From assembly GCA_963665295.1 (NCBI GenBank), contig OY762209.1, positions 256,001 to 320,000 of the forward strand: DNA of 64,000 nt, written 5' to 3'. Positions within the stretch are counted from its first letter, which is position 1; each line of letters starts with the position of its first letter. The DNA comes from Syntrophorhabdaceae bacterium. GTDB lineage: Bacteria > Desulfobacterota > Syntrophorhabdia > Syntrophorhabdales > Syntrophorhabdaceae. A model generated the notes under the pieces. The model had not been told where the DNA came from. It searched no databases and saw nothing but the letters and a program-made list of their open reading frames with translations. A program made the translations under genes and the position numbers. Positions 1-64,000 of this stretch are shown here, piece after piece.

Positions 1-459
1 TATCTTGTCGATAATCCCCCGCCTCTTCATATTCCAGAGGGCGTCCACAAGAGCCACGTATCCGCCCGTTATGCTCGCCGTCCTCGTGCCGCCGTCGGCC
101 TGTATGACATCACAATCGATCCATATGGTCTTTTCGCCCATCACATCCAGGTTTACAATGGCGCGCAATGCCCTGCCTATGAGCCTCTGTATCTCGTGGG
201 TCCTTCCCCCCACCCTTCCCTGCGCCGCCTCCCTGGCGGACCGGGTGTGCGTTGCCCGCGGCAGCATGGAATACTCGGCAGTCAACCATCCCTTGCCGCT
301 ATTCCTGAGGAATGGCGGGACCTTGTCCTCTATGCTCACCCCGCATATCACCTTGGTCTCGCCCATCTCCACAAGGACCGACCCTTCGGGGTACTTCAGA
401 AAGTTCTTTGAAATCTTCAGGTCCCTTATCTTATCGACTACTCTTCCGCTCGCCCTCAT
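1..459 (-). CDS. rph: ribonuclease PH (3' end runs off window)
   Basis: Manual translation [39 protein letters not shown]...[14 protein letters not shown]...[12 protein letters not shown]...[18 protein letters not shown] gives the RNase PH signatures; ATG overlaps the upstream gene's TGA. Confidence 0.95.
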
Positions 460-1073
460 TTTTTTATACCTCTTCCCAAATATTTCTGCAAATTGTCACT
501 TACCTTTCCGAGGGTCTCCTCCGCCTGTTCCTTCGGGCATTCGATCCGCATGAATATACCCGGCATGTCAATGCCCAGAAGGGGGAACAAGGGGAGCTCA
601 AGGACCTTCTTGCCGAAGGTCTCGGCCACGAGGGAGGCGAACTCCCTGGATTTCGGCGCATGCATTCCGGGCACATCCTCTATGGACGGCACCTGACCCG
701 TCTTCTTCCCGGCGTTCGTCACCGCGATCGTTACGTCCTCCTGCTGTCCGAAACTGAAATCGACTGCAATGAAGAAGGAGGCCCGAAGCCTGTTGATCTT
801 GTTTGCGAGGACCACCTGGGCCTCGATGTCGTCCGTACCCTCGTAGGCGCTCACCACAAAGCCTTTTCCCGTCAAATGCTTCTTCAGAAGCATCGAGGCG
901 GTGGGGTCCTTCTCGCCCACATGATACAATACAATATGTTGGGCACCATAGGAACAAAAAAACGGGAAAAGGAGACACCAGGCAAAGAAGCCGATCCCTG
1001 CCGCCGTGCGGACGGCAAGGCCTCCCGGCCCTGTCTTCAGGTCTTTCGCCCCCTGGGGACGCCTCATTTTCAT
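456..1073 (-). CDS. exported protein, degenerate N-acetylmuramoyl-L-alanine amidase (Amidase_3)-like
   Basis: C-terminal part of ORF 456..1508; hydrophobic N-terminal segment; weak amidase-like pattern ([29 protein letters not shown]); coupled to both neighbours. Confidence 0.5.
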
Positions 1074-1861
1074 CAACCTTCCGATCTTCCTGCCTCCGGG
1101 TTCAGGCGGGTAATTACTTCGCTGATGTCCACACCGCCGGGGACCGGGACGCCCTGGTAGAAGACCTGTTTGTCCGCGATCCTTATATCCCCCTTCGAGA
1201 TGAGGACCAGTGTCTTCGCAATGAGAGGGGCCTCGATCGCGAGCTCCTCCCACCCCGCTATCTTCATGAGCATTTCCCTGGAGGACCTGTCTCCCCTGAA
1301 CGCGTTGTCGTACATGAGATCGATCTCGGTTCCCTGAAGCATGCTTTTCGCAAAAGCAACAGGAAGGCCCTTGTCCGGGCCGCCGGCAGCCAGGTAAACC
1401 GTGGCCCCGAAGGTCCTTTCTCCCGCGCCGACCATACCGGCGATCACGTCCGTCCTTTTCCCCACGTACGCGCGGGGCGGGGACGGGTGGATGCCGAGGA
1501 TCGCACAAGACTCGTACAATTCCGGGGAGACCCCCTGCGTATAGCCTCCCAGGAATATGAGGTCGAAGCCGTATTTCTCTATTCTCGACTTGACGAGGAC
1601 GTCAAAAGGGTCCCTTCCCTCTTCCGGAGTGAGTCCCTTCTCTTCCAGGAACCTCTTGCGGCTCACCGGTTCGAGGGGAATGCCCGACTCCGCGGCAAAA
1701 GCCATTATCCCGTCGGATGCAGGTGATTCGCCTTGTTCCCTGTCCATGAATATGAGGGATATTCTCCCCGCCACGACCCCCTGTTCAAAGGCGCCGTGAA
1801 TATCTTTCAAAAGGGCGAGGGCTTCCTGGTCCTCCCCCGTGGTAAACCAGCATATGTTCAC
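1073..1861 (-). CDS. formyltransferase family protein (PurN-like, divergent)
   Basis: NICWFTTG, DLIFLGGY, LGIHPS, GATVY, PDKGLP motifs; GTG start with GGAGG RBS. Confidence 0.75.
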   Translation of the reverse strand: MNICWFTTGEDQEALALLKDIHGAFEQGVVAGRISLIFMDREQGESPASDGIMAFAAESGIPLEPVSRKRFLEEKGLTPEEGRDPFDVLVKSRIEKYGFDLIFLGGYTQGVSPELYESCAILGIHPSPPRAYVGKRTDVIAGMVGAGERTFGATVYLAAGGPDKGLPVAFAKSMLQGTEIDLMYDNAFRGDRSSREMLMKIAGWEELAIEAPLIAKTLVLISKGDIRIADKQVFYQGVPVPGGVDISEVITRLNPEAGRSEG

Positions 1862-1994
1862 AAAACCTCCATTGATGCTTTCACGCCTCCCGGGGCCTGA
1901 CCCCGTCCGGGCGGTTTACTCGCTCTTCCTGCGTTCCATCACTTTCCGTGCCACGAATCCGATCAGCCAGATGGCGGCGACACCCGGCGCCTCC

Positions 1995-2921
1995 CTATTC
2001 CTTCTCCAGGAGGTAGTGTTCAAGACCGACCGCCGCGAGGGCCCCGTCTCCCACTGCGGTGGTGATCTGCCTCAGCCTCTTTTTCCTCACGTCCCCCGCG
2101 ATGAACAGCCCTTCCGTCCGGGCGGCGAGGTTCTCGTCGGTGATTATGAACCCCGCGTCATCCCTGTCCACGAGTCCGCCGAGAAACGACCCCTGGGGCC
2201 GTACCCCCACATAGATGAATACGCCGTCAACCTTCACCTCCGAATGCTCCCCTGTTACCGTATCTTTCAGGAGGATCGACTCCACCTGGTCCTTTCCTTT
2301 GATCTCCACAGGCACCTTGTTCCAGAGAAACTCCATTTTGCCGTTCCTGAAGGCCCTTTCCTGGATGATCTTCTGCGCCCTGAGCGTCTCCCTTCTATGG
2401 ACCACGTAAACCTTTTTCACGAGGTTCGCGAGGGCAAGTCCCTCCTGGATTGCGGAGTCGCCGCCCCCTATCACCGCCACATCCAGGTTTTTGAAGAAAG
2501 CGCCGTCGCACGTGGCGCAGTAGGAGATGCCCCTTCCCAGAAGCTCGTTCTCACCGGGGATGCCGAGTTTCATCGCCTCCGTCCCCGACGCGACGATCAG
2601 TCCGCGGCATTCGTATACGTCTCCTCCCGCCTTGACCACAAAACGGCCTTCTTCGCGGGTCACCTCTTCCACCTCCGAGAATTCCCGCGTCTTAAGACCG
2701 AACCGTCTCCCCTGGTCCGCCATCCCTCCCATAAGCTGCCTGCAGGGCACGCCCTCGGGAAACCCCGGGTAATTTTCCACATATTCATACTGCATGGGCG
2801 TTCCGCCAAGGACCCCTTTTTCAAGAAGCAGCGTCTCGACGCCCGCTCTCATCAGGTAAATGCCTGCCGTAAGCCCTGCCGGGCCGCCTCCCAGGACTAT
2901 GGCTTCATGAAATTCTCCCAT
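1995..2921 (-). CDS. trxB: thioredoxin-disulfide reductase
   Basis: GGGPAGLTAG, GRGISYCATCDG, GGGDSA, FIAGDV...QITTAVGDG. Confidence 0.95.
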   Translation of the reverse strand: MGEFHEAIVLGGGPAGLTAGIYLMRAGVETLLLEKGVLGGTPMQYEYVENYPGFPEGVPCRQLMGGMADQGRRFGLKTREFSEVEEVTREEGRFVVKAGGDVYECRGLIVASGTEAMKLGIPGENELLGRGISYCATCDGAFFKNLDVAVIGGGDSAIQEGLALANLVKKVYVVHRRETLRAQKIIQERAFRNGKMEFLWNKVPVEIKGKDQVESILLKDTVTGEHSEVKVDGVFIYVGVRPQGSFLGGLVDRDDAGFIITDENLAARTEGLFIAGDVRKKRLRQITTAVGDGALAAVGLEHYLLEKE

Positions 2922-2992
2922 CTCTATGACTCCTCTTTTTACCGGTTCGATTTCGACAACCTGATTCATTGTAAGCGATATAACACGGATAT

Positions 2993-3709
2993 TCAACCAT
3001 TATGAAGACCGGGGTCCGCTGCCTTTCTCTTTCTCCCCGTGCAGATGGTTGTGCAGTCCCTGCACAGGAGGTTTCTGTTGCAGAGCTCGAAGAAACGTTC
3101 CGGGTGCCTGAAGAATTGGTACTCCCACTGGATTACGACGAGAAGGGACAGGCCGACGAGTGACCACGTCCAGAAAGATTGAAGGAAGACAAGAGGGGCG
3201 AAGGCCATGAGGTAGCCCCAGTTGTTGATCCTGCAGGAGTTGCAGCACTTGTTGCCGATGATCCATTCGAAGGGACACCAGACGGTGACGCAGAACTGGT
3301 CCATGAAGATGAAAAAGACGACCACGAGCATAAGCCCCGTGGGGTCCAGCGCGCCGAGGTGAAAGAGAACCCCCGTGACGAGGACAACCAGAGTCCAGTA
3401 GACCGCCGTCTTCGCGGCGCCCCGGTTCATCCTTGCAGTATAAGCCCTCAATTTCTCTTCCCCGGAAGGCGTGAGCGGGCTGCCGGAGTAATTCCTCCGG
3501 AACATCTTGCCCGACGAAACCAGGGGGTTGAAAGAGGGGATCATGCGCTTAATGAGGATGAGGGCGATTGCGGCCCAGAGCACATGGTAGACCCTGAAGA
3601 AGGCAATCTTGTACGTGAAGGCCCCGGCGAGGACCCGGGGACAGGCAAAAGCAAGGACGAGGCAGAGGACCAGCACAAGGCCCTTCCAAAGGAGTTTGAC
3701 CCTGTTCAC
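2993..3709 (-). CDS. Cys-rich integral membrane protein of unknown function
   Basis: Several TM helices; WCPF...KCCNSCRI and LCRDCTTIC motifs. Confidence 0.7.
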   Translation of the reverse strand: MNRVKLLWKGLVLVLCLVLAFACPRVLAGAFTYKIAFFRVYHVLWAAIALILIKRMIPSFNPLVSSGKMFRRNYSGSPLTPSGEEKLRAYTARMNRGAAKTAVYWTLVVLVTGVLFHLGALDPTGLMLVVVFFIFMDQFCVTVWCPFEWIIGNKCCNSCRINNWGYLMAFAPLVFLQSFWTWSLVGLSLLVVIQWEYQFFRHPERFFELCNRNLLCRDCTTICTGRKRKAADPGLHNG

Positions 3710-3775
3710 GGATACGTCCTTGCCGCGCCGTCCGGGCGGGCCCGGTCCATCGACGAATACGTCCTGCCGGGAATC

Positions 3776-4081
3776 CTACGCCTCCTCGAGCACTTTGAGA
3801 TCCACCCGCTCCACCATGGCGCCTACCTTCTCCCTGTACGCGGCCATGTGGGGCGCGCTGAGATGGTCCCGCAGCGCGTCGAGGCTCTCCCATTTCTCGA
3901 TAATGGTGACCCCGTTTTCATCAGGGGGCTGAAAGGGAAAATCAAAGGCCATATCCACGGCGGGAAAGTACTCGATACACCCCTTCTCCTTTCTCACCGT
4001 AGCCATGTTGACCTTGAAAATCTCCAGAAAACGAGCCCGCGTCCCCGGTTTTACCTTGACCGATGCGATTACATTGACCAT
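3776..4081 (-). CDS. antibiotic biosynthesis monooxygenase / putative quinol monooxygenase
   Basis: VRKEKGCIEY, IEKWESLDALRDHLSAPHM; GAGGAGG RBS. Confidence 0.9.
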   Translation of the reverse strand: MVNVIASVKVKPGTRARFLEIFKVNMATVRKEKGCIEYFPAVDMAFDFPFQPPDENGVTIIEKWESLDALRDHLSAPHMAAYREKVGAMVERVDLKVLEEA

Positions 4082-4230
4082 ACAAACCCTCCTCAACCTT
4101 TTCAGGGCCCATGGCCCCGATTGTATGCAACCTTCGTTGGATTTTATCCACCGGCAGCCCCCGTGTCAACGGGTTTTTTGGGCCGCCCCGTTTCCCGGAC
4201 CTTGTAGGACAAGCGTGTAGGAAAATTGTC

Positions 4231-4260
4231 TTGACAGCCATGGTCTTCTTGTCCTATCAT
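4231..4260 (+). promoter_or_regulatory. sigma-70-like promoter for the 4432 gene, with upstream TGTAGGA direct repeats
   Basis: TTGACA-N18-TATCAT; TGTAGGA occurs twice at about 4204-4223. Confidence 0.5.
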
Positions 4261-4431
4261 GCTTATACGGGGGACGTTCAGACACAATCAATAAACGGCT
4301 ATTCTCAGGCAGTCTGTATCCGCCCCGTCGCCCCCTTCGGGAAGGCAGGGAATGCACGCCGGTTGGAGCATATCTATGGATTCAGCGCACGGAACGACTC
4401 AATCAGCAACAACGATTAAAGGAGAGGAATT

Positions 4432-5826
4432 ATGAAACCAAAAGCATTATTCAGTCTTGTTGTCGGTATCTGCTTTTTTGCATGCATGGGTCTTGTCGGC
4501 CCGGTCTTCGCCGATGAACCCCTCACCGACGCGAAGATTCTTTCACTGGGACCCGAGGAAGGGGCGAAGTCCTTAGGACCGGTCGACGCCAGCACGACCC
4601 CGAAACTGAGTTTCAAGAGCACCTATTTATCCTCCGTGCAGTTCGGAACATCAAAACAGAAGATAAGCAGTGTCCGGCCCGGGGAATACATCTATGGCGT
4701 TTACGATGTCAAACTGGCCGGTCAGTCTACGAACCTTGATAGATATTACTCGATAGACAAATACTCATATAATACCGGCTTTTCAAGTGTGTACAATGTC
4801 GGATTGATGCAGTTCTCATGGGGCTGGCAGATTCCGGCCAACATCGCGAAGAATAACGACAAGCCTGTCCTCTTTGCCCAGTTTTCCGCTACGAACGGAA
4901 ATACCATCAAGAAGAGCATGAGCTTCTCGGTAAAGAGGGACGGCATCTCCAACTCCAACAGAGCCTATATGAACCCCATGGATAAGGTCCTCAAGGCCCA
5001 GATCATCAATAACTGCAAGGCCGTGGACACCGATCTCAAAAAGACTTCGAGTCTGAAGTTCAACTCCCACTATCAGTCCAACTCGGCTTCAGCCACGGCA
5101 TTTCTGAAGAACCTCAAGTCGTGGCGGCCCAACGCCGTCCTTATCCACTCGCATGGCAGCGGCGACACGATCCTCCTTAAGGACGAGTCATATATAGACG
5201 CCACGTCCCTTGCCGCCTCGGGGTTTACCGCCCCTGCGGGACTTTTCTACGCCGCCGTCTGTGAGGGAGCCCTCACAAGCGCCTTGGGCGACGCCTTTGT
5301 AGCAGCGGGATATAACGCCTTCATCGGATATACGGTAAGCGTCTATACCACCAGGAATGCGGACTTCTACAAGTACTTTTTCGACCTTGCAGTCCAGCCG
5401 GACGTCTCGGTAGCCACTGCCCTCAGCGACACGATAGCATGGGCCAACGGCCAGGGCTGGGACGATGTAGCCACCGCGACGATAATCGGAGACGGCTCCG
5501 CCGTGTACCTCGGGGGCACGACAGGTGACGGCGCGTCCGAGAAGGAGACAACCGTGACAACGGAGAAAACGGCTCTCCAGGTAGAGAAGTGGAAACCTTT
5601 CGTAGCGGCTGAAGCCACGGTTGCCATGAAGAACGCGGTCATGGAGGCCGACGAGATCGAAGAGGTAAAGAACCTCAAGGAAGAGTATGGCGCCGATCTG
5701 GTAACGGGCGTCCAGACGTTTCCGAACGTGTATCGCGTATCTTACAAGCTGAAAAACGTGTACTACTATGGCGTGGATGTCGATAAGACCACGGGCAAGG
5801 TGGTCTATCAGGGAACAATGGACTAA
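4432..5826 (+). CDS. secreted protein with putative caspase/gingipain(C25)/CHAT-like His-Cys domain
   Basis: Signal peptide ending VFA; AVLIHSHG and FYAAVCEG motifs; AFIGY segment; AGGAGAGG RBS. Confidence 0.6.
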   Translation: MKPKALFSLVVGICFFACMGLVGPVFADEPLTDAKILSLGPEEGAKSLGPVDASTTPKLSFKSTYLSSVQFGTSKQKISSVRPGEYIYGVYDVKLAGQSTNLDRYYSIDKYSYNTGFSSVYNVGLMQFSWGWQIPANIAKNNDKPVLFAQFSATNGNTIKKSMSFSVKRDGISNSNRAYMNPMDKVLKAQIINNCKAVDTDLKKTSSLKFNSHYQSNSASATAFLKNLKSWRPNAVLIHSHGSGDTILLKDESYIDATSLAASGFTAPAGLFYAAVCEGALTSALGDAFVAAGYNAFIGYTVSVYTTRNADFYKYFFDLAVQPDVSVATALSDTIAWANGQGWDDVATATIIGDGSAVYLGGTTGDGASEKETTVTTEKTALQVEKWKPFVAAEATVAMKNAVMEADEIEEVKNLKEEYGADLVTGVQTFPNVYRVSYKLKNVYYYGVDVDKTTGKVVYQGTMD

Positions 5827-5859
5827 AGCGGCACGTTTCATCCGGATAGCATGACAAGA

Positions 5860-5892
5860 ACGGGGCAAGGGTCTCCCAAGACCCTTGCCCCG
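5860..5892 (+). terminator. stem-loop terminator
   Basis: CGGGGCAAGGGTCT-N3-AGACCCTTGCCCCG inverted repeat. Confidence 0.75.
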
Positions 5893-6013
5893 TAAAATTG
5901 AAGACGCCTGCGGCCCTCCAGCCTCCTCCTTTATCTTCGTTGACTTTTCTTCCGGGATACTATAACTTTAAATATATTTCGCACGTCCATACGGAAAATG
6001 AGGGGGTTAGAGA

Positions 6014-6454
6014 ATGTCCAGTCTGAATAAGGCAATGATCATCGGGAGGCTAGGCGCGGACCCTGAATTGCGCCACACGGCGGACGGTACCGCCGTAGCG
6101 ACATTCAACGTTGCCACCACTGAAGTCCGGAAGGACAGAAACGGGAACAAGCAGGAAAAGACCGAGTGGCACAGGATCGTCGCATGGAGACGGTTAGGCG
6201 AAATCGCGGGAGAGTACCTCAAGAAGGGCCGCCTCGTGTTCGTGGAGGGCAAGATCCAGTCCCGCGAGTATGAGGGGAGAGACGGCATTAAGAGGAGGAC
6301 CTTCGAAATCGTTGCGGACAACATGCAGATGCTCGGGACCGGCGGCGCGGCGCCATCCGAGGGCTATGAAAGACGAGGCTCGTCCGGCCCACAAGGCGGC
6401 CGCATGGAAGACGATTTTATCCCCGAAATGGAGGAAGACGACATCCCCACGTAA
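6014..6454 (+). CDS. ssb: single-stranded DNA-binding protein
   Basis: LNKAMIIGRLGADPELR, EKTEWHRIV, acidic tail EDDIPT. Confidence 0.97.
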   Translation: MSSLNKAMIIGRLGADPELRHTADGTAVATFNVATTEVRKDRNGNKQEKTEWHRIVAWRRLGEIAGEYLKKGRLVFVEGKIQSREYEGRDGIKRRTFEIVADNMQMLGTGGAAPSEGYERRGSSGPQGGRMEDDFIPEMEEDDIPT

Positions 6455-6515
6455 GTCCCGCCCGGACCCGTCCTCCGGACGGGGTGCCCCATCCGGTGAG
6501 GGATACGACAGACCC

Positions 6516-7586
6516 TTACTCTTCTTTGGCCTTGCCGGCCTGCAACTCGGGATCGGCCCTTTTCACGGAGTGTTTCAGTCCTTCCACCCGTGATTCGACA
6601 AGACCCCTGCTTTCCGCTGCCTGGACAAACTCTTTGAACTGGCCGAATCCCAGTTGGTTGAAATAGACCTTCTTCTCTATCAGTTTCGAATTCACGCTCC
6701 GATAAGAATGGTGCGTGGCTGCGTTTCCCCTGTCGAGTTCCGAAAGCACCTCGAGGAGCACCTTGAACCCCTGTTGAAGAGTACCTTCCTTCTTGAATAT
6801 ACTCGGAACCGGGTACACGAGGGCTTCAGGCCCCTTACCTTCGATGGTGACATAGCCCGCCTTCACTGCGGCTGCCACAAATTCGCTCCAGTGTGAGAAA
6901 TTCAGCTTCTTCTCGTTGAAGTTGGCATTGAGCATCTTCATTCGTATCTTGACCGATCCGATGCCGGGGTTGATCTTCTTCTTCAACATGAGGTCCGCCG
7001 CCTCGGCAAGGAGCATGAACCAGTCCTCGATGCCCATGGACGGCGCGGGTGGGGCGGCCTTCCCCTGCTGAGTCTTGTCCTCCACCGCGGGGGGGCTTTT
7101 CTCCCCGGTCTCGTCGTCGTTGCCTCCGGGCACAAGCTCCCTGTAGTCCACGTAACTGTCCGCGAGGGCGAGGAGGTCCTCGGACGCGTTCTGGGTATTA
7201 CATACGATATGGACGATCTTCCCCGCCCTCCTGAGGGCAAGGACCAAAAACCGGAAGTCGCTGTCGCCCGTGACAAGGATGAAGGTGTCTATGTGGTCGT
7301 GTATTCTCATTATCTCGAGGGTGTCGGAGACAAGTACCATGTCGGAGCTGTTCTTCCGTCCCTTAGGTATGTGGACAAGGTAAAAATATCTCCTCGTGAG
7401 CGAGGGGGCGAGCTTGGAAAAAGATGCGTTGGTCCAGTTGCCGTATGCACGGGCAGTGACTATCCTGCCTTTCGCCTCGGCGAATTCGGTGAGACCTTCC
7501 AGGAAAAGGGAATCAGACCCGGGATTCACATTCTCGAGGTCCCATAATATTGCCACATTACTCATCTTCTCTCCATTTCCCGCCAT
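6516..7586 (-). CDS. NYN domain protein with C-terminal OST-HTH/LOTUS-like repeats
   Basis: WDLENV, KNSSDM, LVTGDSDF; two LNF/LGF..F.EFV.AA repeats. Confidence 0.88.
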   Translation of the reverse strand: MAGNGEKMSNVAILWDLENVNPGSDSLFLEGLTEFAEAKGRIVTARAYGNWTNASFSKLAPSLTRRYFYLVHIPKGRKNSSDMVLVSDTLEIMRIHDHIDTFILVTGDSDFRFLVLALRRAGKIVHIVCNTQNASEDLLALADSYVDYRELVPGGNDDETGEKSPPAVEDKTQQGKAAPPAPSMGIEDWFMLLAEAADLMLKKKINPGIGSVKIRMKMLNANFNEKKLNFSHWSEFVAAAVKAGYVTIEGKGPEALVYPVPSIFKKEGTLQQGFKVLLEVLSELDRGNAATHHSYRSVNSKLIEKKVYFNQLGFGQFKEFVQAAESRGLVESRVEGLKHSVKRADPELQAGKAKEE

Positions 7587-7798
7587 ATCCTGGCGGCATG
7601 ATTAACAATCAGTATACAACATTTCGGAGGGTAATGGCAGCCTTAATACTTTCACCCAGTGAAGGGGCCCTTCCTGCCCCGGAATACCCTCGGAGGGCCT
7701 TGCGAAAAATCCCTATTGATTTAGCGCCCTTTTTAGGCTATACTGAGAGTTCAATCCGGCCCCAGCGCGGTACCACCGTCAGCCACTAATGAGGGAGT

Positions 7799-9616
7799 AT
7801 GGAACAAGGTAAAATAAGAAATATTGCAATCATTGCGCACGTCGATCACGGCAAGACCACGCTCGTTGATCAGTTATTCAGACAGAGCGGACTTTTCCGG
7901 GAAAACCAGGTCGTGGAAGAACGGCTCATGGACTCCATGGACCTCGAAAGGGAGCGGGGCATCACCATCGCCTCCAAGAACGGGTCCTTCCTCTACAAGG
8001 GCCACACGATCAACATCATCGACACACCGGGCCATGCCGACTTCGGCGGCCAGGTGGAAAGGGTCCTCAAGATGGCGGACGGAGCGCTTCTGCTCGTTGA
8101 CGCCGCCGAAGGTCCCATGCCGCAGACCTATTTCGTCCTCAAGAAGGCCCTTGCCCTCCATCTGCCCATTATCGTGGTGATAAACAAGATCGACAAACCC
8201 GCGGCGCGATGTGACTGGGTGGTGGACGAGGTCTTTGACCTCTTCGTCAAACTCGAAGCGCCCGACCACATACTCGACTTCCCCGTTATCTATGCATCGG
8301 CGAAAGACGGGTACGCAACCTTTGACCACACTGCCAAGAGCGGGACCATGGTGCCTCTCTTCGATATGATAGTAGAGTCGATCCCCGCGCCTGTAGGGGA
8401 CTCTGAAGGCCCGCTCCAGATGCTCGTAAGCTCTCTCAGTTACTCCACATTCCTGGGCAGGCTCGCCATCGGAAAGATCACATCGGGCACGTTCCGCATC
8501 GACAAGGATGTGGTGGTTGCAAGACCCGGCGACAGCGCGGTCAGGCCCGCAAGGATTACAAAGATCTATCGCTTCAAAGGCACCGAGAAGGCCGAGACGG
8601 ATGAGGCCGGAGTGGGTGAGATCGTCGCGGTGGCCGGCATGGAAGCCATTACCATAGGCGAAACCCTTACCGACCCCTTAAACCCCATACCCCTCAAGGG
8701 CATAGAAGTAGACCCCCCCACCGTGTCCATGACTTTCGTTCCCAACGATTCGCCCTTTTACGGGAAAGAAGGCAGGTTCGTCACGTCCAGGCACGTGAGA
8801 GACAGGCTCTTCAAGGAAACCCTCTCCGACGTGGCCCTCGTGGTAGAGGACCTCCAGGACATGCAGGGATTCAAGGTTTCCGGAAGAGGAGAGCTTCATC
8901 TTTCCATCCTCATCGAAAAGATGCGCCGTGAAGGGTATGAATTTCAAGTAACGCGGCCTCAGGTAATCTTCAGGGAACAGGACGGCACAAGGCTCGAACC
9001 TTATGAAGAACTCACGGTCGATGTGGACGAGAACTATATGGGCAGGGTCATCGAAAACCTGGGCGGAAGAAAGGGCATTATCATCGACATGCGCCAGGAA
9101 AACGGGATGGCCAGGCTGAAATACAAGATACCGACCCGGGGGCTTCTGGGTTTCCGTTCAGAGTTCCTCACGGAAACGCGCGGCATGGGGGTCATGAACT
9201 ACGTGTTCCTCAAGTTCGACGAGTACGCGGGAGAGATCAAGAACAGGAGCAGGGGCGTGCTCATAGCCATGGAGGAATGTACTACCGTGGCATATGCCCT
9301 CTTCAATCTCCAGGAAAGGGGTAAGCTGTTCCTCGGCCCCGGCGAAAAGGTCTATGCTGGACAGATTATCGGCGAGCATTCCAGGGAAGCCGATATCATC
9401 GTCAACCCCGCGAAGGGAAAGAAACTTACCAACATGCGCGCTTCGGGTTCCGACGACGCGGTAATCCTCACGCCCCACGTCCAGATGACCCTGGAAGAGT
9501 GCATCTCCTATATCAATGATGACGAATTGGTGGAGATAACTCCATTGTCGATCAGGCTGAGGAAGATGATATTGGATGGTTTGGAGCGGAAGCGAGCCAA
9601 AAACGCCGCCGCTTGA
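7799..9616 (+). CDS. typA: translational GTPase TypA/BipA
   Basis: [48 protein letters not shown]. Confidence 0.98.
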
Positions 9617-9990
9617 AATCGCTTGTATTCTTCCGTATCTCGTCGTTGCCTGCGTGCGGAGGTGTCCTCAGCGTACTATAAGTACGCCTCCGGGGACCTC
9701 CTTCTTGTCGCCTAGATATACGAAAGACTACAAGCGATTTCAGTACGTGGGTCCATGGTCGAACAAGACCATAACCTTTCCGTATATGGGGCCGCCTCCG
9801 GGGACACCCTTCTGTCGCCTGGATATACGAAAGAATACAAGCGATTTCAGTACGTGGGTCCATGGTCGAACAAACAAACTACTACAACTACAACAACTAG
9901 GGGCGTCCGCGCGGGTGCGTTTGAGACCTCCTTCCTGTCGCCTGGATATAGGAAAGGCTACAAGCCGTCTCAGTATGTCGGTCCATGGCG
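9614..9990. repeat. long palindromic element with its right arm repeated twice more in tandem
   Basis: TGAAATCGCTTGTATTCTTCCGTAT (9614) pairs with ATACGAAAGACTACAAGCGATTTCA (to about 9742); ~75-bp arm units at about 9685-9768, 9793-9871 and 9926-9990. Confidence 0.85.
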
Positions 9991-10015
9991 CCTTCCTGCG
10001 CGCAATGCGCGTCGG

Positions 10016-10798
10016 CTACTCCGGGGGGTGTTGCCCGGGGGCTTCACTTACGGCGGGGCTTGGATTGGCGGTTTCCCCTCCTTCCCTCACGTCCTCTATC
10101 ACGTCTTCGTACTCGGGGATCACTATGCCTCTTCTTACCATGATATTGTAAATAATCCGGCTCTTGTTTTCCACGTAGCGGCCGTTGCCGTCAACGCGGA
10201 ACTTCCTCGGGTTGGGAAGGACCGCGGCAAGGCGCGCTGCTTCCCCGGCGCTTAAGGATGAGGCGGGTTTTCCATAATAACGCTGGGATGCGGCCTCTAT
10301 GCCGAATATGCCGTCTCCCCATTCCACCACATTGAGATAGATTTCGAGAATTCTCTTCTTCGCGAGGGTCCGCTCAAGCCTCCACGTGATGACGGCCTCC
10401 TTCATCTTCCTCAGGGGGTTCTTCGAAGGGGAAAGATACAGGTTCTTTACAAGCTGCTGACTGATCGTGCTTCCCCCGAATCTGAACTTCTTCGCCAACA
10501 GGTCCTTTTCGATGGCCTTTTGCATGGCGTCCAGGTCAAAGCCGCTATGGGACCAGAATTTGTCGTCTTCCGAGATGAGCACCGCTTTCACGAGAAAAGG
10601 GGATATCCTCGTAAGGGGGACCCACTTCTGCCGTATGGCGAACTTCTTCCCCTTGCTCCTCCACTCGTCCTCGCGGATCTCCATGAGAGCTGTCTTCTTC
10701 GGGTTCTCTCTCTTCAGTTTCGAGAGGTCCGGATAAAGGCTGTAGTAGCCCAGCCCGCACAGGATGACGATAAAAAGAAGCAACACGATCTTCTTCAT
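10016..10798 (-). CDS. mtgA: monofunctional peptidoglycan transglycosylase
   Basis: SEDDKFWSHSG, GGSTISQQLVKNL, RKMKE, LEIYLNVVEWG, LPNP. Confidence 0.93.
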   Translation of the reverse strand: MKKIVLLLFIVILCGLGYYSLYPDLSKLKRENPKKTALMEIREDEWRSKGKKFAIRQKWVPLTRISPFLVKAVLISEDDKFWSHSGFDLDAMQKAIEKDLLAKKFRFGGSTISQQLVKNLYLSPSKNPLRKMKEAVITWRLERTLAKKRILEIYLNVVEWGDGIFGIEAASQRYYGKPASSLSAGEAARLAAVLPNPRKFRVDGNGRYVENKSRIIYNIMVRRGIVIPEYEDVIEDVREGGETANPSPAVSEAPGQHPPE

Positions 10799-10984
10799 AT
10801 CTCCATAGCATAATAAAATGGTGAAAAAAAGGCAAATAAGGGGAAGAACACGATTATTTCAGGGGGATTGGAACCGGTATACAATACAATGTTGACTTTG
10901 GCCGCGCTATGGAGGTATGTATACAAATCGGGTATCCGGTCATCTTATGGAATAAATCATAGTAATAACGAAAAGGAGAAATTC

Positions 10985-13627
10985 ATGGTACGCCACAAAT
11001 GCCTCATCCTCCATCTCTTCCTGGCAGCGTTCCTCTTTTCCGTCATCTTGAGCTTGCCCGCCCATGCGGCCCCCGCCGATAAAGGATCGCCCATGTATTC
11101 TGAAGCCGGGACCACTCACATAGAGGCCGCTTCGACCGACCCCCTCGACAACTGGGTATGGAGAAACCCCCTCCCCCAGCCGAATCTCCTCTCAGGCGTC
11201 GCCTACGGCAATAATATCTATGTGGCCGTGGGGTACTACGACACGATCCTTACCTCCCCCGACGGGGAGACGTGGACCTCGAGATTGTCCGGGATGGGCG
11301 TTCGATTTACCGGCGTTGCATACGGGAACAACATGTTTGTGGCCGTGGGATGTTTGTGGGGTAACACTGTGAAGGTCCTTACCTCACCCGACGGGGTGAC
11401 GTGGACCGAGGCATACTCTAAATCAACGTATCTGGAGCTTCATGGCGTCACATACGGCAACGACAAGTTCGTGGCAGTGGGGGACGACACGGTCCTTACC
11501 TCACCCGACGGGGTGACGTGGACGGAGACGTTTCTGGAGAACGGTACTTCCCTCACCGGAGTCGCTTATGGTAACGGCACGTTTGTGGCGGTAGGGAGTT
11601 ACGGCGAAGTCCTCACTTCCCCTGATGGGGTAAAGTGGACCCACAGGTCCTCGGGAATGGAAAAGTCTTTCTCTGGTATCGCTTACGCAAAAGGTTTGTT
11701 TGTAGCAGTAGGCGATTACGCGGTCTTCACGTCCCCTGACGGGGTGACCTGGACGAAGAGGATTGCAAACGACCACGTTCTCTTCAAGGGAGTCGCTTAC
11801 GGTAACGGCACCTTCGTCACAGTGGGTTATACCACGGGTCCTACCGTGCCCGGCCTTTACGCTATGGCCTTTACGTCCCCGGACGGGGTGACGTGGGCAG
11901 ACCGCCTCAGATTTGCGATAGTTCCCGGTTCGCTTTTGGGCGTCGCTTACGGCAACAACCTTTTTGTGGCGGTGGGTGGTGCCGGCGCGATCTTTATCTC
12001 CCCCGACGGGGAGACGTGGACGAAGAGGGACGGGGGCATGCGGGATCTTGGACTTAAAGGCATCGCTTATGGAAACAGCACGTTCGTGGCCGTCGGGTCC
12101 CGGTACACCTCCGAGAGTACCATCCTGACTTCTCCTGACGGGGTCGCGTGGACGGACCGGGTCCCGCGGCCGGCGTCCAAATTTAACGGTGTCACGTATG
12201 CCGTCAGGACCTTCGTGGCAGTGGGCACGGGCGGCGCGATCGCCACATCGCCCGACGGGGTGACGTGGACGGAGAGGGACACAGGGACCGGCGCCGAACT
12301 GAGGAGCGTTGTATACGGGGGAAACAAGTTTGTGGCGGGGGGCTATGAAGACACAATCCTCACTTCCCCTGACGGGGCGACGTGGACCTTAACGACCACG
12401 GGGACGGGCGAGAATTTTCAGGGCATAACCTACGGCAACGGCACTTACGTGGCCCTTAGCGTTGGTGGTGCATCTTACATCTCCCCTGACGGGGTAACGT
12501 GGACCAGGAGGCCTGCGCCGTTGTCCTTGGGTATCACCTGGGGAGTCGCTTACGGAAACGGCACGTTCGTGGCGGTAGGGGAAGACGGCATCACCACCTC
12601 ACCCGACGGGGTGACATGGACCCGAAGGAGCACAGGGACGTATGGCGGCTTCTACGCCGTTACGTACGCCGACAACACCTTCGTGGCGGTGAGAACCGAT
12701 GTCTACACCTCACCCGACGGGGTGACGTGGACCAGGAGGTTCCCCGGTATGGATTTCCGATTCAACGCCGTCGCTTACGGCGCGAAGTCCTTTGTCGCCG
12801 TGGGAGAGGTCGGCGCAATCCTCCAATCCATCGGGGGCAAAGCATACCCCCTCACCATCACAAAATCCGGCGCAGGTAACGGCGCGGTAACGAGCGATCC
12901 TCCTCGTATCTCATGCGGAGATACATGCTCCTCCACATTTACCGAGGATACGAAAGTGACCCTCACCGCTACGGCCTCCTCCGGATCGACCGTCAAATCC
13001 TGGTCGGGCTGCGTCCCCTCTTCGGGCGGATGCGTCGTGGCCATGAAGAATGCCCGATCGGTAACCGTCAAATTTGATCTCGCGGACCCCGTCAGGCTTA
13101 CCGTAGGCAAAGTAAAAAGGTCCGACGGGGACGGCACGGTGACAAGCGCCGACGGAAAGATCAACTGCGGCAGGGACTGCGTCGAATCCTATGTCTCGGG
13201 CGCCTCCGTAACACTTACCGCAAGCCCGGCGACCCTTTCCACCTTCCTTGGCTGGTCGGTCCCCGCATGCACCGGCGTCGGACCCTGTACATTCCCCGTT
13301 GAAAAGAAACAGACCGTGAAGGCCACGTTTATGGGACCCCAAACCCTCACAGTAACGAATATATCGGCAAGCAGGGGCAAGGGAACGGTTACAAGCGTTC
13401 CGGAAGGTGTAAACTGCGGCAAAACATGCAGATACAAGTTTGCCCATAATGTCTCCGTCGTCCTCTCCGCCGTTCCGGAGTCCGGGTCCTATTTCGCGGG
13501 CTGGTCTCCCGACTCCCTGTGCTCCGGCACAGGAGACTGTACGGTGGTTATGGACAAGGCGAAGAGCGTCACCGCGAAGTTCAAAAAGGGAACCGGCCCT
13601 GCCCGGGAGGAGACGGAGAACCGGTAG
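10985..13627 (+). CDS. secreted beta-propeller (BNR/Asp-box TSPDGVTWT repeats) protein with three InlB B-repeat-like C-terminal modules
   Basis: Signal peptide ending AHA; about 13 VAYGN..FVAVG..TSPDGVTWT repeats; G.VTS...I.CG..C modules; AAGGAG RBS. Confidence 0.85.
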   Translation: MVRHKCLILHLFLAAFLFSVILSLPAHAAPADKGSPMYSEAGTTHIEAASTDPLDNWVWRNPLPQPNLLSGVAYGNNIYVAVGYYDTILTSPDGETWTSRLSGMGVRFTGVAYGNNMFVAVGCLWGNTVKVLTSPDGVTWTEAYSKSTYLELHGVTYGNDKFVAVGDDTVLTSPDGVTWTETFLENGTSLTGVAYGNGTFVAVGSYGEVLTSPDGVKWTHRSSGMEKSFSGIAYAKGLFVAVGDYAVFTSPDGVTWTKRIANDHVLFKGVAYGNGTFVTVGYTTGPTVPGLYAMAFTSPDGVTWADRLRFAIVPGSLLGVAYGNNLFVAVGGAGAIFISPDGETWTKRDGGMRDLGLKGIAYGNSTFVAVGSRYTSESTILTSPDGVAWTDRVPRPASKFNGVTYAVRTFVAVGTGGAIATSPDGVTWTERDTGTGAELRSVVYGGNKFVAGGYEDTILTSPDGATWTLTTTGTGENFQGITYGNGTYVALSVGGASYISPDGVTWTRRPAPLSLGITWGVAYGNGTFVAVGEDGITTSPDGVTWTRRSTGTYGGFYAVTYADNTFVAVRTDVYTSPDGVTWTRRFPGMDFRFNAVAYGAKSFVAVGEVGAILQSIGGKAYPLTITKSGAGNGAVTSDPPRISCGDTCSSTFTEDTKVTLTATASSGSTVKSWSGCVPSSGGCVVAMKNARSVTVKFDLADPVRLTVGKVKRSDGDGTVTSADGKINCGRDCVESYVSGASVTLTASPATLSTFLGWSVPACTGVGPCTFPVEKKQTVKATFMGPQTLTVTNISASRGKGTVTSVPEGVNCGKTCRYKFAHNVSVVLSAVPESGSYFAGWSPDSLCSGTGDCTVVMDKAKSVTAKFKKGTGPAREETENR

Positions 13628-13831
13628 CCGGGGAAGAAGCAGGCCTTCCCTTGCCTCTCTTCGGCGATATCTTCAGGGAAATGGACCCCGGTCCTGCCCG
13701 CAATGTGAAGGACCGTGCCTACCCCCTTGGGTCGGCACATAGTTTATGATATTCTGTTGAGGCGGCACAACGAACCGGCCGGCACGGCCTGTTCTCCGGA
13801 AATGGTTTTCATACCTGTCGATGGAGGGGAC

Positions 13832-15076
13832 ATGAAAAAGACTGCGAAAACGGGTATCCGCCGGGAACACTCATGGAGATTTCCCGCCGAGTTCGAGAGG
13901 CAGGAGGCGGTGTGGCTGGGCTGGGTGAGCAAGGAATACATCACGGGATACGACACGGACCCCGTGTTTCTCCAGATCGTGAAGGCCCTCTCTCCGCACG
14001 TGAAGGTGCGCGTTTGCGTTCCCCATGCGGAATACGAGCAGCACGTCAAGGAAATCCTTCACGAAAGCGGCTGCCCCATGGAGCATGTCTCTTTCTTCGT
14101 GATCCCCTTTACCATGCCTTACTGGCGTGATTTCGGCCCTATCTTCACGGTTGCCGACAAGACCGGCGTCTTGAGTATCGCCGATTTCAATTTCAACTTC
14201 TGGGGCTACCTGCCTGAAAGCCACACGGAATCCCGGATGCTGGAGCGCATTGACCGGACCGTCGCGAAATCCCTCGGCATTGGAAGCAGGATGACCCGCC
14301 TCATCAGCGAAGGAGGCGACAGGGATGTGAACGGCAAGGGCACGATCCTCCTCACGGAAGCGTGCGAGCTCAGGCGTAACCCCAATATGGCCCGGGAAGA
14401 AATCGAAGCGGAATTCACGGAGATCCTCGGCGTCACGAACTTCATATGGCTCAAGCAAGGGGCGGTGGAGGACGACGCCTACAATGCGACCGGCCTTCCC
14501 GGCCCCGGGGGCGAAGGGGTAGCCTTTCGCAGCGCCTCCGCCGACAACCACGTGGACGAATACTGCCGGTTCGTCGCGCCGGATACCGTTCTTCTCGCCG
14601 AAGTGACTGAAAAGGAGGCCGCCATGGGGCCCGTGGAAAAGGAGAACCGGCGGCGCATGGAGGAAAACTATGAAGTGCTGAAGAAAGCGCGGGACCAGGA
14701 CGGAAATCCTTTCAAGATCGTTCGGATTCCCATGCCGGAGCGGCTCTACTTCACCGCCGGTCCGTCCGACGAGACCTACGCATACCTCGCCTCTTCGGCG
14801 CATTTTGTTGATGGGACCCGCTTTCCCTTTGGCGAGCCCATAAAGGTGGTGCCCGCCCAGAGCTATTGTAACTTCCTCATTTCCAACGGCGTAGTGCTGT
14901 CACAGAAGTACTGGAAAAAAGGAATGCCCGACTCCATGAGGAAGAAAGACCAGGCAGCCCTCAAGGTCCTTCGAAAACTCTTCCCGGACCGGGAGGTCAT
15001 CCCCATCGACACCATTCCCATAAATTTCGGCGGTGGCGGTATCCACTGCTGCACCCAACAGGAGCCTCTCCCGTAA
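13832..15076 (+). CDS. agmatine/peptidylarginine deiminase family protein
   Basis: WRFPAEFE, WRDFGP, EGG, HVD, SYCNF, GGGGIHCCTQQEP. Confidence 0.92.
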   Translation: MKKTAKTGIRREHSWRFPAEFERQEAVWLGWVSKEYITGYDTDPVFLQIVKALSPHVKVRVCVPHAEYEQHVKEILHESGCPMEHVSFFVIPFTMPYWRDFGPIFTVADKTGVLSIADFNFNFWGYLPESHTESRMLERIDRTVAKSLGIGSRMTRLISEGGDRDVNGKGTILLTEACELRRNPNMAREEIEAEFTEILGVTNFIWLKQGAVEDDAYNATGLPGPGGEGVAFRSASADNHVDEYCRFVAPDTVLLAEVTEKEAAMGPVEKENRRRMEENYEVLKKARDQDGNPFKIVRIPMPERLYFTAGPSDETYAYLASSAHFVDGTRFPFGEPIKVVPAQSYCNFLISNGVVLSQKYWKKGMPDSMRKKDQAALKVLRKLFPDREVIPIDTIPINFGGGGIHCCTQQEPLP

Positions 15077-15209
15077 CACGGGGCCGCCGACAATACACAA
15101 AGGCGCAGCTTCCCGGGGACAGATGTCGTCACGGCGGCAGTGCGACGAACCCACCGGCATTTCCGCCGTTGGTCGGGGTTGTTTATGGTCCCCAGGACGG
15201 GCGGCGGCG

Positions 15210-16916
15210 CTAATGGTCGAAATGTAACGTAATAAGGTGTTTATCCTGACGGACCGTGAAACCGACATGGTCTGCGTGCCGGCGGATGAGCAGGCCGGAC
15301 ATGCACAGGACGGCATTTTCGTCCTCGAGAAGCTGCTCCGGTGACGGATATTCCCTGACGTCGGGAAACGGCTGTCCGGCGTAGGTTACCTCCACGTCGA
15401 GATTGTATTCGTCAAAACGGGCCCGCACATCTATACCCCCTTCGGATAATCTCAACATGACCATGGATTCCAGCAATTCGCTGACCGCCGCCTGCGCCCG
15501 TTGCACCACCACGCGGCGAGCGCCCCAGGCGGCGCCCCTGCCTTCCAGGAAACGCACGGCCGTGTCGATACTTGCGAGCACAGGTTCAACGCTAAGGTCA
15601 GCGCTCTGCGATGTTCCTATGCGAAATAGAGAGTTTAGGGCCACCGCGCACAGGCACGCAAGGGCAAAAGGGGACCCTACGATGCTGTACAGCCACCCCG
15701 GGAGTCTTTGCGTCAACTCCGTCATCTGAATTGCCGCCAGTCCGACAAGGATGGACATACCCACCACGAAGATACGCCGCGTATCCATCATCCTGGAGAC
15801 AATAAGCTCCATGCCCGAAGTAATGAGAAAGGCGGCGGCATAGGCCAGAATGGCCCCCATCACCGGAACCGGCATGAGCGAGAGCAGTTTGGCTATGGGA
15901 GGGACAAAGGCAGCGGCCAGAATGACCAGGGCTGCCATGGTACCGATGCGGCGCGCCGTAGCCCCTGTGGCCATGGACAGGGCGATATGAGAAGAGGAAA
16001 TGCCCGAACCGCTGGTTCCCAGGGCCCCACACAGGACGACCCCCATTCCGTCGGCCAGTATTCCCTTGCCGACATTCTCCATGTCCGGCCGGACCATCTC
16101 CGCCTGATTGATCTTCTGACACGTAATGATACCGGCAACCGAATCGAGAGAAGAAACGAGGGCGGCGATAAGGAAAGGGACCAACAGGGTCCCCTGGAAA
16201 TGCCAGTCCGGCAGGGAAAACGAGGGCAGCGCAACCAATCCTCTGCTCATGACGCCCCGAAACAAGGCGCCGTCTATTATGCCCAGCAGGAAAGAGGCGA
16301 CATAACCGGCCGATAGTCCGATCAGCAAGGAATAAAGCCGTATATGGCCCCGGGGCCATATGCTGAGGGTTACCATGAGGGACAAGGTTATGCAGGCGAC
16401 AATGACCGAACGTGGATCGACTTCATTGTTGCCATGGATTCCGAGAAATTTCGTCGCCGCCGGACCGGCCATGGTCATGCCGAGCATCGCCACCGCGACG
16501 CCGCATACCTCGGAAGGGAAAAGGCTGCGGAAACGCTTCACAAACCGTGAAAACGCCATGCTGAACGCGCCCGCGCAAAGGATCATGCCGAAGGCAAGGC
16601 CCAGGCCGCCCATTCTTGCCGCCTGAATCGCAACAGGCAGATATATGGGGCCGGTGATATGCACGGCCAGATAGCCGCTGCCTATGCCTTTCTTCCCGAA
16701 ACACTGGAGAAACGTTCCTGCGGCCACCGCAAGGATGGAGGCGGTCACGATCCTCTCCGCATCATTCAGGGTCCCCCCTGCTTCCGTGACCAGCATCAGG
16801 GGATAAACGATGAAGACAAGCGCCAGGGCGGCATGCTGCACGGCAAGCAGCAGCGTTGCCCGCAGCGGCGGTATATCATTAACCCCATAAATGATGTTAA
16901 CAGGCTTCTGTTCCAT
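15210..16916 (-). CDS. NCS2 (xanthine/uracil/ascorbate) permease with C-terminal soluble extension
   Basis: AVQH motif, GILADG, MPVPVMGA; about 130-aa hydrophilic tail. Confidence 0.88.
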   Translation of the reverse strand: MEQKPVNIIYGVNDIPPLRATLLLAVQHAALALVFIVYPLMLVTEAGGTLNDAERIVTASILAVAAGTFLQCFGKKGIGSGYLAVHITGPIYLPVAIQAARMGGLGLAFGMILCAGAFSMAFSRFVKRFRSLFPSEVCGVAVAMLGMTMAGPAATKFLGIHGNNEVDPRSVIVACITLSLMVTLSIWPRGHIRLYSLLIGLSAGYVASFLLGIIDGALFRGVMSRGLVALPSFSLPDWHFQGTLLVPFLIAALVSSLDSVAGIITCQKINQAEMVRPDMENVGKGILADGMGVVLCGALGTSGSGISSSHIALSMATGATARRIGTMAALVILAAAFVPPIAKLLSLMPVPVMGAILAYAAAFLITSGMELIVSRMMDTRRIFVVGMSILVGLAAIQMTELTQRLPGWLYSIVGSPFALACLCAVALNSLFRIGTSQSADLSVEPVLASIDTAVRFLEGRGAAWGARRVVVQRAQAAVSELLESMVMLRLSEGGIDVRARFDEYNLDVEVTYAGQPFPDVREYPSPEQLLEDENAVLCMSGLLIRRHADHVGFTVRQDKHLITLHFDH

Positions 16917-16990
16917 AGGAGGTCGTTACGACTTGGGAGAGTATAGCAAGAATTTCGCCGCAAGGGAAAACAAAAGGAGACTCCGGTCAT

Positions 16991-19111
16991 TCAGGAGGCG
17001 GTACGCGGGCCTCTCAGCACGATTAGTGCGTCGGCGGCAATAGGCGCATCTCCGTCAAGCATGACGGGGTTGATATCCACTTCCTTGATTTCCGGGTGCT
17101 CGACCCCTATGTCACCCAATCTTACGAGAATGTCGGCAAGGCGCTCCATATCCGCGGCCGGCATGCCGCGAAAAGGACCGAGAACCTTTCCGGCCGCGAT
17201 CCCCCTCATCATGTCTACCGCCTCCGCCTTCTTCAACGGCGCTACCCGATAGGAAATATCCTGCAGAACCTCCGCGAAGACGCCACCCAGGCCGAACATT
17301 ACACAGGGGCCGAAGTGGGCGTCGTTGATCAGTCCGATGATAAGCTCCCTGCTCCCCTTGATCATCCGTTGAACGAGTACGGAGCGCTGCCCGGCTCCAC
17401 TCGCCTCCATTATTTCCCTGTACGCCTCCGTCCCTTGGGCGAGGGTCCTGATGTCGAGGTATACGAGACCGAGTTCAGTCTTGTGCGCCATGCCGGGGCC
17501 GCCCGCCTTAATGACGCAGGGAAATCCGATATCCGTCAGGGCTCGTTTGAAGTCCTCGAAATTATGCACTTCTTTCTCTTCGGTAACGGGGATGCCTCCG
17601 GCCCGCAACACCTGCTTTGATGCATGCTCCGTGAGTATGGTCCTGCCTTCCCCTTGAGCCGCCTGTACCTCGTCGAAGGTTAACGGAGGGTGCTTTGCCC
17701 CTTGGCCTGACGTTTCCTTCCCGGACAACGCCGTTGTTCTGAATTGTGCGTACTCCCACAATCGGGCCAAAATTCTGCAGGCCCTTGCCGGATCTGTATA
17801 GACCGGGATGCCGCCGGCCAGGAAAACCGGAAAATCCTCGGATACCGCCCGCATAGTCCCGGACATGGTGGCTACGGCAATGGGCTTACTCGCTCGCAAC
17901 GGTCCCATGGCTTCGATAATATCGTCCCTGAGTCGCTCGCCCCCTACTGCGGTGATAAGCAAAAGCATATCTATATCCTCGCGGGCGACTATCCTCACGG
18001 AATCCTTATGCACCCCGGGCGCCACAAGCGAAATAAAGCCCAGATCGACAGGGTTGCCCGCGGTCGTACCTGCGAGAGCAAGCGTTTCCCGAAGTCTCTC
18101 AAGGGTAAATGCGGAAAATTGAGGCACCTCCAGTCCCAACTCCACGCACAGGTCGGTGCTGCTCACGGCCATGCCGCCCGGTCCGCTGACGATGCCCACC
18201 CGTGGTCCCGCAGGCACCGGCTGGAGGTGGAAGGCATAGAGGCAGTCAAGCATTTCCTCGAAGCTCCCCACGCTGACGATCCCCGCCTGCCTTAGTGCGC
18301 CGTCCCACACCTTCCTTGAACCGGCCAGGGCGCCGGTATGAGACGCCGCGACCCTCGCGCCCGCTTCAGTGTTACCGCCTTTCCAGAGGATAATGGGCTT
18401 TCTTTTCGATATCTCTTTTGCCAGGGCGTAAAAGCGCCTGCCGTCCTTTATTCCCTCGATATATGCGACGATTGTCCTTGTGTCCGGGTCTTCTCCGAGG
18501 TACTCCAGAAAATCGGTTACCGAGAGGTCGCATTCGTTCCCGCAACTCACTGCCTTACTGAACCCGATCCCGTTCCCGTTCACAATGTGGGTGAGGAAAT
18601 CTGCAAAAAAGCCGCTCTGCGATACGAGGCCTACAGAACCTGTTATCCTGCCCCCTCCCGTGGGAAAAGGGAGCCTGGATGAGGGACAATGGATACCGAT
18701 GCAGTTCGGACCTATGATGCGAGAGCCTGTCCGGCGAGCGAGACGGACCATTTCCTGTTCGAGCCCCTTGCCCTTATCTCCCGTCTCCCCGAATCCTGAA
18801 GTCGTGATAACAATAGTCCTCACGCCCTTCGAAACACAACCCTCCACCGCTGCCTTTGCGGCGGCTGTAGGCGTGAGCACGATCGCCATATCCACGGGAC
18901 CGGGGATATCCCCGATATTTCCGTATGCCCGCACCCCCATGACCTCGCTTTCTCGCGGGTTCACCGGATAAAGGTCCTTAAACTCCATCTCTATAAAGCG
19001 TCCCGTAAGCAGCCGGCCGATCTTTCCCGCCTTGTTGGAAGCGCCGATCAGAGCTATGGACTTGGGATGGAAGATAGGGTCAAGCTCGGCAAACATTCCC
19101 GTCGCTGACAT
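16991..19111 (-). CDS. acetate--CoA ligase (ADP-forming) family acyl-CoA synthetase, alpha-beta fusion
   Basis: PKSIALIGAS, IGPNCIG, SQSG, ASHTGALAG, HKTELG, GPCVMFGLGG, DINP. Confidence 0.93.
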   Translation of the reverse strand: MSATGMFAELDPIFHPKSIALIGASNKAGKIGRLLTGRFIEMEFKDLYPVNPRESEVMGVRAYGNIGDIPGPVDMAIVLTPTAAAKAAVEGCVSKGVRTIVITTSGFGETGDKGKGLEQEMVRLARRTGSRIIGPNCIGIHCPSSRLPFPTGGGRITGSVGLVSQSGFFADFLTHIVNGNGIGFSKAVSCGNECDLSVTDFLEYLGEDPDTRTIVAYIEGIKDGRRFYALAKEISKRKPIILWKGGNTEAGARVAASHTGALAGSRKVWDGALRQAGIVSVGSFEEMLDCLYAFHLQPVPAGPRVGIVSGPGGMAVSSTDLCVELGLEVPQFSAFTLERLRETLALAGTTAGNPVDLGFISLVAPGVHKDSVRIVAREDIDMLLLITAVGGERLRDDIIEAMGPLRASKPIAVATMSGTMRAVSEDFPVFLAGGIPVYTDPARACRILARLWEYAQFRTTALSGKETSGQGAKHPPLTFDEVQAAQGEGRTILTEHASKQVLRAGGIPVTEEKEVHNFEDFKRALTDIGFPCVIKAGGPGMAHKTELGLVYLDIRTLAQGTEAYREIMEASGAGQRSVLVQRMIKGSRELIIGLINDAHFGPCVMFGLGGVFAEVLQDISYRVAPLKKAEAVDMMRGIAAGKVLGPFRGMPAADMERLADILVRLGDIGVEHPEIKEVDINPVMLDGDAPIAADALIVLRGPRTAS

Positions 19112-19551
19112 TCGGTCGTCTCCTCATTTCACTCCTGGAGGCTCAGTATTCGATGCATCATCACACCGTAATATGACTGGCGCCGACGGGATAGGCTCGG
19201 TTCCATGATTTCGATGGCTCTCACCGCCCGTTCCGCCATTCTCGGTCCAAGATATTGCTTCAGTTCTACTCCCGGGTCAAAACAATGTCAAATGAATTCC
19301 CCCATGACTCTGCTTCACCCGGCGGCGCCATTCCAACCGGCCTTCATCTCCGGCATCGACTGGTTAAGATATTCCAATTGTTGCCGTGGGGGAATAAGCG
19401 GGAGCATGACCGATCCTTAACTCGATTAAAGGGACGGCCTTTTTCCTGCTGTTGCGATAATGCCGGGACAACCCCTATCACACGATGGCGAGTAATAGAG
19501 CACCGAACAGGCGTGCGGTACGTTCCATTAATGTTCGTTTGTAGTTATGCG

Positions 19552-19593
19552 GAAACAGCAGCTCCGCTGAACTGCCTGCGGAGCTGCTGTTTC
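19552..19593 (-). terminator. terminator hairpin after the multicopper oxidase gene
   Basis: AAACAGCAGCTCCGC-N10-GCGGAGCTGCTGTTT. Confidence 0.8.
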
Positions 19594-19618
19594 ACCTTTG
19601 AATCCTGGTCCGTTTGAT

Positions 19619-22600
19619 CTAATGGTTCACTAACTTCCAACCGGCATCGGTTACGGTCGCGAACAGCTGACCCCCCGTAAACGTTACGTTGCTCATATAC
19701 CAGACCGCGTTCGCGCCTGTCGAGTGTCTCCATAGCAGGTCGGGGTAGCCGTCGTTATTGAAGTCGCCTACGCCGGCTATCGCCCAGTTCAGATCGGCCT
19801 CGGTCGGGAGAGCGCCGGTCCCGATGAGCGTTGCTCCTGCGTCCATGTACCAGACCCTGTTCGCGCCTGTCGAGATGTTTCTCCACACCACGTCGGGATA
19901 GCCATCTCTGTCGAAGTCATCCCAACCGACAATCGTCCAGTTCGCATCGGCCTCGGTGGGGAGCGTCTTATCCCCTATGACCGTTACGCCATTCATATAC
20001 CAGACCGCGTTCGCGCCCGTCGAGTGTCTCCATAGCAGGTCGGGATGGCCGTCGTTGTTGAAATCTCTTACGCCGACTATCGCCCAGTTCGGATCGGCCT
20101 CGGTGGGGAGCGTACCGGTCCCGATCAGGGTAGCGGCATTCAAATACCAGACCCTGTTCGCGCCTGTCGAGATGTTTCTCCACACCACGTCGGGATGGCC
20201 GTCGTTATTGAAGTCATTCCAACCGACAATCGTCCAGTTCGCATCGGCCTCGGTCGGGAGCATCTGGTCCCCGATGAGCGTTACGCCATTCATATACCAG
20301 ACCGCGTTCGCGCCTGTCGAGTGTCTCCATAGCAGGTCGGGGTAGCCGTCATTGTTGAGGTCCCAAGGACTCGGCCGCTGCAGTACCATCGGCCGCATCA
20401 TGTCGTTCTCTTCATGGCTCAGGATGTGGCAGTGCCACACGTATTCCTGACCGAAGTTGTATAACCGGTTCGTCATCGGCGGCACAATATTACCCCCGTC
20501 CGTCGGGTCGATCTGCGAGAAGCCCATGTCGGAGCCCAGAGGGGTCGCCGGGTTCAAAGGACGAATGCTGTTGGGCAGAGAAAAAGGAACGCGGGGAACA
20601 ATCGGCCTCAAGGCAACGATGGTGTCTTCCAGAGGGCTCATCCTGACCGTGTCCTTCCATCCCAGTTCGTTGGGATCGGGCAGCCTGATAAATCCGTCCC
20701 AACCGACACGGTTCAGTACCTGCACGTCAAACAAGTGAAAATGAATCGGGTGGGTATCCACGCCGTTGTGGGTAATCCTCCAAATCTGCGTTTCGTTCGG
20801 ATTCACCACTTCAGTGGGGGGATCTACGAAGTTCTGGAGTACAAAATTCGCAATCGCCGCGTTGGTGAACGGCAATTCGAGGCCTAATTTGGCGCTCATC
20901 CGTCCGTAGTCATCAAAGGTCGCGCCCATTTCGTCATGGATGGCCTTCGGATCCATCGCGTAATTACTCACTATGGTGCCGTCAACCTTCTTGAAGCTGA
21001 TGGCGCCGTCGGAAATCCTCGAAATGCCCCAGTTGGGCCACGTAGCGGGGAAGGTGGTATTGTAGGCGGAGGTGTGGCCTGCGCCTGTGCCGTAAGCTGC
21101 CTGCCCCACGAGGATCGTCTCCTGGCCCGATGCGAAAGCGCCCGGCGTGGCCCCTGAGGCGAACGCGGCCTGAAGGGTGGCAAAGAAGGTCGTGTCGTAG
21201 TCATCCACCGGCGCCGAGCCACCCGCTCCCGCCACCGTGATCTGCATGACGGTCCTGATATTGGGTCCGGCACCTGCTGCAATGGCGGTGTAGCCGCCAA
21301 TGTCTGTCCGGTTCGGGGCGCCGGTATAGTAGTCATACTGGGGAACGAGGGCCGGGAACGCCGTAGGGGCGTCATTGTACAGAATCAGGGTCGCTCCCCC
21401 GTAATTCGTGAAATCAACGACCACATCCGCTCTTTCAGCAGGGCCGAGGAAAAGCGTACCACCACCCTGGTTCTGCTGAAGCACGTTCCCGAAGTTGAAC
21501 ATCGTGGGGTCGGTGTTCCACTGTACCGGGTGGTTGGGAAGCACTACAGGGGCCGGCAGAAAACCGCCCTCGCTTCCGACCTGGATAAACGCGGGACCTC
21601 TCTTCGCAGGATCAGGTACTCCGCCCTCCCTGCCGTCCGTAGGCCAGTTATTCGGGAATCCCCCGGTCAGCGCCGCGGGCACCATCCCCACTTCTGTCAG
21701 GGATGTGTATACCGCCGCAGTGGCGGTAGCCTGCACGCCTGCCCCCCCAGGCGGGGCGATGGTCACCGTGGGGGCTACCGTATAGCCGCTTCCCACGGTA
21801 TCAAGGGCAATGGCCGTAACAACACCGCCCGTCACTGTCGCGGTAGCGGTAGCGCCGGTTCCGTTGCCGCCGGCGATGGTCACCGCAGGTGCGGAGGTGT
21901 AGCCGGAACCGCCGCCGGTAACGGTGATGCCGCTTACGATCGGAGTCGCTCTGTAGAACTGGAGATTGAGGAACCTGTCATGCGCCGCGTTCAGGATCCG
22001 GAAACGATACTTCTGCGCCGACACTTGGTAGGTGGGGTAAACAGTGCCGTTGACCATCATGGTATCAAGAAATGCCTCGGCTCCCCACGATGGGTGGGGT
22101 GTGCCGGGCATTTGAGGCGGCTGCAACTCATTATAGTTGGGGTTGGCAGGATCAGCGTAGGGGTTTGCAACCGGCCCAAAATCGACGCAGAAGGGTTTCA
22201 CTGCGTCGGCGGACGACCCGCACACCGGGGTCGCCGGGAAAAACCATGGGCCATAATGCCAACGTCCGTACTGGTTGATCCCGCTCAAGTCTGGGTTATA
22301 AGGGTTCTGGGCGGGCATATATACGTGAGGCCACCAGAGGTCGCCCGTGACAGGCGTCGCCGTGGCGGGTTTCCCGGGGTTCGATCCCCATGCCCAGGTC
22401 GGGTCGGTAGTCATTACCGTAGCAGCGTTTACAAAGGTCTTGTCCTGGATAATGAGAGGAACCTGTGTGGAAGGGAGTGTTCCTGCGGCAAAGGTCCGAC
22501 CGTTGATAGTCCCACCCTGGACGAGGGCCGTCTCCACCGGGTCTTGTATCAGGTAGCCTGCCGCATTGCCCGCGTACACATTAAGACGGGTGATGCCCCA

Positions 22601-23512
22601 GGCATGGTCGTGATAGAACAGCAGCCTGGCGCTTTGCTGGTTGGTGTAGTAATAAGTCTGCGATCCCTGGCCGGGATTGTTGGTGGCGCCCGAAACAGCG
22701 CAGGTCGTCTGACCCGCGCAACCGGTGATGGTTGCTCCTGCCGCGGTAAACCACATGTCAGGCACATACGAAACGCTCACGCCCTTGCGGTAGGAAGTGG
22801 TCTCCGCCGCAGGCGTGATCCACTGGTGGGGAGTGCCGTCGCTGATCCATGGGGTGTGGCCTCCATGGAGATGGAGGTTCGCCCTGTTCTGGGTGAAGGT
22901 GCCGGTTATTGTCGAAATCGGAGCCTTTGTTACGGGGTCGTAGTTGATTTCAAAGCTCCCCGAACCCATTACGCTGCCGTCTACGGGAAGAAAAAGATCA
23001 CCCCCCGTCCCCGCGGGGAGGCTGTTGGTAAACTTGATGCGTACGGGCCTGTCTTTCTGGGCGATAATCAAGGGCCCAAGATAGTGGGGCACCAGCAGGT
23101 CGGCTCCGCCGTTCGTCTGGCGGTACCCTCTCAGCTTGGTGCCGCCGCTTGTGGCGGTCGTCTTATCCGAACCGCTGACGGCCGGAATTTGCGAGTGCAT
23201 CCTCTCTCGATACTGCACGAGCTCGATCTCATAATAATCGGACCCCGGATAGGTGCTCTGGTCCGCAACGGCAACAGGAATGCACTGTCCCAGATTGTTG
23301 GGAGTAGTGCACCCCAGGGGGGCCAGGGTATCCATGAATTTGGTGAACGCCGGACTGTTTGCCCAGTTCGGCGTAAGAAAATAGTCGGGAACGTAGTATC
23401 CGTTAGCCCCCACATCAAGCGCCTGCGCGGGAGGCGCCCCCTTTCCCCAAGGGAGGGCGGCTAATATCAGCGCCAGACCGATAACCACGGCAAAACCTCT
23501 ACTCTTCGACAT
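19619..23512 (-). CDS. large secreted multicopper oxidase with Gly/Thr-rich insert and C-terminal FG-GAP-like repeats
   Basis: All four Cu motifs ([28 protein letters not shown]); D(F/L)N.DG.PD repeats; signal peptide; GAGGAGG RBS. Confidence 0.93.
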
Positions 23513-23575
23513 TTCTTCCTCCTCTTCTAATGAAGTCTGTCAAGCATATAATTACTGCCCGTTAAGACTATGTTC

Positions 23576-23747
23576 ACGTTGTGGCGGCTTCCAGCCTTTT
23601 TGACCCCTCTATCCAACCTCTTTTGTTCTCCGGGCCTTATGCCCAACTTACGTTATACAGATCTAAAGGGGCGGTGGAAGTTGACCAAGCTTTGTCGTAC
23701 AGGCCTTATGCCTTCGAGGATCCACGATCCTCCTTCCACCACAACGT
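23576..23747 (-). ncRNA. putative IS110/IS1111 bridge (seek) RNA
   Basis: Closing stem ACGTTGTGG/CCACAACGT; two stem-internal-loop arms, each capped by a (A/G)GGC-ATAAG-GCC(T/C) hairpin; lies directly 3' of an IS110 transposase stop. Confidence 0.7.
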
Positions 23748-23753
23748 ATCTCC

Positions 23754-24015
23754 TTATGCCGCCCGGGCGCAGCTCATTTCTTCCGTAAACATCCTACTGT
23801 CGCGCATCAGTGCAAAGATCACCCTTATGAACTTGATGATCATGGCGCAGAGTGCCTCCTTCATTTTGAGCGGACGAAGCAGTCCTTTCCGTTTGTTCTC
23901 GTAATACTCCTTGAAGAACACGGTCCTATGGACTATCCTCATTGCCATGAAGTAGAGGCATCTCCTTAAGAGCCGCAGTCCTTTCTTGGAAACGATCTCT
24001 CGCCGGCCCCTTGAC
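23754..24015 (-). pseudogene. IS110-family transposase, C-terminal fragment only
   Basis: GRREIVSKKGLRLLRRCLYFMAMRIV...FFKEYYENK...ALCAMIIKFIRVIFALMRD; RuvC-like N-terminus absent. Confidence 0.8.
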
Positions 24016-24025
24016 TGATAAGAAC

Positions 24026-24040
24026 GCAATATGCGTGCCG
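24026..24040 (-). promoter_or_regulatory. sigma-54 (-24/-12) promoter facing the IS remnant and multicopper oxidase
   Basis: CGGCACGCATATTGC matches GGCAC-N5-TTGC. Confidence 0.75.
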
Positions 24041-24125
24041 CAACTCCGCCAACCTAAATATACCACAATTTCCTGCATATACGGTAAAGTAGGAGATTTG
24101 ATGAAGCGTCCCTGTATCGAAAATC

Positions 24126-24182
24126 GTCTTGAAAAGCAAGAATGTGTCTTGAAAAGCAAGAATGTGTCTTGAAAAGCAAGAA
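24126..24182. repeat. 20-bp tandem repeat x3 containing the dyad TCTTG-N5-CAAGA (candidate enhancer/UAS)
   Basis: GTCTTGAAAAGCAAGAATGT repeated; about 90-140 bp upstream of the sigma-54 promoter. Confidence 0.85.
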
Positions 24183-24422
24183 CGCAAGACGTTCGAGGGC
24201 GCCCGGTATAAGCTCCGGGGTCTTGTCTCCAACATGGAGTGGACGGGAGAAAAGTACGCGCCAAAACGACCTACAGGAGTACCTGTGCCATGTTTCCATA
24301 AACGATAAGGATGCAGTGAATCCTCCTTTAATGTTTGAAAACGGGGCTATTGACTGGAATAATGGTTCGGACGTCATAAGGAGGGGGAAAGCAGGTGATG
24401 CATTTGGGGAGGACGGCGTGAT

Positions 24423-24451
24423 TTGACAAAAACGCCCAAAATCCTTATAAT
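24423..24451 (+). promoter_or_regulatory. consensus sigma-70 promoter of the moxR-vWA operon
   Basis: TTGACA-N17-TATAAT, perfect consensus. Confidence 0.85.
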
Positions 24452-24490
24452 ATCCGTGATATTTTTCACTATCATAAGGAGGCTGCAAAG

Positions 24491-25345
24491 ATGAGTAATA
24501 CCGCTCAAGGTTATAAAGGAAGTGATGACTATATAGCGTCCAAGCCGCTCATGGAGATCGTCAACGTGGCGATTGCACTCGGAAAACCCCTCGTAATCAA
24601 GGGCGAGCCGGGCACGGGCAAAACGCTGCTCGCGCACAGCATTTCCGGGGCTCTCAACAAGAAGCTCTATATATGGAACATAAAATCATCCACTAAGGCG
24701 AAAGACGGCCTCTACGTGTATGACACGGTCCAGAGACTGAACGACGCCCGGTTCAAAGATAAAGACATTACCGACATCAGGCAGTATATCAAGATGGGCA
24801 AGCTCGGCCAGGCATTCAAGGCCGACGAGAAAGTGGTGCTCCTCATAGACGAGATCGACAAGGCGGATGTGGAATTTCCCAACGACCTTCTGAACGAGCT
24901 GGACGAAATGACCTTTCACATACCCGAACTGGACGAAGAAGTCGTGGCCAAACACAGACCGGTCGTCATCATCACGAGCAACTCCGAAAAAGAGCTTCCC
25001 GACGCATTCCTGAGAAGGTGCATATTCCACTACATCGAATTCCCCGACCAGGACATGATGGAGAGGATCGTAAAGGTCCACTATCCCGACATAGAGAACA
25101 AACTCATGAAAGAGGCGATCAAGCGGTTCTACTGGATACGCGAAGTCGAGGGTCTGAGGAAGAAACCCTCCACGAGCGAACTCATCGACTGGATAAAGGC
25201 CCTTTCCCTGGGCGGCATCAGCGTCGACAAGATAACGGCCGAGATACCCTTCCTCGGGACCGTCCTCAAGAACGAGCTCGACACGGAACGGTTCGTAAAG
25301 ATGTCACAGGGACACGGAAATCTTGGGTTTAAGAGAAGATTCTAA
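24491..25345 (+). CDS. MoxR-family AAA+ ATPase
   Basis: GEPGTGKT, LLIDEIDKAD, ITSNSEKELPDAFLRRC. Confidence 0.93.
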   Translation: MSNTAQGYKGSDDYIASKPLMEIVNVAIALGKPLVIKGEPGTGKTLLAHSISGALNKKLYIWNIKSSTKAKDGLYVYDTVQRLNDARFKDKDITDIRQYIKMGKLGQAFKADEKVVLLIDEIDKADVEFPNDLLNELDEMTFHIPELDEEVVAKHRPVVIITSNSEKELPDAFLRRCIFHYIEFPDQDMMERIVKVHYPDIENKLMKEAIKRFYWIREVEGLRKKPSTSELIDWIKALSLGGISVDKITAEIPFLGTVLKNELDTERFVKMSQGHGNLGFKRRF

Positions 25346-26562
25346 TGTTCACCAATTTTTACTATATTCTGAGGAACAAAGGGGTGCCCGTCTCGGTTAC
25401 GGAATGGGTGTCCTTCATGGAAGCCCTTTACAACGGCCATTTTCAATCGAGCCTGAACCACCTCTACTACGTGGGCCGTGCATTCCTTGTAAAAAGCGAA
25501 GCCTATTACGATCAGTTCGACCTTGCCTTCAAGGAATACTTCGGCGGCATAAAAACAGACGACGTGGACCTGTCCAAGGTCCTCGACTGGCTCGATAACC
25601 CCCTTAACAAGCTCCCGCGGCTCTCCAAAGAGGAGATAGCCGAGATGCAGCAGCGGATGGAAGAATTCCGCAAACAGCACGACATGGAAGAGCTTATGAG
25701 GCAGTTCCGTGAGAGGCTGAAGGAGCAGACGGAGAGACATGACGGGGGCAGCAAGTGGATCGGCACAGGAGGAAAGTCCCCCTTCGGCGCCTACGGGAAC
25801 CATCCGGGCGGCATAAGGGTCGGGGGCGAATCCTGGATGCAGTCCGCCGCCAAGGTTGCAGACGAGCGGAGGTTCAGGAATTACCGCAACGACATCATCC
25901 TCGACGTGAGACAGACAAAACTTGCCCTCAAGAAACTGAGGGAACTGAAGCGTGAAGGCGCCCAGGAAGAGCTCGACATCGATGCTACCATCGATAAGAC
26001 GGCAAAAGAGGGCGGCGAGATAGAACTCGTATTCAACAGGTCGAGGGAAAACTCGGTGAGAATTATCCTCCTCATGGATACGGGCGGGTCCATGCTTCCT
26101 TACACGGAACTCTGCGAGAGGCTTTTTTCCGCTGCATCCCAGATGGAGCACTTCAAGGAATTCAAATATTTCTTTTTCCACAACAGTATATATCAGGATA
26201 TCTACGAAGACATTGCGAACTACAAGCGGATACCCACAGAGAAGTTCTTGTCCAATTTTGACAAACGGTACAAACTGGTCTTCGTCGGAGACGCGAGGAT
26301 GGCCTTTTCGGAGCTTTTCGACGTGAACGGCTGCATCGATTACTTTTCCTCGAACGATACGCCGTCCATAGAATGGCTTATAAAGATCAGGGAACAATTC
26401 CCCGACTCGGTGTGGCTGAACCCCACCCACAGGAATTACTGGGGACACTATACGGTCGATACTATAGGGAAGGTCTTCCCTATGTTCGAGCTTACTATCG
26501 ATGGACTGAAAGACGCGATCAAGTCTTTGAAGTCGAGGTCGAAACGGCCCATCCCGAACTAA
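25345..26562 (+). CDS. vWA domain (CoxE-like) partner protein
   Basis: LLMDTGGSM MIDAS motif, FVGDA, VWLNP; overlaps the MoxR stop. Confidence 0.9.
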   Translation: MFTNFYYILRNKGVPVSVTEWVSFMEALYNGHFQSSLNHLYYVGRAFLVKSEAYYDQFDLAFKEYFGGIKTDDVDLSKVLDWLDNPLNKLPRLSKEEIAEMQQRMEEFRKQHDMEELMRQFRERLKEQTERHDGGSKWIGTGGKSPFGAYGNHPGGIRVGGESWMQSAAKVADERRFRNYRNDIILDVRQTKLALKKLRELKREGAQEELDIDATIDKTAKEGGEIELVFNRSRENSVRIILLMDTGGSMLPYTELCERLFSAASQMEHFKEFKYFFFHNSIYQDIYEDIANYKRIPTEKFLSNFDKRYKLVFVGDARMAFSELFDVNGCIDYFSSNDTPSIEWLIKIREQFPDSVWLNPTHRNYWGHYTVDTIGKVFPMFELTIDGLKDAIKSLKSRSKRPIPN

Positions 26563-26619
26563 CCCGCTGTCCTTCGAAATAAGTCTTAAGTTTTTCGGGG
26601 ATTTGCTTTATACTTTACC

Positions 26620-27393
26620 GTGCCTTTCAAGAAGCTCTTATATTTCTTCTACGCAAGGATCCTCGAACGGGACGTCAAAAGAGATGAATTGCCCACCCAC
26701 ATAGGCCTCATCCTTGACGGCAACAGGAGATACGCGAGAGAGATGGGCTTCGAAGACGTAACCAAAGGTCACGTGGAAGGGGCCCGGAAGCTGGATGACG
26801 TGCTGCAATGGTGCGCGGAACTCGACATCAAGATCGTCACCATCTGGGTATTTTCCACGGACAACTCCCAGAGGGACAAGGACGAGATAGAAGGTCTCCT
26901 CAGGGTCATAGAGAGGAAGATAGACGAACTCTCAAAGAACCCCATAATCAGGCTGAACGGATTCAGGATCAAGGTCCTGGGGAACCTCGAACTCCTACCC
27001 GACAGGCTCAAGGAGACAATCAGGCGATGTGAGGACCGCACCAAGGACAACGAGGACCGGATACTCAATATCGCCGTGGGTTACGGAGGAAGAGAAGAGA
27101 TAGTCGAGGCCGTGAAGCGGGCCATCAGGGAAAAAGGTGCTTCGGGAGCGGAAGACCTCGCCGGAAGCATCACCATGGACGACATAACGAGCAACCTTTA
27201 CACGGTCGGCATTCCCGATCCCGACCTCATCATCAGGACGAGCGGCGAGATACGCCTGAGCGGCTTCCTTCTGTGGCAGAGCGCATATAGCGAGTTCTAC
27301 TTTTGTGATGCCTTCTGGCCGGTGTTCAGAAAGATAGACTTTTTGAGGGCAATAAGAAGTTATCAGCAGCGGAGCCGGAGATTCGGAAAATAA
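26620..27393 (+). CDS. uppS: cis-prenyltransferase (UppS family)
   Basis: ILDGNRRYA, FSTDN, PDLIIRTSGEIRLSGFLLWQ, RRFG. Confidence 0.93.
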   Translation: MPFKKLLYFFYARILERDVKRDELPTHIGLILDGNRRYAREMGFEDVTKGHVEGARKLDDVLQWCAELDIKIVTIWVFSTDNSQRDKDEIEGLLRVIERKIDELSKNPIIRLNGFRIKVLGNLELLPDRLKETIRRCEDRTKDNEDRILNIAVGYGGREEIVEAVKRAIREKGASGAEDLAGSITMDDITSNLYTVGIPDPDLIIRTSGEIRLSGFLLWQSAYSEFYFCDAFWPVFRKIDFLRAIRSYQQRSRRFGK

Positions 27394-27452
27394 CGAAGGA
27401 CCAGGAGGACCCGATTGGTACATGACACCTCACCGGCAATGGCAACCCGGTC

Positions 27453-28247
27453 TTGAACAAGCATTCCATAGTAAAATCCCCGGCCCTGTCCGTATTCCTG
27501 AGGATCGTCCTCGGACTTGCCGCCGTGGGCCTGATAGTCTTCATCTTCTATTTGTACCTTGAAGGCGGCTGGCGGGAGATTATCGACTTTTACCGGTACT
27601 TCCTGAGCCCCAAGAGGCTCAGGCTCTTCATCGCCTCTTTCGGTCCTTTCGCATCCGTGGCCTTCGTGGTGATCCAGGCCCTTCAGGTCGTGTTTGCCCC
27701 CATACCCGGGGAAGTCACGGGCTTCGTGGGAGGGTTCCTTTTCGGGAACACGGTGGGCACCATCCTTTCCACGCTCGGACTCACCATCGGCTCGGTCATG
27801 GCCTTCGGCATCGCCCGGATCTTCGGCATGAAGCTTGTGGAAAAGGTGGTGAAAAAGGAGTACATCAGCAAGTTCAACTTCTTCGTCACCCACAAGGGCC
27901 TCTACGTAAGCTACATACTCTTCCTGATACCGGGGTTTCCGAAGGACTCCCTCTGTTACCTGCTGGGCCTTACGCGGTTGAAATTCCTCGACTTCTTCCT
28001 TATGACCCTTCTCGGGAGGTTGCCCGGCACCATAATGCTCACCTTTCAGGGCACCGCCATCAAGGACGCCCAGTATAAGACCTTTTTCATACTCTTCGCG
28101 GCAAGCCTCGCTGCGACGGTGCTCCTCTATTTTGCAAAGAACTACATCATCAAGGCTTTCACTCACGTAGTGCACAAATTCCGGAAGGCGAAGAAGGGTA
28201 AACCCGTGGAACCACACCGGAGCAAGGAACAACACGGGAAGAAGTAA
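27453..28247 (+). CDS. TVP38/TMEM64 (VTT/DedA superfamily) membrane protein
   Basis: QVVFAPIPGE, LIPGFPKDSLCYLLGL; start codon uncertain. Confidence 0.88.
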   Translation: MNKHSIVKSPALSVFLRIVLGLAAVGLIVFIFYLYLEGGWREIIDFYRYFLSPKRLRLFIASFGPFASVAFVVIQALQVVFAPIPGEVTGFVGGFLFGNTVGTILSTLGLTIGSVMAFGIARIFGMKLVEKVVKKEYISKFNFFVTHKGLYVSYILFLIPGFPKDSLCYLLGLTRLKFLDFFLMTLLGRLPGTIMLTFQGTAIKDAQYKTFFILFAASLAATVLLYFAKNYIIKAFTHVVHKFRKAKKGKPVEPHRSKEQHGKK

Positions 28248-28294
28248 ACCGGTCCTGCCCATGAAAAGGCGGGGAGGAACATATGGTCGCGGGG

Positions 28295-29158
28295 TCAGCC
28301 CATCTCTTCAGGACGGAACCTGAAAGGAATCTCTATACTGTCCACATTAAGGGACGCCGGTATGGGAGGTAAAGGGTCGACTGCCTTCAACGCCCGTTGG
28401 ATCGATTCGTCGAATATCCTGTTTCCTGAGCGTTTGTCCACGGTAACGTCCACAATACGCCCGTCTTTCCTGACCTTTATCGTTATTTCAGTTTCAAGTT
28501 TCTTGGGGGCCGCCCCCGGGACACCCCATGCGGACATTATCTTTTCCCGGATATCCATGTAATATTTCTGAGTCACCAGATCGAGGGGCTTGCCTCCGCC
28601 TTCGCCTGAGAAAGGAAGGCCCGCCGGCCCTGACCCGCCCCCGCCCGCTGCTCTTCCCGACCCGTCGGGTGCGCCTCTTTTCGTGATATCCACGTAATCG
28701 GTCCTCTTCCTGATCTCCCTTAACCGTCTGTTCAGGTCGGCCAGTTCCTCCTTCGTGGCAGTCTCCCTCTCCTTTTTGACCGCTTTAGGCGTCTCCTTTA
28801 CGGGGACCTTCTTCTTCGAAAGGGATACCACCTCTTTCTCCGGCCGCCGGGGCACGGGCACGGGCTTCACTTTCACGGGTTTTTCCTTTACCGCCTCGGC
28901 TTTCTTTGCCTTGGCGGGCTCCGCCTTCTTCGCCGGTTTGGGCGGCTCCTTTGCAGGCGCCTCCACCCCCTTGGGAATGCCCACGACGCCCGGGCTTTTC
29001 GGACCTCCCCCCATGTCTCCCACGAGACTCACGGAGTATGCCGATGACAGGTCTATCTTTCTTGAGGATTTACCGACTTGAACGCTGAAGGCGCCAATGA
29101 CTATGAAGTGCACCAGCGTTGACACCACAAGCCATTTGTACCACGCTTCTTCTTTCAT
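28295..29158 (-). CDS. tolA: TolA/TonB family protein
   Basis: N-terminal TM with S..VH, Lys/Pro-rich linker, C-terminal RSGNRIFDESIQRA..PLPP. Confidence 0.8.
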   Translation of the reverse strand: MKEEAWYKWLVVSTLVHFIVIGAFSVQVGKSSRKIDLSSAYSVSLVGDMGGGPKSPGVVGIPKGVEAPAKEPPKPAKKAEPAKAKKAEAVKEKPVKVKPVPVPRRPEKEVVSLSKKKVPVKETPKAVKKERETATKEELADLNRRLREIRKRTDYVDITKRGAPDGSGRAAGGGGSGPAGLPFSGEGGGKPLDLVTQKYYMDIREKIMSAWGVPGAAPKKLETEITIKVRKDGRIVDVTVDKRSGNRIFDESIQRALKAVDPLPPIPASLNVDSIEIPFRFRPEEMG

Positions 29159-29568
29159 CGCTCATCAAGGGGCTTGGTCACTATGTTGATTTTTTCGATG
29201 CCCGCTTCCCTGACTATACCCATGCACGTGACCACAAACCCGTAAGGAACTTCCTTGTCCGCTCTGAGATATATCTCCTTGTCCTTCTTGTTTGCAAAAA
29301 GGAGCTGGATGGCGGCCTTCAGATCTTTTACGTCCAGTTTCTTTTCATTCAGCACGAGTCTCTCTTCCTTGGTGACGTTCAGTATCTGGGGCTCATCCTT
29401 GGTGGGCATGGGCTTGGTCGTCACCTTCGGGATATCGATGTTCATTCCGTGCTGCATCATGGGGGCGGTAATCATGAATATAATGAGGAGCACGAGCATT
29501 ATATCCACAAGGGGCACCACGTTTATCTCGGAAAGGGGTCCTCCTTTCGAGTCTCTTGATGCCTTCAT
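29155..29568 (-). CDS. tolR: TolR/ExbD
   Basis: EINVVPLVDIMLVLLIIFMITAP, RADKEVPYG. Confidence 0.9.
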   Translation of the reverse strand: MKASRDSKGGPLSEINVVPLVDIMLVLLIIFMITAPMMQHGMNIDIPKVTTKPMPTKDEPQILNVTKEERLVLNEKKLDVKDLKAAIQLLFANKKDKEIYLRADKEVPYGFVVTCMGIVREAGIEKINIVTKPLDER

Positions 29569-30224
29569 TTCTCGAGGATATTGAGCAGATACATGGATGC
29601 GTTCTCCATCTTGGACACAATCCTTTTCAATCTGCTGTTAAAATAGTTGTAGGCAAGAACCGCGGGTATTGCGGTGGCGAGACCGATTGCGGTGGCGATA
29701 AGCGCTTCACTGATACCGGGGGCGACTACTGCGAGGCTCGTTGTCCCCCTCACCCCTATCTCCCTGAAGGAATCCATGATGCCCCAGACGGTGCCGAAAA
29801 GTCCGATGAAGGGTGCTGTATTGGCGGTGGTTGCCAGAAAGGAGAGCCGCCGCTCCAGGATCTCCGACTCCTCTGTAATGGTTATTCTCATGATATTCTC
29901 GATAAGAGGCAACGTTTCCGCCTCCAGCCGGGGGCTGTCTTTCTGTTTCGACGCGATCTCCTTGTAAGTCGCGACCAGCAGCCTGTAAAACGGATTGTCG
30001 GGATTCTCCCTGTATGTGGTAAGGAGTTTCCTGAAGGAACCCGTCTCCCTTGCCGCTGCGAGAAACCTGACCCCCTCCTTTTCCGTCTTTCCGAACTGCC
30101 TCATCTTTACCAGCATTATGGTCCACGATAAAATGGAAAAGATAAAAAGGATACCCATTATCACCTTGGCCATCAGTCCCGCCGAGGTGATGAGTCCTAT
30201 AATACCGCCTGTGTACATGTCCAT
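29565..30224 (-). CDS. tolQ: TolQ/ExbB proton channel
   Basis: PFIGLFGTVWGIM, VAPGISEALIATAIGL. Confidence 0.9.
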   Translation of the reverse strand: MDMYTGGIIGLITSAGLMAKVIMGILFIFSILSWTIMLVKMRQFGKTEKEGVRFLAAARETGSFRKLLTTYRENPDNPFYRLLVATYKEIASKQKDSPRLEAETLPLIENIMRITITEESEILERRLSFLATTANTAPFIGLFGTVWGIMDSFREIGVRGTTSLAVVAPGISEALIATAIGLATAIPAVLAYNYFNSRLKRIVSKMENASMYLLNILEK

Positions 30225-30281
30225 TTGCGATGTCTCCCCTGAAACTCCGTGGTAGATTTTACATTAAAACCCCTATCTTGT

Positions 30282-30382
30282 AAAGAAAAACCCCTGGGGG
30301 AGGCCCAGGGGGAAGGGGGGTTATTATGAGAAGCTTATGGAGGTAATTTTCAGTTTAATGGTGCTTGTACTTTTTTTCTCAT
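30282..30382 (-). ncRNA. candidate C-rich (anti-SD) small RNA ending in an intrinsic terminator
   Basis: TATGAGAA/TTCTCATA stem, CCTCC and CCCCCCTTCCCCC tracts, CCCCTGGG-CAGGGG hairpin followed by a U-run; no ORF called. Confidence 0.45.
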
Positions 30383-30874
30383 ACTTATAGCCGTTTCACA
30401 GGCTTTTATCGGGCTAAAATCACGTGAAATTCTCTCACTATGCTCGGCAACGGAGCCACGTTTTCCATATCGTGAATTATTTAACATGCCCTGTTCTAAT
30501 AGTACATCATATCAGTTCATCTGTCAACCCCAAAATGATCTTTTGTAAAAAATAATACCCGGGCAGATTCGCCCTTACCCTATTAAGATTGGGCTTATAC
30601 ACCCTTTCCGGAGCAACCAATATGTACAGAATAGCGTACACCAGCGTCCGTATTCGGTTTTCACCCCGAAGGAGTAATGAATACGGGTCGGCGCGCGATA
30701 TGGAGCAGGAAAACGTCTTGAGGGCCACGGAGCAGGAAGGACCGGTTTCTCGCGCACACGCCGGTTGCCGTGACCCTGGAAAAATAGGCTTGATTTCGCC
30801 TCATGGCTCAACGTACAATAGGCGTAAGCGGAAGCATTCGAGTAGGACATAAAAGGGCAAAGGAGCGTCTTCAT

Positions 30875-31600
30875 ATGGCAAAGATAATGGAAGGTATTCA
30901 GTTCATCGCAGGACAGGATGAGTTCATCCCCGACTCTCACGTGTACATCATAGGTGAGCCCGGTTCCAACGATCTCTCCATGGTTGACGTGGGGCTTACA
31001 GGCAAAGGAAACTACAAGATTCAGTCCATTCGAAAGATGGGCATCGAGCCCGCATCCATCAAGCGGATCATCATGACCCATACCCATCTCGACCATATAG
31101 GCTGTCTTTCGGAAATAAGGACCCAGATCCCCGAAGCCGAATTATGGGTTCACGCCCTCGAGGCGGAACCGTTGGAAAGGGGCGAGGATAACGCAGTCTA
31201 CGGGATGGCGGAGTTCAAGACCATGTGCCAGATGCAGTTCGGGATCAAAGCCGGGGCCTTCAAGGTGAAGGTGGACCGCAAGCTTCAGGGCGGGGAAACC
31301 CTGAATATGGGTAACATGACCTGGGAGGTCATCCACATCCCCGGCCACTCCATGGGCGGGATCGCGCTTTACAACCGGGCATTGAAGGTACTCATCCCGG
31401 GCGACGTCGTGTATGCGGACTACGCCATAGGCAGGTTCGACCTTTTCGGCGCGAACGCGGCCCAGTTGAAGGCGTCTCTCTATAACCTCGCGGAGCTGGA
31501 AGTGAACATACTTCTGCCGGGACACAATCAACTCGCGAAAGACCTGCCTCCCGGCTACATCATGAAAACCGCGAAAACCTGGGAGCCCTATCTCACCTGA
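30875..31600 (+). CDS. MBL-fold metallo-hydrolase
   Basis: THTHLDHIG, PGHS, GD, PGH. Confidence 0.92.
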   Translation: MAKIMEGIQFIAGQDEFIPDSHVYIIGEPGSNDLSMVDVGLTGKGNYKIQSIRKMGIEPASIKRIIMTHTHLDHIGCLSEIRTQIPEAELWVHALEAEPLERGEDNAVYGMAEFKTMCQMQFGIKAGAFKVKVDRKLQGGETLNMGNMTWEVIHIPGHSMGGIALYNRALKVLIPGDVVYADYAIGRFDLFGANAAQLKASLYNLAELEVNILLPGHNQLAKDLPPGYIMKTAKTWEPYLT

Positions 31601-31835
31601 GCGGTAAGACCAAGGCATGGCGTTTCCGTAGGTTGCTCCGGCGGCAGCCGGCAACCCCGCCTTTGCCTATGGCTATCGAAAAACTATTGACCTGATTTCC
31701 GCAGGATCGTCCTGCCCGCCTTCAGCATACCTTCAATAAGACTTAATTATGAGTCAACTGGAAAATTGCCATGTATTGAAATTATCCCGGGCGATGGCAC
31801 CATAGATCATGACGCCGCCGGTTGATATCCCTAGC

Positions 31836-33756
31836 CCGAAGTTCCCCGCCCAATATTAACCCATCACCTTGATATTCCAATGATTATGGCAGAAATTGAT
31901 TTCCCGTTACTGGCTACAGTCCGAGGAGGGCAAGGGCGCGGGCCTGGAGAGGTGTCGGATCAGTAAGAAGGGTGAAGGCCGGGGCCATGGAGTCCAAAAC
32001 CATCCTGCACCGGTTTTTGCATCGGGTCCCCAGTGCGGCAAGGAGGGTACGGAAGCTCTGGACGGGAAGGCCGTCAGGGGTGAGCTTGGTGGTCTTCTTT
32101 TTCTTTGCGGAAGAAGATGACTCCGCGGGCTTTACCGGGTCTCTCGTCGTTCGTGAGAGGGGAAGCTCCTCATCGTCGAAGAGCAGCGGCGTAAGGGCCT
32201 CCCTCATATGCCACTCTACGTAATAGGCGAGGGTGCAGAGAAAGATGTGGGCTCGCACGTGATCCTCGGTACGGTGGTGAATGGGACGGACGAGAAGATC
32301 GATGCCCTTCAAGGTCCTGAAGGCCCGCTCTACCCGGGCAAGGTTCTTGTAGTTCCGTACCACATCGGCGGGAGGAAGGGCTGGTTCACTCGTACGGATC
32401 ACATAGATCCCGTCGAGGGCTTCTTCTTCGGTGATTGACTCCTCGTTCCGGGCGAATGAGAAGGACCCGTCTCCGATGGTAAGGATAAAGTGCTTCGCCA
32501 TCTTGTGATCGTTGACTACCGCGCCGACTTTCTTCCCTATCTCCGCTGCGGAAAGAGGCGTCCTTGTCCTTCTCCCGACCGCCCGTACAATGGAGGACAA
32601 CTTCTTTTCCGTCACATCGAGGAGCGCGTTTCTTTTCCTCTTTCTCTCTTCGGCAAGAAGGGGGTTGAAGCAAGCGATGAGCCTTTCCCCCGGATACTCG
32701 GGAGAGGTGATTTCCGCAAAGTCCTGGGTATCGAAGAGGGACATCTGGATGCTCCCCTGTCCCACAAGCTCGCGTATGGCGGAAGACCTGAGGGCCGATA
32801 TCCACCCTATGCCGGGCATCTCCTTTATCTTTGTAATCTGTGTCTCCGTAAGCATGCCCCTGTCGCCCACGAGGACGAGGTGATCGAGACCGAATCTTTC
32901 TTTGAGCTTTGCCGTCTGGTCGGGAATGGTAGAGGGATCGCCCGTATTCCCCGGATAGACGGTAACTGCAACAGGTCGGCCTTCGTGATCGGTGAGTACT
33001 CCATAGACGATGATCCTCTTTCCCTTTTCATCCCGGTCATGGCCGAACTGCGCAAGGGGACAGGTGTGGCCCTCGTAGTAACTGCTCGTCACATCGTAGA
33101 GCACGAGCGAGCCCTCGGTAAGGTGCTTATTCGCCAGCTTCTTCTCGATCCGCTCCTGTCTTGCCAAAAGCCAGTCCAGGGCATCATAGAGTTCGTCCTC
33201 ATCGGCATCTGCAACCGAGAGTTCCTCCGCCACCGAAGTAGTATGCCAGAGCCTCGTAGTTGCTAATTTCGATGAGGGGTGGATGAGGCGTTCCACGATC
33301 ATGGCGATTACGAGGTCTCTCTCCCTTCCAGGCTTCGAGGCAATGACCGTATCAAGGCCAAGCTTCTTTATTGTCCCGAGTATGGCCTCCACATGGCCGT
33401 GGGGGAGAGACTGCTCAACCTTAAAGGCTTCCTTCGGAGAGACGAGAGACTCCCCTTTCAATACACGCCTCAAGAGCTCGATCTTCTCTTCCGGCCAATC
33501 AGTGAGGTTTGCGACTGTCTTCTTCTTTATCTTTTTGCCTTCCCTCCATGCCTCCCTCAAGAGGATGGCGGGCCGGGAGTTGCGGTTGGGGATGCTTTCG
33601 ATGTACATGGAACATATATAGCAAATAGCTTACCTACATGTCAAGTACATAATGCACTATTACATGGCAACAAGTAGAAGATATGATTATCACCAACTTT
33701 ACATAATTTCAACAGGATAGAGTGATATTGGGGGGATTTCACAGGGGGAACTTCGG
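31836..33756 (-). mobile_element. complete IS1634-family insertion sequence
   Basis: TIRs CCGAAGTTCCCC (31836-31847) and GGGGAACTTCGG (33745-33756); 6-bp TSD CCTAGC at 31830-31835 and 33757-33762. Confidence 0.92.
31914..33608 (-). CDS. IS1634-family DDE transposase
   Basis: LYDVTSSYYEG, LVGDRGM, VERAFRTLK...RPIHH...VRAHIFLC. Confidence 0.95.
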   Translation of the reverse strand: MYIESIPNRNSRPAILLREAWREGKKIKKKTVANLTDWPEEKIELLRRVLKGESLVSPKEAFKVEQSLPHGHVEAILGTIKKLGLDTVIASKPGRERDLVIAMIVERLIHPSSKLATTRLWHTTSVAEELSVADADEDELYDALDWLLARQERIEKKLANKHLTEGSLVLYDVTSSYYEGHTCPLAQFGHDRDEKGKRIIVYGVLTDHEGRPVAVTVYPGNTGDPSTIPDQTAKLKERFGLDHLVLVGDRGMLTETQITKIKEMPGIGWISALRSSAIRELVGQGSIQMSLFDTQDFAEITSPEYPGERLIACFNPLLAEERKRKRNALLDVTEKKLSSIVRAVGRRTRTPLSAAEIGKKVGAVVNDHKMAKHFILTIGDGSFSFARNEESITEEEALDGIYVIRTSEPALPPADVVRNYKNLARVERAFRTLKGIDLLVRPIHHRTEDHVRAHIFLCTLAYYVEWHMREALTPLLFDDEELPLSRTTRDPVKPAESSSSAKKKKTTKLTPDGLPVQSFRTLLAALGTRCKNRCRMVLDSMAPAFTLLTDPTPLQARALALLGL

Positions 33757-33866
33757 CCTAGCAGGGATACAGGGTCCCCCACGACAAAGAAAGCCTCTCG
33801 TCATAGATTCACCATAATATTTTGAACGATTTATTTGCCTGACGGTGGAAATATCAGAGGATAACA

Positions 33867-33943
33867 TGGGGTGGATGAGGGGATTCGAACCCCCAACCCC
33901 TGGGTCCACAGCCTAGTGCTCTGACCATTGAGCTACACCCACC
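33867..33943 (-). tRNA. tRNA-His (GUG)
   Basis: GGTGGGTGTAGCTCAATGGTCAGAGCA-CTAGG-CTGTGGA-CCCAG...GGTTCGAATCC...CCACCCCA; G-1, C73 and encoded CCA. Confidence 0.95.
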
Positions 33944-34074
33944 ACGTGTGTCTTTATTTAGCACGATAACACCGAAAAGTCAATTACTACCACAGCATCA
34001 GAGCGGACGGGACGATAAAGGAGTAACGAAGGCGTTCAGCCTCGGTATGTATGCCACCACCTTACGAAGTTAAT

Positions 34075-34346
34075 AAACTACCCCGCCGCAAGGAGCGGGA
34101 TATTAGAAAAGCATTGGCTGCCGGTCCTTGTGTAATTTAGGTGATGCTTTTGATGATCGATACTATCCTCGTTATGCTGTGTGTTGGGACAGACTGCACG
34201 AGAAAATGCACATGGTCCTTGTCCGCGCCGATTTCCGAAGATTCACATGGTATATGAGTACGGTGACATTGTGGCTCATGTGTACGTATTCACCCACTCA
34301 CGCTCTACGCGGCAGGCGGTGGGGAAATTCAACCCGGGGGGGGTTA
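34075..34346 (-). mobile_element. internally deleted IS200/IS605 tnpA element (non-autonomous remnant)
   Basis: Fragments GEYVHMSHNVTVLIYHV / EIGADKDHVHFLVQSVP...IIKSIT (HUH motif) / LHKDRQPMLF; imperfect hairpins at both ends. Confidence 0.8.
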
Positions 34347-34455
34347 AGAGTTTCCTCCTCTTCAAAACGGACCTGCCTATGAGAGTTGCCGGATTTCCAT
34401 ACCTGGAACATCGTAATGTTTGCCCCCGGCGACCATTGTTCTTTTCAACATAAAC

Positions 34456-34612
34456 AATTGAAGCCGGGCGGAATAGGCGGCCGCACGGGGCGGACACTTC
34501 AGATAGGTCGGGCTGTGAAGGGAGGTAGAGCGTCGGCGTATACTCATACGCCAGAGCACGCCTCCCTTTGCAGAGTGGCCTATATGGAGCGTTCGTTCCG
34601 TGCGGCCGCCTA
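34456..34612 (+). repeat. long hairpin repeat element, copy A
   Basis: TAGGCGGCCGCACGG...CCGTGCGGCCGCCTA arms; close reverse-complement match to 52046-52201. Confidence 0.85.
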
Positions 34613-34712
34613 AGGACTTGCGTTACGGAAGCAATTTACCCCAGCGCTTCGCCCAACCACGCTCCAACACACCTCTCATCAACCGGCCAAAGTACTCGAC
34701 AGCGCCTCGTAA

Positions 34713-34741
34713 TTGACAAGCCTTTGCGCCGTACCTACATT
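34713..34741 (+). promoter_or_regulatory. sigma-70-like promoter of the cytochrome-rhodanese pair
   Basis: TTGACA-N17-TACATT. Confidence 0.65.
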
Positions 34742-34759
34742 ATCTGATTAGAGGAACCT

Positions 34760-36001
34760 GTGAAAACTGCGCTCATTTCAGCCATTGTCATCGCATTTAC
34801 CACACTGCTCCTTGCTCCGGGAGTCTCCTATGCGGCCACAGGCAGTTGCGTCGCCTGCCACACGGACGAGGCTATGCTCAAATCCCTTTTCAAGCCCGCC
34901 GCCATAGAAGGCGAAGGTGAAGGGTGAGCGGGTCCTCCTCCGCCAGTTAAGGCGGAAGAGATGTACAAGGGCTTTCTCGTTGACAAAAAACTCCTGGCCG
35001 ACGATCCCCATGTCAGCCAGGGATGCATCGCCTGCCACAAGGGCGATGAAAAATCAAAGACCAAAGACGGGGCGCACAAGGGCATGACCTCCCGGCCGTC
35101 GGACAATCCCGCAGTCTGCGCAACCTGCCATGATCAGATTGCGAAGAACTACGGAAAATCCCTCCACTATACCACTGCCGGTCTCAGGACGGGCGTATCG
35201 GGAAGGTTCTCGGAAGCGGAGAAAAAGCTCTTCACCGAAAAGGTATTCGAAAAGTCATGCCGCTCCTGTCACGCCTCATGCGGCGACTGCCACGTCAAGG
35301 TGCCCGCCACCACAGGGGTCAACCCCGGTCTTATAAAGGGTCACGCCTTCGTCAAACGGGACGAGGGTAAGACGTGCGCCATATGCCACGGCGGCAGGGT
35401 CTACCCCGAGTACACGGGTGACTATGGGGGAAGCCCTGACGTCCACTACCAGAAGGGCATGCTTTGCATGGACTGCCACAAGGTGGCCGGGATGCACGGC
35501 AACGGCACGGCCTACGCCTCAAAGCAGGAGGTCAGGGAGAGACCGGCCTGCATCGCCTGTCACAAGAAAGGACAGGAGAAGAGCGAAAAGGCGCGCACTT
35601 CCCACGCAACGCACATGGACAAGGTAAGTTGCCAGGCCTGCCATAGCTCCGCGCCTTACCGGAATTGCTATGACTGCCATATGGGCAAGGGCGCACAATC
35701 CAAGCCCGGGTTCTTCCTCGGCCTCAACCCCCGGAACAAGGGGCAGATCACCACATTGCGCCTCATCCCGGCTGTTCGCGACACATTCAAGAGCGTGGGG
35801 ATCGGGATGGCCCACTTCGACAATCTCCCCAACTATTGGAATACATCGCCCCACAATATAAGGAAGCGTACGGAGCAGACCCGTTCATGCGACGTCTGCC
35901 ACGAGGAAAAGAAGGGATTTCTCACAAAGGAATCACTCGTCAAGGATGGTTCCAAAGCCAATGACAGCTTGATTTTTCTCCCGAAACCGCTCGGGAAGTA
36001 G
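34760..36001 (+). CDS. periplasmic 11-heme c-type cytochrome, probable selenoprotein (UGA at codon 56)
   Basis: GTG start with GAGGA RBS; signal peptide plus CVACH in frame with ORF 34961..36001 (10 further CxxCH); single TGA at 34925-34927 followed by a SECIS-like hairpin. Confidence 0.8.
34936..34960 (+). promoter_or_regulatory. bacterial SECIS-like hairpin
   Basis: TCCGCC-AGTTAA-GGCGGA; apical loop begins 17 nt after the UGA, with G at loop position 2. Confidence 0.7.
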
Positions 36002-36062
36002 AAAAATACAGGGGGTCCCTCCGGCGGCGGGACCCCGAATACATCAAATATGGGAGGGCAAT

Positions 36063-36977
36063 ATGAAGCGCACAAGAATCCTGGTAATGGCATTTGCGAT
36101 CATCTTTCTGGCTGCTCTCGCGGCTCCTGCCCTTGTGGGCGCAAGAGATATAACCCCGATTGTTTCACTCGACTGGCTGGAGAAGAACCTCGGCAACCCC
36201 AAGGTCAGGATAATCGATATCAGGAAGGTGGAGGAGTACAGGGCCGGCCACGTGCCCAACGCCCTCAACGTCTTTTACGGGACCTGGGCCGTAGCGAAAA
36301 AGGGCCTCGCCAACGAACTTCCCGAGGCTGACGACCTTGTGGACGCCATAAGCTCCGCCGGCATAGCCCCTGATTCGTGGGTGATCCTCACAGGCAGCGC
36401 GGACGCCCTTCCCGACAGGATGCGTCTCACCAGGGTAGCCTGGACCCTCGCCTATGCGGGGATTGCCAACGTGGCGATCCTTGACGGCGGATACGGCAAA
36501 TGGGTGGCCGCCAAAAAACCCGTATCGACCGACCTCGTAAGGCCCGTCGCCGCTGCGTTCAAGCCCGACTGGAACAAAAGGCTTCTCGTCGCAAGGGATG
36601 GCCTGATCTCGGATATGGGCAAGGCCATACTGGTGGACGCGAGATTGCCCGATGCCTATTTCGGAGTGACAAAACTCGATATTACGGCCCGTTACGGCCA
36701 CATAAAGTCCGCCCTCTGCCTGCCCTCGGCCTGGCTCTACGGGAAGGACAACACCTTTATCTCCAAGGGCGATCTCGAAGCCATGGCCACGGGCGTGGTG
36801 GGCAACGACAAATCGAAAGAGGTCATCGTGTATTGTGACACCGGCCTCGTGGCGAGCGGGTGGTGGTACGTGCTGAGCGAGGTCCTCGGTTACAAGAACG
36901 TGAGATTATACGACGGCTCCTCCCAGGAATGGGCCAAAGACCCGAACATGCCCATGACCATATTCAGTTGGAAATAG
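36063..36977 (+). CDS. exported tandem-domain rhodanese/sulfurtransferase
   Basis: Signal peptide, GHVPNA, LDGG, active-site loop YCDTG, LYDGSSQEW. Confidence 0.92.
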   Translation: MKRTRILVMAFAIIFLAALAAPALVGARDITPIVSLDWLEKNLGNPKVRIIDIRKVEEYRAGHVPNALNVFYGTWAVAKKGLANELPEADDLVDAISSAGIAPDSWVILTGSADALPDRMRLTRVAWTLAYAGIANVAILDGGYGKWVAAKKPVSTDLVRPVAAAFKPDWNKRLLVARDGLISDMGKAILVDARLPDAYFGVTKLDITARYGHIKSALCLPSAWLYGKDNTFISKGDLEAMATGVVGNDKSKEVIVYCDTGLVASGWWYVLSEVLGYKNVRLYDGSSQEWAKDPNMPMTIFSWK

Positions 36978-37168
36978 GTTAGCCCATATGCCGGGCGGGC
37001 AACAGGTCCGCCCGGCGCCTTATCCGTTCCGTCCCCTGCCCTCTGCACATATCCAATCCACGGCATTCACCGGGCCACCCGGCATGCTCCCCGTTGGTGC
37101 GCCGCAAAAGGGCCTTGTCCACGGGAAAAGCGCTTCTCTGGAGAAGGATGGCCCTCACGAGCGGGGCA

Positions 37169-38437
37169 TTAACCGAGGATACAGTGAGTCCGCGTCGCGG
37201 CATAGGCCCTGACCCTCGCCTCCAACCAGTTTTCCAGGCCTTTGGCGAGATAGAACCTGGGGAAGAGCAGGTCGTCTTCAGGTCCTATGACCCCTTCCTC
37301 CCGCGCCTGATCGGCCAGGCGGGTATGGGGATAGATCCGGATACCGGCGCTCACCTTCAGGGCTTCGAGGTCAAGGGAGTCGGCAAAGGCAAGGCTTTCT
37401 TCCACGGACTCCCGCGTCTCGCCCGGACCGCCAAGAAGGAGGAACCCCATGCGCCGGATGGACCGTTCCTTGAGGACCCGGCAGGTGTGCATGATATCTT
37501 CGCGGCCGAACCGCTTGTTCATGGCCCGCAGCATCCTCTCGCATCCGCTCTCGAAACCTACGGCCGCCTCCACGCAACCCGATTCAGCCATGGCATCGGC
37601 CAGGGATTCATCCATCCTGAACGGATATACTATGGAGTGCCACCGGACCCCGAGGTCGGCGCGGGCAAGCTCGCGGCACAATTCCTTTGCATAGGAGGCA
37701 GGCAGGTTAAAGGTGTTGTCCACGAAGTAGAACCGGCGGACACCGGTGCCCGCCCACAGGGCGATCCATTTCACCACCTCTTCGGGAGACCTTTTGCGGA
37801 TAGCCGCCCCTTCGATGGCGGCAGTGGAGCAGTAGGAGCACCTCATGGGGCAGCCGCGCCTGGTCTGGACAGGGAAGATTGCGTCGGCCGGGGCGGGAAC
37901 ATGGAGAAGACCGGGACCCGGAAGAGGAACCTGGTCAAGGACCTTCACGGAAGCCCGGCCCCGGCCGCCGTGTTCCCTCAGATAAAGCCCCGGTATCCCC
38001 GCGAGGGGCACCTTCCGCTCCAGCCTGTCCACGATCATGGTGAAGACCTCTTCTCCCGCTCCCAGGACGCCCATGTCGGCCCTGGAGCGGTGGAGTATCT
38101 CTTGCGGAAACATGCTGTAGCCCGCGCCGCCCAGTACAATGGGGGCTTCCGTGAGGTTCCGCACCTCGTCTATGACCGCCAGGGCCTCCAGGACAAAGAC
38201 CCGGGGCGAAACCATGTTCTGGTCGTCTATATTGCGAATCGAAAGACCAATCACATGAGGCATAAATCCACGGACCGCTTCGGAAAGAGCGTCCCGTGTC
38301 TCCCCGGCCTCTATGAGATCGAGTATCCGCACCGCGTGACCTGCCCGGCCGATTGTCTCTCCCACGCAGCTGAGGCCGAGAGGGATGGCGCGCATGTTGG
38401 TTTCCGTCCGGTTCGCCGAGATGAGGAGAACTCTCAT
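37169..38437 (-). CDS. B12-binding radical SAM protein
   Basis: GLSIRNIDD, RGCPMRCSYC (CxxxCxxC), GIRIYP. Confidence 0.92.
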   Translation of the reverse strand: MRVLLISANRTETNMRAIPLGLSCVGETIGRAGHAVRILDLIEAGETRDALSEAVRGFMPHVIGLSIRNIDDQNMVSPRVFVLEALAVIDEVRNLTEAPIVLGGAGYSMFPQEILHRSRADMGVLGAGEEVFTMIVDRLERKVPLAGIPGLYLREHGGRGRASVKVLDQVPLPGPGLLHVPAPADAIFPVQTRRGCPMRCSYCSTAAIEGAAIRKRSPEEVVKWIALWAGTGVRRFYFVDNTFNLPASYAKELCRELARADLGVRWHSIVYPFRMDESLADAMAESGCVEAAVGFESGCERMLRAMNKRFGREDIMHTCRVLKERSIRRMGFLLLGGPGETRESVEESLAFADSLDLEALKVSAGIRIYPHTRLADQAREEGVIGPEDDLLFPRFYLAKGLENWLEARVRAYAATRTHCILG

Positions 38438-38507
38438 GGTAATAATTGTACCATCAAAGGGCCCTTTTTGTTCCAGGGAAAGATACCGGGGCGGACATGG
38501 TGTCCGG

Positions 38508-39878
38508 TCAGCGGAGGTTGCCCCTCGTAAGGGACGCAAAGGTCCCTCCCACGCACAGGACGGCGAAGATCCCGAAGATGAGCTTCGTGCTCTTCATGAG
38601 AAGTCCGTAGTATGGGGGTGAAATGGCGACCCTGCCGATAAGGAGTGCAAAAACGAGCATGGCAATGCCCATACTCACCATCTGGCCGATGAGACGCATG
38701 GTCGCAAGGGTGGACGATGCAATACCGTAGAACCGGCTCTCCACAGAAGACATGATGGCATTCGTATTGGGAGAGGAAAAGAGGGCGAAACCGAAACCGA
38801 GTATCACCAGGCTCGTCACGATGAAGGCAAGGGGCGTGTCGGCGTTCACCAGCGCGAGGAGAAGGAGACCCGTCGCGGTAATGGCCATTCCGGCGGACGC
38901 CACGAGCCTCGGCTCGACCCTGTCCGAAAGCCTGCCTGCAAGAGGCGAGAAGGCCGCCTGCACAAGGGGCTGCGACACAAGAACGATGCCCGCCGCCTGG
39001 GGAGTGAACCCCCTTATGTACTGAAGGTAGAGGCTCAGGAGAAAGCCTATGGCGAAGGTTGCGCTGTAGTTGATGAGGGCCGCCACGTTCGAGAGGGTAA
39101 AAACCTTGTTGGTCATGAAGATCCTCACTTCGAGGACCGGGTTTTTACTCTTCAGCTCCCACCCCACGAAGGCCGTCGCAGCCAACGCCCCGAAGAAAAC
39201 GAAGATAAACCCCGCAATTGACGGAAGGCAGGATACCCCGTACATGACAAGAAGGAGGGCCAGGGCATAGATACAGGAACCCGTGAAATCGAAAGATTCT
39301 CCTTCAGCCTCAGCCTTTTCCCGCCTCAGTTTCCTGATGCTCAGGAACACCACGAAGAGGCCGAGAGGCACGTTGAAGAGGAAGACGCTCCTCCATCCCG
39401 CCTGCTGTGTCAGGATGCCCCCGATAAAGGGTCCACAGGAAAGGCCGAGGTAGACGGCGGCGATATTGATGCCCAGCGCCTGCCCCCTTTCACCGGGGGG
39501 ATAGGCGGAGGTCAGGATGGCCACGCCCGTGCCGAACACCATGGCCGCCCCCACCCCCTGGAAAGCCCGGAAAAGGATGAGGGCGCCCGCCGACGGCGCG
39601 AGGCCAAGACAGAGGGATGACACGCTGAAGACCCACATGCCGTAGATGAAGATCCTTCTCCGCCCGAAAATATCCGCAATCCGGCCGAAGGGCACGAGGA
39701 ACATGGCTGCGGCAAGGAGGTAGGTGGTGGCCACCCAGTTGAGGGCGATGGCGTTCATAGAGAACTCCCTGCTGATGGTGGGAAGGGCCACATTGACGGT
39801 AGCCAGGGAAAGGGGTGTGAGGAAAGAGGAGACAGTAGTCACTACGAGCACGGATTTCTTGTTGTTTTCTTCTGTCAT
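38508..39878 (-). CDS. MFS transporter (DHA2/EmrB-like, 14 TM)
   Basis: NVALPTI, GRIADIFGRRR, GFALFSSPNTNAIM. Confidence 0.92.
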   Translation of the reverse strand: MTEENNKKSVLVVTTVSSFLTPLSLATVNVALPTISREFSMNAIALNWVATTYLLAAAMFLVPFGRIADIFGRRRIFIYGMWVFSVSSLCLGLAPSAGALILFRAFQGVGAAMVFGTGVAILTSAYPPGERGQALGINIAAVYLGLSCGPFIGGILTQQAGWRSVFLFNVPLGLFVVFLSIRKLRREKAEAEGESFDFTGSCIYALALLLVMYGVSCLPSIAGFIFVFFGALAATAFVGWELKSKNPVLEVRIFMTNKVFTLSNVAALINYSATFAIGFLLSLYLQYIRGFTPQAAGIVLVSQPLVQAAFSPLAGRLSDRVEPRLVASAGMAITATGLLLLALVNADTPLAFIVTSLVILGFGFALFSSPNTNAIMSSVESRFYGIASSTLATMRLIGQMVSMGIAMLVFALLIGRVAISPPYYGLLMKSTKLIFGIFAVLCVGGTFASLTRGNLR

Positions 39879-39898
39879 TCCCGTCGTCTGCCTGCCCG

Positions 39899-40906
39899 TT
39901 ATTCCTCTCTGTTGTACCCCGTGACAATGTAGCGCGTAACCTTGTCGAAGAAATAGACGAGCCTCTCCCCAAGCTCGCACATGCGGTATATGTCTACCGC
40001 CCTCTCCCGTGCGCCGAGAGAGTAGGTAAACATCCAGATATGCTTCTTGAGGATACTCATGGAGCCCAGCAGCTCCACAACGGGAATCCTGTCCTCGCGC
40101 CTCCGGGAACCGAGGTCAATGTAAAAGGCCTTGAGCTCGTTTTCGTCCTTTTTCCCCTTCAGCCACGCTCCGAACTGGCTGAATATGGAGATGGCCCTCC
40201 CTGCCAGCTCGTTCCTGTCAAACCGGTGATAGGACATGGTCGAAGGGTTGGTGGTGATGTCGTCGAGCCAGAGGTCTATGATCCTCCCGGCATTGGTCTC
40301 CACCACCTGGACCAGTTCATCCGAAAGGAGGGACCCCGGACGGATGGTCTTGTCCTTTACCGTCCCCTCGATAAGGGTTTCGAAGGAATCGTGCATCTTC
40401 CAGAGGTCCTTCTTGAGATTCACAAACTTCTTCACCGCCACTTCCTGGGAATCGAAGGCGAGCCTCGGAAGGCTTCTCACCGGAAAATACCGGCATTCAA
40501 CGGCGTCATCCCCTGCCGCCTCTTCGCCGCCGATCTTCTCCGCCTCGAAGGTCACTATGAGCAAATCGCCGTAAAGGGGGTTCTTGTGGGAGCTCACATC
40601 TACAAGCTGAATTATCCTACCCGCGATACCCGTTTCTTCCCGGAGTTCCCTGAGGGCGGCATCTTCTATGCTCTCCCCTGTTTCGGCAAAGCCGATGGGG
40701 CAGCACCACATGTCCTTGAAAGGCTCCCTGGCCCTCTTTACGAGTATGATCTCGCGGTCGCGGTTAGGCAGGATTACGGACGCCACGGGCAAGGGGTTTT
40801 CGTAATAGACCTCTCCACAGGTCTTGCACAACTGCCTCTCCTTGCCCTCGTGGATGTCCACTTCGAGGGTCTCGCCGCACACGTTGCAGAATATCTTCAA
40901 CTTCAC
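39899..40906 (-). CDS. NUDIX hydrolase with N-terminal zinc ribbon and C-terminal helical domain
   Basis: CNVC..CKTC, GFAETGESIEDAALRELREETG. Confidence 0.88.
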   Translation of the reverse strand: MKLKIFCNVCGETLEVDIHEGKERQLCKTCGEVYYENPLPVASVILPNRDREIILVKRAREPFKDMWCCPIGFAETGESIEDAALRELREETGIAGRIIQLVDVSSHKNPLYGDLLIVTFEAEKIGGEEAAGDDAVECRYFPVRSLPRLAFDSQEVAVKKFVNLKKDLWKMHDSFETLIEGTVKDKTIRPGSLLSDELVQVVETNAGRIIDLWLDDITTNPSTMSYHRFDRNELAGRAISIFSQFGAWLKGKKDENELKAFYIDLGSRRREDRIPVVELLGSMSILKKHIWMFTYSLGARERAVDIYRMCELGERLVYFFDKVTRYIVTGYNREE

Positions 40907-41655
40907 TTTCGCACCACGAATATTCTATCGTTTTTGTTGAAACTCAGCCTGCCTTCTTTTTCGAGGGCCGCGAGCATGGTCTCCTTCGCCCGCTCCGGGG
41001 CCACGTCCCTGGCGATAAAGGCCCCTTTGAAATCGATATAGGCCGCGAGGTCCGCCCCGTCCCCCCTGTCGAACTCCAGGGAGTTGTCATAGTCCACCAC
41101 GGTAATCCGGGAGAAATAGGGTCTTAGCATGGCCTCCCCGTTCTCCGCCGAAAAGCCGTGGATCACCTTCTTCAGGTTCGAAAACGAGAAGAAACGCTCA
41201 CCTTCCTCGAGCATGCCCTCGCTGTGGGTAATAATGAGAAGCGTGCCTTCCGGCCCGAGCACCCGCGCCATCTCCCCTATGGCCCCGGGGAAAAAATAGA
41301 GGGAGTAGGCGGCCACCACGAGGTCGAAACACCCGGACGGCAGGTCAAGAGGGGCGGGAAGAAAAACCTTCCTGAAAACCGCCTCTCCCGTGATCTTCCG
41401 CGCCGTTCTCAAAAACTCCTCGCGGTTTTCTTCGAGGCAATCAACCCCCACAACGGTCTCGAAGGGCCCGGCAAGGCCCTTTTCAAACCAGCCGTAGCCG
41501 CACCCTATGTCGAGGATCGTGTGGACACGGTCCCACTCCACCAGCCGGACTGCCGCGCTGTGTATATCCTCTTTGTTCCGGGAATGCTTCTTGATAAGCC
41601 GGGTGACGAGCTTGTGGAAAGGGAGGTCGGCGTAGCTTTTCGTTATCAGGTCCAT
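40903..41655 (-). CDS. class I SAM-dependent methyltransferase
   Basis: ILDIGCGYG, FDLV, RVLGPEG. Confidence 0.88.
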   Translation of the reverse strand: MDLITKSYADLPFHKLVTRLIKKHSRNKEDIHSAAVRLVEWDRVHTILDIGCGYGWFEKGLAGPFETVVGVDCLEENREEFLRTARKITGEAVFRKVFLPAPLDLPSGCFDLVVAAYSLYFFPGAIGEMARVLGPEGTLLIITHSEGMLEEGERFFSFSNLKKVIHGFSAENGEAMLRPYFSRITVVDYDNSLEFDRGDGADLAAYIDFKGAFIARDVAPERAKETMLAALEKEGRLSFNKNDRIFVVRK

Positions 41656-41831
41656 TATGGTTATATAGCGCAGCCTCGGCCGTATTGCAAATAAAAACAG
41701 GGGTGGGTGCCGCCCCTGAGCACGTAGGAGGAAGTGGGACCCTGTTGCAGGGCATGGGGGGGCGAGTCTGGATACGAACTCGGGGAGGGGTTCGCCAAAT
41801 CGGTCGAGGAGGTCCTTTCCGGGGGAATCCC

Positions 41832-42446
41832 CTACCTCTCCGGAAGGCCCTTAAAGGGGCCTTTGCCTTCTCTCAAGACTTCCGCCTCGTCGTTCACGAC
41901 CCTTATGACGGTTGACGGCTCGCCTGATATGATGCCGCCATCCACGATAATGCTCACGTTTCTCTGAAACAGTTTCTCGATCTGTCTCGGGTCCGAAATG
42001 ATGTCCTCTCCCGAAATCCTCGCACTGGTATTGATGATGGGCCTGTCTATGAGGCCGACAAGACCTCGCGGCACGGGATTTTCGGGAATCCTGATGCCCA
42101 CTTCTTTCTTTTCCGTCATCATGAGTTTGGGCATGATTCTCTTTGCCTTGAGCACAAAGGTGTAAGGCCCGGGAAGGTGCCCCTTCAGGAGGTCAAAAGT
42201 GAAGTCGCTCATCACCGCGTAGGTGCTTATCTCTTTCAGGTCCCTGCAGATGATACTCAGGGCCCTGCGGCTGTCCAGATGCTTGATTGCGTAAAGCTTC
42301 CGTATGGCCTTGATATTGAAAAGGTCGCACCCTATTCCATAGAGTGTGTCCGTGGGATAGGCGATAATGCCCCCCAGAAGCAGGGTCTCCCTGATAAGCT
42401 CTGTTACCTTCTTTCTCGGCCGTTCCGGGTCCCACTCGACGATCAC
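41832..42446 (-). CDS. Sua5/YrdC/YciO family (threonylcarbamoyl-AMP synthase-like)
   Basis: YPTDTLYGIGC, LPGPYT, VGIRIP, TSA, PSTVI. Confidence 0.9.
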   Translation of the reverse strand: MIVEWDPERPRKKVTELIRETLLLGGIIAYPTDTLYGIGCDLFNIKAIRKLYAIKHLDSRRALSIICRDLKEISTYAVMSDFTFDLLKGHLPGPYTFVLKAKRIMPKLMMTEKKEVGIRIPENPVPRGLVGLIDRPIINTSARISGEDIISDPRQIEKLFQRNVSIIVDGGIISGEPSTVIRVVNDEAEVLREGKGPFKGLPER

Positions 42447-43000
42447 GATTTCCTCCCCACAAATTGTGCGATTACCCTTTTCTTCCCCTTCGCGGATATG
42501 ATCTTTTCCTCGTAGAAGATGAGGTCAAGGGTGCGGAAGCATGATATCAACTCGCCGTCATCCAGAAGATACTCAGGATCGCGCCACCGGTCAATCATGT
42601 TCTGCCTCTTGAGAAACGTCTCATATATCAGTATACCATCTTTTGCAAGAAGGTCCACGATTTCCCCCATGATATCCCTGAGAAGGAAGTAAAAAACCAT
42701 CACCCCCGATGCGGAGTGCCTTTTGAAAGGGAGCAGGTGTGCGTCCGCCTGGACAAAGGCCGCGCCGTGCCCGCGGGAGGTGTTCCGGCCCGACGCAATC
42801 TTCAGCGCCTCACCGGACCTCTCCAGACCCCACACGGGGTGGCCCTCACCCGCAAGGTAAAGGGCGTCCTTCCCTGTCCCCGACGCGATGTCGATAACCG
42901 GCCCTTTGGGAATGAGGGAACCGAACCGTTCAAGGAGCGCGTGGGGCTTTCCCGTCCCGTCGTAGTTGCCTTCCCGGTACCGGCTGTCCCAATCAGACAT
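42443..43000 (-). CDS. class I SAM-dependent methyltransferase (TehB-like)
   Basis: WDSRY, DIASGTGKDA, YLLDDGEL. Confidence 0.85.
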   Translation of the reverse strand: MSDWDSRYREGNYDGTGKPHALLERFGSLIPKGPVIDIASGTGKDALYLAGEGHPVWGLERSGEALKIASGRNTSRGHGAAFVQADAHLLPFKRHSASGVMVFYFLLRDIMGEIVDLLAKDGILIYETFLKRQNMIDRWRDPEYLLDDGELISCFRTLDLIFYEEKIISAKGKKRVIAQFVGRKS

Positions 43001-43826
43001 GGCCGAAAACCCGCCGGGCGTTGCCTGATAAGACGCTCTCCTTTGCCTCGTCGCCGAGCATGTTTATGCCTGTGTCATACCTCTTGAAGGAGAGCAGCGG
43101 ATGATCGGAGCCGAAGAGCGTTTTTCTCGCAAGAAACCCGTCGATAAACCGGTAGGTCTCGTTGCCGTAAATATAGGGAAGGGCTGCCGTGTCATAGTAT
43201 ACCCTTGAAAAGGCGTTCCTTATCTCCGGCATAAACTCATAGAAGCAGAGGCCGCCGCCGAGATGGGCAAGGATGAAGGTCAAATCCTGGTGGGCTTCAA
43301 CGAACCCCGCAACCTCCACGAAATCGACGGGCATCTTCCCCGCATACTGATGGCCCACCTGTTCGTTCAGGTGGAGCAGGAGGACTGCGTTCATCATGGC
43401 CGCAAGGCTCGCGATCCCGTCAAGCTGCTTCAACTGGTCTCCCCCGAGACCGGCCTCGTAGACCGCCACCTCGCCGATACCCCTGGCGCCCAACCTCAGG
43501 CACCTTTCCGCTTCCCGCACGCCGGTTTCCTTGTCCTTGATGTTGACCGACCCCATGGGTATGATGTTGGGGTGGTTACGTGCCGTTTCGAGGATGTAGT
43601 CATTCGTGCGCCTCAGAAGGTCCGTGTCCTCAAAAGGAAAACCGCACGCCACCGCTGCGTCTACGTGTTCCCTCTCCATGTACTTGAGGAGGGCCGTGTG
43701 GTCCACCATGCTCGATCTCAGGTTCCCGTAGATCTTCCGGAAGCCCTCGTCCGTAATCGCTATGGTCTTCCTTCTTTCTATAATCTCCGGCGGAAATATG
43801 TGGGTGTGGGCGTCAATAATGTCCAT
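42993..43826 (-). CDS. amidohydrolase_2 family protein
   Basis: IDAHTH, GIGE, LAHLGGG, FGSDHP. Confidence 0.9.
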   Translation of the reverse strand: MDIIDAHTHIFPPEIIERRKTIAITDEGFRKIYGNLRSSMVDHTALLKYMEREHVDAAVACGFPFEDTDLLRRTNDYILETARNHPNIIPMGSVNIKDKETGVREAERCLRLGARGIGEVAVYEAGLGGDQLKQLDGIASLAAMMNAVLLLHLNEQVGHQYAGKMPVDFVEVAGFVEAHQDLTFILAHLGGGLCFYEFMPEIRNAFSRVYYDTAALPYIYGNETYRFIDGFLARKTLFGSDHPLLSFKRYDTGINMLGDEAKESVLSGNARRVFGHV

Positions 43827-43896
43827 GCCCTCTTATTATAAAGGCTTGCCCCGCGAAAGAATAGATTTTTTTTCGTTTTGGTGCTATATAAACCAC

Positions 43897-44538
43897 ATGG
43901 CCGTAAAAATTGCCTTTCTCGACTGCGACGGCACCCTCACCCGAATAAAGAGCAGTTGGGAGTACCTCCACAGAAGGCTCGAAATCTGGGACAACAATGC
44001 AGACGAGTACCAGCGGCTTTTCAGGGAAGGTGCCATCGACTACGAAGAATTCTGTCGAAGGGATGCCCTTCTCTGGAAGGGGCTTTCCCTATCGCGGGTC
44101 ATGGAGATGGTGGAAGAGATACCCTACCACGAGGGGTCCAGGGAGGCCATAGAAGTCTTCAGGGCGATGGGTATCTACACGGTGATACTCTCGACGGGTC
44201 TTTCTCTCCTCGTGGACCGCGTGAAGGACGATCTCGGTATTCACATGGCCCTGTCGAACGACCTTCTCGTCAGGGAAGGGTGTATCACGGGGGACATAAG
44301 GATAAACGTCGATTACGAAAAGAAAGGTGAACTTGTCCGGAAGATCCTCCAGGAAAGGGGCCTCACCCCGGAGGAGGCATGTGCCGTAGGTGACGGCGAA
44401 GGGGATATGGGCATGTTCAAGGCGGTAAAGCTCGCCATAGGGTTTCACACCCCGGAGAGTATGCTCCCTCACGTGGCTCACACGTCTTACCACGATTCCT
44501 TCATGGACGTGGTGGAGATCGTGAAGCAACATGCGTAA
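43897..44538 (+). CDS. HAD-family phosphatase (SerB-like)
   Basis: DCDGTL, STG, K, GDGEGD. Confidence 0.9.
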   Translation: MAVKIAFLDCDGTLTRIKSSWEYLHRRLEIWDNNADEYQRLFREGAIDYEEFCRRDALLWKGLSLSRVMEMVEEIPYHEGSREAIEVFRAMGIYTVILSTGLSLLVDRVKDDLGIHMALSNDLLVREGCITGDIRINVDYEKKGELVRKILQERGLTPEEACAVGDGEGDMGMFKAVKLAIGFHTPESMLPHVAHTSYHDSFMDVVEIVKQHA

Positions 44539-45022
44539 CGGAATGACGGGGCGCAACATGAAGGGCGCCGTCCTCCTTGCCGTCCTCCTTCTCATTTACG
44601 GCTGCGGTACCCCGAAGAAAGTGAAACTTTACGAGTCCCCCTCTTCCGCCCCTGTCTCGGACCTGAGAAACAACATCATCGAAACCGCGATCAGTCTCCA
44701 TGGGAATCCTTACAGGAGCGGCGCGAAAGGCTCAGACGCCTTCGACTGCAGCGGGTTCGTCCATTACGTTTACAAGAGATCGGGTATAAGTGTCCCTGTG
44801 TCCACAGACGCCCTCATAAAGACGGGCACCGAGATTTCCAGGGACCAGGTTCAACCGGGCGACCTTGTCTTTTTCAAGATCAAAAAGGATCTTCACACCG
44901 GCATTATGATCAACAGAAAGGAGTTCATCCACGCCTCGAAATCGAGGGGCATAGCCCTGGACAACGTGGATGCCAATTATTGGAGACGCAGCTTCCAGTC
45001 TTTCAGGTGCGTCCTCGGGTAA
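44531..45022 (+). CDS. NlpC/P60 (C40) peptidase lipoprotein
   Basis: Lipobox IYGC, FDCSG, PGDLVFF, HTGI, FIHAS. Confidence 0.92.
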   Translation: MRNGMTGRNMKGAVLLAVLLLIYGCGTPKKVKLYESPSSAPVSDLRNNIIETAISLHGNPYRSGAKGSDAFDCSGFVHYVYKRSGISVPVSTDALIKTGTEISRDQVQPGDLVFFKIKKDLHTGIMINRKEFIHASKSRGIALDNVDANYWRRSFQSFRCVLG

Positions 45023-45059
45023 GGAAGGGCAGTGCCCATGCGGCGTGCGGGTGGAGCGG

Positions 45060-45542
45060 CTAGTCTACGTGAATGCCGCTACGCTTCAAGTAATCTCTCA
45101 GGCTGGTCGTCTTATAGACCTTTTTCCGCGCGAAATCGACTACAAGGCCGAATTCCTTCTTGTTCATGTATCCGGGCACCCGGAACACCGGCTTGCCCGT
45201 CGGCTCCAGGGCACAGGTAGTGGGATAGCCTCTTATGCCGTACTTCGAGCCGAGGTCGGGCCGTTTGTCAACGTCGATTCTCAGGAACACCACATCCTTC
45301 TTCAACATGGCCGTCACGTCCTTATCGGCGAGCACTTCCTTCTCCATGGCAGTGCAGTAGGGACAATACTGGTTATAGAAATAGAGGACCGCCGCCTTGT
45401 CCTCCGCCTTTGCCTTCTTCATGGCGTCGGTAAAATCGTCGGCGAAAAGAAGGGTGTGGCCGAGGCAAATGACCGCCACTCCGAGGAGACCGGCCTTCCA
45501 CAGCTTAAGGGCAATAAGTCTGATACGGCAATTCGTTTTCAT
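45060..45542 (-). CDS. exported thioredoxin-fold protein (SoxW-like)
   Basis: CPYC, YGIRGYPT, PGY. Confidence 0.85.
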   Translation of the reverse strand: MKTNCRIRLIALKLWKAGLLGVAVICLGHTLLFADDFTDAMKKAKAEDKAAVLYFYNQYCPYCTAMEKEVLADKDVTAMLKKDVVFLRIDVDKRPDLGSKYGIRGYPTTCALEPTGKPVFRVPGYMNKKEFGLVVDFARKKVYKTTSLRDYLKRSGIHVD

Positions 45543-45669
45543 GCTATGAAAGATACCATAATCCCCGTTTAATGTCATCACGGGCGCTGAGCGCGAGGCA
45601 GCGTGACACGCGGCACGGGGGACGTGACCGGCAGAGGGCAGGTTTTGTGCAATTAATTCCGGATAGGCC

Positions 45670-45697
45670 TAAATGAAAGCCCCCTGCCTGCCGATAA
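45670..45697 (+). promoter_or_regulatory. sigma-28 (FliA)-type promoter
   Basis: TAAA-N16-GCCGATAA, ending 12 bp before the ATG at 45710. Confidence 0.75.
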
Positions 45698-45709
45698 CAA
45701 AAAAGACCC

Positions 45710-46726
45710 ATGAGCGACGGCCTATCTCAATCAGACCTCGACGCCCTGTTCGCGGAAATGCAGGCTACGGCAAAAGAGGCGGAAACCCGCACAAAGGCGG
45801 AGGAAGGCGACGGCCTGTCCCAATCCGACCTCGATGCTCTCTTTGCGGAGCAGCAGGATACCCCGGCAACGATAAAGATTCACCCGAAGGTGGAGGAAAG
45901 CGATGGCCTGTCTCAATCGGACCTCGATGCTCTCTTTGCGGAGATGCAGGCTACGGCAAAAGAGACGAAAGCCGGGACAAAGGCGGAGGAAGGCGACGGC
46001 CTGTCTCAATCCGACCTCGACGCTCTCTTTGCGGAGCAGCAGGATACCCCGGCAACGATAAAGATTCACCCGAAGGTGGAGGAAAGCGACGGCCTGTCCC
46101 AATCCGACCTCGACGCCCTGTTCGCAGAGATGCAGACTACGGCAAAAGAGGCGAAAACCGGCACGAAGGCGGAGGAAAGCGACGGCCTGTCCCAATCCGA
46201 CCTCGATGCTCTCTTTGCGGAGCAGCAGGATACCCCGGCAACGATAAAGATTCACCCGAAGGTGGAGGAAAGCGACGGCCTGTCCCAATCCGACCTCGAC
46301 GCCCTGTTCGCAGAGATGCAGACTACGGCAAAAGAGGCGAAAACCGGCACGAAGGCGGAGGAAAGCGACGGCCTGTCCCAATCCGACCTCGATGCTCTCT
46401 TTGCACAGCAGGATACCCCAGCAACGATAAAGATTCACCCGAAGGTGGAGGAAAGCGACGGCCTGTCCCAATCCGACCTCGATGCCCTGTTCGCGGGCCG
46501 GTCGGAGACGGCAGGGAAGCCGAAGGCGGGAGAGAGCGACGGTCTCTCCCAATCCGACCTCGACGCCCTGTTCGCGGGAATTACAGTCACGAGCACGGCC
46601 CCCGGGACCGAGATAAAGATGGAGGACGGGTGGGAGTTGCCCCCTGCCGCTTCTCCTGACGCGGGAGAAGTCCTCTCTCAGGATGAGATCGACAAGATGC
46701 TCGCCATGTTCGGCAGCGGAGGATAA
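45710..46726 (+). CDS. tandem-repeat protein of FliM-N/CheZ-C-like motifs (10x DGLSQSDLDALFA plus VLSQDEIDKML)
   Basis: 31-aa (93-bp) period with alternating A/B linkers; synonymous variation between copies in this frame. Confidence 0.85.
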   Translation: MSDGLSQSDLDALFAEMQATAKEAETRTKAEEGDGLSQSDLDALFAEQQDTPATIKIHPKVEESDGLSQSDLDALFAEMQATAKETKAGTKAEEGDGLSQSDLDALFAEQQDTPATIKIHPKVEESDGLSQSDLDALFAEMQTTAKEAKTGTKAEESDGLSQSDLDALFAEQQDTPATIKIHPKVEESDGLSQSDLDALFAEMQTTAKEAKTGTKAEESDGLSQSDLDALFAQQDTPATIKIHPKVEESDGLSQSDLDALFAGRSETAGKPKAGESDGLSQSDLDALFAGITVTSTAPGTEIKMEDGWELPPAASPDAGEVLSQDEIDKMLAMFGSGG

Positions 46727-46762
46727 GCCTCGTTGCCGTCTTTACCATTTGCCTGAAAACGA

Positions 46763-46793
46763 CCGGGGGCAGCGGATAGTCCGCTGCCCCCGG
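46763..46793. terminator. hairpin terminator between convergent genes
   Basis: CCGGGGGCAGCGGA-TAG-TCCGCTGCCCCCGG. Confidence 0.8.
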
Positions 46794-46808
46794 ATCATGT
46801 ATGAACCT

Positions 46809-48809
46809 CTATTTTGTTGTCCCCGTGCCCGAAACCTTAATCACCGTTTCAGGCGACGCAGGGTCATCCGACGGGATAGTCACCGTCGCGGATTTGGCCC
46901 CCATGGATTTAGGCCCGAAAACGACCTTAAAGGTACACTTCTTGTTGGCCGCGAGAGGCGGATCGATGTCCGAGCAGGTATCGCTCACAATCGCAAAATC
47001 GTCCACGCTCACCTCGTCCGGGGTGAGGTAAATCTCGCCTATCGTGAGAGGGGCTGTTCCCTTGGTCGTCTTATTGGTCACGGAGAACGTGGCGGTGCTC
47101 GTTTTGCTGTTCGCCTTCACGTTGCCGAACTTCTTGTCTACAGGGGAAACAACGAGGGTCGGGTTGCTCGCGAATACGGCCGTCACCGTCTTTGCCTCGC
47201 CCATCGTAACGCTGCAGGTAGCCTTCGAGGAGCCGGCGCATCCCGACCAACCGTCAAACACGTATCCCTTGCCCGCCTTTGCGGTGAGGGTCACTTTCCT
47301 GCCATCCGCAAAGGGCTGGGAACATTGACCGCCCTCGTTGCTGCAATTGATGCCCACAGGAGAACTCTTCACGCTTCCCGCACCGGATACCTCTATCGTG
47401 AGGACCTGGGGGACCTTCTCCACCATGACTTTCGTGAAATAGGCTGCAGCCTGAGCGTCGGTCCCCCATCCCATCACAACGGCACTGAGACCTTTGTAGG
47501 GCACCTTGGCATTGGTCAGATTCACGGTTATCTCGGGGTCCGGAGTGTAGGAGAATGATTCGCTGCCCCCTTTGAAATTGAATTTCGTGCCGTCCCATCC
47601 CACCGACAGCGTGTACGCCTTATCGAGGGCGATGGGCTTCGTGAAGTCGTGCGAACAGAGCACTTCCTGTTCGGGAATGGTGGTGCCCGTAAATCTCGTT
47701 ACCCACCATCTTCCCGTCAAGGTCCCGTCGCCTTTGGTCTGAAGTCTCGTGAAAGCGCCGATATCTCCCGTGTAACCCTCCCCCTCCGAACCGTCGTTAA
47801 AGAATCTTCCCCCTACGTAGGTGCTCACGCCTACCTTCGCGGGGTCGGCGGAGAACAGTCTGTGAGCCACGACGTCGGCCTGTATGGTCCTCACGGAGTC
47901 GGGTGCGTTTATGGGAAGATAACTCTCGCTGCTCGTCGTGGAATTCGCAGTGGTCCGGGCGCGCAGTATAAGGTGTTTGTCCTTGATCATCCTCACGAAC
48001 TCATAAGACCTCCATCTACTTGCATCGATCTCGTTCGCCGAGAAATCATCGTAAAGGGCGTCGTTTACGTATACGTCGTCAAAGCTCGCAAAAACGGAGG
48101 CGGCCTTACCTGCGTTGTTCGACACCCTCGTATACATCCCCTTGAAAAGGGTGTTGGGAGCATTGATGGATGTGGAGGGCACGTAGTTCCGGGTCTGTCC
48201 CCCGTAACTGAAGATGAACTGCGCGCCGTCCCACTCCACAGTCACGGGATACGCGGTCCCGATCACTGCGGGAGTCTCAAAACTACCTCCTGAAAGGGCC
48301 TCGACACTGTTGCAGTCCGACGAAGTGGCCCTCACCACAGTCCAGAAGACAACGGGCGCCCCGCCGCTTGACGGGGTATTGCCCACGCCGATCTGGCCGA
48401 GCACATCACCCGTACAGTCACCGCTCACGCCGGATGAGCCGTCGTTGTAAAACCGTCCCGCTACGACGGCCATGGCACTGGCGCCGTCGGCATTCACGTA
48501 TACGGTCGGTGTAATGACTGCCGCGATCTTCGTTTTACCCCCGGGGCTCGCAAAGTTGATGAAGCTCATAAGCGGGCCGGTGGACCCGCCGGCGCTTCTT
48601 ACGCCGAGACGAAGGTTGTGAGCGTCCGTGTCGATGACGCGGACGGATTCGTAAAGATGCCACTTGGCGGCATCGATCGGACTCACACTGAGCGTGTCAT
48701 AGGAGGTGAGCGTCGAGGCTGAGTAAGCGGTTGGACCAAAACCCGCAAAAGAAACGGCGGCGGCAAAGAGAACGATCATGAACACTTTCGGCAAGAATCT
48801 GGTAATCAC
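46809..48809 (-). CDS. secreted protein with duplicated beta-rich domains, InlB-B-like module and C-terminal ASH/choice-of-anchor-D-like Ig domain
   Basis: Signal peptide; two ID..(K/R)W..YE.VR...GRF(Y/F)NDG domains; FGNV...C..L....C...V.F.P; GAGGGG RBS with GTG start. Confidence 0.75.
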   Translation of the reverse strand: MITRFLPKVFMIVLFAAAVSFAGFGPTAYSASTLTSYDTLSVSPIDAAKWHLYESVRVIDTDAHNLRLGVRSAGGSTGPLMSFINFASPGGKTKIAAVITPTVYVNADGASAMAVVAGRFYNDGSSGVSGDCTGDVLGQIGVGNTPSSGGAPVVFWTVVRATSSDCNSVEALSGGSFETPAVIGTAYPVTVEWDGAQFIFSYGGQTRNYVPSTSINAPNTLFKGMYTRVSNNAGKAASVFASFDDVYVNDALYDDFSANEIDASRWRSYEFVRMIKDKHLILRARTTANSTTSSESYLPINAPDSVRTIQADVVAHRLFSADPAKVGVSTYVGGRFFNDGSEGEGYTGDIGAFTRLQTKGDGTLTGRWWVTRFTGTTIPEQEVLCSHDFTKPIALDKAYTLSVGWDGTKFNFKGGSESFSYTPDPEITVNLTNAKVPYKGLSAVVMGWGTDAQAAAYFTKVMVEKVPQVLTIEVSGAGSVKSSPVGINCSNEGGQCSQPFADGRKVTLTAKAGKGYVFDGWSGCAGSSKATCSVTMGEAKTVTAVFASNPTLVVSPVDKKFGNVKANSKTSTATFSVTNKTTKGTAPLTIGEIYLTPDEVSVDDFAIVSDTCSDIDPPLAANKKCTFKVVFGPKSMGAKSATVTIPSDDPASPETVIKVSGTGTTK

Positions 48810-49085
48810 AGGCAACCCCCTCATGGAATTTTTTGATAAAAACACCGTCAGGGCAAAAGCGCGAAACGAATGAACCACATGCTGTCCGGGAGCCCCCAAT
48901 CCTTTTCAGGCCCACGGACCCTCCTTTGGCAGTCGTCCCCTGCTTGACCCCCCCCTTACAATATTTGTACGTGTTTCATGCCGGGAGATCAAGAGAAAAA
49001 CAGGCCGCGGCGGCCTCTTTTCGCAAAGAATATACGGGTTTACTCTCCCCGGGGAAAAGGGTAGAATATGGGCCGGAAAAGGGAT

Positions 49086-50375
49086 ATGATGAGCGACGGA
49101 AAAAGATCCGCCCCCGGGCGCGCCGATGCCTGGGGCATGAAGGAAAAATACTTTCACAGCCTGGGTGCCCTCCTTCTTGAGGAAGGACGCCTTGACGAAG
49201 CCATGGAAGCATTGCGCTCGGCCCTTGCCCTCGATGAGACTTCATACGCCCGTTACGACCTCGCCATGGCCCATCTCAAGAAGGGCGAAACCGGCAAGGC
49301 CCTCTGCGAATTGGACCGCGCAATAGAACTGGAGCCCTCGGCTCCCGAATACCGTTACGAGAGAAGCCTCATAACGCGCGCGACGGACAATCCTGATTGC
49401 CCATCCCCGGACCTCGTGAGGGCCGTTGAACTGGACCCCAACTACGGGCGCATAGATGATATCAGATCGGCCTCGGAGACGGTGCGCAGAGGATTTTCCG
49501 ATCCAGAAATGCGGGAGTGGTGCGACGAGGTTGACGCCGCCGACCCCGAACTTCGATCAGTGGTTCTCGGCCTGGAAGAGTCGCTCCGCACCCTCTATGA
49601 GATCGAAACCGCCTCATCCTGTCCGATCACACTCTGCCCGGCCTATTGCTGCCATTTCACCGGTCACCCCGTGCGCCACGGGCTGACCCTCGGGGCCTGG
49701 AAACTCCGCTCCATAAGGGCGCTTCTGAAGGAAGAGGGGCTTTCCGAGGAAGACTTTCTTGAGCGCCTGCCTTTTCATGGAGAGGAGTACCTGGAGAGAC
49801 TCGTCCCGCCCCACCATATACTGAAAGAAAAGGGGGGACAATTCATCTTCTCTCCAAAAAGAGGAGTGGACGGACTCGACGAAGCCCTCCTCAGGGACCT
49901 TCCCCGAGGGCAGAGTTACCAGACCCTCATGTGGACCAACGGGCGCGCCCGGGCGTGCGCCTTCCTCAGGGAGAGGAGGTGCGCCATTCACGACACGGGC
50001 GACGAAGCCGCCCTCCCCGCGTGCAAGCAGTTCCTCTGCCTCACCGGTTTCGTCTTCGTCATACTCGAACATCTCGGTATGTCCGACCGGGCCCTCCTCG
50101 CAGGGAGAAGCATGAGGGACATGAACGGGATTGCCGTGGAAGCCCTCCTCGTCCTTTCCCGCTCGTTTTACGCCCATCCGGGGCTCACTGCATCCAAAAG
50201 GGCCGCAAAGGAGGCGCTGAAGGCCGCGGCGGAAGCGGACAGGACCGGTGATTACGAGGCGCTGAGAGCAAGGATCGCCGAATACCGGCGCCTTGCGGGA
50301 GCCTCGGAAGAAATGGCCGCGGTTCTCAGGAAGGAAACGGGAAGGGCTGTCCGGAGACTCCTCGACCCCCTGTAA
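49086..50375 (+). CDS. TPR protein fused to a YkgJ/CxxCxxCC-like cysteine-cluster domain
   Basis: TPRs (AIELEP); CPITLCPAYCC...CAFL...CAIH...PACKQFLC; start uncertain. Confidence 0.7.
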   Translation: MMSDGKRSAPGRADAWGMKEKYFHSLGALLLEEGRLDEAMEALRSALALDETSYARYDLAMAHLKKGETGKALCELDRAIELEPSAPEYRYERSLITRATDNPDCPSPDLVRAVELDPNYGRIDDIRSASETVRRGFSDPEMREWCDEVDAADPELRSVVLGLEESLRTLYEIETASSCPITLCPAYCCHFTGHPVRHGLTLGAWKLRSIRALLKEEGLSEEDFLERLPFHGEEYLERLVPPHHILKEKGGQFIFSPKRGVDGLDEALLRDLPRGQSYQTLMWTNGRARACAFLRERRCAIHDTGDEAALPACKQFLCLTGFVFVILEHLGMSDRALLAGRSMRDMNGIAVEALLVLSRSFYAHPGLTASKRAAKEALKAAAEADRTGDYEALRARIAEYRRLAGASEEMAAVLRKETGRAVRRLLDPL

Positions 50376-50411
50376 GGGAGCGGTTTGCCTGCGGGCGTTG
50401 CCCTTTGCCCA

Positions 50412-51941
50412 TCAGTTCGTCTCGAACCGAATACCCTGGGCGAGGGTCAGATCCTGGGACCAGTTGATTGTGCAGGTCTGACGACGCATATATGACTTCC
50501 ACACATCCGACCCCGCTTCCCGGCCGCCCCCTGTTTCCTTCTCACCGCCGAAGGCGCCGCCTATTTCCGCGCCCGAGGTGCCTATGTTCACACAGGCGAT
50601 ACCGCAGTCCGAGCCTCTCTGGCTCAGGAACAACTCCGCTTCTCTGAGGTCATTGGTAAAAATCGACGAGGAAAGGCCCTGGGGGACGGCATTGTGAAGC
50701 CGGATGGCCTCTTCCAGCGTATCGTAACGGATGAGGTAGAGAATGGGCGCAAAGGTCTCTTCGCGGACTATGGGAAGGTCCGCCGGCGCCTCCGCGATGC
50801 ACGGCTTCACATAGGTCCCCGCCTGGTACCCCTCTCCTGAAAGGATGTCGCCTCCATAGAGTATCCGCCCACCCTGTTTTTCCAGGGTCAGAAGGGCGGC
50901 CTGCATGGTGTCCACCGCGTCCCGGTCCACAAGAGGCCCCATGAGGGTCGCCTCTTCAAGAGGATTTCCGATGGTGACCTGCTTGTACGCCTCAATCAGG
51001 GCCTGCGTAAGGGCCCGGTGGATGCTTTCGTGGACGATCACGCGCCGCGTGGAGGTACACCGCTGGCCCGCGGTGCCCACGGCCCCGAAGAGAATGGCCC
51101 GCGCCGCGAGTCTGAGGTCCGCGCTCGGGGTGACGATGACCGCGTTGTTGCCGCCGAGTTCGAGGAGGGTTCTCCCCAACCGCCCCTTCACCGTCTGACC
51201 GATGCGGCGGCCCATGCGCACGCTGCCGGTAAAAGAGATGAGAGGGACGCGGGTGTCACGGATAAGCATCTCCCCCACCGTATCTCCCCTGCCGATGAGG
51301 ATGCTCAGAATCCCTTCGGGGAGGCCGCTTTCCTTGAGCACGGCCCAGGCGATCTTCATCACCGCGATGGCGGAGAGGGGGACCTTCGAGGAAGGCTTCC
51401 AGATCACCGTATCTCCCGCGATCAAGGCGAGCATGGCGTTCCACGCCCAGACAGCCACAGGGAAGTTGAAGGCGGTGATCACCCCCACAGGACCCAGGGG
51501 GTGCCACTGCTCGTACATGCGATGGCCCGGCCGCTCGCTGTGCATGGAAAGGCCGTAGAGCATCCGTGACTGGCCTACTGCAAGGTCGGCCATGTCAATC
51601 ATCTCCTGGACCTCGCCCTCGCCCTCGGCCCTGATCTTGCCCGTCTCCAGGCTCACGAGGGCGCCCAAATCCCTCTTGTGTTTCCGCAAGGCGTCGCCCA
51701 GCTTTCTCACGATCTCACCCCTCTTCGGGGCGGGTACCATACGCCACTGCTCGAAGGCGTGGGTGGCGCGATGTATCACGTGCTCGTATTCCTCCGTGCT
51801 TGCGGAACGGACCTTCCCCATCACCCGCCCGCTCACAGGGGACAGGGATTCCAGTATATCACCGCCGCAAAGGAGCCAGGACCCCCCGCCCGCCCCCGAC
51901 AGTTCGCCCGACAGTCCCAGTTTCTTCATAGTCTCTTCCAT
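50412..51941 (-). CDS. aldehyde dehydrogenase, ALDH7 / piperideine-6-carboxylate dehydrogenase-like
   Basis: ITAFNFPVAVW, LELGGNN, GTAGQRCT, SGAEIGGAFGGEK. Confidence 0.93.
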   Translation of the reverse strand: MEETMKKLGLSGELSGAGGGSWLLCGGDILESLSPVSGRVMGKVRSASTEEYEHVIHRATHAFEQWRMVPAPKRGEIVRKLGDALRKHKRDLGALVSLETGKIRAEGEGEVQEMIDMADLAVGQSRMLYGLSMHSERPGHRMYEQWHPLGPVGVITAFNFPVAVWAWNAMLALIAGDTVIWKPSSKVPLSAIAVMKIAWAVLKESGLPEGILSILIGRGDTVGEMLIRDTRVPLISFTGSVRMGRRIGQTVKGRLGRTLLELGGNNAVIVTPSADLRLAARAILFGAVGTAGQRCTSTRRVIVHESIHRALTQALIEAYKQVTIGNPLEEATLMGPLVDRDAVDTMQAALLTLEKQGGRILYGGDILSGEGYQAGTYVKPCIAEAPADLPIVREETFAPILYLIRYDTLEEAIRLHNAVPQGLSSSIFTNDLREAELFLSQRGSDCGIACVNIGTSGAEIGGAFGGEKETGGGREAGSDVWKSYMRRQTCTINWSQDLTLAQGIRFETN

Positions 51942-52045
51942 AGTTCCTCCCGATCAGCAATACATAAGTATATATATTCACGCAGCAGGAGGATATCAAG
52001 AACGGGTTTTTCTGTTGTTTGTCTATATTCGGCGTACACTTGGAC

Positions 52046-52201
52046 GGATCGCCGCACGGGACGAAAACGCTATATAGGCCGCTCTGCAAAGGGAGGCGTG
52101 CTCTGGCGTATGAATATACGCCGACGCCCAGCCTCCCTTCACAGCCCAACCTATCTAGCGTCTCCGCCCCGTGCGACGATCCACTCGACCCGGCAACAAT
52201 T
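52046..52201 (-). repeat. long hairpin repeat element, copy B
   Basis: Reverse complement of 34456-34612 with compensatory changes in the outer stem. Confidence 0.85.
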
Positions 52202-52217
52202 AATCAAAAGAGCTAAT

Positions 52218-52424
52218 GATGCCGGGAGATTTGCACCAGAGGAGAGGCAGGCCTACCGGCGTAGGAGCAGAGTGTACAAAGGCCCCGCCCACGGAATGGA
52301 AACTCCTCACAGCCCAGGGATGGAACACCCCGTCCATGGATTGGAAACCCCGGGGGTACCACCATGGGGCCCCCGACTTGGGTGCAACCCTTCGCTGATC
52401 CAACTGGTCGTTATTTCCGGCATC
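52218..52424. ncRNA. candidate structured ncRNA with GGA-loop hairpins
   Basis: Closing stems GATGCCGG/CCGGCATC and TTGCACC/GGTGCAA; CCA-CGGAA-TGG, CCA-GGGA-TGG and TCCA-TGGAT-TGGA hairpins. Confidence 0.45.
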
Positions 52425-52447
52425 GATTGATTAAAATAAATAAGATG

Positions 52448-52604
52448 TGCCGGGTGGAGTAGGTGGGGGCATGGAGGGGAGGTTTCAGATGGGCTGCTCT
52501 GTGAAGGGGTGTGGCCTGGAGCCGTACTTAATGTACGGAGGAAGGCTCGCCCCTTTGCAGAGGGGTCCATATGGAGCTTTCCCTTTATGCCCACTCCTAT
52601 CCAC
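52448..52604 (+). repeat. long hairpin repeat element, diverged copy C
   Basis: Shares GCCGGG..TTCAGAT.GG..CTGTGAAGGG..CCCTTTGCAGAG..ATATGGAGC with copy A; arms differ in sequence but still pair. Confidence 0.7.
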
Positions 52605-52746
52605 TAAAACAATTCACTTCAACCGCTCGTGACACCCCACTCTCCAAGGCTCTACCCCCTTGTCGTCTCCTCGCAGTGGACGAGGACTCCTTGACATGGC
52701 TTCAACAAGTCATATAGTTCACTATGACATAGCAAAGGAGGAACTC

Positions 52747-53376
52747 ATGAATATTCACGGATTGCTCACGCCCGCGGATTGTGCGCTGGCACTTATCGAC
52801 TACCAGCCGGCCATGTTTTCGGGGGTCCACTCCCATGACCGGGGCGCCATCGTCCGGAACGTTCAGATCGTGGGCAAGGCCGCAATGCTCTTCCAGGTGC
52901 CGACGATCATCTCCACCGTTGCCGCCACAAGTTTCAGCGGCGCCATGATCCCCGAGGTCATGGACATCTTCGAGGGCCGCCGGCCGATCGACCGGACGTC
53001 CATCAACGCCTGGCTCGACAAGGCGTTCAAAGAGGCGGTCGAGAAGACGGGCCGGAAAAAGATCGTGGTAGCAGGGCTCTGGACCGAGGCGTGCGTATTG
53101 TTCCCTGCCATCGATATGCTCCAGGCCGGTTACGAGGTTTACGTACCCACCGACGCCTGCGGAGACATCAGTGAAGAGGCTCACGAACGGGCGGTGCAGA
53201 GGCTTGTCCAGGCAGGGGCGGCGCCCATCACCTCCCTCCAGTTCCTCTTCGAACTTCAGCAGGATTGGGGGCGCTCCGAGACGTACCAGGGCTGCATGGA
53301 CATCATGGAGGCCCATTCTCCTTACGGCATAGAGGTCCGCTTCGTAAAGGAGTTCCTCGGCGGCCACGGCGGATAG
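52747..53376 (+). CDS. isochorismatase-family hydrolase (YcaC-like)
   Basis: LIDYQP, DRTSINAW, GLWTEAC, ELQQDW. Confidence 0.92.
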   Translation: MNIHGLLTPADCALALIDYQPAMFSGVHSHDRGAIVRNVQIVGKAAMLFQVPTIISTVAATSFSGAMIPEVMDIFEGRRPIDRTSINAWLDKAFKEAVEKTGRKKIVVAGLWTEACVLFPAIDMLQAGYEVYVPTDACGDISEEAHERAVQRLVQAGAAPITSLQFLFELQQDWGRSETYQGCMDIMEAHSPYGIEVRFVKEFLGGHGG

Positions 53377-53469
53377 GCGCGGCGCAGGGCGCGCCCGTTA
53401 TTTCCGTTCCGGCCGCATACCCGCAAGCGCCCCGGTCATCGCAGCACATGATAAAGGAGACAGAAGAAC

Positions 53470-55284
53470 ATGAATGGACCCGAACTTATTCTCCACAATG
53501 GAGTTGTGACAACCCTCGATGAGAGGCATCCCGGGGCCTCGGCCGTGTCCATGGCAGGGGGACGGGTCGTTGCCGTCGGCGGAGAAGAGCTTCTCGCGGC
53601 GGCGGACGGGACAACCCTCAAAGTTGACCTCAGGGGGCGACGGGTCATCCCGGGCCTCAACGATTCCCACATCCACATAATCCGGGGCGGGCTCAACTAC
53701 AACATGGAACTGCGCTGGGACGGCGTTCCTTCCCTTGCCGACGCCCTCGCCATGCTCCGGGAACAGGCGGCTCGCACGCCTCCGCCCCAGTGGGTACGGG
53801 TAGTGGGCGGCTGGACGGAGTTCCAGTTTGCCGAGGGCCGCATGCCTACCGTGGAAGAGATCAACCGGGCGGCCCCCGACACTCCGGTCTTTATCCTGCA
53901 CCTCTACGACCGCGCCATCGTCAATGGGGCGGCGCTCAGGGCCCTTGGCTATACCCGGGAGACCCCCGACCCGACGGGCGGCGAGATTGAGCGGGACAGG
54001 ACGGGAAACCCGACGGGCCTTCTCATTGCAAAGCCGAACGCCATGATCCTCTATGCGAGTCTCGCCAAAGGACCGCGACTGACCCGCGACGATCAGGTCA
54101 ACTCCACGCGCAGGTTCATGCGGGAGTTGAACCGGCTCGGACTCACCAGCGCCATAGACGCGGGCGGAGGCTTTCAGAACTACCCCGAGGACTATCAGGT
54201 AATCGAAGAACTCGCAAAAAACGGACAGCTTACCGTCCGTATTGCCTATAACCTCTTCACTCAGCATCCGGGCGGCGAATTGGCGGACTTTTCCCGGTGG
54301 ATCACCACGACATCTCCAGGCCGGGGCGACGATTACTACCATATGAACGGGGCCGGCGAGATGCTCGTCTTCTCGGCTGCCGATTTCGAGGATTTTCTCG
54401 AACCGCGACCGGACCTTTCTCCCACCCTTGAGGAGGAACTCTTTCAAGTGGTCCGCCTTCTCGTGGAAAAACGCTGGCCCTTCCGGCTCCATGCCACTTA
54501 TGACGAATCCATCGAACGGTTCCTCAATATCTTCGAATCCGTGGACCGTGAGGTCCCCTTCGGGGGGCTGCGGTGGTTCTTCGACCACGCGGAAACCATC
54601 ACCCTCCGAAACCTCGACAGGGTAAAGGCTCTCGGCGGAGGTATCGCCATCCAGGATCGCATGGCGTTTCAGGGAGAATACTTCCAGGCGCGATACGGAA
54701 AGGAGGCGACAGGACACACCCCGCCCGTGAGGCGGATGATGGAAATGGGGATCCCTGTCGGCGCAGGGACCGATGCGACCCGGGTGGCAAGCTACAACCC
54801 GTGGGTCTCTCTTTACTGGCTGGTGAGCGGCCGGACCGTGGGCGGCAGCCTTCTCTATTCCGAAACAGACCGCCTCGACCGGATGGAGGCGCTCCGCCTC
54901 TATACCATGGGGAGCAGCTGGTTTTCCCATGACGAGGAGAAGAAGGGCATGATCTCGCCCGGCCGGCTCGCGGATATGGCAGTGCTTTCCGCGGACTACT
55001 TCACCGTGCCGGAGGAGGAGATCAAAGGGATTGAATCGGTCCTCACCATCCTGGGGGGCAAGGTCGTGTACGGCGCAGAGGAATTCGGGAGTCTCGCACC
55101 CCCTCCCTTGCCTGTCAGCCCGAACTGGTCGCCCACAGGGACTTACGGAGGGTATCACCGCCATAAGGCAGCCCCTGCCCACGGATTATGTCGTGGGACG
55201 TGTGAATGCCATGACCACAAACGGGTCTGGTTGCCGGAAGAATCCCGGTTCTGGGGGATCGGCTGTGACTGTTTCGCATTCTGA
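53470..55284 (+). CDS. YtcJ-like amidohydrolase
   Basis: PGLNDSHIH, RLHATY, DHAE, GTDATRV, C-terminal WGIGCDCFAF. Confidence 0.92.
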   Translation: MNGPELILHNGVVTTLDERHPGASAVSMAGGRVVAVGGEELLAAADGTTLKVDLRGRRVIPGLNDSHIHIIRGGLNYNMELRWDGVPSLADALAMLREQAARTPPPQWVRVVGGWTEFQFAEGRMPTVEEINRAAPDTPVFILHLYDRAIVNGAALRALGYTRETPDPTGGEIERDRTGNPTGLLIAKPNAMILYASLAKGPRLTRDDQVNSTRRFMRELNRLGLTSAIDAGGGFQNYPEDYQVIEELAKNGQLTVRIAYNLFTQHPGGELADFSRWITTTSPGRGDDYYHMNGAGEMLVFSAADFEDFLEPRPDLSPTLEEELFQVVRLLVEKRWPFRLHATYDESIERFLNIFESVDREVPFGGLRWFFDHAETITLRNLDRVKALGGGIAIQDRMAFQGEYFQARYGKEATGHTPPVRRMMEMGIPVGAGTDATRVASYNPWVSLYWLVSGRTVGGSLLYSETDRLDRMEALRLYTMGSSWFSHDEEKKGMISPGRLADMAVLSADYFTVPEEEIKGIESVLTILGGKVVYGAEEFGSLAPPPLPVSPNWSPTGTYGGYHRHKAAPAHGLCRGTCECHDHKRVWLPEESRFWGIGCDCFAF

Positions 55285-55328
55285 AGGTCGGCCCGGCCGC
55301 TCACGACATCAATAATCCGGAGGTAATC

Positions 55329-56237
55329 ATGGACTCAGTCCGCAAGGTAAGCAAAGTCTGGAAAAGCAAACCAACTATCGAGGGGGCGGGGGTCCACCTG
55401 AAGCGGGCCTTCGGCTACCACCAGGTACCCCTCTTCGACCCCTTCCTCATGCTCGACGATTTCCATTCCAACAAACCCGCCCAATACCTTAAAGGGTTCC
55501 CATGGCACCCCCACCGGGGGATCGAGACGATCACCTATATCCTTCACGGCAGCGTGGAACACGGCGACAGCATGGGAAACAGAGGGGTTATCAACCCGGG
55601 CGATGTGCAGTGGATGACCGCAGGAAGCGGCATCATCCACCAGGAAATGCCCAAGGGCAACGATGACGGCCATATGTGGGGTTTCCAGTTCTGGGCGAAC
55701 CTTCCCGCATCCCATAAGATGATGGAGCCCCGCTACCGTGGGGTCGTAAAAGCGGACATCCCGGAGGTGATCCTCGATGGCGGCATCCGGGTAAGGGTCA
55801 TTTGCGGCGAGGCAGTCGGTGTGAAGGGACCGGTGCGCGACATTATCATCGACCCCACGTGTCTGGACGTGACCATGCCGCGGGGAACGACCTTTATTCA
55901 TCCCATAAAGCGGGGCCACAAGGCCTTTGCCTATGTGCTCGACGGGCAGGCCTATTTCGACCCGGAACGAAACGCTTTTGCTCACGAGGTGGTGGGGACG
56001 AACTATTTCGACATGAACCGGCAGTGCGCCTGCAGCGAGGAAAATATCGTTCTTTATGAAGACGGCGACAAAGTGGTCATCCGCACCGAGGAAAGGCCGG
56101 CCCGGTTTCTTCTCGCCGCCGGCCGTCCCATCGGAGAGCCGGTGGCCTGGTACGGCCCCATAGTGATGAACAGCCGGGAGGAACTTCAGGCCGCCTTCGA
56201 GGAGTATGAGTCGGGGACATTCATCAAAAGTAAATGA
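55329..56237 (+). CDS. pirin family protein
   Basis: DPFLMLD, GFPWHPHRGIET, WMTAGSGIIHQE, GPIVMN. Confidence 0.95.
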   Translation: MDSVRKVSKVWKSKPTIEGAGVHLKRAFGYHQVPLFDPFLMLDDFHSNKPAQYLKGFPWHPHRGIETITYILHGSVEHGDSMGNRGVINPGDVQWMTAGSGIIHQEMPKGNDDGHMWGFQFWANLPASHKMMEPRYRGVVKADIPEVILDGGIRVRVICGEAVGVKGPVRDIIIDPTCLDVTMPRGTTFIHPIKRGHKAFAYVLDGQAYFDPERNAFAHEVVGTNYFDMNRQCACSEENIVLYEDGDKVVIRTEERPARFLLAAGRPIGEPVAWYGPIVMNSREELQAAFEEYESGTFIKSK

Positions 56238-56301
56238 CCCTTGAGGTACAGTGCCTTTCCCGTGTCTTGAGGGTCGTTCCCCCTTGAGGTGCCGGGGGCA
56301 T

Positions 56302-57566
56302 CTACTGCGCTCCCGCCTGTTTCACCGTGTAAGTCTTTGACGCCTTGTTCTGGTCGGCGATCACCTTGATGCTGCCGCTTCGCGAAGACCTGGCCGTATT
56401 TTCCCCTGCCGTGTAGTCTATCTCGCCCGCACCCGCGCCGGGTGTGCCGGAGTCGATGGTGATCCAGTCCTTGTTATCCGTCGCAGTAAAGGTACAGTCC
56501 GCGGGGTCGGCGGTTACGGTAAATGACCCCGGGCCCCCGCTCGCGGGGATGGAACCGGAGGAGGCGCTGAGGAGCAAAGTGCAGGGCTTTGCCTTCTGGG
56601 TTACGGTGAATTCCTTGTCCGCTACGGTCACCGTGCCGCTTCTGCCGGACGAACTGTCATTCAGGGGGACGGACACCTGCACCGATCCCTTGTTGTTCTG
56701 GAAGACAAAGGAGGAGAGGTCGATCCAATCTCCCTCTTTCGATATATCGGGGACAGCGCAGTTCGCGGGGCCGCTCCCCTGAGGAGCCTTTGCCGTTATA
56801 CTGACCTTCACGGTCCCCGCCTGATAATTGAAGGCTTTGCTCTTTCCGGAGATGGTGTAGGTACACGTAACGGCGTCAAAAGCCGCCCCCACGGATTTTG
56901 CCGCATTCACGACGACCTTGCATGTTCCCCGGCCCTTGCAGTCGCCCGACCAGCCCGAAAAGGTCGAACCCGCTGCCGGGGAGGCGGCGAGAGTCACGCG
57001 GGCATTCAACACATAGGTCGCGCGGCAGGTCTCACCGCAGTCGATGCCTGAAGGCGTCGAGATGACCGTGCCCGTGCCCGATCTCACTACGGTGAGGAGG
57101 TCCTTGAGCGCAGTCCGGAGGGAAAAAATGACGCCGCAACCCGAACCATCACAGCCCGATCCGCCCCCACGGTCCGTCATCCCGAATAGGGCGGAACCGG
57201 AGACGACAAGATCGGCCCGCGGCCACGCGCCGTGATAGGTCATCCCGTAGAGGGTGGAGCCCGAGAGAATAAGGCTCTCGGAGGGAGACGAGCCGTCCGT
57301 CGCGCCCCCCGTAAAGGTATGGCGGAGTTTGAACCCGCTCCCATTGGCGCTGAGAGAAAAGAGGGTCCCTTCCTGCAGATCGTCGCCCCCGGTCATGCCG
57401 TAAAAGGTCGTGCCCTTCCCGACCAGGTGGCCACGGGGCCGACCCCGTCCCTGTCTCCGCCCGTGAAGGAGTAAAGCACGGTTACGGGGTCGTCGCCGTA
57501 AGAGGGGACTGTCAATAACGCGAGAAGGAGAAACGCAAATACCGGAACCAGCCTTGGGACCTTCAT
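56302..57566 (-). pseudogene. frameshifted secreted protein (GloVer-like repeats, InlB-B-like module, BACON-like domains)
   Basis: Signal peptide MKVPRLV... lies in one frame and the body in another; shift at about 57435-57447; a repeat unit appears truncated near 57230. Confidence 0.7.
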
Positions 57567-57759
57567 GAGCAGCACTCCCGACCTCGCCGCCCCTTCGCAT
57601 TCACGGCAGGCGGCTTTCGATCGGCTAATCGGAGAACTGCGGAAGAGGTCTTCAAAAATATCAGCCGGAATGGGCGGCCCGATGACAGTCTCCGTCAGTA
57701 GCAAAATAATTGGTCACCGCGCAATTGTCAACCGGGGGTCGGGACGGGGAAAAGCGGGG

Positions 57760-58944
57760 TCAGCGCTGCCACCACCTGTTCGCGATAAAAATGGCGATAC
57801 CCTGCATGCAGAGCATGACCACCACGCACCCGAGCCATCCCGCGTGGGTCCAGAGCAAACCCGGCAGGATAGAACCGGCGAAGCCGCCCAGGTAATAAAA
57901 GGAGATGTAGAGGCCCGCGGCCGAGGAGCGGGCGTCATGGGCCGCCCTCCCTACGTGGCTCGCCGAGGCGGATTGGCAGGCAAAGACCCCCGAGGCTTCG
58001 AGGGCCAGTCCGGCAATGATGACCGGTACGGAGTGGACCAGGGTAAGCATCATGCCTAACGCGGATATCCCCACCGCCAGCATGAGCGCCTTCCGATGGC
58101 CTATGCGGTCCATGAGATGCCCCGCAGGAGGCGTGATCACTGCCCCGATCAGGTAGACTACGAATATTGACGCGAGCGCGGTAGGCCCGAGGAAGAAGGG
58201 CTTGTCGGCAAGGTAAAAGTTCACGTACGTAAATGCCCCTACCAGGCAAAAGAGGACATTGAACCCCACCGCATAGGTGGCGAGGAGCCGGGGGTTCCAA
58301 AGGTGCATGCGCATGGGCCGGAGACCCACGGCAACATTGCGCTGGCGGACAAACTTCGTGGACCGGGGAAGAAGCCACCATGTCACGAGGGCACCCGCGA
58401 AGGTAATGGAGCCGAGGATGATAAAAGGGGCCCGCCAACCCCACACGGCCGAAGAGAATCCCGCGATGAAGCGTCCCGCAAATCCGCCCACCACGCCCCC
58501 GGTGACGTAGGTCGCCATGATCGATCCCACCGACCTCACGGGAGACTCTTCACTGATGTAGGCGATGGTGACCGAGGCGATACCCGCCACGAAAAATCCC
58601 TGCAGGAAACGCCATACCACGAGTTGGCTCAGGTTGGCCGCGGTGGCTGCCAGGGCAGTGGGAACCGCGAGGCCCAGCATGGCGGCGATTATCACCCGCT
58701 TTCGTCCCACCGCATCGGCCACAAGACCGATCATGGAAGCGGTAAGGGCCACCGCCAGCACAGGGGCGCTCACCGTGAGGCTCACCATCAGTTCCGATGC
58801 CCGGAAGACATGCCGGAACTGGGGCAGGAGCGGTTGGGTGACGTAGAGATTGACGAAGGCGCTGAAACCGGTAATAAACAGGGCCATGAGGACCCCTGCC
58901 CGCCCGCGGACCGCTGTTCCTCCCTGAGGCGCAGGGTTTGTCAT
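57760..58944 (-). CDS. MFS transporter (YnfM-like)
   Basis: NLYVTQPLLP, ADAVGRKR, GLYISFYYLGG; start at MTNPAP. Confidence 0.9.
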   Translation of the reverse strand: MTNPAPQGGTAVRGRAGVLMALFITGFSAFVNLYVTQPLLPQFRHVFRASELMVSLTVSAPVLAVALTASMIGLVADAVGRKRVIIAAMLGLAVPTALAATAANLSQLVVWRFLQGFFVAGIASVTIAYISEESPVRSVGSIMATYVTGGVVGGFAGRFIAGFSSAVWGWRAPFIILGSITFAGALVTWWLLPRSTKFVRQRNVAVGLRPMRMHLWNPRLLATYAVGFNVLFCLVGAFTYVNFYLADKPFFLGPTALASIFVVYLIGAVITPPAGHLMDRIGHRKALMLAVGISALGMMLTLVHSVPVIIAGLALEASGVFACQSASASHVGRAAHDARSSAAGLYISFYYLGGFAGSILPGLLWTHAGWLGCVVVMLCMQGIAIFIANRWWQR

Positions 58945-59163
58945 GGGGTGTTCTGTGTCCGCTGTTCTCACTTTATCCGCCCGGCCCGAAGGGAGTGGTG
59001 TCCGTTCCCGTAGGCCAGTGGAAATACTATACAGCCCCGTGTGAAATGTCCAACCTATTATGGCGATGAAGACTCCTGCCCGTTCAAAGCCTGTCCCCTC
59101 GCCCGGGGATGAGGCCCCGGAAGAGCGCCTCCTCCCTGTTCGTGCGAATCGCAAAGTTGTATA

Positions 59164-61149
59164 ATGTGTACTAGTCATGTGATCCCGGCGCACGGGTGGA
59201 ATATCGTCGAAAGGAGGCGTGTGGAAAAAGCTCTCAAAGAATCGGAAGACAGGTACAGGATCATTTTTGAGACAACGGCCTGCGCCACCGTAATCATCGA
59301 CGAGGACATGACCCTGTCTCTCGTGAACAGTGAATTTGAGAGGCTGTCGGGCCGCTCGAAAGAGGAGATAGAGGGCAAAACCAGTTGGATCGAGTTTCTC
59401 GAACCAAGGGACGTGGAGCGTGTGGCACGGTACCACTATCAACGGCGGGTGGACCCGAACGGCGCGCCCCGAAACTACGAGTTTCAATTTGTACGACGGT
59501 CGGGCGAGATAAGAACCATATTCATGACAAGCGCCCTGATCCCCGGCACAAGAAGAAATATCGCCTCCCTTCTCGACATAACCGACCGGGTGCAGGCCGA
59601 GAAGGCCCTGAGAGAAAGCGACAGGCGCTACCGGGCCCTCTTCGAGGAATCGAGCCACGCCCTCTACACCACTACCCTCGACGGCAAGTTGATTGACTGC
59701 AATCAGGCTATGCTCGACATCTTCGGTTATTCGAAGGAAGAGATACTGAGGATCAACATAGCTCAGATCTACGCAAATCCGCGGGACAGGGGCAGGCTTG
59801 AGCGGGACATCAAGAAACATGGCGTAGCGAGGGACCGCGAGGTACGGTTCAGGAGAAAGGACGGCACAGAGATCAGTTGTCTTCTCACTTCGGTCTTCCG
59901 GCGCTCCGGTACCGATCAGATCCTCGGCTACCAGGGGATCATCCATGACATAACGGAGCGGAAGATCGCGGAAGAAGCCCTTCGGGCCAACAAGGACAAG
60001 CTTGAGGCCATGGTCGCCGAGAGGACCGCGGAACTCCGGAACGCCAACGAAAGACTGACCCTGGCCCTGAGCAAGGGTAAACGCATAGAAATCATGATGT
60101 GGAAAGGCGCGAAGCAGTACAAGAACCTCTACGAAAACTCCCCCTTGGGCATGTACCGCGCAAACCCCGACGGTCGTCTCCTTATGGCGAACCCTGCCCT
60201 TGTCAGGATGCTGGGATACGCCTCTTTTGTGGAAATCGCCTCCACGGGAAGTAAATGGGGGGACTACGAGCCAAATTACCTGCAGCCCGATTTCAAAAAG
60301 TGCCTTGCGGAAGACGACAGGGTGAGGGGCTACGAAGGCGCGTGGAAGCAGCCCGACGGCACTACTATTTTCGTAAGAGAAAACGCAAAAGCTACCCGGG
60401 CGCAGGACGGGACCGTCCTTTACTGCGAAGGCACGGTGGAGGACATCACGGAACAGAAAAAGGCCGAGGAGAAGATCGAGATGTACCAGGAAGAGTTGCG
60501 ATCCCTCGCTTCCGAACTCTCCTTTGCGGAGGAGAGGGAAAGGCGCCGTGTTGCGGGAATCCTTCATGACGACGTGGGCCAACTTCTCGCGGTCTCGAAA
60601 ATAAAGCTCGGCAGTCTCGCGCAACCAACGCTCTCCCCGGAACTGCAGGGCCAGATCGATGAAGTGCGGCGTCTGGTGGAACAGGCCATCAGCCGTACCC
60701 GTTCCCTCACTCTGGAACTGAGTCCTCCCGTGCTGCATGAACTCGGGTTCGTTGCCGCCGTCGAATGGCTCGGCGAACAGATGGAGAAGATCCACGGCTT
60801 CAACTTTGCCTTCTGCAACGACGAGGTGCCCAAGCCTGTTGACGAGGATGTGGGGATTTTTCTCTTCACCTCCGTTCGCGAACTCCTCGTCAATGTGGCG
60901 AAGCACGCCCACGCCAGCAAAGTGCAGGTATCCGTGACAAAGAACGGGGAGGAGGTGGTGGTCGAGGTGGCCGATGACGGGAGAGGCTTCCTGCCGAACA
61001 AGGCCGATGTGAGGTCCAGGGGCTTCGGCCTCTTCAGCATAAGGGAACGGCTCCAGCACTTGGGGGGCCATATGTCGATCGATTCGGTACCCGGCAAAGG
61101 TACGGTCATTACCCTTTCCGCCCCGGCGAGAATGAGCAGGACAAGCTGA
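59164..61149 (+). CDS. multi-PAS sensor histidine kinase (HisKA_3 type)
   Basis: Three PAS domains, EERERRRVAGILHDDVGQ, NVAKHA, DDGRGF, GFGLFSIRER. Confidence 0.93.
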   Translation: MCTSHVIPAHGWNIVERRRVEKALKESEDRYRIIFETTACATVIIDEDMTLSLVNSEFERLSGRSKEEIEGKTSWIEFLEPRDVERVARYHYQRRVDPNGAPRNYEFQFVRRSGEIRTIFMTSALIPGTRRNIASLLDITDRVQAEKALRESDRRYRALFEESSHALYTTTLDGKLIDCNQAMLDIFGYSKEEILRINIAQIYANPRDRGRLERDIKKHGVARDREVRFRRKDGTEISCLLTSVFRRSGTDQILGYQGIIHDITERKIAEEALRANKDKLEAMVAERTAELRNANERLTLALSKGKRIEIMMWKGAKQYKNLYENSPLGMYRANPDGRLLMANPALVRMLGYASFVEIASTGSKWGDYEPNYLQPDFKKCLAEDDRVRGYEGAWKQPDGTTIFVRENAKATRAQDGTVLYCEGTVEDITEQKKAEEKIEMYQEELRSLASELSFAEERERRRVAGILHDDVGQLLAVSKIKLGSLAQPTLSPELQGQIDEVRRLVEQAISRTRSLTLELSPPVLHELGFVAAVEWLGEQMEKIHGFNFAFCNDEVPKPVDEDVGIFLFTSVRELLVNVAKHAHASKVQVSVTKNGEEVVVEVADDGRGFLPNKADVRSRGFGLFSIRERLQHLGGHMSIDSVPGKGTVITLSAPARMSRTS

Positions 61150-61162
61150 AAGTGAGGACACC

Positions 61163-61816
61163 ATGACGACCAGAGTTATGCTCGCGGACGACCATAAAAT
61201 TATGCGGGAAGGGTTGAAGGCCCTTCTCGAAAAGCAGCCGGACCTCGAAGTGGCGGCCGAGGCCGAGAACGGTCTGGATGCTGTCCGGCTCGCAAAGAAA
61301 CTGATGCCCCACATAGTCATAATGGATATCGGCATGCCGGGATTGAACGGCATCGAGGCGACCCGCCGGATCACGGCGGACCTTCCCTCGACGAAAGTCA
61401 TCGCCCTTTCAATGCACTCGGACAAGAGATTCGTCATTGAGATGCTCAAGGCGGGCGTGTCCGCATACCTCCTCAAGGACAGCGCATCGGAAGAACTGGT
61501 TTCCGCCATCCGCACGGTTCTCGCCGGCAAACCCTATCTCAGTCCCAAAATAACCGGCGTGGTGCTCCAGGATTACCTGAGCACCCTTTCGAAAACAGGT
61601 CCCAACGCCTTCACCCTCCTTACGCCGCGGGAAAGAGAAGTGCTCCAGCTCATTGCCGAAGGACGTACGACAAAACAAATCGCCTCCGCCCTTTTTGTAA
61701 GTGCGAAAACGGTAGATACCCATCGCCAGCAGCTCATGGAGAAGCTCAACCTGCGGAGCGTCGCGGAACTGACGAAGTATGCCATACGCGAAGGGCTGAC
61801 CTCTCTCGATCCTTAA
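61163..61816 (+). CDS. NarL/LuxR-family response regulator
   Basis: LADDH, MDIGMP, LTPREREVLQLIAEG. Confidence 0.95.
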   Translation: MTTRVMLADDHKIMREGLKALLEKQPDLEVAAEAENGLDAVRLAKKLMPHIVIMDIGMPGLNGIEATRRITADLPSTKVIALSMHSDKRFVIEMLKAGVSAYLLKDSASEELVSAIRTVLAGKPYLSPKITGVVLQDYLSTLSKTGPNAFTLLTPREREVLQLIAEGRTTKQIASALFVSAKTVDTHRQQLMEKLNLRSVAELTKYAIREGLTSLDP

Positions 61817-62081
61817 GGACCGGACCCCTGCGGCTTCCCGTACTTCCCCCCGGGCCGCGGGCTTCACCTCCCCTCACAATCCACCAGCCCCCGTATCAGC
61901 CATTCCCACCCCTCCTTTCAGGCTTTTTTGCGGGGAATCCCGGGGATAGCCCGATACCCTTATTTTCTGTGGAGCGTTAACATAGAACTATATACCGGGC
62001 GGCCCCATCGGATGCACCACAAGGTTCGGTTCAAGGGCAAAGCAAAAGGGTATGGGCCGACAGGCCGACAAAGGAGGAATC

Positions 62082-64000
62082 ATGACTAAGCATGTCTATT
62101 TTTTTGGAGGACGGAAAGCGGAGGGCGAAATGGGGCTCAAGAACCTCCTCGGGGGAAAAGGGGCAAACCTCGCCGAAATGGTCAACCTGGGCATCCCCGT
62201 TCCGCCGGGCTTCACCATAACCACCGAGGTGTGCGCCCTGTTCTACGACAACCATATGCAGTTTCCCCCGTTACTGAAGGAAGAGGTGCTCGCCAATTTG
62301 AGGAAGGTGGAAGAGATGATGGACATGAGGCTCGGCGATCCCACGAACCCCCTTCTTCTCTCCATACGGTCGGGGGCAAGGGCGAGCATGCCCGGCATGA
62401 TGGATACGGTCCTGAACCTCGGTCTCACGAGTTCGACGGTAACCGCCCTCGCGAACCTCACGGGGAACGAATGGTTTGCCTGGGACTGCTATCGGCGGTT
62501 CGTGGCCATGTATGGAGACGTGGTGCTCGGCCTTAAACCGGAGAACAAGGGAGAAGAGGACCCCTTTGAGATACTCATCGACCGGCGGAAGAAGGCCCGG
62601 GGGATAAGGCTGGACACCGAGTTCACCAGGGACGACCTGGAAATCCTCGTCACGGATTTCAAGCAGACCATCAAGGAAAAACTGAACGTGGATTTCCCTG
62701 AAGACCCTATGGAACAGTTGTGGGGGGCAATCGGCGCGGTGTTCAAATCATGGATGAACGACCGGGCCATAGCCTACCGGAAGCTGAACAACATACCCGC
62801 CGCATGGGGGACGGCCGTAAACGTCCAGTCCATGGTTTTCGGCAATATAGGCCGGGATTCGGGCACAGGGGTCGCCTTTACGAGAAACCCTTCCACGGGA
62901 GAAAACGCCTTCTACGGCGAGTATCTCCTCAATGCCCAGGGTGAGGACGTGGTGGCCGGGACAAGGACGCCCCAACCCATCAACAGGAAGCAGAAGACGG
63001 ACCCCGCGACCCCTTGCCTCGAGGAGGAAATGCCCGAAGCCTATAACCGGCTCCTCGAAATAAGGGCCACCCTTGAACGCCATTTCAAGGAGATGCAGGA
63101 CGTGGAGTTCACCATCCAGCGTGGGAAACTCTGGATGCTCCAGACCCGAAACGGGAAAAGGACCGCCTTCGCCGAGTTCAGGATTGCAGTGGACATGGTG
63201 AAAGAGGGACTCATCGACAAGGAGGAAGCGCTCATGCGGGTAAGTCCGGACGGTCTTAATCAGATCCTCCGTCCCGTCTTCGATCCGGAAGAGGTGCGGC
63301 GGGCCCTCAAGGAGGACAGAATGGTAGTGAGGGGCCTCAATGCGGGTCCCGGTGCGGCGACGGGAAGGGTCGTCTATAACGCGGAGGACGCGGAGGCCTG
63401 GGCCGCAGATGGCGAAAAGGTGATCCTCGTCCGGATAGAGACCTCGCCGGAGGATATCAGGGGCATGAACGCGGCAGAGGGGATTCTTACGTCCCGGGGC
63501 GGCATGACAAGTCACGCGGCCCTTGTGGCGAGACAGATGGGCAAGGTCTGCGTCGCGGGATGCGGTGAACTGGACATCAGCTATCGGACCAAAACGATCA
63601 GCATTAAAGGGAAGACCATCAAGGAAGGTGATTACATATCCATTAACGGCACCACCGGAGAGGTATTCACGGGCAAGGTGAAGACCATACCGTCGGAGGT
63701 GCTCGCAGTCCTCGTCTTCAAGACCATGAAAGCCGAAGATTCCCGGATATACGGAGATTTCGAATCTCTCATGAAATGGGCCGACGAGACAAGACGTCTC
63801 GGGGTGCGGACCAATGCGGACCAGCCCGACCAAGCCGCGGTTGCCGTCGCCTTCGGCGTCGAGGGCATAGGTCTCTGCCGGACCGAGCATATGTTCTTTG
63901 AGGGAGAGAGGATCGACGCGGTGCGGGAAATGATTGTCGCCCAGGACCTGGAAGGACGCAAGAAGGCCCTTGCCAAACTTCTCCCCATTCAAAGGGAGGA
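62082..64000 (+). CDS. ppdK: pyruvate, phosphate dikinase (3' end runs off window)
   Basis: Manual translation MTKHVYFFG...[55 protein letters not shown]. Confidence 0.97.

What the first reader, a model, noticed from the sequence alone, without database searches (positions are those of the whole stretch)
23527..23760. Apparently intact bridge/seek-RNA-like structure retained from a truncated IS110
Seen on the minus strand, directly after the transposase-fragment stop: an outer stem ACGTTGTGG/CCACAACGT encloses two parallel arms. Arm 1 is GGTGGAAG..AGGC-ATAAG-GCCT..CTTCCACC and arm 2 is CCCCTTTA..GGGC-ATAAG-GCCC..TAGAGGGG. Each has about 19-20 nt on either side of the cap hairpin. An outward-facing TTGACA follows near the presumed right end. 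Established: IS110/IS1111 elements encode two-loop guide RNAs for target and donor binding, located 3' of the ORF in IS1111-type elements, with a -35 box at the right end. Inference: an orphan guide RNA with preserved pairing that could act in trans, or a new bridge-RNA scaffold class.
Basis: partly seen in the sequence, partly recalled or inferred. Interest (0 to 1): 0.75.

Follow-up and report, generated by a model that had tools for sequence, protein, structure and literature searches.

The report
Relic bridge RNA targeting ribosome-binding sites
This is the guide RNA of a broken RNA-guided jumping gene; its guide spells a ribosome-binding site, which explains why it sits right in front of a host gene, but the enzyme it needs is gone from this genome, so it is most likely an inert leftover of a known kind of system.

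Summary
The stems are real (z -4.9; 12 of 35 pairs with compensatory change in 64 relatives). The RNA lies in the right end of an IS110-family element with IS1111-like layout, of which only the last ~83 codons remain. Arm 1 is the target loop and arm 2 the donor loop. Across 100 distinct insertion sites of relatives, the arm-1 guide tracks the right flank base by base. The window's guide class reads AG|GAGG, a Shine-Dalgarno (SD) motif: 15 of 21 such insertions lie just before a start codon, against 4 of 66 for the sister class, which differs by one base. The window copy sits 9 nt before a multicopper-oxidase ATG, in the same direction. Action in trans is not supported: I found no intact cognate recombinase, no left end and no second RNA copy in the 98%-complete genome. 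The ORF remnant is decaying, and this RNA's own best fold hides its guide. Truncated copies that keep the RNA are common (16 of 132 loci). SD targeting is known from IS900/IS901, and this scan noted it on other DNA in at least three other genomes. Verdict: new variant of a known kind; locally a relic.

The parts
23754..24005 (-). C-terminal remnant (~aa 340-422) of an IS110-family recombinase gene; it lacks the RuvC DEDD domain, the coiled coil and the serine aligned to the IS621 catalytic serine; decaying
   Evidence: 77-78% identical to full-length P0001-P0005; 6 of 37 conserved residues changed against at most 4 in 53 full-length relatives; alignment to IS621
23576..23747 (-). Predicted bridge RNA, about 172 nt, closed by the outer stem
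   Evidence: model R1 scores it 165 bits, the only hit in the genome (the window was in the training set)
23673..23740 (-). Arm 1 = target-binding loop
   Evidence: guide-flank covariation; stems
23716..23723 (-). Right target guide (pairs with the top strand right of the core); predicts GAGG after the AG core, i.e. the SD motif
   Evidence: positions 2-8 above all 2000 shuffles in 100 distinct sites; 5 of 8 match the window's own flank
23690..23694 (-). Left target guide with the AG core (same sense as the left flank)
   Evidence: positions -5 and -3 covary in 51 sites, 0 of 2000 shuffles; position -4 shows no signal
23604..23671 (-). Arm 2 = donor-binding loop
23645..23655 (-). Right donor guide, complementary to the first bases of the left end (absent here)
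   Evidence: GTAAG with CTTAC in 51 of 53 complete elements; the two with a changed guide (L133, L135) have the matching change in the left end
23618..23626 (-). Left donor guide, same sense as the last bases of the right end
   Evidence: 97 of 100 share one guide/end pair; L011, L166 and L170 change both together
23522..23543 (-). Right-end terminus: TTGACA (-35 of the junction promoter), right copy of an 8-bp sub-terminal inverted repeat, AG core at 23523-23522
   Evidence: the end is the same in relatives; repeat 7-8 of 8 in 30 of 36 complete elements; natural right-left junction in L187
23510..23523 (-). Right half of the target: the SD (AG core plus GAGG) and, 9 nt after the core, the ATG of the next gene
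19619..23512 (-). Host gene, 1297 aa, with multicopper-oxidase domains and C-terminal FG-GAP repeats; same direction as the element
24057..24067 (-). Candidate extended -10 element just upstream of the remnant; it could drive a transcript through remnant, RNA and host gene (unverified)
   Evidence: seen by eye; not among the 3 sites of the promoter scan

Best explanation
The feature is the right end of an IS110-family bridge-recombinase element with IS1111-like layout (RNA 3' of the ORF; top-strand guide before bottom-strand guide in both loops). [quoted passage not shown] Its guide spells AG|GAGG, so it recombined at the 5' edge of the SD of the multicopper-oxidase gene, in the same direction, and left that gene its SD and spacing. 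Later the left end and about 80% of the ORF were lost. With no cognate enzyme or donor in the genome, the RNA is now an inert relic, at most part of a long 5' leader. Shown: stems, loop roles, ends, core and target class (comparative evidence); absence of partners in this assembly. Inferred: order of events, junction promoter activity, inertness.
For: Stem covariation. Right guide against flank in 100 distinct sites, and positions 5-8 still track inside the 73-site GAAG class (0.66/0.85/0.75/0.55 against 0.35/0.56/0.37/0.37 shuffled). Donor guides change together with the ends. Natural junction in L187. 15 of 21 GAGG-guide sites against 4 of 66 GAAG-guide sites lie before an ORF start. No intact cognate recombinase; single RNA hit; the one exact left-end 12-mer lies inside an unrelated ORF. 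ORF decay. Arm 1 costs 8.8 kcal/mol to form against a median of 1.6, and 4 of 63 relatives are as high. 16 of 132 RNA-bearing loci have a truncated ORF.
Against: The RNA keeps every consensus pair, and its two private A-to-G changes in arm 2 become G-U pairs. It has fewer departures than the ORF (3 of 127 against 8 of 88, p=0.054), which mild selection would also give. Two of 30 intact elements have as large a folding penalty, so misfolding in silico does not prove loss of function. The left junction and an empty site were not seen: three same-genus genomes carry other DNA here. The genome is 98% complete, and plasmids or phages may be missing. No expression data.
Confidence: 0.8

Rival explanations
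1. The remnant is kept because it now serves the oxidase gene, as leader or promoter region (read-through from a promoter near 24060, SD intact), not as a guide.
For: It runs in the same direction and directly abuts the RBS. The scan found no terminator-like site on the minus strand between 24180 and 23400. The right-end tail has 0 of 21 departures.
Against: TTGACA has no -10 at 16-18 nt because the SD lies there, and no minus-strand promoter was called between 24440 and 23400. The locus is not conserved in three same-genus genomes.
Confidence: 0.12
2. An orphan guide RNA that acts in trans with another IS110 recombinase.
For: Guides are readable and pairs are kept. Bridge RNA works in trans with its cognate enzyme, and read-through transcripts are functional (PMC11208160 passages; PMC13626964).
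Against: The other IS110 sequences found in the genome are a 70%-identical 72-aa fragment, a 27-29%-identical gene in two pieces that has its own different 3' RNA, and two incomplete genes of a further type. No donor substrate was found.
Confidence: 0.05
3. Co-opted anti-SD regulator: the target guide is complementary to SD sequences and could pair with the RBS of the downstream gene or of other mRNAs.
For: The guide is the reverse complement of GAGGAT, and an SD follows about 195 nt downstream on the same strand.
Against: In the predicted fold the guide pairs with its own upstream bases, not with the SD. Complementarity to an SD follows automatically from the DNA target. There is no conservation or expression evidence.
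Confidence: 0.03

Closest known systems
IS1111-group elements with seekRNA (ISEc11, ISPa11, ISKpn4; PMC11187229: passages and section 13 read)
   Same: RNA in the long non-coding region 3' of the ORF; top-strand target match precedes bottom-strand match; sub-terminal inverted repeat starting 7 bp inside the left end; junction promoter; natural reprogramming among relatives.
   Different: The repeat is only about 8 bp and 4 bp inside the right core (usually 11-13 bp and 3 bp). The donor guides sit in a simple second internal loop, whereas many IS1111 RNAs use a multi-loop (PMC11208160 section 12). The target is an SD motif. Phylogenetic placement among ISfinder IS1111 enzymes was not tested.
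IS621 / ISCro4 bridge recombinases (PMC11208160 passages and section 12; PMC13626964 passages and section 5; PDB 8wt6, 9t56)
   Same: DEDD RuvC domain plus C-terminal serine domain; two loops, one for target and one for donor; two-base core; about 170-nt RNA.
   Different: RNA in the right end, not the left; guide order reversed; core AG; both arms enclosed by one outer stem with no separate 5' hairpin; enzyme only distantly similar (E 3e-15).
IS900 / IS901 of Mycobacterium avium (seen only as a sentence and two reference titles in PMC2942039; further details recalled)
   Same: IS110-family elements (family recalled) that insert at translation-initiation signals upstream of genes.
   Different: They insert between SD and start codon (PMC2942039), and by recall in reverse orientation to express hed. 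This clade cuts at the 5' edge of the SD, runs in the same direction as the gene, and leaves SD and spacer with the gene.
ssr9 / MITEPpu9 orphan RNA modules of ISPpu9 (PMC12288879 passages)
   Same: An RNA module of an IS110 element found apart from an intact transposase, once with a 3' tnp fragment; AG core.
   Different: Those modules have both ends and intact transposase copies in the same genome, and form circles. The window copy has neither.

Membership tests
IS110 family (bridge recombinases) | DEDD RuvC domain plus Transposase_20 domain with catalytic serine | tested here: met
   Met by the full-length relatives: PF01548, PF02371, NF033542 above cut-off; serine aligned to IS621. The window remnant itself holds only the last ~83 aa (PF02371 E 0.015, below cut-off).
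IS110 family (bridge recombinases) | Non-coding-end RNA with a target-binding loop that covaries with the insertion flanks | tested here: met
   (100 right flanks, 51 left flanks)
IS110 family (bridge recombinases) | Donor-binding loop matching the joined ends | tested here: met
   (few variants: 2 on the right guide, 3 on the left guide); junction in L187
IS110 family (bridge recombinases) | Circle junction forms a -35/-10 promoter | tested here: inconclusive
   TTGACA in the right end and TACTAT in the left end would lie 17-18 nt apart; activity not testable
IS110 family (bridge recombinases) | RNA expressed, bound by the recombinase and needed for recombination | not testable with these tools
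   no RNA holder listed; bench test needed
IS1111 group | Long non-coding region and RNA downstream of the ORF | tested here: met
IS1111 group | Top-strand guide 5' of bottom-strand guide | tested here: met
   criterion from PMC11187229
IS1111 group | Sub-terminal inverted repeats (7-17 bp, usually 11-13; 7 bp left and 3 bp right extensions) | tested here: inconclusive
   8-bp repeat, 8 of 8 in 13, 7 of 8 in 17, 5-6 of 8 in 6 of 36 elements; offsets 7 and 4 bp from the cores. Short and imperfect, as also described for some IS110-group members with a 3' non-coding region
IS1111 group | Transposase falls in the IS1111 clade | not tested
   no ISfinder reference set at hand; the best 25 plasmid matches are 30-32% identical and, where annotated, named only as IS110-family transposases
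Non-autonomous (MITE-like) IS110 derivative | Both ends present and a cognate transposase elsewhere in the genome | tested here: not met
   no left end near the remnant or credibly elsewhere; no intact cognate ORF

The most novel reading that the evidence does not exclude
In this uncharacterised clade the SD-reading guide is an adaptation. Because the guide fixes orientation, each copy lands downstream of a host promoter in the sense direction, and so gets the read-through transcription of ORF and 3' RNA that IS621 needs for excision (PMC13626964), while the host gene keeps its SD. One base in the right guide (with a linked change in the left guide) toggles this lifestyle, and has done so at least three times on the recombinase tree, giving a natural paired experiment on why mobile elements choose a target. 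The window copy is a footprint of that strategy.
Probability: 0.3. Interest if true: 0.62.

Novelty: new variant of a known kind. Interest (0 to 1): 0.38.

Why it matters
The window copy matters little: it is probably dead. The clade behind it is useful. It offers about 50 intact elements with readable ends, core and both guides, and many naturally reprogrammed guides, so it is a ready candidate family of programmable recombinases with a compact right-end RNA of two simple loops. It also gives an RNA-level account of insertion at ribosome-binding sites, a habit reported for IS900/IS901 long before bridge RNAs were known. The one-base SD versus non-SD sister classes make the benefit of that habit directly testable.

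Tried and rejected
1) Rfam: no family over the region. 2) An exact left-end 12-mer at G000:C1:3281637, whose flank resembles the window's left guide, suggested a split element. Rejected: it lies within a 222-aa open frame on the other strand and has no further similarity to any complete element; one 12-mer hit in 11 Mb is about what chance gives. 3) Empty site in relatives: the three same-genus genomes carry other DNA after the neighbouring AAA-ATPase gene. Public contigs of four runs showed the same arrangement and no joint across the element; the best holders may be the source sample. 4) Expression: no RNA holder listed; no evidence either way. 5) Extra preference for true RBSs beyond the motif: 15 of 21 exceeds the 34% of all AAGGAGG sites in G000 (781 of 2300; p=0.0005) but not the 57% of sites outside crude coding cores (378 of 664; p=0.13). 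Motif plus loss of gene-breaking insertions is enough. The background comes from one genome only. 6) 'The right end evolved to rebuild the SD': rejected, because the right end is the same in SD and non-SD classes. 7) Viral contigs: 0 matches to the RNA pattern. 8) First folding-gap test (22 against 7.7 kcal/mol) was inflated by alignment register in arm 2 and was replaced. 9) The careful tree did not finish; the quick tree is used. 10) Paper searches for an RNA-based account of SD targeting gave nothing relevant; PMC4607514 and the Nop5 preprint passages did not bear on it. Supplements of PMC11208160 and PMC11187229 (element tables, target logos) were not read and may hold this clade or an SD logo.

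Full report
OBSERVATION. The 171-nt core folds far better than its shuffles (z -4.90, 0 of 200). Rfam has no match here.

THE ELEMENT. The ORF that ends at 23754 is the last ~83 codons of an IS110-family recombinase, 77-78% identical to five full-length 420-424-aa proteins. These carry PF01548, PF02371 and NF033542 and align weakly with IS621 and ISCro4. The remnant begins after the serine that aligns with the IS621 catalytic serine. Using one of these proteins and an RNA pattern I fetched relatives from named genomes, unnamed relatives and metagenomes. The RNA could be parsed in 132 loci plus the window; 6 further loci were dropped because arm 1 was missing or cut. The metagenome part of this set was selected by an exact RNA pattern, so conservation of those pattern positions is built in. 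Named hosts include Nitrospirota, Smithellaceae and Syntrophorhabdus records. Model R1 found the RNA in 13 of 96 genomes of the order and 4 of 151 of the phylum, own genome included. Left ends start after an AG core with CTTACTA, and right ends finish in GAAG plus the AG core. L187 holds a natural right-left junction with a single AG. TTGACA in the right end and TACTAT in the left end would then lie 17-18 nt apart, the junction promoter known for this family (PMC11208160 passages). An 8-bp sub-terminal inverted repeat matches at 7-8 of 8 positions in 30 of 36 complete elements.

STRUCTURE. On 64 sequences (window plus 63 representatives of 120) the consensus fold has an outer stem and two arms, each with an internal loop and a cap hairpin. 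98.5% of cells pair, and 12 of 35 pairs have a change on both sides, against 4.3 in shuffles and 3-5 in slid controls. The structure was derived from these sequences, and kin are related, so this is strong but not independent support.

LOOP ROLES. Of 133 RNAs, 104 had a right flank, 100 of them distinct. The reverse complement of the 5' strand of loop 1 matches flank positions 1-8 at 1.00, 0.99, 0.99, 0.96, 0.65, 0.75, 0.62 and 0.45, against 1.00, 0.94, 0.63, 0.91, 0.36, 0.51, 0.31 and 0.31 when shuffled (0 of 2000 at positions 2-8; nothing at 9-10). Positions 5-8 still track within the 73 sites of the main class. Guides reading GAAG have GAAG flanks in 73 of 73, and guides reading GAGG have GAGG in 19 of 22 (GAGA 2, GAGT 1). 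Four of five rarer guides match their flank; the fifth (L106) was mis-registered by my parser and matches by eye. The 3' strand of loop 1 covaries with the left flank at positions -5 and -3, not -4 (51 sites). In loop 2 the right donor guide pairs with the left end in 51 of 53, and both exceptions carry the matching change. The left donor guide changes together with the right end in three loci. So arm 1 reads the target and arm 2 the donor, each with the top-strand guide first, the order reported for IS1111-type seekRNAs (PMC11187229 passages).

THE TARGET IS AN SD MOTIF. The window's guide belongs to the GAGG class; with the core this spells AGGAGG. In the window the right end is followed by GAGG and, 9 nt after the core, the ATG of a 1297-aa multicopper-oxidase/FG-GAP protein on the same strand. 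15 of 21 GAGG-class sites have a start codon with an open frame 6-16 nt after the core, against 4 of 66 GAAG-class sites (1 and 7 sites dropped for under 80 nt of flank; Fisher p 6e-9, overstated because guides are shared among kin). The dropped GAGG site and one further site also lie before an ATG. The test passes 16% of random positions (803 of 5000). Against this, the rate is not significantly above the 57% seen for AAGGAGG outside coding cores of G000, so motif plus purging of gene-breaking insertions explains it. The right end is the same in both classes, so the gene keeps its SD through the geometry of the cut, not through an adapted end. On a quick tree of 48 transposases plus 5 outgroups the SD label needs 4 changes and the GAAG label 3, with at least 3 forced by well-supported branches (window not in the tree, direction not tested): the guide has been retargeted repeatedly. 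Left and right flanks are sometimes paired differently among copies of one element, so each flank was tested against the guide on its own.

IS THE WINDOW COPY ALIVE? Probably not. In the 5.5-Mb, 98%-complete, single-contig genome I found no intact cognate gene: only a 70%-identical 72-aa fragment, a 27-29%-identical gene in two pieces with its own different 3' RNA, and two incomplete genes of another type. R1 finds one RNA, and no credible left end exists. The remnant has 6 changes at 37 conserved residues, against at most 4 in 53 full-length relatives (26 have none). At the DNA level it departs at 8 of 88 conserved ORF positions, 3 of 106 RNA positions and 0 of 21 tail positions; the 44 reference elements average 2.0 and 1.4. 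The contrast (p=0.054) does not show selection on the RNA, though it does not exclude it. The window RNA's best fold hides the target guide in a 7-bp hairpin; forming arm 1 costs 8.8 kcal/mol against a median of 1.6, with 4 of 63 relatives as high, 2 of them among 30 intact elements. RNA left behind a truncated ORF is common: 16 of 132 loci, beside 50 intact, 6 full-length but broken and 60 cut by a contig end.

MECHANISM. Shown by comparison: ends, core, loop roles and target class. Taken from the literature: recombination through a circle, with RNA-DNA pairing on both strands (PMC11208160; PMC11187229; bioRxiv 10.1101/2025.10.25.684509, first fifth read). Inferred: insertion at this RBS, later loss of the left 80%, present inertness (0.8). 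The bolder reading (0.3): IS621 needs read-through from flanking DNA to excise (PMC13626964 section 5), so a guide that parks the element in the sense direction at an RBS would secure its transcription while sparing the host gene.

KNOWN AND NEW. It works like IS621/ISEc11 bridge or seek RNAs. It meets the IS110-family tests, and meets two IS1111-group tests, with the repeat borderline and the phylogeny untested. Insertion at translation-initiation signals is on record for IS900 and IS901 (sentence and reference titles in PMC2942039). My searches found no paper linking that habit to a bridge-RNA guide, but supplements were not read and most subscription papers are not searched. Earlier notes of this scan report SD-targeting IS110 elements in at least three other genomes (unchecked, not counted as support); none matched this protein or DNA. 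Verdict: a new variant of a known kind, locally a relic; interest 0.38.

Noticed in passing
window 24318-24332 (-): An unoccupied site that fits the window RNA's guides better (7 of 8 on the right) than the occupied site (5 of 8), 800 bp upstream on the same strand; no start codon at normal spacing. May be chance.
   Followed up: partly
window 24126-24182 and 24196-24250: A perfect 20-bp tandem repeat (2.8 copies) beside a 55-bp piece 82% identical to a DDE_Tnp_1_4 transposase present elsewhere in the genome: the spacer upstream of the remnant holds other mobile-element debris.
   Followed up: partly
window 24423-24451 (+): Perfect TTGACA-17-TATAAT promoter in front of the AAA-ATPase / VWA-CoxE gene pair; similar upstream DNA is seen in three same-genus genomes.
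   Followed up: no
L004/L117 (G000:C1:1811056-1813555), 3' end; also L100, L101, L102, L104, L113: A second, distant IS110 type with its own conserved two-arm 3' RNA; the copy in this genome is split by another element (IS3-like by my reading of the translation, not searched).
   Followed up: no
L091-L098 and L029-L040, 3' of the ORF: Further IS110 clades (27-35% identical to P0002) with related two-arm 3' RNAs, several with CCA before and TG after the cap hairpin, a motif pair I recall from TIGR RNAs; P0002 weakly hits the TIGR-Tas model (E 2e-7, below cut-off).
   Followed up: no
L106, L148, L181: An internally deleted element that keeps both ends, ORF codons 1-119 and an RNA with a different guide, at the same flank in three datasets: a candidate non-autonomous form. 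L271 and L283 hold similar internally deleted copies.
   Followed up: partly
alignment A1, 3' tail (window 23588-23596): A purine-rich tail can pair with the 3' strand of the arm-1 stem in many relatives, giving an alternative fold; it may be an extension of arm 2 or a switch.
   Followed up: partly
window 19619-23512 (-): The large multicopper-oxidase-like protein with C-terminal FG-GAP repeats has two paralogues in the genome.
   Followed up: no
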